Notes under the pieces: generated by a model
Seen by the model: only the letters and a program-made list of their open reading frames with translations
Database searches by the model: none
What the model was told of the DNA's origin: nothing
Position numbers and translations under genes: made by a program
Assembly: GCF_030384885.1 (NCBI RefSeq)
Contig: NZ_CP128613.1
Length of the DNA stretch: 64,000 nucleotides
Direction: 5' to 3' (one strand)
DNA from: Escherichia coli
GTDB lineage: Bacteria; Pseudomonadota; Gammaproteobacteria; Enterobacterales; Enterobacteriaceae
Part shown: positions 1 to 64,000 of the stretch, piece after piece
How positions within the stretch are numbered: position 1 is the first letter of the stretch
Layout of the letters: each line of letters starts with the position of its first letter

Positions 1-522
1 TCAAAAGCCACGCCGCTTGGCGCGGTGACTAAGTTTGGCGAGCACGGCAAACGTAAAGCGCGTAAAGATCTTGGCGTCAGTATGATGATGTACGGTCATG
101 TTTATGTGGCGCAGATTTCTCTCGGCGCGCAGCTCAACCAGACGGTGAAAGCGATTCAGGAAGCGGAAGCGTATCCGGGGCCATCGCTGATCATCGCTTA
201 TAGCCCGTGTGAAGAGCATGGTTACGATCTGGCACTCAGTCACGACCAGATGCGCCAACTCACTGCTACCGGCTTCTGGCCGCTATATCGCTTTGATCCG
301 CGTCGTGCCGATGAAGGCAAACTGCCGCTGGCGCTGGATTCACGCCCGCCGTCAGAAGCACTGGAAGAAACGTTACTTCACGAGCAGCGTTTCCGTCGTC
401 TGAATTCGCAGCAGCCAGAAGTGGCAGAACAGTTATGGAAAGATGCCGCAGCTGATTTGCAAAAACGCTATGACTTCCTGGCACAAATGGCCGGAAAAGC
501 GGAAAAAAGCAACACCGATTAA
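1..522 (+). CDS. ydbK: Pyruvate:flavodoxin/ferredoxin oxidoreductase, C-terminal fragment (gene begins left of the window)
   Basis: Frame 1 is open from base 1 to TAA 520-522. The translation (..AYSPCEEHGYDLALSHDQMRQLTATGFWPLYRFDPRR..) is recognised as the C-terminus of E. coli YdbK. Its position next to micC-ompN fits the E. coli map. Confidence 0.9.
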   Translation, partial: SKATPLGAVTKFGEHGKRKARKDLGVSMMMYGHVYVAQISLGAQLNQTVKAIQEAEAYPGPSLIIAYSPCEEHGYDLALSHDQMRQLTATGFWPLYRFDPRRADEGKLPLALDSRPPSEALEETLLHEQRFRRLNSQQPEVAEQLWKDAAADLQKRYDFLAQMAGKAEKSNTD

Positions 523-551
523 ATGCTCTGGATAAGGATTATCCAATTCTA

Positions 552-660
552 AAAAAAAGCCCGGACGACTGTTCGGGCTTGTCTTTTTATATGTTGGAAA
601 ATCAGTGGCAATGCAATGGCCCAACAGAAAATAAAATCTGTGACAATAAAGGCATATAAC
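552..660 (-). ncRNA. micC: MicC Hfq-dependent sRNA (ompC repressor), divergent from ompN
   Basis: The reverse complement reads GTTATATGCCTTTATTGTCACAGATTTTATTTTCTGTTGGGCC...AAGCCCGAACAGTCGTCCGGGCTTTTTTTT, which I recognise as MicC including its GC hairpin and U-tract. This is its classic site between ompN and ydbK. The hairpin can also terminate ydbK. Confidence 0.9.
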
Positions 661-887
661 CCGCGCAGAATAACGTATAGCAAATTAAAAGTATAATTTT
701 TATTTTGTATGTATTACCTTCAATACATTCACCATACTTATTATCATTTCATAAGAATTATTTGATTAAGATTTAACTTAAGGCGTAACAAATGATATTT
801 ATCGGCTAACGGAACTTCTCCTTTAGGATGTTTTTACTCCCCGAAGCCGGGGTAAAAGGCAAATAAAATAACTAAAGGATTTATTCA

Positions 888-2021
888 ATGAAAAGCAAAG
901 CACTGGCACTCTTAATTCCGTCCCTGCTTGCAGCAGGTGCTGCACATGCAGCCGAAGTTTATAATAAAGACGGCAACAAATTAGATCTGTATGGCAAAGT
1001 TGATGGCCTGCATTATTTTTCTGATAATTCAGCGAAAGATGGCGACCAGAGCTATGCGCGTCTGGGTTTTAAAGGCGAAACCCAAATTAACGATCAACTT
1101 ACTGGCTACGGTCAATGGGAATACAATATTCAGGCAAACAACACTGAATCTTCAAAAAACCAGTCATGGACCCGTCTGGCATTTGCCGGACTGAAATTTG
1201 CAGATTACGGTTCTTTCGATTACGGACGTAATTATGGCGTAATGTACGACATCGAAGGCTGGACCGATATGCTGCCTGAATTTGGCGGTGACTCTTATAC
1301 CAATGCAGACAACTTTATGACTGGTCGTGCCAATGGCGTCGCGACTTATCGTAACACTGATTTCTTCGGTCTGGTAAATGGTCTGAACTTCGCGGTGCAG
1401 TATCAAGGTAACAACGAAGGAGCCAGTAATGGTCAGGAAGGCACCAACAACGGACGTGATGTTCGCCATGAAAACGGTGACGGCTGGGGTCTTTCCACAA
1501 CATATGATTTAGGCATGGGCTTTAGCGCTGGTGCGGCATACACCTCTTCTGACCGCACCAATGACCAGGTTAACCATACTGCGGCGGGTGGTGATAAAGC
1601 AGACGCGTGGACTGCTGGGCTAAAATACGATGCTAACAATATTTACCTGGCAACCATGTATTCAGAAACGCGTAATATGACCCCGTTTGGCGACAGCGAT
1701 TATGCTGTTGCAAACAAAACCCAGAACTTTGAAGTCACTGCACAGTACCAGTTTGATTTTGGTCTGCGTCCGGCAGTCTCTTTCCTGATGTCTAAAGGCC
1801 GTGACCTGCACGCTGCCGGTGGTGCAGACAACCCGGCAGGTGTTGATGATAAAGATCTGGTAAAATACGCCGATGTTGGCGCGACTTACTATTTCAATAA
1901 AAATATGTCCACTTACGTTGACTATAAAATCAACCTGTTGGATGAAGATGACAGCTTCTACGCTGCCAACGGCATCTCTACCGATGATATTGTCGCTTTA
2001 GGTCTGGTTTATCAGTTCTAA
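888..2021 (+). CDS. ompN: Outer-membrane general porin OmpN (OmpC/OmpF family)
   Basis: 377-aa ORF. It has a signal peptide [37 protein letters not shown], a porin C-terminus ..ALGLVYQF, and a hairpin terminator downstream. It looks like an allele divergent from the K-12 sequence as I recall it. Confidence 0.92.
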
Positions 2022-2029
2022 ATCCTCCT

Positions 2030-2053
2030 GCCCGCTGTTATGGCGGGCTTTTT
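2030..2053 (+). terminator. Intrinsic terminator of ompN
   Basis: Stem gcccgc/gcgggc with a 7-nt loop, followed by ttttt, immediately after the ompN stop. Confidence 0.8.
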
Positions 2054-2080
2054 CTGCTTATTCTTCCTCCTTTGATCTAA

Positions 2081-2596
<516 letters not shown>

Positions 2597-2603
2597 CACT
2601 AAC

Positions 2604-2628
2604 GCCCGCACATTGCTGCGGGCTTTTT
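2604..2628 (+). terminator. Intrinsic terminator of uspF
   Basis: Stem gcccgca/tgcgggc with a 6-nt loop, followed by ttttt. Confidence 0.8.
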
Positions 2629-2771
2629 GATTCATTTCGCAAATGTGCTGACATTTTCCCCTCTAATCCGTACCATACACGCCACAGTTTTTATATCAGA
2701 TTTCTTATGCTGGGCGTTCCGGCATGACGCATACTCTTCTGATGCCATATAACGAATTGAGTCGCTTTTAA

Positions 2772-3707
2772 ATGTCGCAAAATCAAGAAATTAGTAAGAA
2801 AGAACAATACAATCTGAACAAATTACAAAAACGTCTGCGTCGTAACGTGGGCGAAGCCATTGCTGACTTCAATATGATTGAAGAAGGCGATCGCATCATG
2901 GTTTGCCTCTCCGGGGGTAAAGACAGCTATACCATGCTGGAGATTCTGCGCAATTTGCAGCAAAGCGCGCCAATCAATTTTTCGCTGGTGGCTGTTAACC
3001 TCGATCAAAAGCAACCGGGCTTCCCGGAACACGTTCTGCCCGAGTATCTTGAAAAGCTGGGCATTGAGTACAAGATTGTGGAAGAGAACACTTACGGTAT
3101 CGTGAAAGAGAAGATTCCGGAGGGCAAAACCACTTGCTCACTGTGTTCTCGTCTTCGTCGCGGAATTCTTTACCGTACCGCAACGGAACTGGGAGCGACG
3201 AAGATCGCGCTGGGTCACCATCGTGACGATATCCTGCAAACGTTGTTCTTAAATATGTTCTACGGCGGCAAGATGAAAGGTATGCCTCCGAAACTGATGA
3301 GCGATGATGGCAAACATATTGTGATTCGTCCGCTGGCCTACTGCCGCGAGAAAGATATTCAGCGCTTTGCCGATGCAAAAGCGTTCCCGATTATTCCGTG
3401 CAACCTGTGCGGTTCACAACCTAACCTGCAACGTCAGGTGATTGCTGACATGTTGCGTGACTGGGATAAACGTTATCCGGGGCGTATCGAGACGATGTTC
3501 AGCGCGATGCAGAATGTGGTGCCGTCGCATCTGTGCGATACCAACCTGTTCGATTTCAAAGGCATTACCCACGGTTCTGAAGTGGTTAACGGGGGTGATC
3601 TGGCGTTTGATCGCGAAGAGATCCCTCTACAACCGGCGGGTTGGCAGCCTGAAGAAGATGAAAATCAGTTGGATGAGTTACGACTGAATGTGGTTGAAGT
3701 GAAATAA
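2772..3707 (+). CDS. ttcA: tRNA-cytidine(32) 2-sulfurtransferase TtcA, uninterrupted form
   Basis: 311-aa ORF with the PP-loop motif CLSGGKDS and CxxC pairs ([16 protein letters not shown]). Recognised as TtcA. Confidence 0.95.
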
Positions 3708-3790
3708 CCCGGATAGCGCCCGATGCGCAAGCTTATCGGGCTACTCTTATGGAGGCCGGATAAGACGCGGCCAGCGTCGCATCCGGCAAT
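3708..3790. repeat. REP/BIME palindromic units between convergent ttcA and dbpA
   Basis: Contains gccggataagacgcggccagcgtcgcatccggc (3755-3787) and a second degenerate unit, cccggatagcgcccgatgcgcaagcttatcggg. These match the typical E. coli REP consensus (GCCGGATAAG...CATCCGGC). Confidence 0.85.
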
Positions 3791-3835
3791 CCCGAAGAAG
3801 ATGTTTACTCTTGCACCCTGCGATTCAACATTTCA

Positions 3836-5209
3836 TTATTTTAATAACCGCACCCGGCACGTTTTTCCTTTAATCTTCCCGCCCTGTAACTGTTTCCATG
3901 CTTTATGAGCAACAGCCTGACGCACCGCAACATAGACATGCGCCGGATGCACGGCGATTTTGCCAATATCTGCGCCATCAAGCCCGATATCTCCTGTCAG
4001 CGCACCTAATACATCACCCGGGCGCATTTTGGCTTTTTTCCCGCCATCGATACATAACGTTGCCATTTCTGCTTCCAGCGGCACAATGGAACTATTAACT
4101 GGCGGCGTTTGCCAGTTAAGTTTTATCTGCAACATGTCAGAAATGATATTGGCCCGCTGTGCTTCTTCCGGGGCACAGAAACTGATCGCCAGACCGCTAT
4201 TTCCTGCACGCGCTGTACGCCCGATGCGATGTACATGAACTTCAGGGTCCCACGCCAGTTCAAAGTTCACTACCAGCTCAAGCGATTTAATATCAAGACC
4301 ACGCGCAGCAACATCCGTCGCAACCAGCACACGAGCGCTACCGTTAGCAAAACGTACCAGGGTCTGATCGCGGTCACGTTGCTCCAGATCGCCATGTAAC
4401 GACAATGCACTTTGCCCTATGTCATTCAGCGCGTCGCAGACAGCCTGACAATCTTTTTTGGTATTGCAAAACACCACGCAAGAGGATGGCTGATGCAAAC
4501 TTAATAACCGTTGCAACAGCGGAATTTTGCCTTTGCTGGATGTCTCATAAAATTGTTGTTCAATGGGAGGCAGAGCATCTGTTGAGTCAATTTCAATCGC
4601 CAATGGATCGCGTTGCACTCGTCCGCTGATTGCGGTGATGGCTTCCGGCCAGGTTGCCGAAAACAGAAGCGTCTGTCGAGATGCTGGCGCAAAACGGATA
4701 ACATCATCAATGGCATCGCTAAATCCCATATCCAGCATGCGATCGGCTTCATCCATCACCAGCATATTCAACGCATCCAGTGATACCGTGCCTTTTTGCA
4801 GATGGTCCAGCAAACGACCCGGGGTTGCCACGATAATATGCGGCGCATGTTGCAACGAATCACGCTGCATACCGAACGGTTGACCACCGCACAAAGTCAA
4901 AATTTTGGTATTTGGCAGAAAACGCGCCAGCCGACGCAATTCACCTGCCACCTGATCCGCCAGTTCACGCGTAGGGCACAGCACTAAAGCCTGGGTCTGA
5001 AATAGCGACGCATCAATTTTCTGTAGCAGCCCGAGGCCAAAAGCCGCCGTTTTGCCGCTGCCGGTTTTCGCCTGCACGCGAACATCTTTTCCGGCAAGGA
5101 TCGCCGGAAGCGCGGCGGCCTGCACCGGCGTCATAGTTAAATAACCCAACTCATTAAGGTTCGTGAGTTGGGCGGGAGGCAAAACATTCAGGGTAGAAAA
5201 AGCGGTCAC
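3836..5209 (-). CDS. dbpA: ATP-dependent 23S rRNA-specific DEAD-box RNA helicase DbpA
   Basis: 457-aa ORF with a GTG start. Motifs present are AKTGSGKT, VMDEAD, SAT and HRIGRTARAG. Recognised as DbpA. Confidence 0.95.
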   Translation of the reverse strand: MTAFSTLNVLPPAQLTNLNELGYLTMTPVQAAALPAILAGKDVRVQAKTGSGKTAAFGLGLLQKIDASLFQTQALVLCPTRELADQVAGELRRLARFLPNTKILTLCGGQPFGMQRDSLQHAPHIIVATPGRLLDHLQKGTVSLDALNMLVMDEADRMLDMGFSDAIDDVIRFAPASRQTLLFSATWPEAITAISGRVQRDPLAIEIDSTDALPPIEQQFYETSSKGKIPLLQRLLSLHQPSSCVVFCNTKKDCQAVCDALNDIGQSALSLHGDLEQRDRDQTLVRFANGSARVLVATDVAARGLDIKSLELVVNFELAWDPEVHVHRIGRTARAGNSGLAISFCAPEEAQRANIISDMLQIKLNWQTPPVNSSIVPLEAEMATLCIDGGKKAKMRPGDVLGALTGDIGLDGADIGKIAVHPAHVYVAVRQAVAHKAWKQLQGGKIKGKTCRVRLLK

Positions 5210-5239
5210 AATCTGTTCTCGTGGTCATCGACGCAAAAA

Positions 5240-5413
5240 TTAGCAAGCGCGTATCCTCGCAGATCTACGCTCACGATGCGACAATTTAATCGGTTCTTCA
5301 TCGGGTGGTGGGTCAGGCATGGGTTGCGGGCGAGGGATTGGATCGGGCACTGGAACAGGATCGCCAGGAATCGGTTCAGGGACAGGAATTTGCAAATAAA
5401 TGAGTGTCGTCAT
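5240..5413 (-). CDS. Candidate small proline-rich protein (57 aa) just upstream of dbpA
   Basis: Hand translation of the minus strand gives MTTLIYLQIPVPEPIPGDPVPVPDPIPRPQPMPDPPPDEEPIKLSHRERRSARIRAC*. ATG 5413 is preceded by GGAGGG with a 4-nt spacer. It falls below the 60-aa cut-off of the ORF track. Its stop lies 30 nt before the dbpA start. Confidence 0.5.
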   Translation of the reverse strand: MTTLIYLQIPVPEPIPGDPVPVPDPIPRPQPMPDPPPDEEPIKLSHRERRSARIRAC

Positions 5414-5470
5414 ATTTCCCTCCGGTCATTGGGTGGACTCTTAAAGGGTAGACGCTGATATATAACAGGC

Positions 5471-5592
5471 AAAAAAAAGCCGACTCATCAAAGTCGGCGT
5501 CGTACGAATCAATTGTGCTATGCAGTAATTCAAAAAAGGAAGTAAGACAATATGGAGCGCAACGCCCATCGCTTGACGTTGCATTCACCTGC
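5471..5592 (-). ncRNA. fnrS: FnrS, FNR-activated Hfq-dependent sRNA
   Basis: The reverse complement reads GCAGGTGAATGCAACGTCAAGCGATGGGCGTTGCGCTCCATATTGTCTTACTTCC...GCCGACTTTGATGAGTCGGCTTTTTTTT, recognised as FnrS. It lies in the expected zntB-dbpA gap and ends in a terminator hairpin with a U-tract. Confidence 0.9.
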
Positions 5593-5627
5593 AAGAGAGA
5601 TATTGCCCTGAATGGGTAGAGAGTTTA

Positions 5628-5641
5628 TTGACTTCGCTCAA
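5628..5641 (-). promoter_or_regulatory. FNR box of the fnrS promoter
   Basis: The minus strand reads TTGAGcgaaGTCAA (consensus TTGAT-N4-ATCAA). It spans -49 to -36 relative to the FnrS 5' end at 5592, giving class II spacing centred near -42. Confidence 0.8.
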
Positions 5642-5687
5642 ACTTTGCGGCGTTTTTGTATACAGATAGTAGGGAAAATTGCTGTTG

Positions 5688-6692
<1,005 letters not shown>

Positions 6693-6925
6693 TTATTTTG
6701 TAGTCTAGCCTTCTGGCCCTGTTACGCAACATCTCATCACCCCATTACCCTGAAATGATTAATAAAATTCTGTCTAAATTGAATACAAAAAGCAAAATGC
6801 TTTTCCATATACAAACCGTGTGAAGTGTTAAATAGCGTCTATCATTATCAGAATTATCTGATCATATGACGTGGCTTTATTGCGATCGGATAGCAACAAA
6901 AATTGATAAAAATAACGGGATCTCA

Positions 6926-8158
6926 ATGATTACGCACAACTTCAATACCCTGGACTTACTCACCAGTCCTGTCTGGATCGTTTCGCCCTTTGAGGAACAG
7001 TTAATTTATGCCAACAGCGCGGCGCGACTGTTGATGCAAGACCTCACGTTTAGTCAGCTACGAACCGGTCCCTATTCCGTCTCCTCACAAAAAGAACTGC
7101 CGAAATACCTCTCCGATCTGCAAAACCAACACGATATTATCGAAATCCTCACCGTTCAACGTAAAGAAGAGGAAACAGCATTAAGCTGTCGGCTTGTTTT
7201 GCGAGAGCTGACAGAAGCAGAACCGGTGATTATTTTCGAAGGTATCGAAGCACCGGCAACGCTGGGTTTAAAAGCCAGTCGCTCGGCAAATTATCAGCGC
7301 AAAAAACAAGGTTTTTATGCGCGCTTTTTTCTGACTAACTCTGCACCAATGTTGTTGATTGACCCCTCACGAGATGGCCAAATCGTCGATGCTAACCTCG
7401 CCGCGCTCAATTTCTATGGTTATAACCATGAAACGATGTGCCAGAAACATACCTGGGAAATTAATATGCTCGGGCGTCGCGTCATGCCTATCATGCATGA
7501 AATCTCGCATTTACCCGGTGGTCATAAGCCTTTGAATTTTGTTCATAAACTGGCGGATGGTTCGACTCGTCATGTGCAGACCTATGCTGGGCCGATTGAA
7601 ATTTATGGCGACAAGCTCATGTTATGTATTGTGCATGATATTACGGAGCAAAAACGGCTGGAGGAGCAGCTGGAACATGCTGCCCACCATGACGCGATGA
7701 CCGGATTACTGAATCGGCGCCAGTTTTATCACATTACCGAGCCAGGCCAAATGCAGCACCTCGCCATCACTCAGGATTACAGCTTATTGCTCATCGACAC
7801 CGATCGTTTTAAACACATTAACGATCTCTATGGGCATTCTAAAGGTGATGAGGTGTTATGCGCCCTCGCCCGCACTCTCGAAAGTTGCGCTCGCAAAGGC
7901 GATTTGGTGTTTCGTTGGGGAGGCGAAGAGTTTGTCTTATTGCTACCAAGAACCCCACTGGATACCGCGCTTTCGCTGGCTGAAACTATCCGCGTAAGCG
8001 TGACAAAAGTGAGTATTTCGGGCTTACCACGCTTTACCGTCAGCATTGGTGTGGCGCATCACGAAGGAAATGAAAGCATCGATGAACTGTTTAAACGCGT
8101 TGATGATGCTTTGTATCGGGCGAAAAATGATGGACGCAACCGCGTGCTGGCGGCATAA
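6926..8158 (+). CDS. dgcM: Diguanylate cyclase DgcM (PAS-PAS-GGDEF)
   Basis: The ORF-track ORF is trimmed to ATG 6926 (MITHNFNTLDLLTSPVWIV...). The GGDEF active site is RWGGEEFVLLL. Recognised as YdaM/DgcM, 410 aa. Confidence 0.92.
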   Translation: MITHNFNTLDLLTSPVWIVSPFEEQLIYANSAARLLMQDLTFSQLRTGPYSVSSQKELPKYLSDLQNQHDIIEILTVQRKEEETALSCRLVLRELTEAEPVIIFEGIEAPATLGLKASRSANYQRKKQGFYARFFLTNSAPMLLIDPSRDGQIVDANLAALNFYGYNHETMCQKHTWEINMLGRRVMPIMHEISHLPGGHKPLNFVHKLADGSTRHVQTYAGPIEIYGDKLMLCIVHDITEQKRLEEQLEHAAHHDAMTGLLNRRQFYHITEPGQMQHLAITQDYSLLLIDTDRFKHINDLYGHSKGDEVLCALARTLESCARKGDLVFRWGGEEFVLLLPRTPLDTALSLAETIRVSVTKVSISGLPRFTVSIGVAHHEGNESIDELFKRVDDALYRAKNDGRNRVLAA

Positions 8159-8178
8159 GCCGCGGATGCGTCTCGAGA

Positions 8179-8742
8179 TCAACGACTGCGCTTAGCGTGG
8201 CGCTCCCAGTTTTCTTGCTTTGCCTGCGCCGTTTTACGTAGTGCGACGTAACACGCCCCGCTGCCGCCATGATGCGGTAGCGCGGTACAATATGCCTGGA
8301 CATCATCAAATTCGGTCAACCAGCGCGCCACATAGCTGCGGACAATATTGGCATGCGATTTATCTTCCCGCCCTTTACCATGAATAATCAGCACATTACG
8401 CAAACCATCCGCCAGGGCTTGTTGAATGAAACTGAACACCATTTTGCGGCACTCTTCCACCGGCTGGCGCAAAAGATTCAGGCTCGCCTGTTGCGGATAT
8501 TTACCACTGCGCAGCTTATCCAGCACCCCATGTTGCAACCCTTCCCGCCGAAACTCCAGCGGCTGGCTTAGCGGGATGATGTCGAGAAATCCGGTGGTGA
8601 GGAAATTATCAAGTTGCAGCGTGTCGATACGCTGCGGCGCACGTTGGTTACGCGTTGGATGCCAGTGGACATCTGTAGCACGTTTCAGCGGCTGGACATC
8701 TTCCATGGCGTCAAGAAACAGCGATTTGTCGTCAAGGTTCAT
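8179..8742 (-). CDS. smrA: Smr-domain DNA endonuclease SmrA
   Basis: 187-aa ORF with the Smr motif LIIHGKGR. Recognised as YdaL/SmrA. Confidence 0.92.
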   Translation of the reverse strand: MNLDDKSLFLDAMEDVQPLKRATDVHWHPTRNQRAPQRIDTLQLDNFLTTGFLDIIPLSQPLEFRREGLQHGVLDKLRSGKYPQQASLNLLRQPVEECRKMVFSFIQQALADGLRNVLIIHGKGREDKSHANIVRSYVARWLTEFDDVQAYCTALPHHGGSGACYVALRKTAQAKQENWERHAKRSR

Positions 8743-8969
8743 GTTACATCCTCCCGCAATTAAGAGCGCGATATGATAACCAGACCGGGTCGGTCCAACA
8801 ACGTATTACCCAAAATTCCAGTAATAAGTTCCAAATGTTGCCGATATTTTAAGCAAAATGCTTATGCATGATTATTCATTCACGATATTAATAATGTAAC
8901 TTATATTTTCGTGAAATCTGTCACTGAAGAAAATTGGCAACTAAAGGTTAAAACCGTTATAACACAGTC

Positions 8970-9064
8970 ACCGGCGCAGAGGAGACCATGCCGGATTTAA
9001 GACGCGGATGCACTGCTGTGTGTACTGTAGAGTCTGGCGGATGTCGACAGACTCTATTTTTTTA
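8970..9064 (+). ncRNA. mcaS: McaS (IsrA/IS061) sRNA
   Basis: The sequence ACCGGCGCAGAGGAGAC..GCCGGATTTAAGACGCGGATGCACTGCTGTGTGTACTGTAGAGTCTGGCGGATGTCGACAGACTCTATTTTTTT is recognised as McaS. It has a terminal hairpin (agagtctg..cagactct) with a T-run and lies in the abgR-smrA gap as expected. Confidence 0.88.
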
Positions 9065-9071
9065 TGCAGTT

Positions 9072-9980
9072 TTAACTTTGCAGATAGCCGCATTCTCGCC
9101 GAAATTGCGTGATTAATGACGCGGTCAGTGGTGTCTGGCGACTATCACGCCGCTGAATCAAATAATAGGCCGCTTTCGGTAAAATTTCGCTAACCGGCAA
9201 CATCACCAGCCCCTGTCCGTGCAAGGGATCGCAGCCCATTTCTTCAGGTAGTATGCTGAGAAAATCGCTTTTTGCCACCAGACTGATACAGGCTGAAAAC
9301 GTCTCGCAGACTACGCCGACCTGTGGCGTTTGCGCCTGATCGTCAAGCAATTCACTCAACTGTTTGTAGTAGCTGCCGTGTGGCGTCGGCATTGTCCAGC
9401 TGTAGTCCAGTAACTGTTTGATCGAACGGGCACCAATGGCGGGATGTCCCGGGCGGCAAAAGATCGCGAATTGCTTTTCCAGTAATTTCTCAAAAGTAAA
9501 TTCGTGGTCGTAGGGTCCCTGATAATAGGTATTGATGGTGAAATCCAGTTCTCCCTGGCGCAATTCATTAATCATCGACACCAGTTGCCCTTCCATAATG
9601 CGTACTTTTACCTGCGGATGCTGCTGATGAAAACGAGATATGACAGCTGGCATCAGACTGCGGGAAATACTGGCCCCCATGCCGATATTAATTTGCCCTG
9701 CCAGTTGCCCTTGTCGTTGGCGAATATCCTCTTGCGCTGCGCGCAGCTCTTCAAGAATAAGACTGGCGTGCTGATAAAAACTTTCGCCGGCATCAGTTAA
9801 CGTCACGCCTTTACTACGGCGAAAAAAGAGTTGCGCCGCTAACCCTTCTTCCAGCTCCTGAATAGATTTACTCAGTGCCGGTTGCGACATATTCAACATG
9901 CGGCTCGCTCCGCGAATGCTGCCCTGACGAGCCACTTCAACAAAAGCCCGAATTTGATGAATTTTTACCTGAAAAGCCAT
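9072..9980 (-). CDS. abgR: LysR-family regulator AbgR
   Basis: 302-aa ORF with an N-terminal LysR HTH (IRAFVEVARQGSIRGASRMLNMSQPALSKSIQELE). It is divergent from abgABT. Confidence 0.93.
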   Translation of the reverse strand: MAFQVKIHQIRAFVEVARQGSIRGASRMLNMSQPALSKSIQELEEGLAAQLFFRRSKGVTLTDAGESFYQHASLILEELRAAQEDIRQRQGQLAGQINIGMGASISRSLMPAVISRFHQQHPQVKVRIMEGQLVSMINELRQGELDFTINTYYQGPYDHEFTFEKLLEKQFAIFCRPGHPAIGARSIKQLLDYSWTMPTPHGSYYKQLSELLDDQAQTPQVGVVCETFSACISLVAKSDFLSILPEEMGCDPLHGQGLVMLPVSEILPKAAYYLIQRRDSRQTPLTASLITQFRRECGYLQS

Positions 9981-10155
9981 GACGCCACCGATAACCGTTA
10001 TTTATCAGACCAAAGAAACTGGCATCTACTTTAATGCAGATGATTATGTCAGGGTAATTTATGAACGGTTAAAACTGTGAAAAATCAGTTAGTGATAAGT
10101 AAAAACTATCGCTACGTGAACCGGGTCACACTTTTTACTGATGACGGGAAAGGTT

Positions 10156-11466
10156 ATGGAGTCTTTGAATCAATTTATTAATTCGCTTGCCCCAAAATTA
10201 TCGCACTGGCGACGTGATTTTCACCACTATGCAGAGTCTGGCTGGGTGGAATTCCGCACTGCCACCCTTGTTGCGGAAGAATTGCACCAGCTCGGTTATT
10301 CACTGGCGCTGGGCCGCGAAGTCGTTAATGAAAGTAGCCGGATGGGATTACCTGATGAATTCACTCTACAACGCGAATTCGAGCGCGCTCGTCAACAGGG
10401 GGCGCTAGAACAATGGATTGCGGCTTTTGAAGGCGGTTTCACTGGCATCGTCGCCACCCTGGATACCGGTCGCCCCGGTCCGGTGATGGCTTTCCGTGTC
10501 GATATGGACGCGCTGGATCTCAGTGAAGAACGGGATGTCAGCCATCGCCCCTACCGCGACGGTTTTGCGTCATGTAACGCCGGAATGATGCATGCCTGTG
10601 GTCATGATGGACATACCGCTATTGGGCTTGGGCTGGCGCACACCCTTAAACAGTTCGAGTCCGGACTTCACGGCGTCATCAAACTGATTTTTCAGCCTGC
10701 AGAGGAAGGTACGCGTGGCGCGCGGGCGATGGTCGATGCAGGTGTAGTGGATGATGTTGATTATTTTACTGCTGTGCACATTGGCACTGGTGTACCTGCG
10801 GGCACAGTAGTGTGCGGCAGTGATAATTTTATGGCAACAACCAAATTTGACGCGTACTTCACCGGGACCGCCGCTCACGCAGGCGCAAAACCAGAAGATG
10901 GTCACAATGCCTTACTGGCGGCAGCACAAGCAACTCTTGCACTGCATGCAATCGCCCCGCACAGCGAAGGCGCTTCCAGAGTAAACGTGGGCGTTATGCA
11001 GGCAGGAAGCGGTCGTAATGTGGTTCCTGCCTCGGCGTTGCTGAAAGTTGAAACTCGAGGGGTCAGCGACGTCATCAATCAATATGTTTTTGACCGTGCA
11101 CAACAAGCGATTCAGGGCGCAGCAGCCATGTATGGTGTCGGCGTTGAAACTCGGCTGATGGGTGCAGCTACCGCCAGTTCTCCTTCGCCGCAATGGGTCG
11201 CATGGTTACAAAGCCAGGCGGCTCAGGTCGCGGGGGTCAATCAGGCCATTGAACGTGTTGAAGCGCCTGCGGGTTCCGAAGATGCCACATTAATGATGGC
11301 CCGCGTGCAGCGACATCAAGGGCAAGCCTCCTACATGGTATTTGGCACACAGCTGGCGGCAGGTCATCACAACGAAAAATTCGATTTTGACGAGCAGGTT
11401 CTCGCTATTGCCGTCGAAACGCTGGCGCGCACCGCGCTTAATTTTCCCTGGACGCGAGGTATCTGA
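10156..11466 (+). CDS. abgA: p-Aminobenzoyl-glutamate hydrolase subunit A (M20 peptidase family)
   Basis: Trimmed to ATG 10156 (MESLNQFINSLAPKL...), 436 aa. Recognised as AbgA. Its stop overlaps the abgB start (TGATG). Confidence 0.92.
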   Translation: MESLNQFINSLAPKLSHWRRDFHHYAESGWVEFRTATLVAEELHQLGYSLALGREVVNESSRMGLPDEFTLQREFERARQQGALEQWIAAFEGGFTGIVATLDTGRPGPVMAFRVDMDALDLSEERDVSHRPYRDGFASCNAGMMHACGHDGHTAIGLGLAHTLKQFESGLHGVIKLIFQPAEEGTRGARAMVDAGVVDDVDYFTAVHIGTGVPAGTVVCGSDNFMATTKFDAYFTGTAAHAGAKPEDGHNALLAAAQATLALHAIAPHSEGASRVNVGVMQAGSGRNVVPASALLKVETRGVSDVINQYVFDRAQQAIQGAAAMYGVGVETRLMGAATASSPSPQWVAWLQSQAAQVAGVNQAIERVEAPAGSEDATLMMARVQRHQGQASYMVFGTQLAAGHHNEKFDFDEQVLAIAVETLARTALNFPWTRGI

Positions 11467-12911
11467 TGCAGGAAATCTATCGTTTTATCGACGATGCGAT
11501 TGAAGCCGATCGCCAACGTTATACCGATATTGCTGATCAAATCTGGGATCATCCAGAAACACGTTTTGAAGAGTTCTGGTCAGCGGAACATCTGGCTTCG
11601 GCGCTGGAATCTGCAGGCTTCACCGTGACTCGCAACGTAGGCAATATCCCAAATGCCTTTATTGCTTCGTTTGGTCAAGACAAACCGGTTATCGCCTTGC
11701 TGGGGGAATATGACGCCCTGGCAGGTTTAAGTCAGCAAGCAGGTTGCGCGCAGCCTACATCCACGACGCCCGGTGAAAATGGTCACGGTTGCGGACACAA
11801 TTTGCTGGGAACCGCCGCTTTTGCCGCAGCAATAGCCGTCAAGAAATGGCTGGAACAATATGGGCAAGGCGGCACGGTGCGCTTTTATGGTTGTCCTGGC
11901 GAAGAAGGCGGCTCGGGAAAAACGTTCATGGTCCGCGAGGGGTTATTTGATGATGTGGATGCGGCACTCACCTGGCACCCGGAAGCCTTTGCCGGTATGT
12001 TCAATACCCGCACGCTGGCAAATATTCAAGCATCATGGCGCTTTAAAGGGATCGCAGCACATGCTGCAAATTCCCCTCATTTGGGACGCAGCGCCCTTGA
12101 TGCCGTAACGTTGATGACCACTGGCACCAACTTCCTCAACGAACATATTATTGAAAAAGCGCGCGTACACTATGCCATCACAGATAGCGGCGGGATCTCG
12201 CCCAACGTGGTCCAGGCGCAGGCAGAAGTGCTTTATCTTATCCGCGCCCCCGAAATGACCGATGTGCAGCATATTTATGATCGGGTCGCCAAAATCGCCG
12301 AAGGTGCGGCATTGATGACCGAAACCACGGTTGAATGCCGCTTTGACAAAGCCTGTTCCAGTTATCTCCCGAATCGCACCTTAGAAAATGCCATGTACCA
12401 GGCCCTATCCCATTTTGGTACTCCGGAATGGAACTGCGAAGAACTGGCTTTTGCGAAACAAATTCAGGCTACGCTCACCCCCAACGATCGGCAAAACAGT
12501 CTGAATAATATCGCCGCAACCGGTGGCGAAAACGGCAAGGCTTTTGCACTACGTCATCGTGAAACGGTACTGGCGAATGAAGTCGCTCCATATGCCGCCA
12601 CCGATAACGTGCTTGCGGCATCAACTGATGTCGGCGACGTCAGTTGGAAACTGCCTGTTGCCCAGTGTTTCAGCCCCTGTTTCGCCGTCGGTACACCGCT
12701 ACATACGTGGCAACTGGTTAGCCAGGGGCGAACGTCTATTGCTCATAAAGGAATGCTGCTGGCGGCGAAAACTATAGCAGCAACCACACTTAATCTCTTC
12801 ATTGATTCAGGGCTATTGCAAGAATGCCAACAAGAGCATCAGCAAGTTACGGACACGCAACCGTATCACTGCCCTATTCCGAAAAACGTGACACCGTCAC
12901 CTTTAAAATAA
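11466..12911 (+). CDS. abgB: p-Aminobenzoyl-glutamate hydrolase subunit B (M20 peptidase family)
   Basis: 481-aa ORF, MQEIYRFIDDAIEADRQRY.... Recognised as AbgB. Confidence 0.93.
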   Translation: MQEIYRFIDDAIEADRQRYTDIADQIWDHPETRFEEFWSAEHLASALESAGFTVTRNVGNIPNAFIASFGQDKPVIALLGEYDALAGLSQQAGCAQPTSTTPGENGHGCGHNLLGTAAFAAAIAVKKWLEQYGQGGTVRFYGCPGEEGGSGKTFMVREGLFDDVDAALTWHPEAFAGMFNTRTLANIQASWRFKGIAAHAANSPHLGRSALDAVTLMTTGTNFLNEHIIEKARVHYAITDSGGISPNVVQAQAEVLYLIRAPEMTDVQHIYDRVAKIAEGAALMTETTVECRFDKACSSYLPNRTLENAMYQALSHFGTPEWNCEELAFAKQIQATLTPNDRQNSLNNIAATGGENGKAFALRHRETVLANEVAPYAATDNVLAASTDVGDVSWKLPVAQCFSPCFAVGTPLHTWQLVSQGRTSIAHKGMLLAAKTIAATTLNLFIDSGLLQECQQEHQQVTDTQPYHCPIPKNVTPSPLK

Positions 12912-12947
12912 CAACAACAACGCAAACACAACAATCGAGGAATGCCC

Positions 12948-14474
12948 ATGAGTATGTCATCCATACCGTCGTCCTCCCAATCCGGGAAGCTCTATGGCTG
13001 GGTCGAAAGAATTGGTAACAAGGTTCCCCATCCTTTTTTGCTCTTTATCTATTTGATTATCGTACTCATGGTGACGACGGCAATTTTGTCGGCCTTTGGC
13101 GTCAGTGCGAAAAACCCGACCGATGGTACACCAGTGGTCGTGAAAAACCTGCTCAGTGTGGAAGGATTACACTGGTTTTTACCCAATGTGATTAAAAACT
13201 TTAGCGGTTTTGCCCCACTAGGCGCGATCCTGGCGCTGGTTTTAGGTGCTGGTCTGGCGGAACGCGTCGGCTTACTGCCAGCGCTAATGGTTAAAATGGC
13301 ATCGCATGTTAATGCCCGCTATGCCAGTTATATGGTGTTGTTTATTGCTTTTTTTAGCCATATATCATCCGATGCGGCGTTAGTTATCATGCCACCGATG
13401 GGCGCATTGATTTTTCTGGCGGTGGGCAGGCATCCAGTGGCAGGTTTACTGGCCGCCATTGCAGGCGTCGGTTGCGGCTTTACGGCTAATTTACTGATTG
13501 TCACAACCGACGTGTTGCTGTCGGGGATCAGCACGGAGGCTGCGGCTGCGTTCAATCCGCAAATGCACGTCAGTGTAATTGATAACTGGTATTTTATGGC
13601 CAGCTCCGTAGTCGTACTGACGTTTGTTGGCGGCCTGATAACCGACAAAATCATTGAGCCACGGTTAGGTCAATGGCAGGGAAACAGCGATGAGAAACTG
13701 CAGACATTGACCGAAAGTCAGCGTTTTGGTTTACGCATATCAGGTGTCGTATCGCTACTTTTTATTGCCGCAATTGCGCTGATGGTGATCCCGGAAAATG
13801 GGATATTGCGCGATCCGATTAATCACACCGTGATGCCATCCCCCTTTATTAAAGGTATCGTGCCACTGATCATTCTCTTTTTCTTTGTGGTTTCGCTGGC
13901 TTATGGCATCGCTACCCGCACAATTCGACGTCAGGCGGATTTACCGCATTTAATGATTGAACCGATGAAAGAGATGGCGGGATTTATCGTGATGGTTTTT
14001 CCCCTGGCCCAGTTTGTCGCCATGTTTAACTGGAGCAACATGGGGAAATTCATCGCTGTGGGGCTGACCGATATACTCGAAAGTTCAGGGCTTAGCGGCA
14101 TCCCGGCGTTTGTCGGTCTGGCGTTGCTTTCCTCTTTCTTATGCATGTTTATCGCCAGCGGTTCCGCAATCTGGTCGATTCTGGCCCCCATTTTTGTACC
14201 AATGTTTATGCTACTTGGCTTTCACCCGGCATTTGCGCAAATCCTCTTTCGTATTGCCGACTCATCCGTATTGCCTTTAGCACCGGTATCTCCTTTTGTT
14301 CCACTGTTTCTTGGATTCCTGCAACGCTACAAACCAGACGCGAAACTGGGTACTTACTATTCGTTAGTTTTGCCCTATCCACTTATCTTTTTGGTGGTAT
14401 GGCTGCTGATGTTGCTGGCGTGGTATCTTGTCGGTCTGCCGATAGGTCCGGGGATTTACCCTCGTTTGTCTTAA
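12948..14474 (+). CDS. abgT: p-Aminobenzoyl-glutamate transporter AbgT
   Basis: ATG 12948 lies 7 nt after the GAGG at 12937-12940. The upstream ATG 12942 has no usable SD. The 508-aa polytopic membrane protein [18 protein letters not shown]... is recognised as AbgT. Confidence 0.92.
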
Positions 14475-14484
14475 GAGAGAACGG

Positions 14485-15000
14485 ATGCTGAGATTACTTG
14501 AAGAAAAAATTGCCACGCCACTAGGTCCACTGTGGGTGATTTGCGATGAGCAATTTCACTTGCGGGCGGTTGAATGGGAAGAGTACAGCGAACGCATGGT
14601 GCAGCTGCTGGACATCCATTACCGCAAAGAAGGCTATGAACGCATTTCTGCCACAAACCCAGGTGGTTTAAGCGACAAGCTTCGTGAATATTTTGCCGGT
14701 AATCTTAGCATTATTGATACGCTTCCCACTGCCACGGGGGGGACGCCATTTCAGCGCGAAGTCTGGAAAACATTACGCACAATCCCCTGCGGGCAGGTAA
14801 TGCATTACGGCCAACTGGCTAAACAATTGGGCCGCCCCGGCGCGGCGCGTGCCGTAGGTGCGGCAAATGGATCGAATCCCATCAGCATTGTTGTGCCTTG
14901 TCATCGGGTCATTGGCAGAAACGGTACCATGACCGGATATGCAGGCGGAGTTCAGCGAAAAGAGTGGTTATTACGCCACGAAGGTTATCTTTTGCTGTAA
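14485..15000 (+). CDS. ogt: O6-alkylguanine-DNA methyltransferase Ogt
   Basis: 171-aa ORF with the active-site motif VVPCHRVIG. Recognised as Ogt. Confidence 0.95.
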
Positions 15001-15161
15001 ACCTTATACAATTTGTGCCAGCTTGTTCACACTTTTATGTAAAGTTACCCTTAACAACTTAAGGGTTTTCAAATAGATAGACATATATTTACATCTAATA
15101 TCGGAATTCTCTGCTGTTAAGGTTTGCTTAGACTTACTTGCTCCCTAAAAAGATGTTAAAA

Positions 15162-15175
15162 TTGACAAATATCAA
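15162..15175 (+). promoter_or_regulatory. FNR autoregulatory box at the fnr promoter
   Basis: TTGACaaatATCAA, a near-perfect FNR consensus, lies about 20 nt upstream of the fnr start codon. Confidence 0.8.
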
Positions 15176-15194
15176 TTACGGCTTGAGCAGACCT

Positions 15195-15947
15195 ATGATC
15201 CCGGAAAAGCGAATTATACGGCGCATTCAGTCTGGCGGTTGTGCTATCCATTGCCAGGATTGCAGCATCAGCCAGCTTTGCATCCCGTTCACACTCAACG
15301 AACATGAGCTTGATCAGCTTGATAATATCATTGAGCGAAAGAAGCCTATTCAGAAAGGCCAGACGCTGTTTAAGGCTGGTGATGAACTTAAATCGCTTTA
15401 TGCCATCCGCTCCGGTACGATTAAAAGTTATACCATCACTGAGCAAGGCGACGAGCAAATCACTGGTTTCCATTTAGCAGGCGACCTGGTGGGATTTGAT
15501 GCCATCGGCAGTGGTCATCACCCAAGCTTCGCGCAGGCGCTGGAAACCTCGATGGTATGTGAAATCCCGTTCGAAACGCTGGACGATTTGTCCGGTAAAA
15601 TGCCGAATCTGCGTCAGCAGATGATGCGTCTGATGAGCGGTGAAATCAAAGGCGATCAGGACATGATCCTGCTGTTGTCGAAGAAAAATGCCGAGGAGCG
15701 TCTGGCTGCATTCATCTACAACCTGTCCCGTCGTTTTGCCCAACGCGGCTTCTCCCCTCGTGAATTCCGCCTGACGATGACTCGTGGCGATATCGGTAAC
15801 TATCTGGGCCTGACGGTAGAAACCATCAGCCGTCTGCTGGGTCGCTTCCAGAAAAGCGGTATGCTGGCAGTCAAAGGTAAATACATCACCATCGAAAATA
15901 ACGATGCGCTGGCCCAGCTTGCTGGTCACACGCGTAACGTTGCCTGA
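15195..15947 (+). CDS. fnr: Oxygen-sensing global regulator FNR (CRP/FNR family)
   Basis: Trimmed to ATG 15195 ([29 protein letters not shown]...), 250 aa. It carries the N-terminal Fe-S cysteine cluster and the HTH ..[11 protein letters not shown]... Confidence 0.97.
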
Positions 15948-16098
15948 TTTTTCCGCATCACTCACTATCCTTCTGTCATATCATTAAATTTTTCTGATTT
16001 ATTGATCTGGCAGAAGGTTCATCACTGTTTCATTCACCAGATATGGGTTAATCTTTTAATTACAAACTGCGTTGACAGTTGTTGTAAGGAGACCCTGT

Positions 16099-17049
16099 AT
16101 GGCTATGTATCAGAACATGCTCGTTGTTATCGATCCTAACCAGGACGACCAACCAGCATTGCGGCGAGCTGTTTATTTACATCAACGGATTGGTGGCAAA
16201 ATTAAAGCCTTTTTGCCGATCTATGACTTCTCATACGAAATGACCACCCTGCTCTCCCCGGACGAACGTACCGCTATGCGTCAGGGCGTCATCAGCCAGC
16301 GAACAGCCTGGATCCACGAGCAGGCAAAATATTATCTCAATGCTGGCGTTCCCATTGAAATTAAAGTGGTCTGGCATAACCGTCCATTCGAAGCCATCAT
16401 TCAGGAAGTGATCAGCGGCGGACACGATTTGGTGCTAAAAATGGCGCACCAACATGACCGTCTGGAAGCGGTGATTTTTACGCCAACGGACTGGCATCTG
16501 TTACGCAAATGCCCAAGCCCGGTGTGGATGGTGAAAGACCAGCCGTGGCCGGAAGGGGGTAAGGCGCTGGTGGCGGTGAATCTCGCCAGTGAAGAGCCGT
16601 ACCATAATGCGCTCAATGAAAAACTGGTTAAAGAGACGATCGAACTGGCGGAACAAGTTAATCATACCGAAGTTCATCTGGTTGGCGCTTATCCGGTAAC
16701 GCCAATTAATATCGCGATTGAACTGCCGGAATTTGATCCGAGCGTTTATAACGATGCCATTCGTGGGCAACATTTGCTGGCTATGAAAGCCCTGCGGCAG
16801 AAATTCGGTATTAATGAAAACATGACACACGTTGAAAAAGGTCTACCAGAAGAGGTGATTCCTGATTTGGCGGAGCACTTACAGGCGGGGATTGTGGTTC
16901 TGGGAACGGTCGGACGCACCGGTATTTCAGCAGCATTCCTCGGCAACACGGCGGAACAGGTGATTGATCATCTTCGCTGCGACCTGCTGGTCATTAAACC
17001 TGACCAGTATCAGACCCCCGTTGAACTGGATGACGAAGAAGACGATTAA
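16099..17049 (+). CDS. uspE: Universal stress protein E (tandem Usp domains)
   Basis: Trimmed to ATG 16099, downstream of the SD AAGGAG at 16086-16091 (7-nt spacer). The product [23 protein letters not shown]... is 316 aa. Confidence 0.95.
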
Positions 17050-17070
17050 CGACTCTTCAATAACTGACAA

Positions 17071-17096
17071 GGCCCGAGTTAACGGGCCTATTTTTT
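17071..17096. terminator. Hairpin terminator shared by convergent uspE and ynaJ
   Basis: Stem ggcccg/cgggcc with a 6-nt loop, followed by a T-run (tatttttt). Confidence 0.8.
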
Positions 17097-17098
17097 AC

Positions 17099-17356
17099 TT
17101 ACTGCTCTTCGCCGCCAAGGAAATAAATTCCCAACGGGATTGCCAGCAACACAGTAAAGACCAGGCTATAAACAAAAATCATTGATGACTGAATCACATA
17201 CATTGATGTCGTCCACTCAGACAGCGGAATATTGTACTGTTCTATCACGCCGCCGATGGTCGCGCGAGTCACAACCGACGCCGCAATAATGAAAACCGCC
17301 AACAAACCAAAGAGAAATTTCTTCCCTTTCGCTGACTTCAGTTTCGCCATAATCAT
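17099..17356 (-). CDS. ynaJ: Small inner-membrane protein YnaJ
   Basis: 85-aa ORF with two hydrophobic helices. Recognised as YnaJ. Confidence 0.88.
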   Translation of the reverse strand: MIMAKLKSAKGKKFLFGLLAVFIIAASVVTRATIGGVIEQYNIPLSEWTTSMYVIQSSMIFVYSLVFTVLLAIPLGIYFLGGEEQ

Positions 17357-17599
17357 GATGTAATCCTTGTGCAGACAAATTTCTTGTTACCTAACAGTAA
17401 CAATACCATGACATTTCACCGTTGTCTGCTCTGAAAACCTCACCTCTTAGCTGGATTTACAATCAACGCATTGATTAGTTAGCTAATGTTGCTACTTCCT
17501 TCCCTGACTATTGATGATCTGAATGAATTGTCGCGGTAAAATAGCCCCGCCAGGGGTTTCCGGCATGACGACAATTATCTGGAGGAGCCTGATAAAACA

Positions 17600-18631
17600 A
17601 TGATCGCTGAACTGTTTACAAATAATGCGCTTAATCTGGTCATTATTTTCGGTAGCTGCGCAGCATTGATTCTGATGAGCTTTTGGTTTCGCCGCGGAAA
17701 TCGTAAAAGAAAAGGATTTTTATTCCATGCGGTGCAATTTTTAATCTACACCATAATTATCAGTGCTGTTGGTAGCATCATTAATTATGTTATAGAAAAC
17801 TACAAACTCCAATTTATCACTCCAGGCGTTATCGATTTTATCTGTACGTCCCTGATTGCGGTTATTCTGACGATTAAGTTATTTCTGCTGATTAATCAGT
17901 TTGAAAAACAGCAGATTAAAAAAGGTCGCGATATCACCAGTGCGCGGATTATGTCGCGTATCATCAAAATCACCATTATTGTGGTACTTGTTTTGCTTTA
18001 TGGCGAACATTTCGGTATGAGCCTTTCTGGCTTGTTGACCTTTGGTGGTATTGGTGGTCTGGCTGTCGGTATGGCCGGTAAAGATATTTTGAGTAACTTC
18101 TTTTCCGGGATTATGCTCTATTTCGACCGTCCTTTTAGTATTGGCGACTGGATCCGTTCACCGGACAGAAATATCGAAGGTACAGTAGCGGAAATTGGCT
18201 GGCGAATTACCAAAATTACGACCTTTGATAATCGTCCGTTATACGTCCCGAACTCGCTGTTTTCGTCTATCAGCGTAGAAAACCCGGGGCGAATGACCAA
18301 CCGACGTATTACCACGACAATCGGTTTACGTTATGAGGATGCGGCAAAAGTGGGAGCCATTGTCGAAGCCGTACGTGAGATGCTTAAAAATCACCCAGCC
18401 ATCGACCAGCGACAAACCTTACTGGTTTATTTCAACCAGTTTGCTGACTCGTCATTGAATATTATGGTTTATTGCTTTACCAAAACCACAGTATGGGCTG
18501 AATGGCTTGCCGCCCAGCAGGATGTTTATTTGAAGATTATCGATATTGTACAGTCACACGGCGCGGATTTCGCGTTCCCAAGCCAGACGCTGTATATGGA
18601 TAACATTACACCACCAGACCAGGGTCGTTAA
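17600..18631 (+). CDS. ynaI: MscS-family low-conductance mechanosensitive channel YnaI
   Basis: 343-aa ORF with N-terminal TM helices and a conserved MscS pore/beta domain (..[22 protein letters not shown]..). Confidence 0.93.
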
Positions 18632-18676
18632 TTCAGACATCACTGGCGTTACCCACAAGGGTAACGCCAGTTCACA

Positions 18677-20290
18677 TCAATGTTTCACAATATACATAGT
18701 CCGGCTATACGCCACATCTTCCGGGTTATTAATGGGATAACCTTTCAGCCACGGCTTGATTAATCGTCCATTGGTATATTGATAAATTGGTGCAATCGGT
18801 GCTTGCTCCATGAGGATTTTTTCTGCCGCGTTGTAATCGGCATTACGCGCTTTAACGGTATTTTCCGTCGATGCCTGGGCCAAAACTTTGTCGTAGGCCG
18901 GGTTGTTAAAACGTGAAATGTTCCCTGAATGCGTTGACGTTAATAATGTCAGGAAGGTGGAGGGTTCATTATAATCCCCCACCCACGAGGCGCGGATAAC
19001 ATCAAAATTACCTGTATTACGACTATCGATATAGGTTTTCCATTCCTGATTTTGCAGTTTGACATCTACACCAAGGTTCTTTTTCCACATCGATGCCACA
19101 GCAATCGCAATTTTTTGATGGTTTTCTGAAGTATTATACAAAAGCGTCAGCTTCAGCGGTTTTTGCGGACCATAACCGGCTGCGCTCAACAAAGTTTTTG
19201 CCTGCGCATTCAGTTCTTCCTGACTCATTTGTTCAAACGGCGAAGGCTCCGGCGTGAATCCGGCAGTAACATCTGGCGTAAAATGCCACGCTGGTTTTTC
19301 GCCCGTCCCCAACACTTTTTCGGTCATCAGGCGGCGATCTATCGTCATACTTAATGCCAGACGAACGCGCTGATCTGCCGCCGGCCCTTTTTGCGTGTTA
19401 AACGCATAATAATAGGTCCCGAGCTGCGGCGGTGTATAAACCTGCCCCGGAATATCCTTCAACAGCTTCTGATACATATTTTTGGGGAAGGATTCGGTGA
19501 TATCAATATCCCCCGCGAGATAACGCTTAGTGGCTGCGGATTCCTGATTAATTGGCAGGAAGGTCACTTTTTGCAACACCGTTTTGGCGTTATCCCAATA
19601 ATGAGTATTTGGCACCACGACCAGTTTTTCATTGACTACACGCTCTTTAAGAACATAAGCGCCATTGCCGACCAGATTTCCGGGTTTCGTCCACTCTTTC
19701 CCGCTTTCTACGTTAGCTTTTTGCACCGGGAAGAAGGCAAAATTGGCTGTTAAATTCACAAACCACGGCAACGGTTTATCAAGCTGGATTTTCAAAGTAC
19801 GGGCATCAACCGCGGTGACGCCTAGCTGATCAGGCGTAGCTTTACCATCAATAATCGCCTGTGCGTTGTTGATTCCCGCCAGCGCGGCAAACCAGGCAAA
19901 CGGCGACAACGTTTTTGGGTCAACCAGACGTTGCCAGCTGTAGACAAAATCCTGTGCCGTTACCGGTGTGCCATCCGCCCATTTTGCGTTATCGCGCAGG
20001 GTGAAAGTCCAGATACGGTTGTCATTACTTTTCCACTGAGTCGCAACGCCGGGGACAATCTCCCCTTTCTCGTTCTGATTCACCAGTCCTTCAAAAAGAT
20101 CGCGAATGACCTGAATCTCTGGCAGACCCACGGCTTTAGCGGGATCCAGCGACGCAGGCTCATCTTTAATATGGCGCACCAGCTCCTGCTTCTCTGCCAG
20201 TACTGTGCCGCTCGGAACTTCTGCAGCATACGAAAGAGAAATGCTGCTGACCAACAGCGCACAACACGTGACTGAAACAGAGTGCTTCAT
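18677..20290 (-). CDS. mppA: Periplasmic murein tripeptide-binding protein MppA (OppA paralogue)
   Basis: 537-aa ORF with a signal peptide MKHSVSVTCCALLVSSISLSYA/AEV. Family 5 SBP, recognised as MppA. Confidence 0.95.
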   Translation of the reverse strand: MKHSVSVTCCALLVSSISLSYAAEVPSGTVLAEKQELVRHIKDEPASLDPAKAVGLPEIQVIRDLFEGLVNQNEKGEIVPGVATQWKSNDNRIWTFTLRDNAKWADGTPVTAQDFVYSWQRLVDPKTLSPFAWFAALAGINNAQAIIDGKATPDQLGVTAVDARTLKIQLDKPLPWFVNLTANFAFFPVQKANVESGKEWTKPGNLVGNGAYVLKERVVNEKLVVVPNTHYWDNAKTVLQKVTFLPINQESAATKRYLAGDIDITESFPKNMYQKLLKDIPGQVYTPPQLGTYYYAFNTQKGPAADQRVRLALSMTIDRRLMTEKVLGTGEKPAWHFTPDVTAGFTPEPSPFEQMSQEELNAQAKTLLSAAGYGPQKPLKLTLLYNTSENHQKIAIAVASMWKKNLGVDVKLQNQEWKTYIDSRNTGNFDVIRASWVGDYNEPSTFLTLLTSTHSGNISRFNNPAYDKVLAQASTENTVKARNADYNAAEKILMEQAPIAPIYQYTNGRLIKPWLKGYPINNPEDVAYSRTMYIVKH

Positions 20291-20472
20291 AAGTTACCCT
20301 CAAACCTGCGTTAATAATCATGCGTAATTATTTGTTTCGCCTTAAAGAAATGCAAACAACTTCCGGCAAAAAAGTGATACAAGATCGATAACATAGCGTT
20401 GAAGAAAAGGATTTGATAATCCGCAAAATTTGCACAACACTGCCTGTAATACTTCCTGAACCAGAGACGATC

Positions 20473-21201
20473 ATGACCGTAACTCGCCCACGCGCCGAAC
20501 GCGGCGCATTTCCGCCCGGTACAGAACATTACGGACGTTCATTATTGGGCGCGCCTTTGATCTGGTTTCCGGCCCCAGCCGCCAGTCACGAAAGTGGTTT
20601 GATTCTGGCTGGCACCCACGGTGATGAAAACTCTTCGGTCGTGACCCTCTCCTGTGCTCTGCGGACATTGACACCGTCTTTGCGCCGCCATCATGTGGTG
20701 CTGTGTGTGAATCCTGACGGCTGCCAGTTAGGGTTACGGGCCAATGCTAATGGCGTGGATTTAAATAGAAACTTTCCGGCAGCAAACTGGAAGGAAGGTG
20801 AAACGGTTTATCGCTGGAACAGCGCCGCTGAAGAACGTGATGTCGTTTTACTGACAGGTGACAAACCTGGCTCCGAACCTGAAACTCAGGCGCTGTGCCA
20901 GCTTATACATCGCATTCAACCTGCCTGGGTGGTCTCATTCCACGATCCACTGGCCTGTATTGAAGACCCCAGACACAGCGAATTAGGTGAATGGCTGGCC
21001 CAGGCGTTTGAATTGCCACTGGTCACCAGCGTCGGTTATGAAACGCCTGGCTCTTTCGGCAGTTGGTGTGCGGATCTCAACCTGCATTGCATCACCGCAG
21101 AGTTTCCGCCCATCTCCTCCGACGAAGCCAGCGAAAAATACCTCTTTGCGATGGCTAACTTGCTGCGCTGGCATCCTAAAGATGCAATGCGCCCGTCGTG
21201 A
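20473..21201 (+). CDS. mpaA: Murein peptide amidase A (M14 zinc carboxypeptidase-like)
   Basis: Trimmed to ATG 20473 (MTVTRPRAERGAFPPGTEHYG...), 242 aa. It has the zinc-binding motif GTHGDE. Confidence 0.92.
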   Translation: MTVTRPRAERGAFPPGTEHYGRSLLGAPLIWFPAPAASHESGLILAGTHGDENSSVVTLSCALRTLTPSLRRHHVVLCVNPDGCQLGLRANANGVDLNRNFPAANWKEGETVYRWNSAAEERDVVLLTGDKPGSEPETQALCQLIHRIQPAWVVSFHDPLACIEDPRHSELGEWLAQAFELPLVTSVGYETPGSFGSWCADLNLHCITAEFPPISSDEASEKYLFAMANLLRWHPKDAMRPS

Positions 21202-22141
21202 ATTGAAGCGCCGGTTCCACATCTACCGCCAGCCAGGTCGGTCCGTCAAGATCAGCAAAACTGACCTGCGGCACCAGCGGTAAAGCGGCGTTAATGGCAC
21301 GAGAGGTACACAACATGCAGCCCAGCATCAGACTGAAACCTTGTGCACGTGCTTCAGTCGCCAGCGCCAGCGCTTCCGTCAGGCCACCCGTTTTATCGAG
21401 CTTAATGTTAACCATCTCATAGCGCCCTTTCAGCGCCTTCAGATTGCTACGAGTATGACAACTTTCATCTGCACAAATCGGTAACGGATGAATAAAATTC
21501 TCCAACGCCGCATCGTCCTGCGCAGGAAGCGGTTGTTCAAGCATCGCAACGCCTAAATCCGCCAATAGCTGGCAACGCGCCGCCAACCCTTCTGCACGCC
21601 AGGATTCATTTGCATCAACGATTAGCGTCGCATCGGGTACAGCCGTGCGAATTGCTACCATCCGCTCACTGATAAGATGGTTATCCAGCTTCACTTTCAG
21701 TAATTTCGCGCCTGCCTGCCAGAGTGTTGATGCACTATTGGCCATCTGATCAGGCGTACCGATGACTACCGTCTGGGCAGTGGTGACTGTCTCGGGAAGC
21801 GTTATGCCGATCAAATCAGCCAGCGATTGCTGCTGTTTTCGCGCCGCCAGATCCCACAATGCACAATCCAGCGCATTACGTGCTGCGCCGGCAGGGAGAA
21901 TTTTTTGCAACTCCTCCCGTGTAAGCCCTTTCTCTAATTGCGGCACGACGCTCATAATTTGCGCCATTACCGAGGCATCACTTTCTCCATAACGCGGATA
22001 CGGCGTGCATTCACCGGTGCCTTTAATACCTTCTTCTTCCAGTTCAACCACCACCACGCGCGCTTCACTACGACTTCCCCGAGCAATCACAAACGGGGTA
22101 TGTAAGGGCCAGGCTTCCTCAAATACCTTAACGGTTCTCAT
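21176..22141 (-). CDS. ycjG: L-Ala-D/L-Glu epimerase (enolase superfamily)
   Basis: Trimmed to ATG 22141, which is preceded by AGGAG. The product MRTVKVFEEAWPLHTPFVIARGSR... is 321 aa. Its 3' end overlaps the mpaA 3' end by 26 bp. Confidence 0.92.
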   Translation of the reverse strand: MRTVKVFEEAWPLHTPFVIARGSRSEARVVVVELEEEGIKGTGECTPYPRYGESDASVMAQIMSVVPQLEKGLTREELQKILPAGAARNALDCALWDLAARKQQQSLADLIGITLPETVTTAQTVVIGTPDQMANSASTLWQAGAKLLKVKLDNHLISERMVAIRTAVPDATLIVDANESWRAEGLAARCQLLADLGVAMLEQPLPAQDDAALENFIHPLPICADESCHTRSNLKALKGRYEMVNIKLDKTGGLTEALALATEARAQGFSLMLGCMLCTSRAINAALPLVPQVSFADLDGPTWLAVDVEPALQFTTGALHL

Positions 22142-22259
22142 CTTTACTCCTTGTTGTCGCGGTGGTCTGCGGATTAAGCGCAAATAGCGTTTGCTGTGTT
22201 ATTGACAGTTAGCATAAACTAGGTGTGACGTTAACTATATGTAAACAGGAAAGATAATC

Positions 22260-22763
22260 ATGTCACAAACCGTTCATTTCCAGGGCAACCCGGTTACAGT
22301 CGCCAATTCCATCCCGCAGGCGGGTAGCAAAGCGCAGACTTTTACTCTCGTGGCAAAAGATCTGTCTGACGTCACCCTCGGTCAGTTTGCGGGTAAACGC
22401 AAAGTGCTGAACATTTTCCCGAGTATTGATACCGGTGTTTGCGCCGCATCAGTACGTAAGTTTAACCAACTGGCAACCGAGATCGACAACACCGTTGTGC
22501 TGTGTATCTCTGCCGATCTGCCGTTCGCCCAGTCTCGTTTCTGCGGCGCAGAAGGTCTGAACAACGTTATCACCCTCTCCACTTTCCGTAACGCTGAATT
22601 CCTGCAAGCCTACGGTGTGGCAATTGCTGATGGCCCACTGAAAGGTCTGGCAGCGCGTGCCGTTGTGGTTATCGATGAAAATGACAATGTGATTTTCAGC
22701 CAGCTGGTTGATGAAATCACCACCGAGCCGGATTACGAAGCAGCTCTGGCTGTACTGCGCTAA
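22260..22763 (+). CDS. tpx: Thiol peroxidase Tpx
   Basis: The [25 protein letters not shown]... carries the peroxidatic Cys motif DTGVCA. Recognised as Tpx. Confidence 0.96.
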
Positions 22764-22770
22764 ACAACTG

Positions 22771-22809
22771 TGCCGTTCACTGAATCACCACCGGTGAACG
22801 GCAGTTTTT
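22771..22809 (+). terminator. Intrinsic terminator of tpx
   Basis: 10-bp stem tgccgttcac/gtgaacggca with a 13-nt loop, followed by gttttt. Confidence 0.85.
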
Positions 22810-22916
22810 GATCTACCAGTCCCATTATTTTCCAGAGTTCCTGCCACTATTCCCCCTAACCGTTGTGCATTAAGATTGCTCTTTGCCATTATTGGCCCAG
22901 CGGAGTGATGACTATT

Positions 22917-24959
22917 ATGGATGATAAACAAATTACGGTCTGGCTTAAACACAATTGCTGTTCAACGGACATTCCTGCCATTGCCGAGGCACTAACGAAC
23001 CATGCAGAATGGCTTTTAGAGCTAGCGCCAGATCCTATTGAACAAGGTTGTTCATGTTTACCGCCGACAGCTGCAGCCGGTATTTTTCTTGGCGCAGCGG
23101 CGATGGTTCACTGCGGCGAGGCTAGTGGTGCAGAAACCTGGCTCGAAGCAGCCATTACTGATTACCATTTCTTTAATCCAAATGGATATAGTTCATGGAG
23201 AGGCAGTACGCCTGTTTTTACAGCATTATCGCGTTACCCGGCATTAAGAATGGTGTTATTTAACGCCGCTTGCGCAATGGAAGACTGGAATAAAGCATCC
23301 GCTGTTCTTGAATCGCTTTTCCATGCCAGCGATGTAACGGAAGATAACCCTGTCGCCCCCAATTTTACCCCTTATGCGCTGAAAGCGTTTATCGCGGATT
23401 ACCACCCGTTAGGGCCTGCTTATTATGATGAAACCTGGTTGCTGGCAAAACAAGCGTGGTTAATTAATGCGGGCGTTCTGGATGAGCGAACCTGTAATAC
23501 CTGGAAGCAATATACCCGCCATTTGCGCCATTTGATCCATAATGCACAGTTTTCCGATGCGATCTCTTTTGTACGCAGTAAAAAAGAACCATTAAATCAT
23601 ATCCATACCTACTCAGACTTTTATCTCTATGCGATTGGTTTATTTTCTTCTACTGATCAGCTAAGTGAAGCGCTAACCTGGGTAAAACAATTAATCCGCA
23701 ACAATGATGGTCATTTCCATGATCTTTTCGTTTCAACTGGCGCAAAGCGCCGAATAAAGCCTGAACTTAGTACCTTGCTGAATAATCTCTTGTACAGCGC
23801 AGAGTTTCAGGCGTTGCAGGATAAATATCTCACCGTCGGACATGATGTTGTGCATTCTGGTCCCTTCATGTCACTTTATGAAAAGGTTCTTGGCGGTAAG
23901 TCCCGAAAGCGCTGCGCGATTAGTCGAAAATTAATCTCACCCGGCGAAGCGGTTTATGAATATCGTCAGCTGGATAGTGTGGAATATATTGCAGCGAAAG
24001 CGGCCTTTCAGACATCTGAGCTAAATAATATCGCCCACCGGCATCATAATGATAGTTATCAGTGGCATGAATTTGCCGTCCAATGGCCTCGTCGGGGTTC
24101 ACTTTCTCACCCAGATATTGCCCGTTATTTGTTTGAGCGCCAGGAAGGAAAATGCTTTGATGCCGCAGAGTTTATACAACTGATTGCGGAACCGTTTGTC
24201 TTTCCGATGCGTTTCATATGGGTTGCCGGGTTGTCCTTTGAATTACATCAGTATCCGGATGCCTATTTCGTAAATGACAATATGGCGGGTGAATTTGTTA
24301 ATCTCTGCTGGATGGCTATGAAATGCGGACATGCTGGCGACATTTTCAAACAACTGGCCCACGAGCCGCATGACGTTGCTGACCCTATTTACGCCATGCT
24401 CGCCACGTTTGACCGCGCTGATTGCCGTAGCGCCGCCGCCGCGCACTTTGGACAACCGGAACTACCGGAAATAATGGCACTGGCTTTCAGTTCGAGGTTA
24501 TCGCTCGACAGCGTCCTTACCATCGCTGAGTTTGGTAAAAATCAGCCGCGATTTTCACATGCGCTAGCAACGGCCCTCCTGCGTTACAACCTGCACATCT
24601 ACTCAAACTATATGCCGCAGGTTAACTGGTACCTTCAGGGGCTGGAACACTATGCTTTGGCAAAAGGCGGTCAACTTTTAAATTTCTTTGTGCATATTCC
24701 AGAACAAATTCCCGTTCTGGCGACCATGCTGGAACATGGCGTATTAGTGCGTGGGATCGGTGAAGGTGCCTATGATGGTTATGATAATTCAGCAAATTCA
24801 TTTCATCATGCCGCCGTGATGCACTGCCTCACGCACGCGCCGGAAAAAGTCCGCTACTGGATGGAAACACCCTGGATTCAGAACTATTTAGTGAATGCGC
24901 CGCTGCGTCAAACGGCGCGCCATGTGGAAGCCTGGCATAAAAAGTTTGGCATCAAATGA
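22917..24959 (+). CDS. Orphan large soluble protein of unknown function (about 680 aa), the sole gene on an accessory segment between tpx and tyrR
   Basis: An uninterrupted ORF runs from 22863 (TTG) to TGA 24957-24959. In-frame ATGs occur at 22908 and 22917. GGAG at 22902-22905 favours 22917, but the start is uncertain. I see no signal peptide, TM segment or catalytic/NTP-binding motif. No sequence family is recognised by me. Confidence 0.75.
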   Translation: MDDKQITVWLKHNCCSTDIPAIAEALTNHAEWLLELAPDPIEQGCSCLPPTAAAGIFLGAAAMVHCGEASGAETWLEAAITDYHFFNPNGYSSWRGSTPVFTALSRYPALRMVLFNAACAMEDWNKASAVLESLFHASDVTEDNPVAPNFTPYALKAFIADYHPLGPAYYDETWLLAKQAWLINAGVLDERTCNTWKQYTRHLRHLIHNAQFSDAISFVRSKKEPLNHIHTYSDFYLYAIGLFSSTDQLSEALTWVKQLIRNNDGHFHDLFVSTGAKRRIKPELSTLLNNLLYSAEFQALQDKYLTVGHDVVHSGPFMSLYEKVLGGKSRKRCAISRKLISPGEAVYEYRQLDSVEYIAAKAAFQTSELNNIAHRHHNDSYQWHEFAVQWPRRGSLSHPDIARYLFERQEGKCFDAAEFIQLIAEPFVFPMRFIWVAGLSFELHQYPDAYFVNDNMAGEFVNLCWMAMKCGHAGDIFKQLAHEPHDVADPIYAMLATFDRADCRSAAAAHFGQPELPEIMALAFSSRLSLDSVLTIAEFGKNQPRFSHALATALLRYNLHIYSNYMPQVNWYLQGLEHYALAKGGQLLNFFVHIPEQIPVLATMLEHGVLVRGIGEGAYDGYDNSANSFHHAAVMHCLTHAPEKVRYWMETPWIQNYLVNAPLRQTARHVEAWHKKFGIK

Positions 24960-24996
24960 ACGTTGCCGCTGCGCCTGAACGGCGCAGCCAGCACAA

Positions 24997-26538
24997 TCAC
25001 TCTTCGCTTTTCTTCTGGTTTAAGCCATATTCCCGCAACTTATTGGCAATCGCGGTATGCGAAACGCCGAGACGTTTTGCCAGTTTGCGCGTGCTGGGAT
25101 AATTGCGATAAAGCTGAGTTAATACCGAGCGTTCAAAACGGCTGGTGATTTCGTCCAGCGAACCTTCCATCGCATCTTCGCCCACGGCTACCGTTGCGGC
25201 GTCATAATCCGGTAACAAAATATCCTGTGGACGTAGCTCATAACCGTCCAGTTGTGTCAGTGCGCGATAAATAGCGTTCTTTAACTGCCGCACATTTCCC
25301 GGCCACGCATAACGCGTAAGTACAGTATTCAGGTCAGCGGCCAGTTTCGGACGCGGCACGCCCTGCTCGTCGGCAAAGCGGGCGACGAACAGCTCGGTTA
25401 ACGGCATGATGTCCTGCGGACAGTCACGTAGCGGCGGCAGATTGAGCGTCAACACGTTCAGACGATAATAGAGATCTTCACGGAAAACGCCTTTTTGCAC
25501 CAGTTCGACTAAATTCTTCTGCGTAGCGCAAATAACCCTTACATCGACATGCACTTCATGATCTTCACCAACTCGACGGAAAGTACCATCATTAAGGAAA
25601 CGCAGTAATTTCGCCTGCATCCTTGGCGACATCTCGCCTATCTCATCTAACAGCACCGAACCACCGTTCGCCTGCTCAAAGAACCCTTTTTTACCTTCCG
25701 GAGCATGACCAAACAGTTCACTCTCGACCGCATCTTCCGGTATAGACGCGCAGTTCAGCGCCAGGTAAGGTTTGCCCGCTCGTGGGCTTGCCTGATGGCA
25801 GGCGTAGGCAAAGAGATCTTTACCTGTACCGGTGTCACCCGTAATCAGCAACGGCGCGCTTAGCATCGCCAGTTTCTGCGCCTGTTCGACAACATGCTTC
25901 ATTTTCGGGCTGACGGCGACAATTTGACTGAAGGCACTGACGTCCTGTGCAGCGACATTCTGCAACTGACGGCCCATACGAATCGTCGAGCGCAACATCA
26001 CCACCGCACCGGTCAGAACGTGTTGATCATTTTCATCCTGAAGATAAACAGGCGTAATCTCCATCAGGAAATTCTGCCCATTAATAACGACATGCTCGTT
26101 ATGCGAGTCTTGCGGTTCGCTTTCCAGCCAGCGTAAAAAATTAAAGCCGTTAATTAATTGCGCGGCGGTATGGTTGCGCAGGCGATCCAATTTTTGCCCA
26201 AAAAGCTGACAGCTCGCCGGGTTCGCCATATCCACTTTGCTTTTCATATCAACAGAAAGCACAGGCTCAGGCAACGCCTCCAGTAACGCGCTCAACGCCA
26301 GATGCTCACGTTCGGAAGGCATCCACGGAACAGTGCGCACATCGGTAACACCTGCAATACGGCGTATTTCGGCCATCAGACTGCTGAAACTTTCAAATTC
26401 CAGTTCGGCAAAATTGAGGTAGATTCGCCCAATGGGGTCAATCTCAATACCGCGTAAATCAATGCCTCTTAGCACGAGTAGATCGAGTAATTCGCGGGTC
26501 AGACCGAGTCGGTCTTCACAAAAGACTTCCAGACGCAT
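24997..26538 (-). CDS. tyrR: Aromatic amino-acid regulon transcriptional regulator TyrR
   Basis: Trimmed to ATG 26538 (MRLEVFCEDRLGLTRELLDLLVLRGIDLRGIEI...), 513 aa. It has an AAA+ Walker A motif GDTGTGKDL and a C-terminal HTH. Confidence 0.96.
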   Translation of the reverse strand: MRLEVFCEDRLGLTRELLDLLVLRGIDLRGIEIDPIGRIYLNFAELEFESFSSLMAEIRRIAGVTDVRTVPWMPSEREHLALSALLEALPEPVLSVDMKSKVDMANPASCQLFGQKLDRLRNHTAAQLINGFNFLRWLESEPQDSHNEHVVINGQNFLMEITPVYLQDENDQHVLTGAVVMLRSTIRMGRQLQNVAAQDVSAFSQIVAVSPKMKHVVEQAQKLAMLSAPLLITGDTGTGKDLFAYACHQASPRAGKPYLALNCASIPEDAVESELFGHAPEGKKGFFEQANGGSVLLDEIGEMSPRMQAKLLRFLNDGTFRRVGEDHEVHVDVRVICATQKNLVELVQKGVFREDLYYRLNVLTLNLPPLRDCPQDIMPLTELFVARFADEQGVPRPKLAADLNTVLTRYAWPGNVRQLKNAIYRALTQLDGYELRPQDILLPDYDAATVAVGEDAMEGSLDEITSRFERSVLTQLYRNYPSTRKLAKRLGVSHTAIANKLREYGLNQKKSEE

Positions 26539-26608
26539 GGGAACCTTCACCTGAAAAAAGAACAATTAATATGATGATATGACACTATTTGGATAGCAGG
26601 AAGGTTTC

Positions 26609-26626
26609 TGTCAACAATCATTGACA
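26609..26626. promoter_or_regulatory. TyrR box upstream of tyrR (autoregulation)
   Basis: The palindrome TGTCAAcaatcaTTGACA fits the TyrR box consensus TGTAAA-N6-TTTACA. It lies 71-88 bp upstream of the tyrR start. Confidence 0.7.
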
Positions 26627-26685
26627 CAAAGACGGAAAAACGGGCACTTCGGCGTAAAGATATCCGGTCAGCACCCGATATTGCA

Positions 26686-27747
26686 TTATTTTTCGCTGGG
26701 CGTTTTGCCTTTTTGCAGCGTCTCTTTCACCTGACCGATAAGCTGACGACGGAAATCCCCGAGGCGAGGTTTGTCATCGTCAATCCACGGCAGCGGGCGG
26801 CAAAGCTCCATAGCTTTAATCCCCAGTCGTGCCGTCAGAAGTCCAGCACCAATCCCCTGAGCTGCCCGGGTAGACAAACGCGCAGCGAGATCTTGCGACA
26901 TCCAGTCCATCCCCACTTCGCGCACCAGTTCGCTGGCTCCGGCGAAAGCGATATTCAGCAATACCAGCTTAAACAGGCGCAAACGGCTGTAATATCCCAG
27001 TTCAATGCCATACAGCGTGGCGATGCGATTGATCAAACGCAGATTGCGCCAGGCGATAAATGCCATATCCACCAGCGCCAGCGGGCTAACGGCGATCATT
27101 AACGTTGATTCCGCCGCTGAGCGACTGATTTCGCGCCGCGCCTGGGCATCTAAAACCGGCTGGACCAGATGAGCATACAGGCTGACCACTTCACGATCGT
27201 TCTGCGTTTCATGGATTGAGGCATACCAGCGTTGCAGTGCCGGATGCGACTGGTCGATGCCCGCCTGCTGCGCCAGTTTTTCGCAGAATGCACGGCCTTT
27301 ACCCGTGCCGTGACTGTGCAACAAATCGCGCGCTTCGTCGCGTTCATGGGCGCGCTGTCGCAAGCGCCATAAACGCCGCCACTCTGTTACCACAGAACCT
27401 ACGCCAGCGCCGATAATCAATGCCCCAGCGGCACATCCACCCAGCGCTACCCAATCCTGAGTTTGCCAGGCATTCATCGTCCACTGCACGCCCTGCCCGA
27501 CAACGCTTGCACCAAACAGAGCCAACCCGCCCATCACCATTTTGCGCCACAGGCTGCGTTTCGGACGTAACGCTGCGTCCATCACCGCTTCAACTTGCCC
27601 CTCTTCTTCCTGCGCTTCGTCGAGCGTGGCCGGGGCAAAATTTTGCGCCTGATTTTCGTCAAAGGTCTGCTGCGCCCTGAATTTTGGATTCTGATCGACC
27701 TCCAGTGGACCGTCGAAATCAATACGTGGTTTTAACGGTTCGGTCAT
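26686..27747 (-). CDS. ycjF: Conserved inner-membrane protein YcjF (function unknown)
   Basis: 353-aa ORF with an acidic N-terminal region and central hydrophobic helices. Its start overlaps the ycjX stop by 4 nt. Confidence 0.9.
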
Positions 27748-29141
27748 CGCAATTTATCTCCTATTAAAAATTCCAGCGCAGCATCAAGACGAATATGCGG
27801 CAGCGGTTTGTCGACATCCATCACCTGCGGACGAAACGCCTCAAACTGGAAGCCTTGCTTATCCCAGAACGCCTGACCAGGCAAACGTGCGGGAACTTCG
27901 CCAGGATAAACAGTGAGCGGTGCGCCATCGCTGAGTCGATTACCGCGCAGCGCCGGGATTTTCTCACCGTTAACATCAATAATGCCGCTGGTGGTCGCCT
28001 GAACTGACGCCAGCCCCAGGCAGTCCATGCTGATCCCTTCGAACGCCGCATTTTGCCAAGCATCCTGAATCAGTTGTTGCAGTAATGAAACCATATTGGC
28101 GTGCTGATCGATGGTCACATGGTCTGCTTTAGTGGCAGCAAACAATAGCTTATCGATAACCGGCGAAAACAAACGCCGGAACAGGGTTCGCTGCCCGTAG
28201 TGGAAACTTTGCATCAGCTGCGTCAGCGCCAGACGCATATCATTAAATGCCTGTGGCCCACTGTTGAGCGGTTGCAGGCAATCCACCAGCACAATCTGCC
28301 GATCAAAGCGCAGAAAATGATTTTTATAGAACCCCTTCACCACTTTCTCGCAGTAATAATTAAATCGTTCGCGCAGCATTCCGGCATTGGTGTGCTTGTC
28401 GGCCTGTGCAAGTTTTGATTCGCCCCAGGCATCGACATCTGGCCACGGGAAGAATTGCAGCGCGGGCGCACCTGCCATATCGCCCGGCAAGACAAAACGT
28501 CCAGGCTGAATAAAGTGCAGCCCCTGCTGTTTGCAGTGGTGGAGATAATCGGTCCATGCGGCCGCAATGTCTGCAAGACGGTTTTCGTCGGCAGGTGCTA
28601 GTGGGTCCAGCCCTTCGCACATCATTCGCCATTTTGCCGACCATTCGCCGCGCTGACCATTGAGTAAGCCCGTCATCTGGCGCGACCAGCTTAAATAGTC
28701 CTGCGCCAACATCGGCAAGTCGAGTAACCATTCGCCGGGATAATCCACTATCTCCAGATACAACGTGGAAGTGTCTTTGAAGTGACGCAACAGCGAATCG
28801 TTCGATTTATAGCGTAGCGCCAGGCGAATCTCACTGACGCCGCGTGTTGGGGTCGGCCAGGCGGGAGGATCGCCATATAACTGCGCCAGCCCTTCATCGT
28901 AGGTGAAGCGCGGAATGCCAAAGTCACGCTGGGGAATGCGTTTTACGCCCAGCAGGCGCTCTTCACGCACCGCACTTAATAGCGGCAAGCGTGCTCCGGC
29001 ATGAATATTGAGCAACTGATTGACCATCGCAGTGATAAACGCGGTTTTGCCGCTGCGGCTAAGTCCGGTTACAGCGAGGCGCAGATGTCTGTCGACACCC
29101 CGATTCACCAGCGCATTAAGTTCATTTTTAAGTCGCTTCAT
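27744..29141 (-). CDS. ycjX: Conserved P-loop NTPase YcjX (function unknown)
   Basis: 465-aa ORF with the Walker A motif GLSRSGKT near the N-terminus. Recognised as YcjX. Confidence 0.92.
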
Positions 29142-29284
29142 TGCTGTCCTGTGGACCAGAAAAAATCATTCGTAAGGATATGAATGTGGGGGCCATGCCC
29201 TTGATTATCAACTGCCCGTGTTGTCATCTTGAGGGGAACTCCATAAGATGTGCAGCATTCACGTTCGGACGGAGTTCCTGACCT

Positions 29285-30283
29285 ATGTCCCCTACTATTT
29301 ATGATATTGCCAGGGTTGCCGGCGTATCAAAGTCCACCGTATCACGCGTGCTGAATAAGCAAACCAATATCTCCCCGGAAGCGCGCGAAAAAGTGTTACG
29401 GGCCATTGAAGAATTACAGTATCAGCCAAATAAACTGGCCCGCGCGCTGACCTCTTCGGGCTTTGATGCCATTATGGTGATTTCTACCCGTTCGACCAAA
29501 ACTACGGCGGGTAACCCGTTTTTCTCCGAAGTTTTGCATGCCATTACCGCCAAAGCGGAAGATGAGGGTTTCGACGTGATATTGCAGACGTCGCACAACC
29601 CGGCTGAAGACTTACAAAAATGTGAAAGCAAAATTAAGCAGAAAATGATTAAAGGCATTATTATGCTAAGTTCGCCAGCAGATGAGTCTTTTTTCGCCCA
29701 ACTCGATAAATACGATATTCCGGTGGTAGTAATTGGCAAAGTTGAAGGTGAATATGCCCATGTTTATTCTGTCGATACCGATAATTTTGGCGACAGTATT
29801 GCGCTGACCGATGCATTAATTGAAAGTGGACATAAAAATATTGCCTGCCTACATGCTCCGCTTGATGTCCATGTTTCGGTTGACCGCGTTAATGGTTATA
29901 AGCAAAGTCTGGAAGATCATAATATTGCAGTGCGCAATCAGTGGATCGTTGACGGCGGTTATACCCATGAGACAGCACTGCAAGCCGCGCGGGAATTATT
30001 AAGCCAGTCACCGTTGCCTGAGGCAGTGTTTGCTACTGACAGCCTGAAATTAATGAGCATTTATCGTGCGGCGGCAGAGAAAAACATTGCTATTCCGCAG
30101 CAGTTAGCGGTGGTGGGTTATAGTAATGAAACGCTGTCGTTTATATTAACGCCTGCACCGGGCGGCATCGATGTTCCGACGCAGGAGTTAGGTCAACAAA
30201 GCTGCGAGTTATTATTCCGCTTAATTGCCGGAAAACCGTCACCACAAAATATTACCGTTGCCACGCATATGTCGTTGAAATAA
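29285..30283 (+). CDS. ycjW: LacI-family transcriptional repressor YcjW
   Basis: 332-aa ORF with the N-terminal [24 protein letters not shown] and a periplasmic-binding-protein-like sugar domain. Confidence 0.93.
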
Positions 30284-30295
30284 ATGCCAGCTACG

Positions 30296-30381
30296 TTGCC
30301 TGAATGCCGGATGCGATGCTGGCGCATCTTATCCGGCCTACATTTATAAACCGGATAAAGTACTCGCGCCGCATCCGGCAA
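30296..30381. repeat. REP/BIME cluster between ycjW and ompG
   Basis: Contains tgccggatgcgatgctggcgcatcttatccggcctac and ccggataaagtactcgcgccgcatccggca. These are two inverted REP units. Confidence 0.85.
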
Positions 30382-30393
30382 TTTAGCACATTA

Positions 30394-31299
30394 TCAGAAC
30401 GCGTAATTCACACCGACACCTGCATAATGGAATTTATCGCTATCGCCTTCGTCGTGATCCTGCCACTCAAACGCATATTCCAGCGAAACGGAAAGACCAT
30501 TCTGGAAATCATAACCGTAAAACAAACCAAGACGGTTAAAATCATGGCCTTCACGTTCGATATCATCCTGCCAGTCCCAGTTACTCCAGCGATCCAACCC
30601 AATGCGCGTATACGGCGTCACCGAGTGATTGCCGAGCGTCAACGGTAAATAGGCGCGAATTTCTTGCGTGGAGAATTCACCGTTATTGCGGCTGTCGTCC
30701 ATATTGAAGCCGCGCTCGAGATAATAGTTCACCCGCAAGGCAACCGTTTCGTTGAAAGTATATTGCAGACCCGTTTCCGTTTCGACACGGGTATCAGCAT
30801 AACCGGTCGTGTTCAGATCGTTGGCAAATTTATACATCGACAGCCAACCGTTGAAACGTAAATCGTCAGTCAGTTTCACGTCCCAGTCTGGCGCGATTTT
30901 CCAGCGCTGCATATTTGCCGTGTCTTTACCCGGTTCATCAACATAGTGATAACCATAGTTACGGAAACCACCGGTCAGGCCGAAACTGAAATCATCGCTT
31001 TCGAGAAACTGATAATGCACTTCCAGTTCCGGGCGATCAAACCAGGTTCCACGTTTACCCGCGCTATAATCTACTGGCCCTTCCTGGTAATAAGCCAGCG
31101 ATATTCTCCACGGCCCGTTGGCAGCATTAAAATAGACGGAAGGCTCCGCCAGCCCGTCCATATCTTCGCCATAACCCTCGACGTTTTCTATTTCGTACAT
31201 CGCGCCGATATTAAAGTGCCAGTCTTTTTTTTCCTCAGCCTGTGCGCAGGCCATTCCCGCACACATCACCAGTGCGGTACAGGGTAATAACTTTTTCAT
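30394..31299 (-). CDS. ompG: Monomeric 14-strand outer-membrane porin OmpG
   Basis: 301-aa ORF with a signal peptide MKKLLPCTALVMCAGMACA/QAEE and a beta-barrel C-terminus ..GVGVNYAF. Confidence 0.95.
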   Translation of the reverse strand: MKKLLPCTALVMCAGMACAQAEEKKDWHFNIGAMYEIENVEGYGEDMDGLAEPSVYFNAANGPWRISLAYYQEGPVDYSAGKRGTWFDRPELEVHYQFLESDDFSFGLTGGFRNYGYHYVDEPGKDTANMQRWKIAPDWDVKLTDDLRFNGWLSMYKFANDLNTTGYADTRVETETGLQYTFNETVALRVNYYLERGFNMDDSRNNGEFSTQEIRAYLPLTLGNHSVTPYTRIGLDRWSNWDWQDDIEREGHDFNRLGLFYGYDFQNGLSVSLEYAFEWQDHDEGDSDKFHYAGVGVNYAF

Positions 31300-31343
31300 T
31301 ATTGTTCCTTGTATTATCCTGGGGGAATGCCTTCCCCCTGTAT

Positions 31344-32426
31344 TTAGCGAATTGCTATTTCCGTTTCTGCATCAAAGAAATGACATTTGGTCATATCGAA
31401 ATGAATAGTGACGTTTTCTCCTGCATGATAATCATTTAACGCACCGGCACGGACCACCAGCTCGTGCCCCCCAACCGTGGTGTAGAGCATAAATTCCGCA
31501 CCGGTTAATTCCGCCACGCTAATTTTGGCGGAAATGTTATTTTCCTCTTGCGCATCCGGATGAATATCTTCCGGGCGTATTCCCATCACAATGGGTTTAT
31601 GCAAACTTTCCTGCGTTTTCAGAACCGCTAATTTATCTTCGGGAATGGTTAATTTAAGCGTTTCCGTAACGAATTTATCGCCATCGATCGTGCCGCGAAT
31701 AAAATTCATTGCTGGTGACCCAATAAATCCGGCAACAAACATATTCGCCGGTTGGTTATAGACCGTTTTCGGCGCACCGACCTGCTGAACAATCCCATCC
31801 TTCATAATGACAATCCGCGTCGCCATGGTCATCGCTTCGGTCTGATCGTGGGTCACGTAGATCATGGTGGTGTTCAGTTTCTGATGCAGCTTGCTGATTT
31901 CCGCTCGCATTTGTACGCGCAGCTTGGCATCCAGGTTAGAGAGCGGTTCATCCATTAAAAACACGCCCGCTTCGCGCACAATCGCCCGTCCGAGCGCCAC
32001 ACGCTGGCGTTGCCCGCCGGAAAGCGCGCCCGGCTTGCGTTTCAGGTACTCACGCAGGCCGAGGATTTGCGCCGCCCAGTTAACCCGCTCATCAATCACC
32101 TCTTTGGCGATTTTTTGCATCTTCAGGCCAAACGCCATGTTGTCGTAGACCGTCATATGCGGATACAGCGCGTAGTTCTGGAAAACCATCGCGATATTGC
32201 GCGCTTTGGCCGGAACGTCGTTCATTCGTTTGCCGTCGATCAACAGATCGCCGCCGCTGATCTCCTCAAGCCCGGCAATCATACGCAGCGTCGTCGATTT
32301 ACCGCAGCCCGACGGACCGACAAACACGATGAACTCTTTATCGGCAATCTCCAGGTTGAAGTCCTTCACCACATGCACCTGGTTATCGTAGATCTTTTGA
32401 ATATGTTGTAACGAAAGCTGTGCCAT
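31344..32426 (-). CDS. ycjV: ABC transporter ATP-binding protein YcjV (MalK-like), full length
   Basis: 360-aa ORF with Walker A GPSGCGKST, the signature LSGGQRQR, Walker B FLMDEP, and an intact C-terminal MalK-type regulatory domain. Confidence 0.92.
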   Translation of the reverse strand: MAQLSLQHIQKIYDNQVHVVKDFNLEIADKEFIVFVGPSGCGKSTTLRMIAGLEEISGGDLLIDGKRMNDVPAKARNIAMVFQNYALYPHMTVYDNMAFGLKMQKIAKEVIDERVNWAAQILGLREYLKRKPGALSGGQRQRVALGRAIVREAGVFLMDEPLSNLDAKLRVQMRAEISKLHQKLNTTMIYVTHDQTEAMTMATRIVIMKDGIVQQVGAPKTVYNQPANMFVAGFIGSPAMNFIRGTIDGDKFVTETLKLTIPEDKLAVLKTQESLHKPIVMGIRPEDIHPDAQEENNISAKISVAELTGAEFMLYTTVGGHELVVRAGALNDYHAGENVTIHFDMTKCHFFDAETEIAIR

Positions 32427-32439
32427 GTTGATTCCTTTG

Positions 32440-33099
32440 CTATACGTTTTGCCAGAAGGCCGATAACCGCGGCCAGGTCAGGGACTCCGTTGAGGGCAAC
32501 AGTAATTGCGCCCCAGTTAAGCCCGCGCCGATCCCCACCGAACGCATACCGCTGGCGTTAATGGCGTCAATGCCCGCCTGCGCATCTTCAATGCCGATAC
32601 ATGCCTGCGGCGGCACGCCCAGCCCGGCACAGGCGGCGAGAAAGATTTCCGGGTCCGGTTTCGAGTGTTTAAGTTGGGAAGCGTCCGCGCAGAAGGTGAA
32701 AAACTCGCGCAGCTCCAGCGCCGCTAAAATTGTTGGGGCATTCAGAGAGACGGAGGCCAGCCCTACCGGGATGCCTTGCGCCCGAAGATCTGCCAGCAAA
32801 GGCCGAATTCCCGGCAGAACAGCGTTAACCGTCAGTTCGCGCAGTGAGTGGACGTAGAGCAGATTTTTGCGATACGCCAGTTGCGCCCGCTCTTGCACGT
32901 TAAAGTCGCCCTCTTTGCCCCCGTGTTGCAGAATGCGCCGCAGGGACTCATCGCGGCTGATCCCTTTTAACGTCTCGTTAAATTGCGCATCGATGCTGAT
33001 GCCGATTTCGGCGGCAATCTGCTGCCATGCCTGGAAGTGCAGATGTGCGGTGTCGGTGATCACGCCATCCAGATCGAAAATTACCCCTTGTAGTTTCAT
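32440..33099 (-). CDS. ycjU: Beta-phosphoglucomutase (HAD superfamily)
   Basis: 219-aa ORF with the HAD motif I sequence [10 protein letters not shown]. Recognised as YcjU/PgmB. Confidence 0.94.
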
Positions 33100-35363
33100 T
33101 CATCCTCCTGATGTTTGGTAGCGGTCCCATTGAAGGGCAAAATAAAATCACCCAAACAGAAAACAGATTCTTCAGTCACGGAAATAAGCTGACCGTTCAA
33201 CCGCATTGAAACGGGCGCAGAAGTTCGAATCGCAATACGCTGCGCGTCGAGAGTGACCTGTAATTCGCAGCCCTGCCAGAACAAAGGGAAAGATAACTGT
33301 TGCCACTGCTCAGGTAACGCTGGGTTCAGATGTAATTCGCCGTCGCGCACGCTGACTCCGGCAAAACCCTGAATCGCCCCCAGCCAGATAGCGCCAGTTG
33401 CGGCGGCATGGATACCGTCATCGCAGCTATGCGGATCAGCACCAAGATCGATTTCACTCCCCTCGCGCCAGAACGGGTAACTCTGCGCAAGCAAGCCACA
33501 ACGCGCGGCAACAATGCCGTGGATCGCTTTACTCAATGACGAGTCGTGAATGGTGCGCGGTTCATAAAATTGCAGATTGGCGAGACACGAGGCCGCTGAA
33601 AATTGTTCCGGTAGCATGTAATTGAGCATCACCACATCGGCCTGCTTGAGGATCTGCATCTCGTTCACTTCTGCGCGTGAATAATCCAGCAGAATGGTTT
33701 GTTTACCTGCCGCCGCTTTGTATTTCGCCAGATCTATCGCCGGTTTCGCCATAAACGAATCATCCTGCGGCAAAACGCCGTCGGGCTGAATTTCTGGCAT
33801 CCACAGCTCTTTGAGGAACATGTCGGCACGATGAATAAACGCATCGTCGCTACAGCCAAACTGGCGAGCAATATTCAGTGCCTGTTGGACGTTGTAGCAG
33901 GCCATATAACTTGTGTATGCGTTATTGTTAACGTGTTCGGTATATTCGTCTGGCCCAATAACATCATGAATTTCCAGACGATCGTTAACCCTTACCGCGC
34001 GGCTAATCCAGAACTTTGCGGTCTCCAGCAGTAGCGCCATGCCTTCGTGAGCAATGAAGCTTTCATCCCCCGTTACCTGCCAGTATTGAATAACCGCCCA
34101 GGCGATATCGGCAACCAGATGATGTTCTGCCTGCGCTGAGGCCACTTTTTGCCGCAGCCCAGTACGAATGTTAATGGCGGCAAATTCCGGCGTTTCTTCT
34201 TCGCCGCTACGTGCGCTCTCCCACGGAAACAGCGCGCCCTGCCAGCCATTGCGTCGCGCTTTCTCCTGCGCGCCAGGCAAGTTGTGCCAGCGATAGCGCA
34301 GTAAACTTCGGGCAATCGTCGGTTCGCTAAACAGATGGAACGGCAGCAGAAACACTTCCGTATCCCAGAAAACGTGGCCTTTGTAGCCTTCGCCGGTTAA
34401 GCCTTTCGCCGCAATGCTGCTACGCTCGTCATGGGCGGGCGTCATAATACGCAAATGATAAAGCGCATAGTCTAACGCCCGCTGAGCGTGCGCATCGCAA
34501 CTGTTTACCGTGATACGACGTTTCTGCCACCATTGCAGCCAGTTTTCTGTGGATGCTGCAAGAAGTTGGTCATAACTCTGCTGCGCGCACATTTCGAGCT
34601 GGCGAAGCGACGCACTGCCCCACTCGTCTAAAGCAGCTTGTCGGTCGTCCCGCCAGTCAATCCACACCCGCTTTTGCAAGGTCAGTGTTTCACCTGTGCG
34701 AAGTTGCGCGCTGGTATGTTGCAGCAAACGGCGCTCTTTTGCGGTATAGCACTGCTGAACGTCACCATCCGCCTGACAGTGACAACTGATTGCCACATCA
34801 CTGCGCCCATCCTGGGTGGTATAGATCCCCTGCATCAAATGCTGACCAAACACCCGCACCTGGGTTTCGTCGAGATGCTGGCGACCGTGGTTGGTTTGCG
34901 TGGCATCAATGCCTGTTGAGATCAGCACTGATGCCTCGGCATCCAGCGGGGTAATACTGATTTCCAGCGCGATCAGCGGCAGTTGATCTGTCGAAACAAA
35001 ACGACGGCTTTCAATGGTGAACCCTGCGCCGTCGCTGGTGCGCCAGATAACACTGCGGCGTAATTCTCCACTGGCAAAGTCAAGCTCACGCTGCCACGCT
35101 TCGCGCGATAACGAAAAAATCTCGCCGTTTAGGGTAATTTCCATTCCCACCACGTCTGGCAGATTCACCAGTTCGTTGATTTCTCCTTTACCCGCTCGAT
35201 GATACAGCCCTGCCAGATACATGCCGCGCGTCTGCCGCGTGTAATCTTCTTCATGGCTGGCACGAAGCCCAAGATAGCCGTTCCCCTGCGCCATTAATGA
35301 GGCATATTTATTCAGGGTATGCTGGCTGAAATGGGGTTCCGTTAATGTTACTGGCCTGGTCAT
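33096..35363 (-). CDS. ycjT: Kojibiose phosphorylase (GH65)
   Basis: 755-aa ORF recognised as YcjT. It has 4-nt overlaps with both ycjU and ycjS. Confidence 0.93.
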
Positions 35364-36415
35364 AATTCCACACGCGTCCCTGTTTCTGCGGATTGATACA
35401 GCGCCGCCACCAGTTGCTGGATGATGTACCCTTGCTCGGCGTCGGCAATCATCACTGGCTTGCCCTGTACGTGATTGATAAAGGCTTCCATGCTGCGCAA
35501 ATGACGGTTGTCGTCGGCCAGTTCCCGTTGCATCAGCGTCATTAATTCACCGTTGTTATCGGTATAGATATGCGCCGGAAACAGCGTGGCTCCCGCTTTA
35601 TCACCGCAAAAGCTGACGTTCATAATCGACTGTTCGCGGATGTTGAGTGCAAATGATGTCTCGAGCCAAAGAATGCCGCCGTTATGAAATTCAATGGTGC
35701 CAAACAGCGAATCTTCGACGCTGTAGGCTGCCGGGTCCCACTCGCCAAATTGACCACAGCTCTTTTGCGGGCCGATCTTTTGAAAGCTGTGCGCATTCAC
35801 GCTTTTCACCGCCGGAAAGCCCAGCACATACATCGCGGCATCCAGCATATGAATGCCAATATCGATCAGCGGGCCGCCGCCCTGCAGTTCTTTATTGGTA
35901 AAGACACCCCAACCGGGAACACCGCAGCGACGCAGGGCGCGGGCGGTCGTGACGTAAATCTCACCCAAAACGCCGTTGGTCACCTGTTCACGCAGTTGTT
36001 GCGTATCAAGGGCAAAACGATGGTGAAAGTCGTAGGCCAGCACCTTGCCCTGTTTACGCGCGGTATCACACATCTCCCGCGCCTGTTCCGGCGTCATGGC
36101 GGGCGGTTTCTCGCACATCACATGGCAGCCTGCCTCCAGCGCCATCAGGGTATGCTCGTAATGAAAACGGTTAGGTGAACAGACGCTTACCACGTCAGGT
36201 TTTACCGCCAGCAGCATGGCCTGCGGATCGTCCCACACGGATGCATTCCCGTATTTCTCTGCCAACGCCTGCGCCTGGGAAAGGCGGCTGTCACAGACAG
36301 CCACCAGTTCCAGATCGTTGCGGGTGCAGTAGTACGAAGCATGAACCTTATCCGCCACCTGGCCCGCGCCTATTATCGCGACCCGCAGCGGAGAGCTTGT
36401 CATTGCACTTTTCAC
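35360..36415 (-). CDS. ycjS: Gfo/Idh/MocA-family D-glucoside 3-dehydrogenase YcjS
   Basis: 351-aa ORF with the N-terminal Rossmann motif VAIIGAGQVA. Recognised as YcjS. Confidence 0.92.
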   Translation of the reverse strand: MKSAMTSSPLRVAIIGAGQVADKVHASYYCTRNDLELVAVCDSRLSQAQALAEKYGNASVWDDPQAMLLAVKPDVVSVCSPNRFHYEHTLMALEAGCHVMCEKPPAMTPEQAREMCDTARKQGKVLAYDFHHRFALDTQQLREQVTNGVLGEIYVTTARALRRCGVPGWGVFTNKELQGGGPLIDIGIHMLDAAMYVLGFPAVKSVNAHSFQKIGPQKSCGQFGEWDPAAYSVEDSLFGTIEFHNGGILWLETSFALNIREQSIMNVSFCGDKAGATLFPAHIYTDNNGELMTLMQRELADDNRHLRSMEAFINHVQGKPVMIADAEQGYIIQQLVAALYQSAETGTRVEL

Positions 36416-36424
36416 AAAGACCTC

Positions 36425-37213
36425 TTAGCAGGTGCGCAACCAGGCCAAAGAATCACGGTACGCCTGAGCAGGATCTTCTGCCCGAATGCGCCCTTCATAC
36501 ACCACATAGCCCTGATAGTTATCGGCGCGCAGCTGTTCAAACAGCGCGTGGAAATCGAGGGTGCCGCTGCCCGGCTGGTAGCGATGGTTATCCGCAATAT
36601 GCACATGACCGAGCAGGTCGCGGTTGTCATGCAGCGCCTGCGCCAGGTTATCTTCTTCGATATTCATGTGATAGAAATCGCCGATAATCTGCACATGTTT
36701 AAGATCGTTTTCGACGATGTAACGGCGGGCATCGGCGAGGGTGTTGATCATGTGATCCTGATAACGGTTTAACGGTTCGAGATACACCACCGTTCCGGTA
36801 CGTGCGGCCACCTTTTCCAGGAAACGAAGGGAATCGCTCACCATTTGACGATCGCCGTCCAGGCTGCGCGGCGAGGTCATCGGCGGTAAGCGAAAGGTAA
36901 ACATGCCCCACGCTGCCGGAACGACAATACCTTTGCCGCCCACTTCCGCCAGCGCCTCAAGAATGCGCTCGATCTGCTTTAAACCATTAAGACGACGCTC
37001 TTCGATAAAGTCGCCAATCCAGCCGTCATAGCCGCCGCAGGCGGTGGTCACCGGTAAACCGGTTTCTTTGATCGCTGCTTTGACTTCTTCGATATTGTTG
37101 ACCAGCAGTTTGCCGTCAATTTCAAAACCATCAAATCCCATCTCTTTGATATAACGAAATTTCTCCAGAATATTTTCCGGAAAGAACGCCTGATTCTGTG
37201 TGCCGATTTTCAT
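36425..37213 (-). CDS. ycjR: Xylose-isomerase-like TIM-barrel sugar epimerase YcjR
   Basis: 262-aa ORF, MKIGTQNQAFFPENILEKFRYIKEMGFDGFEI.... Recognised as YcjR. Confidence 0.92.
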   Translation of the reverse strand: MKIGTQNQAFFPENILEKFRYIKEMGFDGFEIDGKLLVNNIEEVKAAIKETGLPVTTACGGYDGWIGDFIEERRLNGLKQIERILEALAEVGGKGIVVPAAWGMFTFRLPPMTSPRSLDGDRQMVSDSLRFLEKVAARTGTVVYLEPLNRYQDHMINTLADARRYIVENDLKHVQIIGDFYHMNIEEDNLAQALHDNRDLLGHVHIADNHRYQPGSGTLDFHALFEQLRADNYQGYVVYEGRIRAEDPAQAYRDSLAWLRTC

Positions 37214-37229
37214 TTTTCCGTCCTTAGAA

Positions 37230-38282
37230 TTAAAAAGTTACGCCCATTTTGATGCTCTGTTCCGGATGCTGGTCGACATACTGCATGTAGCTTTCCGGGC
37301 TGTTAGCAAAGGTCACCACCGGGTCGATTAAATCTTCACAATTGAGATAACCGTTCATCAGCAGTTCCCAGCAGGTTTCTTCAATACGCTTGCGACTCCA
37401 GCGCGGATAATCCGGGTTCGGTTCACTGCACGCACGAGAGAAGACAATTTTGGCGTTGTTGAAATGCGCTTCACGTCCGAGGTTGAAACCTTCGGCAAAT
37501 GGTTTGGCAAATGCGACATACGAGATGGTGCCGCCATAAGCCAGGCCGCGCAGTGCCGATTGCAGCGCGTCGGCGTAGCCGCTGGTTTCGATAATCACAT
37601 CGGCACCCTGCTTGCCGGTCAGCGTTTTAATCTCTTTGCCTACATCTGTGCCAATGGGGTTAAGGCAGAAATCCGCCCCGTGGCGACGGGCAATATCACA
37701 GCGATGAGCGATAGGATCGACACCAATCACCACCGACGCGCCAGCGCGTTTTGCCAGTTGAATGGCAATTTGACCAATCGCGCCAAGCCCTACCACCACC
37801 ACAAAATCGCCCACGCGCACGTTGGCATCGCGCACGCCGCTCATGGCAAACTGCGCCGGGTCGTAACAGACGGCGTTTTTCCACGAGCTACCTTGCGGCA
37901 TCTTGCGCAGTTTGTAGTTATTCACCGCGTTAATGATGACCGTTTCGGAAAGCGGGCCGTAGCCGCATACGCTGTCACCCACCGCGTAGTCGGTAACGTC
38001 GCTGCCGCACTCGATAATGTCGCCAACCACCATGTTGCCAAGCTGGAACTTGCCAAACTCAATGCCGCGCGGCGCATCTGCCGGACGGGGGGTGAACATC
38101 TGCCATTCGCCATTAAAGTCTTCATCGATAAACGGGCTGGCGGCGCGGAAATCGACCACTTCCGTCCCGTGCTTCGGCGCGCCGAACCGCACGCGGATCT
38201 TCACTTCATTGGCTGAAATCGCCCTGTCTTCATACTCCACCAACGCGGCAACGCGCGGTGCTGTGGCTACTAACTTTTTCAT
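37230..38282 (-). CDS. ycjQ: Zinc-type (MDR) sugar dehydrogenase YcjQ
   Basis: 350-aa ORF with the Rossmann motif VVGLGAIG. Recognised as YcjQ. Confidence 0.92.
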   Translation of the reverse strand: MKKLVATAPRVAALVEYEDRAISANEVKIRVRFGAPKHGTEVVDFRAASPFIDEDFNGEWQMFTPRPADAPRGIEFGKFQLGNMVVGDIIECGSDVTDYAVGDSVCGYGPLSETVIINAVNNYKLRKMPQGSSWKNAVCYDPAQFAMSGVRDANVRVGDFVVVVGLGAIGQIAIQLAKRAGASVVIGVDPIAHRCDIARRHGADFCLNPIGTDVGKEIKTLTGKQGADVIIETSGYADALQSALRGLAYGGTISYVAFAKPFAEGFNLGREAHFNNAKIVFSRACSEPNPDYPRWSRKRIEETCWELLMNGYLNCEDLIDPVVTFANSPESYMQYVDQHPEQSIKMGVTF

Positions 38283-38312
38283 GTAAAACTCCTTGTCAAG
38301 AAACTGGCCGCT

Positions 38313-39155
38313 TTAGCCCTTCACGCCACCGGCGGTCAAACCACTCTTAATAAAACGTTCCGAAAGTGCATACATAATCACCACCGGCAATGCGGTCACC
38401 AGCGAGGCCGCCATCATTCGGCCCCAGATGTAATCAGGGGTACTGAACAGCGCGTTCAGGCCTACCGGTAAAGTGAAATTGCTGGCGCTGGAGAGGAAAA
38501 TCGAGGCAAACAGATAGTCGTTCCACGCCACCATAAAGCAGTAGACGAACACGGATATCAGCCCGGACATCGCCAGCGGTACCGTGATGCGGAAGATGAT
38601 TTGCAGCCGGTTGAGGCCATCCATCATCGCCGCTTCTTCGATTTCATCGGGGATGGTGTCGAAGTAGCTTTTCAGCATAAACACGGCGGTAGGCAGGGTT
38701 TGCGTCACCATGGTGATGATCAGCGCCATCTCGGTGTCGTAAACGCCAAGCGCGGTGATGATTTTGAACAGCGGCACCACCAGCAAAATGCCGGAGAACA
38801 TGTACACCGTGTAGAAGCTGGCGTTGATGGTCATTCGCCCTTTAAAGCGCAGGCGGGAAAGCGCGTAAGCCCCGAGAATGCCGAGAAATACTGCTATCAC
38901 GGATGAAACTACCGACACCACCATGCTGTTACGGAAATAATCGACAAACGGGAAAATCACCGGGTTAAAAATGTCGACGTAATACTCCAGCGTCCACTGC
39001 TGTGGCAGCAGCGTAGGATGCAGCGAGATCGCCTCTTTCGCGCTTTTGAACGAGGTCATCAGCATCACAAAAAACGGAAACAACGTGATGATGAGAAACA
39101 GCGCCAGCCCGCAGTAAAAACCGATGCGACTGAGTGTGCGTTTATTTGTTGCCAT
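38313..39155 (-). CDS. ycjP: ABC sugar transporter permease YcjP (MalG/UgpE-like)
   Basis: 280-aa polytopic ORF with the EAA loop IPDEIEEAAMMDGLNRLQIFFRITVP-like sequence. Confidence 0.93.
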   Translation of the reverse strand: MATNKRTLSRIGFYCGLALFLIITLFPFFVMLMTSFKSAKEAISLHPTLLPQQWTLEYYVDIFNPVIFPFVDYFRNSMVVSVVSSVIAVFLGILGAYALSRLRFKGRMTINASFYTVYMFSGILLVVPLFKIITALGVYDTEMALIITMVTQTLPTAVFMLKSYFDTIPDEIEEAAMMDGLNRLQIIFRITVPLAMSGLISVFVYCFMVAWNDYLFASIFLSSASNFTLPVGLNALFSTPDYIWGRMMAASLVTALPVVIMYALSERFIKSGLTAGGVKG

Positions 39156-40022
39156 TGAGGTTCACCCGTTTTCTGGTCAGCAGAATGACAGCGAAAATAA
39201 TGATGAAGAGCACCACCGAGATCGCCGCCGCTTTCCCTAAGTCATTAAAGGCAAAGGCGGTTTTGTAGAGATAGACGCCGAGAATATCGACCTTGGTCGT
39301 CAGCAAATAAACGTCAGCGAACATGTAGAACATCCAGATGGTACGCAGAGTCACCACCGTCGCCAGGACCGGCATAATCGCGGGCAGCGTGACGATGCGA
39401 AACCGTTGCCAGGCATTCGCGCCGTCCATCTCTGCCGCTTCGTACAACGATTTATCAATGGTCTGCAAAATCGCCAGAAACGAGATAAAGGCATACGGGA
39501 GTAGCGCCAGATGGCGAACAGCACCACCAGCACAAAACTACTGCCCGGGTTATCGAACCACAGCGGCGCCTGCTCATAGAGATGCAGAAGATCGACGCCG
39601 AGGTAGTTCACAATGCCGTAGCCGTTGTTGAACATGTATTTCCAGGCGAACACCAGCGAAATGGATGGCGTTACGTAGGAGAGGATCACCAACGAACGCG
39701 CGGTTTTGCGCAGGCGAAACTCGCGGTTGAAAAACATCGCCACCGCCAGCCCGAGCACGGTGCTACCTGCCACCACCAGCGCGGTATACCAGACCGTCAT
39801 CCACAGCGAGTGCCAGAAGCCGGGATCGGAGAGAATACGCACATAGTTGCTCACCCCAACAAACGTTGACTCGATGTTGGGATTGAGCGGCAGACGTAAA
39901 AAACTGATTTCGATATTCGACACCATTGGCCACGCCACCAGACCGCCCAGCAGTAATAAGCTGGGCGCGAGAAGCAGCAGCGCAAAGGGCATATCGGAAC
40001 GACCTGAAAAAAGCCTGTTCAT
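39142..40022 (-). pseudogene. ycjO: ABC sugar transporter permease YcjO (MalF/UgpA-like), split by a 1-bp frameshift
   Basis: Two overlapping minus-strand ORFs in different frames (39351-40022 and 39142-39468) together spell one permease of about 293 aa. The N-terminal part ends ..VLFAIWRY and then becomes nonsense. The other frame continues (F)PYAFISFLAILQTIDKSLYEAAEMDGANAWQRF (EAA loop). The junction is at cgggagtag, 39496-39504. Confidence 0.75.
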
Positions 40023-40042
40023 TGCGGATTCCTGTCCTGGGA

Positions 40043-41335
40043 TTAGTGCTGTTCGATCAGTTCATCCAGCTTTTTCTGGCTCGCTTGCAGCGTGGTTGAG
40101 AGATCGGCTTTCCCCACGGTGACGTTATGCACCATTGAACTCACCACACCAGACCCCGTGACATCGCCCATGCGGGTAAAGTTTTTGTCCCCTACCGCAC
40201 CAAAGACCTGAATGTTTGGCAGTTCGCTAATCAACTGATTCGGCAAGTCTCCCAGCGCCTTAATCACGTCGTTATCTTTCCAGGTGGCAGTCGTCACAAC
40301 CGCTTTGTTAACCGGCAGCGCCGCGCCTGGCGACATCATCACCCAGTCGGCAATGTTGTCCGCCTGCTCCATAAAGGTGACAAATTTTTCTGCCGCTTCC
40401 GTCTCTTCGCTCTTTTGCCCGGCGGTAATGGTCAGCGAGGTCAACATGCCGTAGACCGCCGAGTTTTTCTCGGTTGGCACCACGAAACCGACATTTTTCG
40501 GGTCACCTTCTTTAATCACAGCCGGAAGGATATAGGTGGAGTAAATCGCCATCGGCGCGGTGCCGTTCATAAAGGCGTCTTTCACTTCCATAATGTCGTT
40601 AGAACCCGGCATGGTGTTGGCAGCAAGGTCGCGGTAATAGGTCAGCGCCTGCATCATCTCCGGCGTATCAAGGGTGATTTTGCCTTCGGCGTTAAAAACG
40701 TTGGCCTGATTGGATAACGCAAACTGGGAGAACGATTGTTCCGTCAGTACGCTTTCTGCCGTCGGAAGAGCAATACCGTATTTTTTATTCGCCGGATCGT
40801 TCAGTTTCTGTGCGACATCCAGCAACTGTTGCCAGTTTTTCGGCTCATCCAGCCCGGCTTTTGCCAGCACATCTTTGCGATACCAGATACCGCCAATCCA
40901 TGCGCTGACAGGAACACCAGTCCAGGCGCTACCATCTTCGGTGCGCACAATCCGTAGAACGCCGTCATAAAACGCGCCTTCACCGACATTACTGATGACC
41001 GTAGCAACCGCTTTGCGATCGATAAGCTGTTCTTTGTCCATCACTTTCGCGTAGTCATGGCTGGTTTCGATCACTTCCGGCAGCGAGCCGCTACGGGAAA
41101 GGGTGATGACTTTGGTGTTATAGGCATCTTCTTCCACCGGCACCTGTTTAACAGTGATGCCTGGGTTTTCTTTTTCAAAACGCGCAATTAACTGACTAAT
41201 TACCGCCTGGCGTTCCTGTTCCACCGAAGAATGCATAAACTCGATGGAGACATTCGTTTTATTTTCTTCTTTACAGCCTGAAATCAGGGCGCAGGAAACC
41301 AGTGCTGATAACAGCACGATTTTTGATTTAATCAT
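40043..41335 (-). CDS. ycjN: ABC sugar transporter substrate-binding lipoprotein YcjN
   Basis: 430-aa ORF with a signal peptide and lipobox (LVSCALISGC). Family 1 SBP. Confidence 0.93.
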   Translation of the reverse strand: MIKSKIVLLSALVSCALISGCKEENKTNVSIEFMHSSVEQERQAVISQLIARFEKENPGITVKQVPVEEDAYNTKVITLSRSGSLPEVIETSHDYAKVMDKEQLIDRKAVATVISNVGEGAFYDGVLRIVRTEDGSAWTGVPVSAWIGGIWYRKDVLAKAGLDEPKNWQQLLDVAQKLNDPANKKYGIALPTAESVLTEQSFSQFALSNQANVFNAEGKITLDTPEMMQALTYYRDLAANTMPGSNDIMEVKDAFMNGTAPMAIYSTYILPAVIKEGDPKNVGFVVPTEKNSAVYGMLTSLTITAGQKSEETEAAEKFVTFMEQADNIADWVMMSPGAALPVNKAVVTTATWKDNDVIKALGDLPNQLISELPNIQVFGAVGDKNFTRMGDVTGSGVVSSMVHNVTVGKADLSTTLQASQKKLDELIEQH

Positions 41336-41348
41336 GAGATGTTCCTTT

Positions 41349-43028
41349 TTATTTAATCCACATAACCTGCCAGGGGCGCAGCGTTATTTCATTACCCACT
41401 ATATCAACTTCACTAATCAGATCCCGACCGTGCAGGTCAGTAATATTTATATGCTGAATATTTTCACCGACATTAAACAATCCTGTCAGACAATTACCAT
41501 CCGCGTTGCTTCTTTGAATACGCATTACGGATGAATTAACCGTATCGATGGTAAAATCATTATCTGGATGAAACTCGTTATGACTGCGACGAATTTTAAT
41601 TAGTCGCGACAATTCATGATATACCGCGTGCCTTAACGTCGCTTTATTGTTCAGTTCGGTCGTGATCTCTTCGCTGGTGTATTTTTTACGGTTAATCGCA
41701 CGGTTATATCCCAGTTTTTCGACACCTGCGTAATCATTACGCGAGCCCAGAATACTTTGAATATATATCGCTGGCACACCGGGGAAAATTAACAAAATCG
41801 CATGGGCAAGGATAAACCGGGCACAGCGTTCTTCGTCACTGCAATCGCGATGGCTCAATGCGTCCATGTAGGTCACATTCATTTCATACGGACTGCGCGT
41901 ACCATCGGGATTATTTTTCCAGTTTACTAATGCCCCTTCCTGCTGTAACGCCTCGACTAGCGCTAATATCTCGCTTTCAGGCAACAAGCCTCGCAGTGGG
42001 TTAAGTCCAATACCATCATGAGACGCGAGGAAGTTAAACCAGGTGGTTTTGCTGGAAGGCAACGTCAGACTTTGCGCCCACTGGCACAGCGCCTCGACGT
42101 TCTGTTTTTGCACCGCATGTAACACCAGCGGCGGCAGTGAGAACTGGTACACCATATGCGCTTCGTCATCGCCGTTGCCAAAGTAAGCAATGTTGTCTTT
42201 ATGCGGGACATTGGTCTCAGTAATGATGACTGTCCCCGGCGCGACGCTATCAGTAATGGCGCGTAACAGTTTGATAATTTGATGTGTTTTATCCAGGTGG
42301 ATGCAACTCGTTCCCGGCTCTTTCCACATAAAGCCAACGGCATCCAGACGGACATACTCTGCGCCTTTTTCCAGGTAACACAACAGCACATCTACCATCG
42401 CCAGTAATACATCTGGGCTGCGATAATTGAGGTCAATTTGATCGTCGCTAAAGGTGGTCCATAAATGGCGCGTTGAATGATCGCGCATCTGGAATGGCGT
42501 TAATAACGGTAACGCACGCGGGCGAGTGACGGCGCTGAGATCGGTTTGCGGGTCAACGGCAATAAAAAAATCTTCAAAACCTGGCTGCTGTTGTAAATAG
42601 TTTTTAAACCATTCACTTTTTGCCGACATATGGTTGCAGACAAAATCAAACATTAAATGACTGCATTCACCGAGTTGCTGAATATCCTGCCACTCCCCCG
42701 CTTCACTGGCGACCTGATGATAATCAATTACCGAAAAGCCATCATCAGATGACCATGGATAAAACGGCAACAAATGAACATGTGAAAAAATGCTTTGCAG
42801 CCAGTGATGGTAAAACTGATTAAATGTGGGTAGTGGTTTTAAATCATTACTGTGAAATTGATCGGCATAGGTAATTAACACGACATCACTTTCATCCCAG
42901 TGTTTTTTACGTCGCTGTGTAATTAATCTTTTCGCACTCTCAAGACGCGTTACAAGTTTCTGTAAATGAGTCGCGGTAAATGTTCCACCGTAGATTTCGT
43001 CCAGGTAATCCGTAATTTTCTGTTTCAT
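41349..43028 (-). CDS. ycjM: Glucosylglycerate phosphorylase (GH13_18, sucrose-phosphorylase-like) YcjM
   Basis: Trimmed to ATG 43028 (MKQKITDYLDEIYGGTFTATHLQKL...), 559 aa. Confidence 0.92.
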   Translation of the reverse strand: MKQKITDYLDEIYGGTFTATHLQKLVTRLESAKRLITQRRKKHWDESDVVLITYADQFHSNDLKPLPTFNQFYHHWLQSIFSHVHLLPFYPWSSDDGFSVIDYHQVASEAGEWQDIQQLGECSHLMFDFVCNHMSAKSEWFKNYLQQQPGFEDFFIAVDPQTDLSAVTRPRALPLLTPFQMRDHSTRHLWTTFSDDQIDLNYRSPDVLLAMVDVLLCYLEKGAEYVRLDAVGFMWKEPGTSCIHLDKTHQIIKLLRAITDSVAPGTVIITETNVPHKDNIAYFGNGDDEAHMVYQFSLPPLVLHAVQKQNVEALCQWAQSLTLPSSKTTWFNFLASHDGIGLNPLRGLLPESEILALVEALQQEGALVNWKNNPDGTRSPYEMNVTYMDALSHRDCSDEERCARFILAHAILLIFPGVPAIYIQSILGSRNDYAGVEKLGYNRAINRKKYTSEEITTELNNKATLRHAVYHELSRLIKIRRSHNEFHPDNDFTIDTVNSSVMRIQRSNADGNCLTGLFNVGENIQHINITDLHGRDLISEVDIVGNEITLRPWQVMWIK

Positions 43029-43197
43029 GTTGCCTTTCCGTGGTAGCGGTCCCATGAAACGAGAGACTACTCCGCAGAAAATAAACTGTCAATTGAGCAC
43101 AAGGGTTTTAGTCACGCAGGAAATCATTTTTTACCAGGGAAAAAGCGTATTTGTGAGCTGACGCAAATAATCTATGGGGATGTAAATAAGGTGTGAC

Positions 43198-43225
43198 AGA
43201 AAAAGTAAACGGCGCATAAGCGCCG
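43198..43225 (-). terminator. Intrinsic terminator of the psp operon
   Basis: On the minus strand, stem cggcgc/gcgccg with a 4-nt loop, followed by gtttacttttt, just after the pspE stop. Confidence 0.7.
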
Positions 43226-43241
43226 CTTAGGGGGGATTCTT

Positions 43242-43556
43242 TTAACCTTTGACCTTCGGCATTGCGATGTCTTTCAGGCCGCCAGCGTTCTCAACGTGGG
43301 TATATCCCATCTCGCTAAGGATCTCTTTTGCCTGCCCTGACTGGCGTCCGGCATTGCAATACACTTTCACGGTGTCGTTTTTATCCGGAACGGCGGTGGC
43401 AATGCGCTCTTTCACTTCCTTCAGGGGAATATTGATGGCTCCCTGAACGTGCTCTTGCTGATACTGCTCTGGAACACGAACATCGATCCAGTGTTCAGCG
43501 GCGAAAACGGGCAGTGAAAACACCACTGTCAGAGCAAGTAAGCCTTTTTTAAACAT
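43242..43556 (-). CDS. pspE: Periplasmic rhodanese (thiosulfate sulfurtransferase) PspE
   Basis: 104-aa ORF with a signal peptide and the active-site loop CNAGRQS. Confidence 0.95.
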   Translation of the reverse strand: MFKKGLLALTVVFSLPVFAAEHWIDVRVPEQYQQEHVQGAINIPLKEVKERIATAVPDKNDTVKVYCNAGRQSGQAKEILSEMGYTHVENAGGLKDIAMPKVKG

Positions 43557-43630
43557 GTAAGCGTCCTTCTATGGATGAAAATTGCCATCCATAATACGCC
43601 TTAGCTTTAACAATTTTTGCGAAACTCCCC

Positions 43631-43852
43631 TCACCTTTTATAACGCTGCGCCAGTTTATTGGCAGCCCGACTTAACAGCGGTTCCAGCGCCACGGCCAGC
43701 AACATTTTCAGCGGTCGGCGAGCAACTGATTTTATCGCCCAACCAGCTACACCCGCCGGGCCATAGCGCAGTGCGGTAAGAAGTACCAGCTTGCCTGCTA
43801 ATTTGAAACCAGGCTTCACCTTTTGCCCGGCCTGTTGCCAGCGAGTATTCAT
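43631..43852 (-). CDS. pspD: Phage shock protein D
   Basis: Trimmed to ATG 43852 ([21 protein letters not shown]...), 73 aa. Confidence 0.9.
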
Positions 43853-43860
43853 AACTTTCC

Positions 43861-44220
43861 TCACAGTTGACGGAAACGGCTACGTAACGTGAAAGTATCG
43901 GAAGTGACATAACGTTCCATCTCGCGTAAACGCGTTTCACTGGCCGCCAGTTCACGGTCGACATCATCCAGCAATTCGCTGCTGGAAGGTAGCTGCTCAC
44001 CAAAGGCCATGTTGTCCGGCATTGGATCAAGCGCAAATGACAAAATGATGTAAGCAACCAGGGTAAACAGCGCCAGACCGAAGAAAATCGACAGCACCAC
44101 CAGGATACGCACCAGTTTTACCGGTACATCAAAATAGTTGGCAATCCCGGCGCAGACGCCACGTACCATGCCCTGCTGTGGAATACGCCATAATTTTTTA
44201 TTGAGATTAATACCCGCCAT
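43861..44220 (-). CDS. pspC: Phage shock protein C
   Basis: 119-aa [33 protein letters not shown]... (PspC domain). Confidence 0.95.
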
Positions 44221-44444
44221 TAGCGATCCCTCCAGTTCGGATGTTCTGCATCAAGAATGGATTCCAGTGCCTGAATACGTTCGCGCATCCGTTTTGCTTC
44301 ATCAGCCAGTTGCGCTAATCGTTGCTGCTCACTTTGCGACAATTCACCGCGACCGGAACGATTGCTGTAATGCAGCCATAACCAGATCGGTAAAACAAAC
44401 AGCACAAAAATGGTTAACGGAATAGCCAGAAATAGCGCGCTCAT
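44220..44444 (-). CDS. pspB: Phage shock protein B
   Basis: 74-aa ORF, MSALFLAIPLTIFVLFVLPIWLWLHY.... Confidence 0.95.
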   Translation of the reverse strand: MSALFLAIPLTIFVLFVLPIWLWLHYSNRSGRGELSQSEQQRLAQLADEAKRMRERIQALESILDAEHPNWRDR

Positions 44445-44497
44445 AAGTACTCCTTAGACGATGAGCGGCGGCGCGTTCGGACGCCGCCTGGATGTTA

Positions 44498-45238
<741 letters not shown>

Positions 45239-45332
45239 TTATCTTTTTGATTTATAAAGATCTGATTGAAGAATCAACAGCAACATGCCAGGATGAGTTA
45301 GCGAATTACACTAACAAGTGGCGAATTTCATC

Positions 45333-46310
45333 ATGGCAGAATACAAAGATAATTTACTCGGTGAGGCGAACAGCTTTCTCGAAGTGCTGGAACAGGTTTC
45401 GCATCTCGCACCGCTGGACAAACCGGTGCTCATCATCGGCGAGCGCGGCACAGGTAAAGAGCTGATTGCCAGCCGTCTGCATTATCTCTCCTCCCGTTGG
45501 CAGGGGCCGTTTATTTCCCTTAACTGCGCGGCGTTAAATGAAAATCTGCTGGATTCCGAACTGTTTGGTCACGAAGCGGGCGCGTTTACCGGTGCGCAAA
45601 AACGTCATCCAGGGAGATTTGAACGTGCCGACGGCGGTACGCTATTTCTTGATGAACTCGCTACGGCACCGATGATGGTACAGGAGAAATTATTGCGCGT
45701 GATTGAGTACGGTGAACTGGAGCGCGTTGGCGGCAGCCAGCCATTGCAGGTGAATGTGCGGTTAGTATGCGCGACGAATGCCGATCTCCCCGCGATGGTC
45801 AATGAAGGTACTTTTCGCGCTGACCTGCTCGACCGGCTGGCTTTCGATGTAGTGCAACTGCCGCCCCTGCGCGAGCGCGAAAGCGACATTATGCTGATGG
45901 CAGAACACTTTGCCATTCAGATGTGTCGGGAAATCAAGCTGCCTCTGTTCCCGGGTTTTACGGAGCGCGCCAGAGAAACATTGCTGAATTATCGCTGGCC
46001 GGGAAATATTCGTGAATTGAAAAACGTGGTGGAACGTTCAGTGTATCGCCACGGCACCAGCGAGTATCCGCTGGATGAAATTATTATTGATCCCTTTAAA
46101 CGGCGTCCACCTGAAGAACCCATCGCCGTTCCAGAAAACACTTCACTTCCGACGCTGCCACTGGATTTACGTGAGTTTCAGATGCAGCAGGAAAAAGAGT
46201 TGCTGCAACTCAGTTTGCAACAAGGGAAATATAACCAGAAGCGCGCGGCTGAATTACTGGGGTTAACCTATCATCAGTTCCGCGCGTTGTTGAAAAAGCA
46301 CCAGATTTAG
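45333..46310 (+). CDS. pspF: Sigma-54 enhancer-binding activator PspF
   Basis: Trimmed to ATG 45333 (MAEYKDNLLGEANSFLEVLEQV...), 325 aa. It has Walker A GERGTGKE, the GAFTGA loop (HEAGAFTGA) and a C-terminal HTH. Confidence 0.95.
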   Translation: MAEYKDNLLGEANSFLEVLEQVSHLAPLDKPVLIIGERGTGKELIASRLHYLSSRWQGPFISLNCAALNENLLDSELFGHEAGAFTGAQKRHPGRFERADGGTLFLDELATAPMMVQEKLLRVIEYGELERVGGSQPLQVNVRLVCATNADLPAMVNEGTFRADLLDRLAFDVVQLPPLRERESDIMLMAEHFAIQMCREIKLPLFPGFTERARETLLNYRWPGNIRELKNVVERSVYRHGTSEYPLDEIIIDPFKRRPPEEPIAVPENTSLPTLPLDLREFQMQQEKELLQLSLQQGKYNQKRAAELLGLTYHQFRALLKKHQI

Positions 46311-46330
46311 CGAAGTTGGGCAATACAACT

Positions 46331-46412
46331 TGCCGGATGCGGCGTGAACGCCTTATCCGGCATACATAATCAATACGTCGTTTGCAGGCCTGATAAGCGC
46401 AGCGCATCAGAC
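46331..46412. repeat. REP/BIME cluster between pspF and puuE
   Basis: Contains tgccggatgcggcgtgaacgccttatccggcatac and aggcctgataagcgcagcgcatcagac. Confidence 0.85.
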
Positions 46413-46429
46413 ATTATTGCGTTGGGCTA

Positions 46430-47695
46430 TTAATCGCTCAGCGCATCCTGCAATATTTTCATTGCCGCATCGAATTGCGCATCCGGGATGGTCAGCGGAT
46501 ACAGGAAGCGAATCACGTTGCCGTATGCGCCACAGGTCAGCAGGAGCAGCCCCTGCGCCAGCGCGCGTTGCTGGATTTTCTGTGCAATCGCCGCTGACGG
46601 CTCGCCCGTTTGCGGATCGTTAAACTCTGCCGCAATCATCGACCCCAGACCGCGTACCGCCGCGATGGCCGGAACGCTTTCTTTGGCATCAATCAACGTA
46701 TTTGTCAGACGCTGGCCCAGTTGATTAGCGCGTTCGCAAAGGGATTCTTTGTCGATAATGTTGAGCACCGCGTGCGCGGCAGCCACCGCCAGCGGGTTCC
46801 CGGCGTAGGTACCACCAAGCCCGCCCGGCGCGGGCGCGTCCATGATATTCGCGTTACCGACCACGCCCGAAAGCGGCATCCCGCCCGCGAGGCTTTTCGC
46901 CATCGTCATTAAGTCCGGCTTATCGGCGTAGTGATCCATGGCAAACAGTTTACCGGTACGCGCAAAGCCGCTTTGCACTTCATCGGCAATCATCACAATA
47001 CCGTGCTCGTCGCACAGGCGGCGAATGGCGGCAACCAGCTCTTTTGGCGCAACGTTGAAACCGCCTTCGCCCTGCACCGGTTCGAAAATAATCGCCGCCA
47101 CCTGCTTCGCTTCAATGTCCGATTTAAACAAGCGTTCGATGGCATCGAGGGAGTCCTGCGTTGAAACGCCATGTAAATCTGACGGATAAGGTACGTGATA
47201 CACCGAACCGGGGAACGGGCCGAAGCCGATTTTGTACGGCGCGACCTTTCCGGTCAGCGCCATGGTCATATATGTACGACCGTGGAAGCCGCCGCTAAAC
47301 GCAATCACGCCAGGGCGTCCGGTATGGGCGCGGGCGATTTTCACCGCGTTCTCCACCGCTTCCGCACCGGTGGTGAAGAACGCAGTTTTAGCCTGCCCGC
47401 TCACCGGGGCAAGGGCGTTGATTTTCTCCGCCAGGGTGACGTAGCTTTCGTACGGCACAATCTGATACGCCGTGTGGGTAAACTGTTGCAATTGCTGCTC
47501 CACCGCCGCGACCAGATCAGGGTGGCGATGCCCGGTATTCAGCACCGCAATGCCTGCGGCGAAATCGATATATTCGTTGCCCTCTACATCCTTCAGCGTG
47601 GCGTTTTCTGCCGACTGGGCGAAGAAGTTACACATCACGCCAACCCCGCGTGGGGTAGCAGAAAGACGACGCTGATGGAATTCATTGTTGCTCAT
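46430..47695 (-). CDS. puuE: 4-Aminobutyrate aminotransferase PuuE (class III PLP)
   Basis: 421-aa ORF, MSNNEFHQRRLSATPRGVGVM.... Confidence 0.95.
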   Translation of the reverse strand: MSNNEFHQRRLSATPRGVGVMCNFFAQSAENATLKDVEGNEYIDFAAGIAVLNTGHRHPDLVAAVEQQLQQFTHTAYQIVPYESYVTLAEKINALAPVSGQAKTAFFTTGAEAVENAVKIARAHTGRPGVIAFSGGFHGRTYMTMALTGKVAPYKIGFGPFPGSVYHVPYPSDLHGVSTQDSLDAIERLFKSDIEAKQVAAIIFEPVQGEGGFNVAPKELVAAIRRLCDEHGIVMIADEVQSGFARTGKLFAMDHYADKPDLMTMAKSLAGGMPLSGVVGNANIMDAPAPGGLGGTYAGNPLAVAAAHAVLNIIDKESLCERANQLGQRLTNTLIDAKESVPAIAAVRGLGSMIAAEFNDPQTGEPSAAIAQKIQQRALAQGLLLLTCGAYGNVIRFLYPLTIPDAQFDAAMKILQDALSD

Positions 47696-47732
47696 GTTTC
47701 ACACCTTTTGACTCTTCACTGTTAATCGGAAA

Positions 47733-49013
47733 TTAAACGCCCAGACGATCGCGCAAGCTGTAATAAGCCGCGCCCATCGCGGTAAATGGCACGCGCAGCG
47801 TGCGCCCGCCGGGGAACGGGTAATGCGGCAGATTGGCGAAGGCGTCGAAGCGTTCGGCGTCACCGCGCAGCAGTTCAGCAATCAAACGCCCGGCAAGATG
47901 GGTACAGGTGACGCCGTGGCCGCTGTAACCCTGCATGTAATAGATGTTGGTATCAAGGCGACCGAACTGCGGCATGCGCGACAAGGTCAGCAGGAAGTTG
48001 CCCGTCCAGCGGTAATCAATTTTCACGCCCTTCAGCTGCGGGAAGGTCTTCAGCAGTTTCGGCACAACAAGACGCTCAACGTCATCCGGGTCGCGCGCGC
48101 CGTAGACCACGCCGCCACCGTACAGCAGGCGGTTATCGGCAGTCAGGCGGTAGTAATCAAGAAGATAGTTACAGTCTTCCACACAGTAGTTTTTCGGGAT
48201 CAGCGAACGGGCTAAATCTTCCGACAGCCGCTCGGTGGTGATCACCTGCGTGCCGCACGGCATGCTGCGTTTCGCCAGTTCCGGCTCTACTTTATCGCCC
48301 AGATACGCATTCCCGGCGACAATCACATACTTCGCCGTCACCTGACCATTGGCAGTCCGCACCACGGCTGGCGTGGTGTGCTGGATCTGCGTCACGGCGG
48401 AAAGCTCATACACGCGCCCGCCGTTCAGGCGAATGGCATCGGCTTCACCAATGGCGAGGTTTAGCGGATGAATATGCCCACCGCTGTGATCCAGCAGCGC
48501 ACCAGTGTAGCGATCGCTGGCGACCTCGCGGCGAATAGCGTTGGCGTCCAGCAGCTCCAGCTGTTTATTGCCGTAGCGTTCCCAGTTCTCTTTCTGCTCT
48601 TCGAGTGTGGCGAGTTGTTTATCATTCATCGCCACAAACAGGCCGCCGGGGCGATAGTCGCAGTCAATCTGATAACGTTTGATACGTTCGCGGATGATCT
48701 CGCCACCCTCGAACATCATGCTGCCGAGCATACGGGCGGTATCCATGCCGTAGCTTTTTTCGATAACGTCGATGTCGCGGCTGTAGGAGTTCACAAGCTG
48801 CCCGCCGTTGCGTCCGCTTGCGCCGAAGCCGATGCGTGAGGCTTCAAGAACCACCACATCAAAGCCCGCTTCCGCCAGATGCAGCGCGGAGGAAAGCCCG
48901 GTATAGCCGCCGCCGACCACGCAAACGTCGCAGGAAATCGACTCATTCAGCGTGTCGAATGGCGCGTATTTATTCGCACTGGCGGCGTAATAACTGCTGG
49001 TATGTTCGGTCAT
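47733..49013 (-). CDS. puuB: Gamma-glutamylputrescine oxidase PuuB (FAD)
   Basis: 426-aa ORF with the dinucleotide fold CVVGGGYTG. Confidence 0.95.
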   Translation of the reverse strand: MTEHTSSYYAASANKYAPFDTLNESISCDVCVVGGGYTGLSSALHLAEAGFDVVVLEASRIGFGASGRNGGQLVNSYSRDIDVIEKSYGMDTARMLGSMMFEGGEIIRERIKRYQIDCDYRPGGLFVAMNDKQLATLEEQKENWERYGNKQLELLDANAIRREVASDRYTGALLDHSGGHIHPLNLAIGEADAIRLNGGRVYELSAVTQIQHTTPAVVRTANGQVTAKYVIVAGNAYLGDKVEPELAKRSMPCGTQVITTERLSEDLARSLIPKNYCVEDCNYLLDYYRLTADNRLLYGGGVVYGARDPDDVERLVVPKLLKTFPQLKGVKIDYRWTGNFLLTLSRMPQFGRLDTNIYYMQGYSGHGVTCTHLAGRLIAELLRGDAERFDAFANLPHYPFPGGRTLRVPFTAMGAAYYSLRDRLGV

Positions 49014-49014
49014 T

Positions 49015-50502
49015 TCAGGCCTCCAGGCTTATCCAGATGGTTTTCAGTTCGGTGAATTTTTCAAGGGCGTGCAGGGATTTGTCGCGACCGTTGCCGCTCT
49101 GCTTATAGCCGCCAAACGGCACGGTCATATCACCGTCGTTGTAGTTATTGACGAAGACGGAACCGGCTTTCAGGCGGCGACTCATGCGGTGCGCGCGGGA
49201 GAGGTCGCGTGTCCATACCGCCGCGCCAAGTCCGTACTGGCTGTCGTTGGCAAGCTGTAGCGCCTGCTCTTCTGCTGTGAAACGCGTGACCACCAGCACC
49301 GGGCCGAAAATCTCTTCGCGACTTAAGGACGCATTCGGGTCCACATCCACAAAGATGGTCGGGCCGATGGCCGCAGCCAGCTCGGCGTTACGGCCATCCA
49401 GCAGCAGTTGCCCTTTGCTTTCGCCTTCCCGAATAAAGCTATGCACCGAGTCAGCGTGGGCGCAGTCGATTAAGGTGCCCATGGTGGTCGCGGGATCAAG
49501 CGGATGCCCCGGCTGCCAGTTTTGCGCCTGCTGTTTTAACAGGTCTAAGAATTCATCGGCGATGCTATCTTCCAGCAACAAACGCGTTCCGGCGATGCAC
49601 ACCTGGCCCTGGTTATAAAAGATGCCCGCGGCGGTGGCACTCGCTGCCTGTTGCAGATCCGGGCAGTCGGCGAAAACGATGTTGGCGCTTTTGCCGCCCG
49701 CTTCCAGCCAGACGCGTTTCATGTTGCTGTCGCCTGCATCTTTCAGCAGTTGTTTCCCGGTGCGGGTCGAGCCGGTAAAGGCGATAACGTCGATATCGTT
49801 ATGACGCGACAGCGCCTGGCCCGCTTCATGACCAAAACCCGTCACCACGTTCAGCACACCATCCGGCAGACCTGCTTCTTTCGCCAGCCCGGCGAGACGA
49901 ATCGCGCTAAGCGGTGATTTTTCAGACGGTTTTAGAATCACGCTGTTTCCCGCCGCCAGCGCCGGGCCGAGTTTCCAGCAAGTCAGCAGCAGCGGGAAGT
50001 TCCACGGCACGATGGCGGCAATCACGCCGACCGGTTCACGCACGATCATCGCCAGCTCATGGCTACTGGTGGTCGCCACTTCGCCATACACTTTGTCGAT
50101 GGCTTCGGCGTACCAGCGAATGGCGCGCGCCGCGCCGGGAATATCATCACGCAGGCTGTGACAAATTGGTTTGCCGGTGTCGAGCGTTTCCAGCAGCGCC
50201 AGCTCTTCGGCGTGGGCTTCCATTAAATCGGCGAGTTTATTCAGTACCGCTTTACGTTTTGCCGGAGAAGAGTGTGACCAGTCGCCGCGTTCAAATACGC
50301 CGCGTGCTGCGCTCACCGCACGGTCGATATCGACGCTCTTGCCGCGGGCAATTTTCGCCAGCGGTGCCTGGGTGACCGGATCAACGGTTTCAAAAGTTTC
50401 ATTTTCCGCCGCAGCAGTATATTCACCGTTAATAAATAAGCGGGTTTCAATGGCGAGACTTAACGCTTTATCCTGCCAGTAAGCCAGATGATGAAAATTC
50501 AT
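49015..50502 (-). CDS. puuC: Gamma-glutamyl-gamma-aminobutyraldehyde dehydrogenase PuuC
   Basis: Trimmed to ATG 50502, which is preceded by AGGAG (MNFHHLAYWQDKALSLAIE...), 495 aa. It is an aldehyde dehydrogenase with a catalytic Cys context QGQVCIAG. Confidence 0.93.
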   Translation of the reverse strand: MNFHHLAYWQDKALSLAIETRLFINGEYTAAAENETFETVDPVTQAPLAKIARGKSVDIDRAVSAARGVFERGDWSHSSPAKRKAVLNKLADLMEAHAEELALLETLDTGKPICHSLRDDIPGAARAIRWYAEAIDKVYGEVATTSSHELAMIVREPVGVIAAIVPWNFPLLLTCWKLGPALAAGNSVILKPSEKSPLSAIRLAGLAKEAGLPDGVLNVVTGFGHEAGQALSRHNDIDVIAFTGSTRTGKQLLKDAGDSNMKRVWLEAGGKSANIVFADCPDLQQAASATAAGIFYNQGQVCIAGTRLLLEDSIADEFLDLLKQQAQNWQPGHPLDPATTMGTLIDCAHADSVHSFIREGESKGQLLLDGRNAELAAAIGPTIFVDVDPNASLSREEIFGPVLVVTRFTAEEQALQLANDSQYGLGAAVWTRDLSRAHRMSRRLKAGSVFVNNYNDGDMTVPFGGYKQSGNGRDKSLHALEKFTELKTIWISLEA

Positions 50503-50651
50503 TATGACTCCTGTTTCACGTGTATCAGATATATGCAGTTTGTGAACGTCAGGGCGCAGAGATCCCCGGGCCGCATGCCCGTTTATTTCTGGCGACATTC
50601 TTTATGGATTGCCGGGCGCATTGCGCTTACCCGGCTTACAGAACAAAAAGA

Positions 50652-51209
50652 TTAAAACGTGGTGGGCGTATGGGCGCTGATAATTCGGCAAATACCTGCC
50701 GACGTATTACTGAAACTGTGCGGGATGCCGGTATTAATGGCATAACTTTGCCCCGCGACGAGGTGGTAATCCTGACCATTAATCGTCAGAACAATTTCAC
50801 CTTCCAGTACAGTGCCTATTTCCTCACCCTGATGCTTAATTCTTTCCCCAGTGGTTGTACCCGGCTGGTAAGTTTCAAAGATCATCGCCAGCGTGCGATT
50901 CGGGTTACCGTTATGAACCAGCTTCATTGACACACCCTGACTGCCCATCTCAATTAAGTCGTCCTGATTAATGACGACCTGTGGCTCATCAGGTTTTTCC
51001 GGCTCGGAAAAGAATTCCGAGAGTGACAGACCATACACCTTCAGCAGCTTTTGCAGCGTACTGATGGCAGGGCTGACTTTATCTTGTTCTATCGTACTGA
51101 TAGCACTGTGAGTCAGCCCGGAGAGTTCGGCGGCACGACGTTGTGAAAGCCCCTGCTGCTGGCGGATTTCCGACAAGCGTTTTCCTGGCGCCAGTCCCTC
51201 ATCACTCAT
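50652..51209 (-). CDS. puuR: Putrescine-utilisation repressor PuuR (XRE HTH + cupin)
   Basis: 185-aa ORF with the HTH QGLSQRRAAELSGLTHSAISTIEQ. Confidence 0.95.
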   Translation of the reverse strand: MSDEGLAPGKRLSEIRQQQGLSQRRAAELSGLTHSAISTIEQDKVSPAISTLQKLLKVYGLSLSEFFSEPEKPDEPQVVINQDDLIEMGSQGVSMKLVHNGNPNRTLAMIFETYQPGTTTGERIKHQGEEIGTVLEGEIVLTINGQDYHLVAGQSYAINTGIPHSFSNTSAGICRIISAHTPTTF

Positions 51210-51235
51210 ATTTGCATTTCCTTAAACTGTAGTGG

Positions 51236-52000
51236 TCAGAGTCGCTGTTTTTCAGCGATATGGTGCTGACAAGCGGTGATAAAGCCCTCGAACAATATAC
51301 GCGAAAGCGCGTACTCGCTACTGTTCCATTCCGGGTGCCACTGTACGCCCAGCGCAAAAGGATGATTGATGACGCTAACCGCCTCAACTAAGCCATCCGG
51401 TGAGCGAGCTTCAACACGCAACCGTGGGCTAACGACCTTCGCCCCTTGTCCATGCAGAGAGTTTACCCAAAAGTTGCTACATTCAGGTAACAACGCAGAC
51501 AGCAATCCCCCCTCTTCAACCTGAACTTCATGCGACGGTGCATATTGCTGTTCCACCGGCAGTTCGGGATCTTCCCGATGTTCCAGCAATTCAGGCTGTT
51601 CGCACAGCTTGCGATGCAACGAACCACCGGTTGCCACCACCAGTTCCTGTAAACCCCGGCAGATGGCGAAAATGGGGATGCGCCTTTCGAGTGCGGCATT
51701 AATTAACGCCATGCTCAGAAGATCACGCCCGGGATCGGCGTCAGGCTCATCGCCGTTTTCACCATATAGGTGCGGCTGCACATTGCTGGGACTACCAGGA
51801 AGATAAATACCATCGAGTTTCGGCAAAAGTTGTTCAAGTAATGACGGTTCCGCCAGCGCATGTGGCAGCGCAATTGGCAAGCCGCCTGCGTGGATGATGG
51901 CATTCAGGTACTTTTCTTGCAGAGTCTGGGTCGCATGACCCTTAAGCCTGTTCCTGCACATTACGACACCGATAACCGGATTGTTCATTATATTTTCCAT
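51236..52000 (-). CDS. puuD: Gamma-glutamyl-GABA hydrolase PuuD (class I glutamine amidotransferase-like)
   Basis: Trimmed to ATG 52000 (MENIMNNPVIGVVMCRNRL...), 254 aa. The nucleophile context is FAICRGLQ. Confidence 0.93.
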   Translation of the reverse strand: MENIMNNPVIGVVMCRNRLKGHATQTLQEKYLNAIIHAGGLPIALPHALAEPSLLEQLLPKLDGIYLPGSPSNVQPHLYGENGDEPDADPGRDLLSMALINAALERRIPIFAICRGLQELVVATGGSLHRKLCEQPELLEHREDPELPVEQQYAPSHEVQVEEGGLLSALLPECSNFWVNSLHGQGAKVVSPRLRVEARSPDGLVEAVSVINHPFALGVQWHPEWNSSEYALSRILFEGFITACQHHIAEKQRL

Positions 52001-52211
52001 GCTCAATCTCACAAAGTGGACTAAATTATCGCCATTACTGCGCTTTAAATGACCTTTATGTTCAATATTTTTTCAATCTAGCAGCGAGTTTTCATTTTTG
52101 CAAACTCAATTTAACATTTGACAAACATTTAGTTTGCATACAGATTCGAATGGTGGTCATTATATTTTACGCTTTGATAACGAGCGGAAAACAAACCAAA
52201 GGCGAAGAATT

Positions 52212-53630
52212 ATGGAAACCAATATCGTTGAAGTAGAGAACTTTGTTCAGCAGTCAGAAGAGAGGCGGGGTAGCGCCTTTACGCAGGAAGTGAAACGCTA
52301 CCTGGAGCGCTACCCGAATACGCAATATGTTGATGTTTTACTTACCGATTTGAATGGTTGTTTTCGTGGAAAACGTATTCCTGTTTCAAGCCTGAAGAAG
52401 CTCGAGAAAGGGTGTTATTTCCCGGCCTCGGTGTTTGCAATGGATATTCTGGGCAACGTAGTAGAAGAAGCGGGTCTGGGTCAGGAAATGGGCGAGCCGG
52501 ATCGTACCTGTGTTCCTATTCTCGGTTCCTTAACCCCATCTGCCGCCGATCCAGAGTTTATCGGTCAGATGCTCCTGACCATGGTCGATGAAGATGGCGC
52601 TCCCTTTGACGTTGAGCCGCGGAACGTTCTTAACCGCCTGTGGCAGCAGCTGCGCCAGCGCGGATTGTTCCCGGTTGTAGCGGTAGAGCTGGAGTTCTAT
52701 TTACTGGATCGCCAGCGCGACGCTGAAGGGTATCTGCAACCGCCCTGCGCGCCCGGCACCGATGACCGCAATACACAAAGTCAGGTTTACTCAGTTGATA
52801 ACCTCAACCACTTCGCCGACGTGCTCAATGATATTGATGAGCTGGCGCAGTTACAGCTGATTCCGGCAGATGGCGCGGTCGCCGAGGCCTCGCCAGGTCA
52901 GTTTGAAATCAATCTTTACCATACCGATAACGTGCTGGAAGCTTGCGATGATGCGCTGGCACTAAAACGCCTGGTGCGTCTGATGGCAGAAAAGCATAAG
53001 ATGCACGCCACTTTTATGGCGAAGCCGTATGAAGAGCACGCGGGCAGCGGGATGCATATCCATATCAGTATGCAAAATAATCGTGGCGAGAACGTGCTTT
53101 CTGACGCGGAAGGCGAAGATTCGCCGCTGCTGAAAAAGATGCTCGCCGGGATGATTGACCTGATGCCGTCATCAATGGCGTTGCTGGCACCAAACGTGAA
53201 CTCGTATCGCCGCTTCCAGCCGGGGATGTATGTACCGACGCAGGCGTCGTGGGGCCATAACAACCGCACCGTCGCCCTGCGCATTCCCTGCGGCGATCGC
53301 CATAATCACCGCGTGGAATATCGCGTGGCGGGTGCCGATGCCAACCCGTATTTGGTGATGGCAGCGATTTTTGCCGGTATTTTGCATGGCCTTGATAACG
53401 AACTGCCATTACAGGAAGAAGTCGAAGGCAACGGGCTGGAACAGGAAGGCTTACCCTTCCCGATTCGCCAGAGCGATGCCCTGGGTGAGTTTATCGAGAA
53501 TGATCACCTGCGCCGCTATTTAGGCGAACGCTTCTGCCATGTCTATCACGCCTGTAAAAATGATGAGCTGTTGCAGTTTGAGCGCCTCATCACAGAAACA
53601 GAAATTGAGTGGATGTTGAAAAACGCGTAA
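52212..53630 (+). CDS. puuA: Glutamate-putrescine ligase PuuA (glutamine synthetase family)
   Basis: Trimmed to ATG 52212 (METNIVEVENFVQQSEERRG...), 472 aa. Confidence 0.93.
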   Translation: METNIVEVENFVQQSEERRGSAFTQEVKRYLERYPNTQYVDVLLTDLNGCFRGKRIPVSSLKKLEKGCYFPASVFAMDILGNVVEEAGLGQEMGEPDRTCVPILGSLTPSAADPEFIGQMLLTMVDEDGAPFDVEPRNVLNRLWQQLRQRGLFPVVAVELEFYLLDRQRDAEGYLQPPCAPGTDDRNTQSQVYSVDNLNHFADVLNDIDELAQLQLIPADGAVAEASPGQFEINLYHTDNVLEACDDALALKRLVRLMAEKHKMHATFMAKPYEEHAGSGMHIHISMQNNRGENVLSDAEGEDSPLLKKMLAGMIDLMPSSMALLAPNVNSYRRFQPGMYVPTQASWGHNNRTVALRIPCGDRHNHRVEYRVAGADANPYLVMAAIFAGILHGLDNELPLQEEVEGNGLEQEGLPFPIRQSDALGEFIENDHLRRYLGERFCHVYHACKNDELLQFERLITETEIEWMLKNA

Positions 53631-53932
53631 TACCCCTTGCGGGGTTGTTTCAGCGGCCTGAGCGGAGCCAGGCCTGACATTTGCTGGTAATCCAGACATT
53701 TCCCGGATGTCGCGTTATGGAGCGCAGGCGGCAACGGGCTTCCGTTAACGATTAAGACTGTGACGAGGAAATGAGATGATGCCGATGATTAAATCCCCGC
53801 ATGGCGAGGGAGGCTGCGTATGCGCCCCTCCTGCGACTGACTGGACTCCGCCCCCTTTGCTTCCCTTGCTAAACAGGTTTGATTTCAGGTCGATACGACC
53901 GCAAACCTTATTACGCAGGGGAGGCAGCAATT

Positions 53933-55318
53933 ATGGCTATTAATTCACCACTGAATATTGCTGCGCAACCCGGCAAAACCCGTCTGCGAAAATCACTGAA
54001 ATTGTGGCAGGTGGTGATGATGGGTCTGGCCTATCTCACGCCGATGACTGTGTTCGATACCTTTGGCATTGTTTCCGGCATTAGCGACGGTCACGTTCCG
54101 GCGTCCTATTTGCTGGCGCTGGCGGGTGTGCTGTTTACCGCGATCAGCTACGGCAAACTGGTTCGCCAGTTTCCGGAGGCCGGTTCGGCCTATACCTACG
54201 CGCAAAAGTCGATTAACCCGCACGTCGGATTTATGGTCGGCTGGTCATCGCTGCTGGATTATCTCTTTTTGCCGATGATCAACGTTTTGTTGGCGAAAAT
54301 CTATCTCTCCGCCCTCTTCCCGGAAGTGCCGCCGTGGGTGTGGGTGGTAACCTTCGTCGCCATTTTAACCGCCGCGAATCTGAAGAGCGTCAACCTGGTG
54401 GCTAACTTCAATACCCTGTTTGTGCTGGTGCAGATTTCCATCATGTTGGTGTTTATCTTCCTGGTGGTTCAGGGGCTGCATAAAGGAGAAGGCGTTGGCA
54501 CCGTCTGGTCGCTTCAGCCGTTTATCAGCGAGAACGCACACCTGATCCCGATTATTACCGGGGCGACGATTGTCTGTTTCTCGTTCCTCGGTTTCGATGC
54601 GGTGACCACGCTTTCGGAAGAGACGCCGGACGCCGCACGCGTGATCCCGAAAGCCATCTTCCTGACGGCGGTATACGGCGGCGTTATCTTTATCGCGGCG
54701 TCGTTCTTTATGCAGCTGTTCTTCCCGGATATCAGCCGCTTTAAAGATCCGGACGCCGCACTGCCGGAAATCGCACTGTACGTTGGCGGCAAGTTGTTCC
54801 AGTCGATTTTCCTCTGCACGACGTTTGTGAACACGTTAGCGTCTGGCCTGGCGTCACATGCCAGCGTGTCGCGTCTGCTGTATGTGATGGGGCGCGACAA
54901 TGTGTTTCCGGAACGCGTGTTTGGCTATGTGCACCCGAAATGGCGGACTCCGGCACTGAATGTCATTATGGTCGGGATTGTCGCGTTGTCAGCGCTGTTC
55001 TTTGATTTAGTCACCGCGACAGCATTGATTAACTTCGGTGCTCTGGTGGCGTTTACCTTCGTTAACCTGTCGGTGTTTAATCATTTCTGGCGGCGTAAAG
55101 GAATGAATAAAAGCTGGAAGGATCACTTCCACTATTTGCTGATGCCGCTGGTTGGCGCGCTGACGGTGGGTGTGCTGTGGGTTAACCTCGAGTCAACGTC
55201 ACTGACACTCGGTCTGGTATGGGCTTCATTAGGCGGCGCATATTTGTGGTATCTGATCCGCCGCTATCGCAAAGTGCCGTTGTATGATGGTGACAGAACG
55301 CCGGTGAGCGAAACGTAA
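53933..55318 (+). CDS. puuP: Putrescine importer PuuP (APC superfamily)
   Basis: Trimmed to ATG 53933, which is preceded by GGGGAGG ([20 protein letters not shown]...), 461 aa. Polytopic membrane protein. Confidence 0.93.
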
Positions 55319-55327
55319 TAGTCGGAT

Positions 55328-55366
55328 GCGCGGCGCATTATCCTGCCTGAGGGTAATGCGCCGCGC
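55328..55366 (+). terminator. Long hairpin after puuP
   Basis: 13-bp perfect stem gcgcggcgcatta/taatgcgccgcgc with a 13-nt loop. There is no clear T-run, so terminator efficiency is uncertain. Confidence 0.5.
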
Positions 55367-55451
55367 CATTAACTATAAAAAGATGTATGACCCGGATCAC
55401 GAGTGCTATCATCCGCCCTTATGCTTAGCGCATTAACCCCAGGGGCAAATA

Positions 55452-55697
55452 ATGAACCACGATATCCCGCTAAAATATTTTGATATTGCCGATGAGTACG
55501 CGACCGAATGCGCAGAGCCTGTCGCAGACGCAGAACGCACACCGCTGGCCCACTACTTCCAGTTACTGCTCACCCGTTTGATGAACAATGAAGAGATCAG
55601 CGAAGAAGCCCAACATGAAATGGCTGCTGAAGCGGGGATTAATCCCGTACGCATTGATGAGATCGCAGAGTTTTTGAATCAATGGGGTAATGAGTAA
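55452..55697 (+). CDS. ymjA: Small acidic protein YmjA (function unknown)
   Basis: 81-aa [26 protein letters not shown].... Recognised as YmjA. Confidence 0.88.
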
Positions 55698-55731
55698 TTA
55701 TTTCATTGCAGACGCTCGGTCAGTATCGTTG

Positions 55732-55762
55732 CCCGGATAAAGCGTTCACGCCGCATCCGGCT
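55732..55762. repeat. Single REP unit downstream of ymjA
   Basis: gcccggataaagcgttcacgccgcatccggc. Confidence 0.8.
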
Positions 55763-56009
55763 AAAAATGACACGCACTGCAGCGTGCTTTAATGGGTTTC
55801 TCACGATCGTACCGCTCTGCTCCTCGCTAAGTTGTTCTGTGAGTTATAGTTATAGAGAAATCACGGGTACGAATGTTGAACAGATGGCGACGTCACCTGT
55901 TCAACGACCAACCACACGGCCCTCATTACGACCCCTGAACACAAACGGTAATGGCAAATGTCATTAAATATTAGTAAGATAGCCTCTTTACATAAAATCC
56001 CTTAATATT

Positions 56010-57653
56010 ATGCGCCAGGTATTATCGTCTCTTTTGGTGATTGCTGGACTTGTGAGTGGTCAGGCAATCGCCGCGCCTGAATCCCCCCCGCATGCTGATA
56101 TCCGCGACAGCGGTTTTGTCTATTGCGTCAGCGGGCAAGTCAACACCTTTAACCCATCCAAAGCGAGCAGTGGGTTAATTGTCGATACCCTTGCCGCCCA
56201 GTTTTATGATCGACTGCTGGATGTCGATCCCTATACCTATCGCCTGATGCCGGAACTTGCCGAAAGCTGGGAAGTGCTCGACAACGGCGCGACCTATCGC
56301 TTCCACCTGCGTCGCGATGTTCCGTTTCAAAAAACCGACTGGTTTACTCCCACTCGTAAAATGAATGCCGACGATGTGGTGTTTACCTTCCAGCGAATTT
56401 TTGACCGTAACAACCCGTGGCATAACGTCAACGGCAGCAACTTTCCCTACTTCGACAGCCTGCAATTTGCCGATAACGTTAAAAGCGTTCGCAAACTGGA
56501 TAATCATACCGTTGAGTTCCGACTCGCCCAGCCGGATGCTTCTTTTTTGTGGCACCTGGCGACCCATTATGCATCGGTCATGTCGGCAGAATATGCCGGG
56601 AAGTTAGAGAAAGAAGATCGCCAGGAGCAACTCGACCGTCAACCGGTTGGCACTGGACCGTATCAGTTATCGGAATACCGCGCCGGGCAATTTATTCGCC
56701 TACAACGTCATGATGACTTCTGGCGCGGCAAACCGTTAATGCCGCAGGTGGTGGTGGATTTAGGCTCCGGCGGTACCGGACGTCTGTCGAAACTCCTGAC
56801 CGGGGAGTGCGACGTTCTGGCCTGGCCTGCTGCCAGTCAGCTATCCATTTTGCGTGACGACCCACGCTTGCGTTTAACGCTGCGCCCGGGGATGAATGTC
56901 GCCTATCTGGCATTTAACACTGCTAAACCGCCGCTAAATAATCCCGCTGTCCGCCATGCGCTGGCACTGGCGATCAATAACCAGCGTCTGATGCAATCCA
57001 TCTATTATGGTACGGCTGAAACGGCAGCCTCTATTTTACCGCGTGCCTCGTGGGCCTATGACAACGAGGCTAAAATTACTGAATACAACCCGGCGAAATC
57101 GCGCGAACAGTTGAAGGCGTTAGGGCTGGAAAACTTAACGCTGAAACTGTGGGTGCCCACACGTTCGCAGGCGTGGAACCCCAGTCCACTGAAAACCGCC
57201 GAACTGATTCAGGCGGATATGGCGCAGGTTGGCGTAAAAGTGGTGATTGTGCCGGTAGAAGGTCGTTTTCAGGAGGCGCGGTTGATGGATATGAGCCATG
57301 ATCTGACATTATCCGGTTGGGCGACAGACAGTAACGATCCGGACAGTTTCTTTCGTCCGCTACTGAGCTGCGCAGCAATACATTCCCAGACCAACCTCGC
57401 CCACTGGTGCGATCCGAAATTCGACAGCGTGTTGCGTAAGGCGCTCTCCTCGCAACAGCTGGCGGCGCGTATTGAAGCCTATGACGAAGCGCAAAGTATT
57501 CTGGCGCAGGAATTGCCCATTTTGCCGCTGGCGTCGTCATTGCGCTTGCAAGCCTACCGTTACGATATCAAAGGGCTGGTTCTTAGCCCGTTTGGTAACG
57601 CCTCCTTTGCTGGTGTGTATCGCGAGAAACAGGATGAGGTGAAAAAACCATGA
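56010..57653 (+). CDS. sapA: Periplasmic substrate-binding protein SapA (peptide/putrescine ABC system)
   Basis: 547-aa ORF with a signal peptide [24 protein letters not shown]. Family 5 SBP. Confidence 0.95.
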
Positions 57654-58615
57654 TTATCTTCACCTTACGCCGCATTTTGTTATTGATTGTCACCTTGTTC
57701 CTGCTGACGTTCGTTGGCTTTAGCTTGAGCTATTTCACCCCACATGCGCCGTTACAAGGCGCGTCACTGTGGAATGCCTGGGTGTTCTGGTTTAATGGTC
57801 TGATCCACTGGGATTTTGGTGTTTCCAGCATTAACGGTCAACCGATTGCCGAACAGTTAAAAGAGGTCTTCCCGGCGACGATGGAACTGTGCATCCTCGC
57901 CTTCGGTTTTGCGCTGATTGTTGGCATCCCCGTAGGGATGATTGCCGGGATTACGCGCCATAAGTGGCAGGATAACTTGATCAACGCCATCGCCTTACTG
58001 GGCTTTTCCATCCCGGTGTTCTGGCTGGCGCTTCTGTTGACGCTATTTTGTTCACTCACGCTAGGTTGGTTGCCCGTTTCAGGGCGTTTCGATCTGCTCT
58101 ACGAAGTGAAACCGATTACCGGTTTTGCGTTGATTGATGCCTGGCTTTCGGACTCACCATGGCGGGATGAAATGGTCATGAGCGCAATCCGCCATATGAT
58201 ATTGCCCGTGATCACCCTGTCGGTTGCGCCAACAACTGAAGTGATCCGACTGATGCGTATCAGCACAATCGAAGTGTATGACCAGAACTATGTTAAAGCG
58301 GCGGCGACCCGCGGTTTGTCGCGCTTTACTATTTTGCGTCGCCATGTTCTGCATAACGCGTTACCTCCGGTTATTCCTCGCCTGGGCTTACAGTTTTCTA
58401 CCATGCTGACGCTGGCGATGATCACCGAAATGGTTTTTAGCTGGCCGGGTTTAGGGCGCTGGTTAATTAACGCCATCCGCCAGCAAGATTACGCGGCCAT
58501 TTCCGCCGGAGTGATGGTGTGTGGCTCACTGGTCATTATTGTTAACGTGATTTCTGATATTTTGGGTGCCATGGCTAACCCTCTGAAACATAAGGAATGG
58601 TATGCCTTACGATAG
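57650..58615 (+). CDS. sapB: ABC permease SapB
   Basis: 321-aa polytopic ORF with a 4-nt overlap with sapA. Confidence 0.95.
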
Positions 58616-59492
58616 CGTATACAGCGAAAAGCGCCCGCCGGGCACGCTGCGTACCGCCTGGCGCAAATTTTATAGTGATGCCTCTGCGATGGTCGGTCTG
58701 TACGGCTGCGCGGGACTGGCTGTACTGTGTATTTTTGGTGGCTGGTTTGCGCCTTACGGAATCGATCAGCAATTTCTCGGCTATCAATTATTGCCGCCGT
58801 CATGGTCACGCTATGGCGAAGTTTCTTTCTTCCTGGGGACTGACGACCTCGGACGCGATGTTTTAAGTCGTTTACTGAGTGGAGCTGCACCAACCGTGGG
58901 GGGGGCATTTGTGGTGACGCTTGCAGCGACAATCTGTGGCCTGGTACTTGGCACCTTTGCCGGGTCGACGCACGGTCTACGCTCAGCAGTACTAAACCAT
59001 ATTCTGGATACCTTACTAGCGATCCCTTCTCTGCTGCTGGCAATTATCGTTGTAGCGTTTGCCGGACCGAGTTTGTCGCACGCCATGTTTGCTGTCTGGC
59101 TGGCGCTGCTGCCGCGTATGGTACGTTCAATTTACAGCATGGTGCATGATGAACTGGAAAAAGAGTATGTTATCGCCGCCCGTCTGGATGGCGCATCAAC
59201 GCTGAATATTCTCTGGTTTGCGGTGATGCCTAACATCACCGCCGGGCTGGTCACCGAAATCACCCGCGCACTGTCGATGGCAATTCTTGACATCGCCGCG
59301 CTGGGCTTTCTCGATCTCGGCGCACAACTCCCCTCGCCTGAATGGGGAGCGATGCTCGGTGATGCGCTGGAACTGATTTATGTCGCCCCGTGGACTGTCA
59401 TGCTGCCAGGTGCGGCAATTATGATTAGCGTGCTGTTGGTTAACCTCCTTGGCGACGGTGTTCGTCGTGCAATTATTGCGGGGGTGGAATAA
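58602..59492 (+). CDS. sapC: ABC permease SapC
   Basis: 296-aa polytopic ORF that overlaps the sapB 3' end. Confidence 0.95.
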
Positions 59493-60484
59493 TGCCATTA
59501 CTCGATATTCGTAACCTGACCATTGAATTTAAAACCGGTGATGAGTGGGTTAAAGCCGTCGACCGCGTAAGTATGACCTTAACCGAAGGTGAAATCCGCG
59601 GTCTTGTTGGCGAATCCGGTTCCGGCAAAAGTTTGATTGCAAAAGCAATTTGTGGGGTGAATAAAGATAACTGGCGTGTTACTGCTGACCGTATGCGTTT
59701 TGATGATATCGATTTGCTGCGTCTCTCCGCACGCGAACGGCGCAAGCTGGTTGGTCACAACGTGTCGATGATTTTCCAAGAACCGCAGTCTTGTCTTGAC
59801 CCTTCAGAACGTGTGGGTCGCCAGTTGATGCAAAACATCCCAGCCTGGACCTATAAAGGCCGTTGGTGGCAGCGTTTTGGCTGGCGCAAACGCCGTGCCA
59901 TTGAACTTCTGCACCGTGTGGGGATTAAAGATCACAAAGATGCAATGCGCAGTTTTCCCTATGAGTTGACCGAAGGTGAATGTCAGAAAGTGATGATAGC
60001 CATTGCACTGGCGAATCAACCGCGTCTGCTGATTGCTGACGAACCGACAAACTCAATGGAGCCAACAACCCAGGCGCAAATCTTTCGCCTGCTGACGCGT
60101 CTCAACCAAAACAGCAATACCACTATTTTGCTTATCAGCCATGACTTACAAATGCTTAGCCAATGGGCGGATAAAATTAACGTGCTTTACTGCGGTCAAA
60201 CGGTGGAAACCGCGCCGAGTAAGGAGTTGGTGACAATGCCACATCATCCCTATACCCAGGCGCTGATCCGCGCGATACCAGACTTCGGCAGCGCGATGCC
60301 GCATAAAAGTCGCCTCAATACGCTGCCCGGCGCTATCCCACTGCTGGAACAGTTACCGATTGGGTGTCGTCTGGGGCCGCGTTGCCCGTATGCACAACGA
60401 GAATGCATTGTGACGCCACGTTTGACGGGGGCGAAAAATCATCTCTATGCCTGTCATTTCCCGCTGAACATGGAGAAAGAGTGA
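59492..60484 (+). CDS. sapD: ABC ATPase SapD
   Basis: 330-aa ORF with Walker A GESGSGKS and an LTEGECQK signature variant. Confidence 0.95.
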
Positions 60485-60485
60485 G

Positions 60486-61292
60486 ATGATCGAAACGCTG
60501 CTTGAAGTGCGTAATTTAAGTAAAACGTTCCGCTACCGGACCGGCTGGTTTCGTCGTCAGACCGTAGAAGCGGTAAAACCCTTGAGCTTTACGCTACGTG
60601 AAGGCCAGACACTGGCGATCATTGGCGAGAATGGTTCTGGTAAATCCACGCTGGCGAAAATGCTGGCGGGAATGATAGAACCGACCAGCGGCGAGTTATT
60701 GATTGACGATCATCCGCTGCATTTTGGCGATTATTCCTTCCGTAGTCAGCGTATTCGCATGATTTTTCAGGATCCTTCGACCTCGTTGAATCCCCGTCAA
60801 CGTATCTCGCAGATTCTTGATTTTCCACTGCGCTTGAACACCGATCTGGAACCTGAACAGCGTCGGAAACAGATTATTGAAACAATGCGGATGGTTGGGC
60901 TGCTACCGGATCACGTCAGTTACTATCCGCATATGTTGGCACCCGGGCAAAAACAGCGTCTGGGGCTGGCGCGCGCGCTGATATTGCGTCCAAAAGTGAT
61001 TATTGCCGATGAAGCCCTCGCCTCACTGGATATGTCGATGCGTTCGCAGTTGATTAATCTGATGCTGGAGTTACAGGAAAAACAGGGCATTTCGTATATT
61101 TATGTCACCCAGCATATTGGGATGATGAAGCACATTAGCGACCAGGTACTGGTGATGCATCAGGGCGAGGTTGTCGAGCGAGGTAGTACTGCGGATGTGC
61201 TCGCCTCTCCGCTGCACGACCTCACTAAACGACTGATTGCCGGTCATTTTGGCGAGGCATTGACGGCGGATGCGTGGCGTAAGGACCGTTAA
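60486..61292 (+). CDS. sapF: ABC ATPase SapF
   Basis: 268-aa ORF with Walker A GENGSGKST and Walker B IIADE. Confidence 0.95.
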   Translation: MIETLLEVRNLSKTFRYRTGWFRRQTVEAVKPLSFTLREGQTLAIIGENGSGKSTLAKMLAGMIEPTSGELLIDDHPLHFGDYSFRSQRIRMIFQDPSTSLNPRQRISQILDFPLRLNTDLEPEQRRKQIIETMRMVGLLPDHVSYYPHMLAPGQKQRLGLARALILRPKVIIADEALASLDMSMRSQLINLMLELQEKQGISYIYVTQHIGMMKHISDQVLVMHQGEVVERGSTADVLASPLHDLTKRLIAGHFGEALTADAWRKDR

Positions 61293-61362
61293 TTTTCTGA
61301 ATCAAGCTTGCAGAATATTCACCTCATTCTGACAGGGAAATTCATCCTGTCAGAATGAAGGG

Positions 61363-61809
61363 ATGGATAAAATAAAAGCAAATGCCCGCGATTTAAGACG
61401 CAACCTCACCCCGCAGGAGCGAAAGTTCTGGCGATATCTTCGCAGCCGACGTTTTGCTGATTTCAAATTTCGCCGTCAACATCCGGTGGGGAATTACATT
61501 CTCGATTTTGCCTGTTGCTCTGCACGTTTAGCGGTAGAGCTTGATGGTGGGCAACATGATTCAGCTATCGCGTATGATACCAGGCGCACGCGCTGGCTTG
61601 AGTCCCAGGGCTGGACCGTGCTGCGTTTCTGGAATAACGAGATCGATCATAATGAAGAGGCGGTTCTGGGGGAGATTCTGCAGGAACTGAACCGCCGGTC
61701 ACCCTCACCCCAACCCTCTCCCCAGAGGGGCGAGGGGGCTGTATGTGCCTGTTTGTTGCTGCGCAGGCAAATGAACAAGCGGTGCCGGGGATCATTCTGC
61801 AGGAACTGA
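61363..61809 (+). CDS. ycjD: DUF559 (Vsr-like endonuclease fold) protein YcjD, with a 3' end running into GC-rich repeats
   Basis: The ORF MDKIKANARDLRRNLTPQERKFWRYLRSRRF...VELDGGQHD...LRFWNNEI is recognised as YcjD. The conserved domain ends at about codon 112. The remaining tail (SPSPQPSPQRGEGAVCACLL...) is encoded by repeat DNA, so the true stop and length are uncertain. Confidence 0.8.
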   Translation: MDKIKANARDLRRNLTPQERKFWRYLRSRRFADFKFRRQHPVGNYILDFACCSARLAVELDGGQHDSAIAYDTRRTRWLESQGWTVLRFWNNEIDHNEEAVLGEILQELNRRSPSPQPSPQRGEGAVCACLLLRRQMNKRCRGSFCRN

Positions 61810-61928
61810 GCCGCCTGTTACCCTCTCCCTGAAAGGGCATGGGGGCTGTATGTGCCTGTTTGTTGCTGGGGTGACAACGCGCACAATCGGTCCCCTCGCC
61901 CCTCTGGGGAGAGGGTTAGGGTGAGGGG
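61675..61928. repeat. GC-rich palindromic repeat cluster (Box C-like): two direct copies plus one inverted copy
   Basis: 61675-61761 and 61794-61868 share attctgcaggaactga..ccctctccc..gggggctgtatgtgcctgtttgttgctg. The segment 61892-61927 is the reverse complement of 61702-61737 (35/36 by hand alignment). The motif ccctctcccc-N4-ggggcgaggg matches my memory of Box C elements first described next to envM/fabI. Confidence 0.65.
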
Positions 61929-62080
61929 AAAAGCGCACACCCGTGCCCACATTCCTGCCAACTATAGCCACCCACAGCCAGGTTGATTATAATAACCGTT
62001 TATCTGTTCGTACTGTTTACTAAAACGACGAATCGCCTGATTTTCAGGCACAACAAGCATCAACAATAAGGATTAAAGCT

Positions 62081-62869
62081 ATGGGTTTTCTTTCCGGTAA
62101 GCGCATTCTGGTAACCGGTGTTGCCAGCAAACTGTCCATCGCCTACGGTATCGCTCAGGCGATGCACCGCGAAGGAGCTGAACTGGCATTCACCTACCAG
62201 AACGACAAACTGAAAGGCCGCGTAGAAGAATTTGCCGCTCAATTGGGTTCTGACATCGTTCTGCAGTGCGATGTTGCCGAAGATGCCAGCATCGACACCA
62301 TGTTCGCTGAACTGGGGAAAGTTTGGCCGAAATTTGACGGTTTCGTACACTCTATTGGTTTTGCACCTGGCGATCAGCTGGATGGTGACTATGTTAACGC
62401 CGTTACTCGTGAAGGCTTCAAAATTGCCCACGACATCAGCTCCTACAGCTTCGTTGCAATGGCAAAAGCTTGCCGCTCCATGCTGAATCCGGGCTCTGCC
62501 CTGCTGACCCTTTCCTACCTTGGCGCTGAGCGCGCTATCCCGAACTACAACGTTATGGGTCTGGCAAAAGCGTCTCTGGAAGCGAACGTGCGCTATATGG
62601 CGAACGCGATGGGTCCGGAAGGTGTGCGTGTTAACGCCATCTCTGCTGGTCCGATCCGTACTCTGGCGGCTTCCGGTATCAAAGACTTCCGCAAAATGCT
62701 GGCTCATTGCGAAGCCGTTACCCCGATTCGTCGCACCGTTACCATCGAAGACGTCGGTAACTCCGCAGCGTTCCTGTGCTCCGATCTCTCTGCCGGTATC
62801 TCCGGTGAAGTGGTCCACGTTGACGGCGGTTTCAGCATCGCTGCAATGAACGAACTCGAACTGAAATAA
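62081..62869 (+). CDS. fabI: Enoyl-ACP reductase (NADH) FabI
   Basis: 262-aa [43 protein letters not shown].... Unmistakably FabI. Confidence 0.98.
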
Positions 62870-63012
62870 TCGTTCTGTTGGTCAAGATGGGCGGCGTTCT
62901 GCCGCCCGTTATCTCTGTTATACCTTTCTGATATTTGTTATCGCCGATCCGTCTTTCTCCCCTTCCCGCCTTGCGTCAGGATAACGATTTCCTTTACGAC
63001 CAAGGAGCGCCC

Positions 63013-64000
63013 ATGGAACAACGCCACATCACCGGCAAAAGCCACTGGTATCATGAAACGCAATCCAGTACTGCGGAGAATGACGTTCTGCCTCTGGTCC
63101 CGGAAGCCGCAAAGGTTCGCGATCCCTTTCTGCTCGACGTGATCCTTGATGAAGAAACGCTGGCCCCCTTCCTTTCATGGATGGTCCCGGCGCGCATTCT
63201 TGCAGCGGAGTTGTTCCCTGACCAGCTTACTGTGACCCGTTCACAGACCTTCACCGCTTATGAACGTTTGTCGACGGCCCTGACGGTTGCTCAGGTTTGC
63301 GGCGTCCAGCGGTTGTGCAACTACTATTCGGCGCGACTTACACCGCTCCCCGGACCTGATTCCTCCAGGGAAAGCAATCATCGACTGGCACAAATCACGC
63401 AATATGCCCGTCAACTGGCCAGCTCGCCTTCAATAATCGACAACCGATCGCGCCAGCATCTGAATGACGTCGGTCTTACTGCCTGGGACTGTGTGATTAT
63501 CAACCAAATCGTTGGTTTTATTGGCTTTCAGGCGCGGGCAATGGCGACATTTCAGGCTTATCTCGGGCATCCGGTACGCTGGTTACCCGGTCTGGAGATA
63601 CAAAAGTACGCCGACACGTCACTGTTTACGGTTGAATCAATACGCTGGCGAAGCTGCTATGAGGTGGAAAAACTCCCTGAAGAACAGACAAAAAGTTCAA
63701 CTGCAGAACTGTGCCAACTGGCTGAAACGCTCTCTCTCCACCCTAATTCACTTTCCCTTCTCGAAAAGTTGTTAAACAGCACACGGGTCAATACACAGCC
63801 GGATAATAAGCTTGCGGCGTTGTTATGCGCGCGTATTAATGGCAGTCCTGCTTGTTTTGCCGCCTGTATAAATTCATCAAATGAATATAAAAAAATCAGC
63901 CCCCTTCTCCGTAAGGGCGAAAATGAAATTAACCAATGGGCTGACCGTGATTCTGTTGAGCGCGCTACCGTTCAGGCGATACAATGGCTGACCCGAGCAC
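63013..64000 (+). CDS. yciW: CMD/AhpD-like protein YciW, 5' portion (runs off the right edge)
   Basis: ATG 63013 is preceded by AAGGAG (63002-63007). I hand-translated the frame and it stays open to the window end ([43 protein letters not shown]...). It is absent from the ORF track, presumably because it has no stop. Its position after fabI fits YciW. Confidence 0.85.

Follow-up and report, generated by a model that had tools for sequence, protein, structure and literature searches.

In E. coli K-12 the convergent genes tpx and tyrR are separated by a gap of 43 bp with one bidirectional hairpin inside it. In the window analysed here, a 64,000-nucleotide stretch of E. coli DNA, the tpx stop and the tyrR stop lie exactly 2,233 bp apart (positions 22764-24996), and the segment between them codes for a single long ORF with its 3' end at 24959. 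What kind of insert is this, how old is it, and what might its product do? An earlier note, made from the sequence alone, had given these same coordinates, which we confirmed, had put the K-12 gap at about 50 bp, close to the measured value, and had guessed at a role in defence or immunity. A literature search on the tpx-tyrR locus returned nothing relevant.

The locus and its boundaries

The features of the locus, by position, strand and content, are:
22260..22763, + strand, tpx (thiol peroxidase), 167 aa
22771..22809, + strand, tpx intrinsic terminator: 12-bp stem (22771-22782 with 22792-22803), 9-nt loop, T5 at 22805-22809
22810..22916, + strand, region 5' of the orphan gene, with a promoter candidate at 22863-22892 and a Shine-Dalgarno GGAG at 22902-22905
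22917..24959, + strand, orphan gene, 680 aa plus stop
24968..24988, either strand, GC-rich hairpin with an 8-bp stem and a 5-nt loop, lying between the stops of the orphan gene and tyrR
24997..26538, - strand, tyrR, 513 aa

Three candidate starts are available to the ORF, TTG 22863, ATG 22908 and ATG 22917. The last is the best placed and gives a predicted product of 680 aa: homologues begin there, as does the RefSeq gene model of a strain with 99.5% identity; the upstream ATG is missing in the second E. coli allele clade. The spacer from GGAG to ATG also differs by allele, being 11 nt here and 8, 11 or 14 nt in the other clade via (ATT)n. Database entries identical to the predicted protein are labelled just "hypothetical protein" (e.g., CAD6063418.1).

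Both flanking genes differ from K-12 at their very ends. The final codons of tpx read ..VLR* against ..VLKA* in K-12, which places the left indel boundary within the tpx 3' end, and those of tyrR read ..NQKKSEE* against ..SQKKNEE*, with a different stop codon, which places the right boundary at or within the tyrR 3' end. The strong intrinsic tpx terminator described earlier is real (dG -20.6 kcal/mol, z -4.3, with 0 of 200 shuffles as stable), and was found by folding, having escaped a pattern scan owing to its 9-nt loop. For the second hairpin z is -3.4 (+) and -3.2 (-); neither strand has a clear T-run, and the hairpin is possibly a terminator shared by the orphan gene and tyrR. The weak promoter proposed in the earlier note, TTGTGC-N18-CATTAT, did not pass a consensus scan, and no convincing promoter was found upstream of the orphan gene.

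The reported lack of any integrase, IS or tRNA nearby was borne out, and a target-site duplication was likewise not found in the segment. A comparison with Rfam gave no match and revealed no hidden RNA gene, and terminal or direct repeats were limited to a 12-nt match within the two hairpins.

Composition, distribution and age

Horizontal origin had been argued from a G+C content of about 45% and frequent rare codons. Measured values are closer to the background: the ORF has 47.1% G+C and the whole segment 47.5%, the former lying only 1.5 sd under the 48 other ORFs of the window; GC3 is 0.449 (z -1.7 against the same ORFs); and rare codons make up 4.5% versus 3.3 ± 1.7%, which is not unusual. 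With composition within 1.5-1.7 sd of the neighbours, the compositional case for recent horizontal origin is weak. The richness in Trp, His, Tyr and Cys that had been remarked on does hold (2.5, 5.3, 4.6 and 1.9%), shares that we take to exceed E. coli proteome averages.

Among 5,426 complete E. coli genomes the segment is carried by 32 (~0.6%), always at tpx-tyrR and with identical boundaries. The junction is empty in 5,382, and alternative cargo was found in none. The gene is accessory, as had been proposed, and outside the core genome of species and genus: it is absent from the species representatives of other Escherichia, and Klebsiella sp. MISC125 is the sole enterobacterial species representative in which it was found. 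Searching 50,697 phage records by tblastn gave no match, and a plasmid search returned a single distant homologue at 28% identity.

Synonymous divergence between the two allele clades reaches dS 0.15, close to that of adjacent tyrR. Because carrier divergence matches the neighbouring gene in this way, the insert is an old presence/absence polymorphism rather than a new arrival. Three other accounts of the segment were considered and set aside: an integration hotspot at tpx-tyrR, as the earlier note had suggested might emerge from a pangenome survey, by the lack of alternative cargo; recent horizontal transfer, by near-normal composition together with tyrR-like divergence; and a mobile element, by the lack of repeats, tRNA, phage copies or close plasmid copies.

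Constraint and decay

Eight alleles sampled from both clades keep the 680-codon frame intact, and among them dN/dS is about 0.3. For pairs with dS > 0.01 the range is 0.26-0.52, against 0.01-0.03 for tyrR between the allele clades. The lowest values, 0.20-0.25, belong to the C-terminal domain, and positive selection was not detected, dN/dS being < 0.55 in every region of the gene. The orphan gene is thus real and constrained, under weak purifying selection.

Decay is also evident. At least 8 of the 32 carriers hold a copy disrupted by a +1 frameshift in an A-run or by an IS600 insertion, truncated products are numerous in databases, and the closest alleles give dN/dS of 0.56-0.84, a range based on few substitutions. 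The earlier note had named frequent disruption coupled with absent transcription as telling against its proposal, and the disruption is there. Taken with the want of a convincing promoter, these signs could mean that the gene is a functionless relic in present-day E. coli, kept by linkage and still undeleted in a few lineages. However, intact frames in both clades at such divergence, with dN/dS near 0.3, would be unexpected under neutrality, and Salmonella and Klebsiella have intact orthologues with 49-59% identity, one Salmonella variant being present on 743 contigs. We regard a relic as unlikely.

Protein architecture and family

Three parts of the predicted protein can be distinguished:
22917..23843, + strand, N-terminal helical-repeat half, aa 1-309, TPR/PPR-like
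23871..24011, + strand, small beta subdomain containing the basic motif GGKSRKRCAISRKLISPGE, aa 319-365
24012..24956, + strand, all-helical C-terminal domain, best conserved of the three, aa 366-680

The N-terminal half has a helical-hairpin solenoid fold, and a PDB sequence-profile search gave PPR/TPR matches at the repeat level only, in keeping with the earlier description of this part as TPR-like. TPR_19 scored E 0.057 and 14.2 bits against a gathering cut-off of 25, which leaves the protein outside the Pfam TPR families. Many shorter family members are missing the first ~190 aa. In the beta subdomain, 43 of the 50 members share C333 and 48 share G343; the subdomain weakly resembles the PARP-1 zinc-finger fold, with a marginal score and without the zinc ligands (neither the CCHC set nor a PF00645 match). 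In the C-terminal domain lie the family hallmark, Y557-x-L-H560-x-Y562-S-N (nt 24585-24608), and an invariant G471; no solved structural relative of this domain was found.

The earlier verdict that the ORF could not be assigned stands after profile searches of Pfam, NCBIfam, PADLOC and PDB. Pfam and NCBIfam left the family core unmatched in the window protein and in 50 members, none of which belongs to a described immunity family (Pfam Imm*, SUKH etc.). PADLOC-DB 2.0 gave 0 matches for the window protein and, among the 50 members, PDC-M72A in two, Ankyrin in one and a weak DpdE in one (E 0.00032). Two members are fused to ankyrin repeats and, judging by the member counts, probably account for the PDC-M72A and Ankyrin matches. 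The family is tiny (131 clusters among 1.84 billion representatives), unnamed and absent from Pfam, NCBIfam and PDB, and its model is confident.

Searches for an enzyme family, a defence family or a solved enzyme fold matching the orphan protein came back empty, as did those for a nuclease, NTPase, TIR, SIR2, pore or other effector signature, and conserved polar residues are few across the 50 members. The protein is cytoplasmic and probably non-enzymatic. Even so, C333, R350, Y557, H560 and Y562 are each conserved in 39 to 48 of 50 members, and an active site, or one that binds a ligand, could be made up of four of them (C333, H560, Y557 and Y562), which would count against an immunity role.

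Gene neighbourhoods of homologues

About 22 independent contexts of family members were inspected, a minority of the 131 clusters. About six contain known or suspected immunity genes (TsiV/DUF3396, Tli4_C, SUKH, ankyrin). A Salmonella island combines TsiV/DUF3396 (Pfam E 4e-31) with IS remnants; a Klebsiella island of low GC3 adjoining hrpA holds Tli4_C, an ankyrin protein and three RHS-repeat-like paralogues; the Sinorhizobium plasmid pBSY16_2 has two SMI1/KNR4, two DUF1963 and one DUF3396 near the family member; and in the metagenome array L037 a SUKH_6/SMI1_KNR4 gene lies 7 bp downstream, with DKNYY also present. Family members recur in arrays of polyimmunity type, alongside established immunity families. 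Among 107 neighbour proteins DUF1963 is the most frequent family, accounting for 6 at 4 loci (L021, L025 and L023 included). A second family copy in tandem occurs at one enterobacterial locus; two upstream ORFs in L013 proved to be a split second copy. A DUF4034 neighbour in Salmonella and a 508-aa protein in L037 were considered as relatives and rejected by hhalign.

The remaining ~16 contexts, that of E. coli among them, are ordinary chromosomal neighbourhoods, with GGDEF/EAL genes beside the L019 and L026 members and PTS, GH3, IclR, AraC, MFS and photolyase genes elsewhere. All-against-all BLAST of the neighbours yielded no conserved operon partner. A metagenome scan added only 8 further loci, none with a toxin; wider family alignments were too diverse for locus scans, and a second, word-index protein search with a profile gave nothing new.

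Several observations speak against immunity. A Rhs, PAAR, VgrG, CdiA or LXG toxin directly upstream of a family member, toxin adjacency being the defining context of an immunity gene, was seen in 0 of the ~22 contexts, and no cognate toxin for the orphan protein was found. The commonest neighbour, DUF1963/YwqG, has itself been proposed only as a protein-interaction or chaperone domain (PMC4275035). Most contexts are housekeeping, 680 aa is large, no known Imm family matches, and positive selection is not seen.

An alternative is a cytoplasmic factor outside bacterial conflict, such as a novel enzyme, a ligand or nucleic-acid binder, a scaffold or a regulator, dispensable and sporadically kept in Enterobacteriaceae and Alphaproteobacteria. 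The predominance of ordinary contexts, the set of five conserved residues, a basic beta subdomain weakly like the DNA-binding PARP-1 zinc finger and purifying selection that peaks in the C-terminal domain all speak for it. Yet the gene has no conserved operon partner or pathway context, its spread is very narrow and patchy, pseudogenes are frequent, immunity-type neighbours recur in unrelated taxa, and the PARP-finger resemblance comes without zinc ligands or a Pfam zf-PARP match. We rate it somewhat less likely than immunity.

A stand-alone anti-phage or anti-plasmid defence protein or sensor, whose TPR-like half would sense the invader and whose C-terminal domain would be a new effector, would suit an accessory gene that is large, stands singly and has a repeat-type N-terminus. 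One distant family member has an HsdR gene (type I restriction) at a distance of ~6 kb, one member gives a sub-threshold TPR-S match (E 0.0019), and a sub-threshold NA-iREase2 match at L013:3305-4381 (E 0.057) falls on the split N-terminal half of the second family copy, not on a neighbour. However, the family core has no PADLOC match, ankyrin repeats being the probable source of the PDC-M72A and Ankyrin matches; the phage records are blank; tpx-tyrR is not a defence hotspot; no effector signature is present; and the neighbour families are of immunity type, not defence type. We consider defence unlikely. Of the earlier functional guess, the immunity part gains indirect support from homologue neighbourhoods, and the defence part finds no anti-phage match in PADLOC.

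Discussion

The segment is an old, rare chromosomal presence/absence polymorphism with one functional gene, not a mobile element. The product of that gene combines a TPR-like helical half, a small basic beta subdomain and a C-terminal domain that is conserved and all-helical. Our tentative preference, at less than even confidence, is a solo ("orphan") immunity protein from a family not described before. It would neutralise, by binding, a toxin domain that acts in the cytoplasm and comes from other bacteria (a type VI toxin or another polymorphic one), so that carriers would be protected without making the toxin themselves. Transcription may come from the gene's own weak promoter or from read-through past the tpx terminator, and, once the matching attacker is absent, deletions, frameshifts or IS insertions would remove or inactivate the gene. 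Sporadic distribution, solitary insertions and frequent decay, as seen here, are also traits of orphan immunity genes.

A broader formulation, which we offer with considerable reserve, is an undescribed interbacterial-conflict family with a new C-terminal fold, possibly read out via the zinc-less PARP-finger-like basic module, acting either as a large polyvalent immunity protein against a cytoplasmic toxin or as a new sensor.

Should the protein prove to be an immunity factor, the orphan immunity genes that shape how gut Enterobacteriaceae compete would gain a new, unusually large family whose fold is undescribed, and a toxin in circulation among E. coli, Salmonella and Klebsiella would be implied. 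Whatever its function, the best-studied bacterium has, at a two-state locus, a member of a family absent from Pfam, NCBIfam and PDB, and the occupied and empty tpx-tyrR sites offer a natural, isogenic-like test system in E. coli. The locus also illustrates that, with no mobile cargo involved, a long stretch inserted between core genes can be a single-gene polymorphism of ancient date; such a polymorphism can be kept or lost via homologous recombination.

Comparison with known systems

Compared with TPR/PPR alpha-solenoids, the orphan protein falls below the Pfam TPR threshold, and the conserved core of its family is the C-terminal domain, which is not TPR-like. Compared with zf-PARP, the family has one conserved Cys in place of the CCHC set and no profile match, so that the marginal score is a lead only. 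TsiV (DUF3396, PF11876) has been shown experimentally to be an immunity protein against the T6SS VRR-Nuc effectors TseV (PMC9635880). It lies 2.4 to 8 kb from family members in two unrelated settings, Salmonella and the Sinorhizobium plasmid; both proteins are cytoplasmic, they share no sequence similarity, and the link between them is co-location only, a TseV-like effector being absent from all loci examined.

A further comparison is with the orphan immunity genes and polyimmunity loci of polymorphic toxin systems (PMC3482391) and with acquired interbacterial defence clusters (bioRxiv 10.1101/471110). The orphan family differs in having no Imm match, no adjacent toxin and, for the orphan gene, no recombinase or mobile-element association; immunity proteins are mostly smaller than 680 aa; and in E. 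coli the family is represented by one gene standing between two core genes, unlike the arrays of polyimmunity loci. Like orphan immunity genes, the orphan gene is sporadic and strain-specific, and its product is cytoplasmic, probably non-catalytic and repeat-containing; ankyrin fusions in some members, tandem paralogues and frequent decay are further shared traits. Homologues are likewise arrayed in one orientation with genes for SUKH/SMI1-KNR4, TsiV/DUF3396, Tli4_C and ankyrin proteins, an arrangement that matches the "heterogeneous polyimmunity loci" described by Zhang et al. 2012 (PMC3482391).

A rare accessory gene between tpx and tyrR

In the window the convergent genes tpx and tyrR lie 2,233 bp apart and the segment between them carries a single long ORF, as an earlier note had described; that note put the gap in K-12 at about 50 bp, and in MG1655 the two stop codons are separated by 43 bp containing one bidirectional hairpin. 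Candidate starts are TTG 22863, ATG 22908 and ATG 22917. The last is favoured by alignment of ten homologues and is also the start annotated by RefSeq in a strain with 99.5% identity, and the second E. coli allele clade (clade B, the window allele belonging to the other) lacks the upstream ATG. The start was therefore placed at ATG 22917.

22260-22763, + strand: tpx
22902-22905: GGAG (Shine-Dalgarno)
22917-24959: orphan gene, 680 aa (start from homologue alignment, RefSeq annotation and second allele clade)
24968-24988: second, GC-rich hairpin, between the orphan-gene and tyrR stops
24997-26538, - strand: tyrR

The strong terminator proposed 3' of tpx is indeed present (12-bp stem, dG -20.6 kcal/mol, z -4.3, then T5); the weak promoter candidate failed a consensus scan. 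The segment is without mobile-element features: tRNA genes are absent, as had been noted, as are Rfam matches, and neither terminal repeats nor a target duplication were found. The segment ends carry inverted copies of a 12-nt sequence with 92% complementarity (22768-22779, CTGTGCCGTTCA; 24976-24987, TGAACGGCGCAG), each within a terminator-like hairpin; this could be coincidence or a vestige of the segment's origin. The GGAG-to-ATG spacer differs between alleles via an (ATT)n repeat (window 22902-22919; equivalent position in L029-L031): clade B alleles have 8, 11 or 14 nt, the window 11 nt of another sequence. Such variation could tune translation.

Composition of the ORF is low to a mild degree only. 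Its G+C of 47.1% compares with an average of 52.2% among the 48 other window ORFs (z -1.5), so that an earlier hand count of about 45% was somewhat low, and its GC3 is 0.449 (z -1.7 against the same ORFs). Rare codons, noted earlier as frequent, make up 4.5% versus 3.3 +/- 1.7%.

Distribution, age and decay in E. coli

Of 5,426 complete E. coli genomes, 32 have the segment, always on the chromosome and at the tpx-tyrR site, which bears out its accessory status. A contiguous K-12-type junction is found in 5,382 genomes, and as occupied and empty sites together account for all 5,414 genomes matching either flank, the site is either empty or filled by this segment, never by other cargo; it is not the integration hotspot that had been suspected. 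Boundaries are the same in each carrier examined, the final codons of tpx changing from ..VLKA* to ..VLR* on the left, and the tyrR stop and final codons being altered on the right.

Eight intact alleles form two clades (between-clade dS 0.13-0.15, dN about 0.04, dN/dS about 0.3), and tyrR dS between strains of the two insert clades is 0.13-0.20. Within the gene, the C-terminal domain (aa 366-680) has a dN/dS of 0.20-0.25 and residues 191-309 have 0.4-0.5; the values for tyrR and tpx are 0.01-0.03 and about 0.05. The window from 25 to 50 kb (about 25000-50600; tyrR through ycjX-ycjM, psp and puu) has about 94.6% identity to K-12 and represents either a deep haplotype or an import by recombination. 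From this low identity and the similar divergence of insert and tyrR it follows that the insert is as old as the region's deep haplotypes, which, together with its maintenance as coding sequence, argues against a recent horizontal origin. The orphan gene is a real, old, rare and weakly constrained accessory gene.

Identity to K-12 drops as far as 90% in one 1-kb bin (34-35 kb) and is 98-99% at 15-18 kb and 50-53 kb; window tyrR dS versus K-12 is 0.18. Compared with K-12 the window also lacks the ~2.4-kb ymjC-ymjD-ycjY-pgrR block between mpaA and mppA (20348-20377), a place taken in some other carriers by genes for an alpha/beta hydrolase and an SDR, and IS5F beside ynaI (17479-17482).

The gene is decaying in some lineages. 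In one lineage the frame is shifted by +1 A at nt 264, within a run of A residues; five listed records have this change, namely three cattle SMN strains, OkiPb01679 (bovine faeces) and 2014C-3011 (human). In another lineage, strains 2013C-4830 and 2012C-4227 carry IS600 within the gene at nt 1083-1086 (L003 5296-6452), and at least 8 of 30 listed carriers have a two-ORF annotation. Such decay notwithstanding, a relic without current function seems improbable beside the maintained coding sequence.

Protein family and predicted structure

Public databases label the protein only 'hypothetical protein', and it has no match in Pfam, NCBIfam or PADLOC, in keeping with the earlier view that it could not be assigned. 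A word-index search of 5.8 billion proteins returned ten clusters, from E. coli (90% identity) through named Salmonella clusters (56-59%) and further unnamed ones (58% down to 49%) to two high-GC relatives (38-40%). With HMMER, an exhaustive profile search across 1.84 billion representatives yielded 131 proteins, and the E-value was below 1e-30 for 54. The first 190 or so residues are absent from many of the 131, which have lengths of 470-540 aa. GTDB species representatives with the family are Klebsiella sp. MISC125 and several Alphaproteobacteria (Aliirhizobium, Roseomonas, Azorhizobium, Reyranella, Rhodobacterales, Sphingomonas), and one homologue lies on a conjugative Sinorhizobium plasmid. 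The family is tiny and uncharacterised. Its core has no Pfam, NCBIfam or PADLOC match in 50 members, two of which carry an N-terminal ankyrin fusion, and tblastn of 50,697 phage records found no homologue; a stand-alone anti-phage protein is the least probable of the roles considered here.

Conservation is strongest at G471 (50/50 members), Y557 and G343 (48/50 each), with W571, H560, C333, Y562 and R350 likewise conserved, and the hallmark motif is Y-x-L-H-x-Y-S-N. In the predicted model one half is TPR-like, and the C-terminal domain is confidently modelled and without known relatives. This conserved domain, which has no relative among the solved structures of the library searched, is possibly a new fold. 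A weak PARP-1 match spans the beta unit (basic motif GGKSRKRC-x2-S-x3-I-x-PGE) and is taken as a lead only, because PARP-type zinc ligands are missing there.

Gene neighbourhoods and possible role

We found no conserved partner gene. Most copies across about 22 independent contexts are solitary amid housekeeping genes, as in E. coli, and a binding protein or enzyme unrelated to conflict is a rather unlikely but serious reading. A recurrent minority sits amid immunity-type genes. The Salmonella island holds IS remnants, a TsiV/DUF3396 protein (E 4e-31), DUF4034 and DUF1266; Klebsiella and related Logan contigs have a low-GC3 island adjoining hrpA with Tli4_C, an ankyrin protein and three RHS-repeat-like paralogues. 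A 139-aa gene beside the family member is common to both islands at 58-61% identity (L004 1545-1964; L018 14516-14932; L011 11459-11923), and with the islands at different chromosomal sites this points to a shared pool of island cargo. The Sinorhizobium plasmid carries two SMI1/KNR4, two DUF1963 and one DUF3396 gene, metagenomic array L037 has DKNYY and a SUKH_6/SMI1_KNR4 gene 7 bp downstream, and DUF1963 genes lie a few kb or less away in L021, L025 and L023.

Two family copies stand in tandem in enterobacterial metagenome DNA, at a locus flanked by ydcY-like and ydcZ-like genes (L013 3305-7484; also L014, L015); the upstream copy is broken into ORFs of 358 and 344 aa and is nearer the Salmonella/Klebsiella type. 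A GGDEF or GGDEF-EAL protein adjoins the family member in two alphaproteobacterial loci (L019 8951-9904; L026 2516-7114, the same as L046), which may be chance, such genes being common.

Strictly established immunity families lie near 4 of 22 contexts, which by a rough estimate would be well above a chance expectation of a few per cent. We tentatively infer that the most likely role is that of a solo immunity protein neutralising a cytoplasmic polymorphic toxin; its main weakness is that no cognate toxin adjoins any member in the ~22 contexts. Of the earlier interpretation, an accessory, unassignable gene, possibly for immunity given such neighbours, stands, and the hotspot and recent acquisition do not. 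The gene is a tractable unknown in E. coli, possibly with a new fold, and nothing in its case overturns current understanding. Among known systems, experiments have established TsiV as giving immunity against T6SS VRR-Nuc effectors (PMC9635880), and the protein-interaction role of DUF1963/YwqG is a proposed one (PMC4275035). Zhang et al. (PMC3482391) include SUKH, ankyrin and HEAT proteins among immunity proteins and write of 'heterogeneous polyimmunity loci'.

Follow-up and report, generated by a model that had tools for sequence, protein, structure and literature searches.

In this study, we analysed a 64,000-nt stretch of Escherichia coli DNA (the window), the 3′ end of which is the sapD-sapF-ycjD-fabI region, and conclude with high confidence that Box C-type palindromic modules are part of the YcjD-type gene unit. 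The repeats that follow ycjD in the window are genuine copies of the known Box C family. The descriptive statements below carry at least the same confidence. As to interpretation, the feature is probably the 3′-terminal repeat region of a gene cassette whose gene is of YcjD type, encoding a DUF559 protein (a Vsr-like PD-(D/E)XK nuclease). The Box C family, the polymorphism of the locus and the nuclease fold are already known; in the literature we found no paper that ties DUF559 to Box C or to flanking palindromes, although subscription journals were thinly covered and an earlier description is possible.

The features of the region, counted from the first nucleotide of the window, are as follows.

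61319-61363, no strand assigned: palindrome with 18-nt arms in the sapF/ycjD gap, 89% complementary, reaching the ycjD start codon
61363-61809, + strand: ycjD ORF, 148 aa in the window allele, ending ...EILQELNRRSPSPQPSPQRGEGAVCACLLLRRQMNKRCRGSFCRN; its TGA (61807-61809) lies inside tandem unit 2
61369-61692, within the ycjD ORF: DUF559 / PD-(D/E)XK nuclease-like domain of YcjD, residues 3-110
61651-61769, + strand: tandem unit 1, 119 nt, in which Box C copy A follows the final ~46 nt that encode the YcjD domain
61697-61761, + strand: Box C copy A, forward type, with C-rich block CCCTCACCC at 61702-61710
61714-61736, + strand: copy A hairpin, left arm 61714-61723, loop AGA, right arm 61727-61736
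61723-61727, + strand: conversion patch CAGAG; the other alleles except L010 read TGAAA, and the four changed bases match copy C
61734-61761 and 61841-61868, + strand: 28-nt exact direct repeat, the tails of Box C copies A and B
61770-61876, + strand: tandem unit 2, 107 nt, in which Box C copy B (61815-61868) follows a degenerate duplicate of the ycjD 3′ end
61876-61928, - strand: Box C copy C, inverted type, with hairpin 61893-61915, TTA 61916-61918 and G-rich block GGGTGAGGGG 61919-61928
61965-61993, + strand: fabI promoter-like site TAGCCA-17-TATAAT, 37 nt past copy C

YcjD belongs to DUF559 (PF04480) and hence to the Vsr-like PD-(D/E)XK nucleases, as its match to the PF04480 profile (E 1.1e-46, 157.6 bits) is above the curated cut-off of 20.6 and its acidic core is kept, the columns of D48, E59 and D61 (YcjD numbering) being invariant in a 31-sequence alignment. 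PDB 3hrl is also a profile match (E 1e-38), and the match to the intron homing endonuclease I-Bth0305I (PDB 3r3p) is weak but significant (E 0.0035). DUF559 has been grouped with Vsr (PMC1189080, PMC3424549), and the fold family includes a true homing endonuclease (PMC3424549). Unlike a Vsr mismatch-repair endonuclease of the dcm-vsr type, YcjD has no partner cytosine-5 methyltransferase gene adjoining its own: the neighbours of ycjD in the window are sapF and fabI, neither being such a methyltransferase, and no methylase adjoins the ycjD-type genes of the Klebsiella or Enterobacter loci, where the neighbours differ. Comparison of the window-type with the K-12-type gene gave a dS of 0.43 and a dN/dS of 0.18, the latter indicating that ycjD is under purifying selection, and the divergence of the window haplotype is far above the species norm. 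Past ~61700 the window ORF is translated repeat DNA only, and a gene identical to it is flagged as incomplete (a pseudogene call) in PGAP annotation.

Beyond the domain, two diverged tandem units are followed by the inverted copy C. Positions 61651-61710 and 61770-61829 are 82% identical over 60 nt at an offset of 119, and 61713-61770 and 61820-61877 are 83% identical over 58 nt at an offset of 107; a 12-nt indel, CCCTCACCCCAA, whose sequence is in unit 1 only, separates the units. Tandem Repeats Finder did not report this 119/107 duplication because it is too diverged and contains an indel, its sole report there being an internal 12-nt repeat at 61701-61724. The Box C core, CCCTCACCC-NN-CCCTCTCCCC-NNN-GGGGCGAGGGG, is complete in copies A and C. 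Copy B is degenerate, lacking the C-rich block and having a decayed stem that forms a weak hairpin (-4.4 kcal/mol), and copy C is the nearest of the three to the dispersed Box C consensus. A single mismatch separates segment 61892-61927 from the reverse complement of 61702-61737, and this inverted pair extends to 61702-61753 and 61876-61927 (52 nt at 87%). Shuffles of the window gave zero such matches, and elsewhere in the window the 36-mer core has only this single inverted recurrence, with one mismatch. Every element described by the initial annotation, including the 36-bp inverted copy and the reading of ycjD through the repeat to the TGA (an ORF of 148 aa), was recovered from the window by repeat search and ORF analysis. 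The assembly artefact it had allowed for was rejected, since the complete genome of strain 2013C-4282 is 100% identical over 801 nt; the same haplotype is present in four further complete genomes, so that independent complete genomes share the layout.

Box C was reportedly first seen beside envM/fabI, by Bergler et al. in 1992, and is said to have been surveyed by Bachellier et al. in 1999. Our searches revealed a median of 15 places per E. coli genome with copy A as query and of 17 with a consensus 54-mer, with maxima of 27-30 over the two queries (30 with the 54-mer) and 20 places in K-12 BW25113. Nearly all of these places fall in unannotated intergenic DNA, for example at ygfF/gcvP, yhjG/yhjE, uxuB/uxuR and gudD/barA, and copies A and C are 85-98% identical to the dispersed copies. 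The latter read TTCCCCTCACCCTAACCCTCTCCCCAAAGGGGCGAGGGGACTG and are often paired with an inverted variant; gene-less pairs in E. coli have the layout inverted module, 28 nt, forward module, which may be likened to an empty cassette, and no orthologous filled/empty pair was found for them. Only ~10 nt of ycjD-like coding sequence, of doubtful similarity, stands upstream of the dispersed copies. O157:H7 has no ycjD, yet contains 13 Box C places, and B2-type strains, also without ycjD, have only one to five. The assignment to a Box C-like family made from the palindromes is borne out by this dispersal and by the literature, which recognises BoxC as a stem-loop family of E. coli (PMC2267715, with 22 copies detected against a literature figure of 32 and none listed for Salmonella).

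Of the 5426 complete E. coli genomes, 3376 carry ycjD, with a median of one place and always at one site. The window-type allele (>= 99% identity) occurs in five of the 5426, and every other ycjD allele is 80-90% identical to it. In about 2050 genomes eefRABCD stands at the site instead of ycjD and Box C, with the fabI promoter unchanged; PMC12817139 has already described this ycjD/eefRABCD polymorphism, together with a 12-nt difference in the 3′ end of ycjD. The K-12 ycjD segment is ~83% identical to the window, with nearly identical flanks, and the three-copy layout is also found in K-12 and strain 042 (83-88% identity to the window). The duplication is common to the window, K-12 and ST69-type alleles, which are 12-17% diverged; the three-copy arrangement is old and not peculiar to the window strain.

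Eight alleles were aligned (the window, K-12, and those designated L010, L012, L100, L101, L102 and L103). The 107-nt unit 2 is precisely deleted in L010 (12 contigs) and L102, the junction lying inside the 28-nt exact repeat. L012 (16 contigs) is a K-12-type allele without unit 1 that has recombined inside the duplicated gene end, and slippage between the two 12-nt repeats reported by Tandem Repeats Finder has removed the 12-nt C-rich block from K-12. The CAGAG patch is present in the window and L010. In L100 and L101, sister strains of the window, copy A reads CCCTCTCCC-TGAAA-GGG, in which the TGA is codon 121 and ends a 120-aa protein. K-12, strain 042 and Enterobacter likewise have TGAAA with its in-frame TGA, and the TGA is retained in Klebsiella; this stop is therefore ancestral. 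In the window allele, a 5-nt patch copied from the inverted copy C replaced the ancestral ycjD stop, and this single event explains why the 36-nt inverted repeat is nearly perfect as well as why the ORF reads through to 148 aa. Gene conversion between the repeats and template switching are indistinguishable as the mechanism of this patch. The initial annotation had attributed the read-through to the repeat itself; the tail is indeed translated repeat, and its cause is the patch that overwrote the stop.

As these alleles show, Box C modules in Escherichia recombine among themselves by deletion and conversion, and the ycjD-Box C locus is unstable. Copy number at the locus varies through the deletion alleles, and the 36-mer is part of a dispersed family rather than unique to this locus. 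The proposal that the repeats mediate local rearrangement is thus borne out for deletion (L010, L102 and L012) but not for inversion, as no inversion of the A-C interval was found among the eight aligned alleles. Rearrangement directly upstream of fabI likewise exists as natural variation, but we found no evidence that the repeats matter for fabI. Homology common to all E. coli starts again at ~61959, and the fabI promoter-like site is kept in strains without ycjD and Box C. A role of Box C in fabI control is unlikely, because the ~2050 genomes without the whole segment keep the same promoter.

The association of the modules with the gene extends far beyond E. coli. Among the 120 closest homologues of YcjD, the majority of sequences from other enterobacterial genera have the tail ..LPSPRPSP before the stop or read through as ..PSPRPSPWKGEGE, and both tails are CCCTCACCCCGGCCCTCTCCCTGAAAGGGAGAGGG (Box C) in translation. 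In Klebsiella the gene is flanked by genes for an ABC-transporter binding protein and a Dyp-type peroxidase, and in Enterobacter by those for a radical-SAM HemN-like protein and a DUF2884 protein (gene yggN in E. coli). Since the neighbouring genes differ, YcjD is the only constant partner of the modules. In the E. coli, Klebsiella and Enterobacter loci a forward Box C overlaps the stop and is followed by an inverted Box C, and Klebsiella has a tandem array of 3.1 units of 66 nt. A search of 1.84 billion cluster representatives returned 26,023 relatives (E <= 0.001). In a large share (by eye, not counted) of the best 150 of these, which represent 50%-identity protein clusters, translated GC-rich palindromes stand before and/or after the domain (PSP..GEG, LSPRGRGAGGEG, TLSQRERE etc.), in several cases the same on both sides. 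The initial annotation had missed that the palindromes go with the DUF559 gene family across bacteria.

Eighty loci from named genomes of Proteobacteria, Desulfobacterota, Chloroflexi, Melainabacteria, Spirochaetes, Elusimicrobiota, Bacteroidota and others were then compared. A typical locus has an inverted-type module upstream of the gene (hairpin, then a GGGTGAGGG-like block) and a forward-type module downstream (a CCCTCACCC-like block, then hairpin). When each upstream flank was aligned with the reverse complement of the downstream flank, the best score had a median of 49 compared with 17 in 1424 shifted controls and exceeded the control 99th percentile in 62 of 79 loci; the exceptions were mainly enterics, in which both modules are downstream. 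A GC-rich hairpin stands at the domain end in 74 of the 80 loci, the arms having 44 different sequences. In 44 of the 80 loci the nearest upstream module is of inverted type, and in 56 the first downstream one is of forward type. Module density within 200 nt of the gene is 2.44 per kb, compared with 0.056 per kb elsewhere (44-fold), and only 15 distant module copies were found in 676 kb around the non-enteric loci. The module of a Dehalococcoidia locus, TCACCCTCACCCTAGCCCTCTCCCTCAGGGAGAGGGG, is near the E. coli consensus; ~35 nt are conserved from E. coli to Dehalococcoidia, and YcjD itself is ~50% identical across phyla in the 31-sequence alignment. Protein identity is 0.527 within arm types and 0.512 between them, a detectable but tiny difference that is confounded by host relatedness. 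Only 23 relatives were found in 2.9 million viral contigs, the distant ones without modules, so that this is not an element carried by phages.

The ORF reads through the module in 40 of 68 non-enteric loci, and the frame of the module relative to the ORF is unfixed (28/17/23). The module is therefore a nucleic-acid element and not a peptide, and since all three frames are used, the protein tails arise as by-products of C/G-rich DNA devoid of stops. A PSP peptide with a function at the C terminus was rejected on the same ground. The modules follow one order: C-rich block, 2-3 nt, C/T-rich arm, loop of 3-6 nt, G/A-rich arm. The hairpin flanking YcjD-type genes is of the CCCTCTCCC/GGGAGAGGG type, with arms that vary by taxon (CCCTCTCCC, CCTTCCCC, CCCCTCCCG, CCCTCCCC), the block varying along with them. 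Among 44 asymmetric arms, the block fits the mirror of the arm better in 28 loci, worse in four and equally in 12. Neither Watson-Crick pairing nor the binding of a symmetric dimer to duplex DNA accounts for this mirror repeat. If the block of the G-rich strand folded onto the stem, a canonical purine-motif triplet would be expected at every position.

The palindromes might instead be ordinary 3′-end RNA elements, terminators or mRNA-stabilising structures of the kind proposed for REP, which would end ycjD and insulate fabI and be unrelated to YcjD. The hairpins do lie directly 3′ of the coding region, Box C copies are intergenic, and the predicted fold of a transcript of 61680-61960 is very stable (-163.6 kcal/mol, z -8.6), with only the long-range A:C pairing being unusually stable. 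However, the single copies have hairpin z scores of 0.03, -0.10 and -3.25, copies A and B being equal to shuffles; there is no U-tract, and a terminator scan of the + strand found none. Neither did the Rfam scan of 60500-63000 (E <= 1) match any family. The inverted module upstream of the gene in 44 of 80 loci would yield a different, G-rich RNA there, and both the ~35-nt conservation and the mirror co-variation of block and arm are needless for a generic hairpin. We therefore regard an RNA role as unlikely. The symmetric, inverted placement of the modules on either side of the gene argues for a role at the level of DNA rather than RNA, and a module sequence conserved across phyla needs an equally conserved reader.

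On the cassette reading that we favour, the unit is built and has evolved as follows. Box C is the enterobacterial form of a block-arm-loop-arm module. In most bacteria the unit consists of inverted module, gene and forward module, an inverted pair around the gene, and in Enterobacteriaceae of gene, forward module (overlapping the stop and translated as ..PSPRPSP with the stop) and inverted module. In Escherichia, the gene 3′ end and the forward module were tandemly duplicated long ago; recombination between the direct repeats has since removed one unit in some alleles, and the inverted pair A/C is subject to short-patch templated correction. In the window allele, such a correction changed TGAAA to CAGAG, destroying the stop, lengthening the ORF to 148 aa and making the 36-nt inverted repeat near perfect. 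The modules are predicted to be the DNA sites of the encoded nuclease, in a homing-like, selfish-cassette or autoregulatory arrangement, and the ~20 gene-less Box C copies of E. coli would be dispersed derivatives of cassette ends. That the encoded nuclease acts on the modules is a tentative proposal, somewhat less likely than not. It draws on the inverted symmetry of the modules, on YcjD as their one conserved candidate reader, on the homing endonuclease in its fold family and on the gene-less pairs of E. coli. An independent hint of the cassette is the 14-fold enrichment of DUF559 among genes that long inverted repeats overlap (PMC9881135). Slightly more speculative is the general form of the idea, in which YcjD-type DUF559 proteins would be the cognate nucleases of Box C-type modules in a bacteria-wide selfish or domesticated cassette, its G-quadruplex/triplex-capable ends being conserved from E. 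coli to Chloroflexi and having seeded the gene-less E. coli Box C.

Several observations count against parts of the cassette model. In E. coli ycjD is single-copy at one site, which speaks against mobility, and E. coli has no upstream inverted module; the Box C places of O157:H7 exist without ycjD. In many non-enteric loci synteny is preserved between genera, often with a break directly upstream of the gene, so that no present-day mobility of the cassette is visible. The scarcity of distant module copies around most non-enteric loci and the weak co-variation of protein similarity with arm type also tell against the model. No clean Box C insertion with target duplication was found at the three sites examined: at ygfF-gcvP the whole segment is replaced, ygfF included, with no recognisable duplication; at uxuB-uxuR a REP-containing and a Box C-containing segment replace one another, Box C being there in 38 genomes only; and the E. 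coli site corresponding to the Enterobacter gene has different gene content, with REP present and Box C absent.

Non-B DNA offers a further explanation, in which a G-quadruplex/i-motif or intramolecular triplex makes the site a recombination or replication-pause hotspot and DUF559 merely inserts or survives there. A canonical G4/C4 motif is present on the 3′ side in 57 of 80 loci and on the 5′ side in 44, compared with 0.014 per 150 nt elsewhere, and the 64-kb window has just two such motifs, in copy A (61702-61723) and copy C (61906-61928). The mirroring of arm by block, the position of Box C at the edges of segment replacements and the synteny breaks directly upstream of the gene would fit such a hotspot as well. 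Nevertheless, this account leaves unexplained the two-sided inverted bracketing of one gene family and the 44-fold enrichment, and as a full explanation it seems improbable, somewhat more so than the RNA elements; a possible G4/triplex hotspot is compatible with the cassette model. A programmed inversion switch that flips the A-C segment, or in other taxa the whole DUF559 gene, is very improbable: DUF559 is 14-fold enriched among predicted programmed-inversion targets, that is, genes overlapped by long inverted repeats (PMC9881135), and the window has an inverted repeat of 36-52 nt, but that enrichment is expected anyway from the flanking inverted repeats, ycjD has sapF and fabI for neighbours, with no recombinase gene in the vicinity, none of the eight aligned alleles is inverted, and the interval in the window contains only the non-coding unit 2.

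The proposed cassette can be placed beside known systems. As in Box C of the literature, the modules here include GC-rich imperfect palindromes of ~50-56 nt, intergenic and dispersed; the literature covered treats Box C as an orphan E. coli repeat, whereas here it is tied to the ycjD 3′ end and to DUF559 genes of many phyla, and copy A of the window differs by its converted loop. REP/REPIN-RAYT systems likewise have a usually single-copy nuclease-type gene flanked by inverted short palindromic repeats, with gene-less copies and pairs elsewhere in the genome. However, YcjD is a small PD-(D/E)XK (Vsr-like) protein whereas RAYT is an HUH Y1 transposase, and the dispersal of Box C is modest, E. 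coli having ~20 copies and most other taxa few. Homing endonucleases of the I-Bth0305I type (EDxHD/Vsr-like) belong to the same fold superfamily, and there too a repeated sequence is split in two by a small stand-alone nuclease gene; in contrast, the DUF559 gene is free-standing, outside any intron or intein, many of its loci are syntenic across genera, and no empty target allele with clean boundaries was found for it. A transposon or MITE would be expected to have terminal inverted repeats and a target-site duplication at polymorphic insertions: the DUF559 unit has inverted terminal modules, and a segment replacement with no recognisable duplication is what two of the three examined sites show. 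Quasipalindrome template-switch mutagenesis is known from the work of Ripley and, in E. coli, of the Lovett laboratory. The window patch resembles it in that an imperfect inverted repeat was made more perfect by four changes in 5 nt matching the partner arm, and differs in that the arms are 122-155 nt apart.

Box C has stood for three decades among the E. coli repeats without an assigned function or origin, and YcjD/DUF559 is a very large, uncharacterised family. A link between the two gives an orphan repeat and an uncharacterised gene a shared and testable explanation and, if true, would provide a second system of short palindromic repeats and a nuclease, with an enzyme class unlike that of REP-RAYT. 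It also explains the odd PSP..GEG tails and fusions in DUF559 gene calls, the pseudogene call on the window ycjD allele and the flagging of DUF559 by inversion-prediction pipelines. At the locus itself, it documents deletion and conversion events ~100-340 nt upstream of the essential fabI. The palindrome at 61319-61363, in the sapF/ycjD gap, is not Box C; it has promoter-like hexamers on either strand, is kept in K-12 and stands where most DUF559 genes of other taxa have the upstream inverted Box C-type module.

The allele of ycjD, a nuclease-like DUF559 (PF04480) gene, that is carried in the window (61363-61700) is a rare, deeply diverged haplotype, since just 5 of the 5426 complete E. coli genomes have an allele with at least 99% identity to it, the remaining alleles being 80-90% identical. 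The dS between this stretch and its K-12 counterpart is 0.43. In contrast to ycjD, the flanking genes sapF and fabI are nearly identical to those of K-12. These data suggest that this allele represents either an old balanced polymorphism or an introgression from a diverged Escherichia lineage.

A palindrome lies at the start of the gene:

Window 61319-61363: palindrome with 18-nt arms, ending at the ycjD start codon.

Promoter-like hexamers are present on both of its strands, and its K-12 counterpart is conserved as a perfect palindrome. This element could act as an operator or as a translational block. It stands where DUF559 loci of other taxa have the upstream inverted Box C-type module (a C-rich block plus a hairpin).

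At the 3′ side of a DUF559 gene, a repeat array was found in Klebsiella quasipneumoniae (locus L015):

L015, 3352-3556: 66-nt unit repeated 3.1 times in tandem, 95% identity.

The array has the DUF559 stop codon on one side and an inverted Box C on the other, and the forward hairpin opens each unit. Tandem amplification has thus occurred independently here at the 3′ end of a DUF559 gene.

Among related genera (locus sets L037/L042/L056, L055/L061, and L066/L085), synteny continues past the DUF559 gene on the downstream side and is lost on the upstream side 30-60 nt before the start of the gene, at the inverted module. Four loci (L044, L108, L111, and L112) have a variant module in which an additional small GGCC..GGCC hairpin separates the C-rich block from the main hairpin. 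L024, L026, L039, L052, L075, and L089 derive from gut MAGs whose assignments span different phyla (Muribaculaceae, Melainabacteria/Gastranaerophilales, and unclassified rumen bins), yet their DUF559 genes are 70-78% identical at the nucleotide level; this similarity is confined to the gene, suggesting binning errors or horizontal transfer. Many of the DUF559-domain proteins in the database reach lengths of several hundred residues (e.g., P0122, P0152, P0158, P0195, and P0200), apparently because the repeat DNA is free of stops and the domain is therefore joined to neighbouring ORFs during gene calling; such fusion architectures are probably annotation artefacts.

The number of Box C places per E. 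coli genome differs strongly among lineages, with 15-28 in many strains, K-12 among them, and 13 in O157:H7. ATCC 11775, PMV-1, and similar strains, presumably members of phylogroup B2, have no more than 1-5. A best Box C match of at least 95% is seen in 3345 genomes, nearly as many as have ycjD (3376). Box C copies were also seen at the edges of segment replacements: at ygfF-gcvP (L005/L106), ATCC 25922 and O145:H28 have approximately 130 nt of unrelated DNA in place of ygfF and a Box C pair, and the uxuB-uxuR spacer (L007/L107) holds a REP element in most genomes but Box C in 38.
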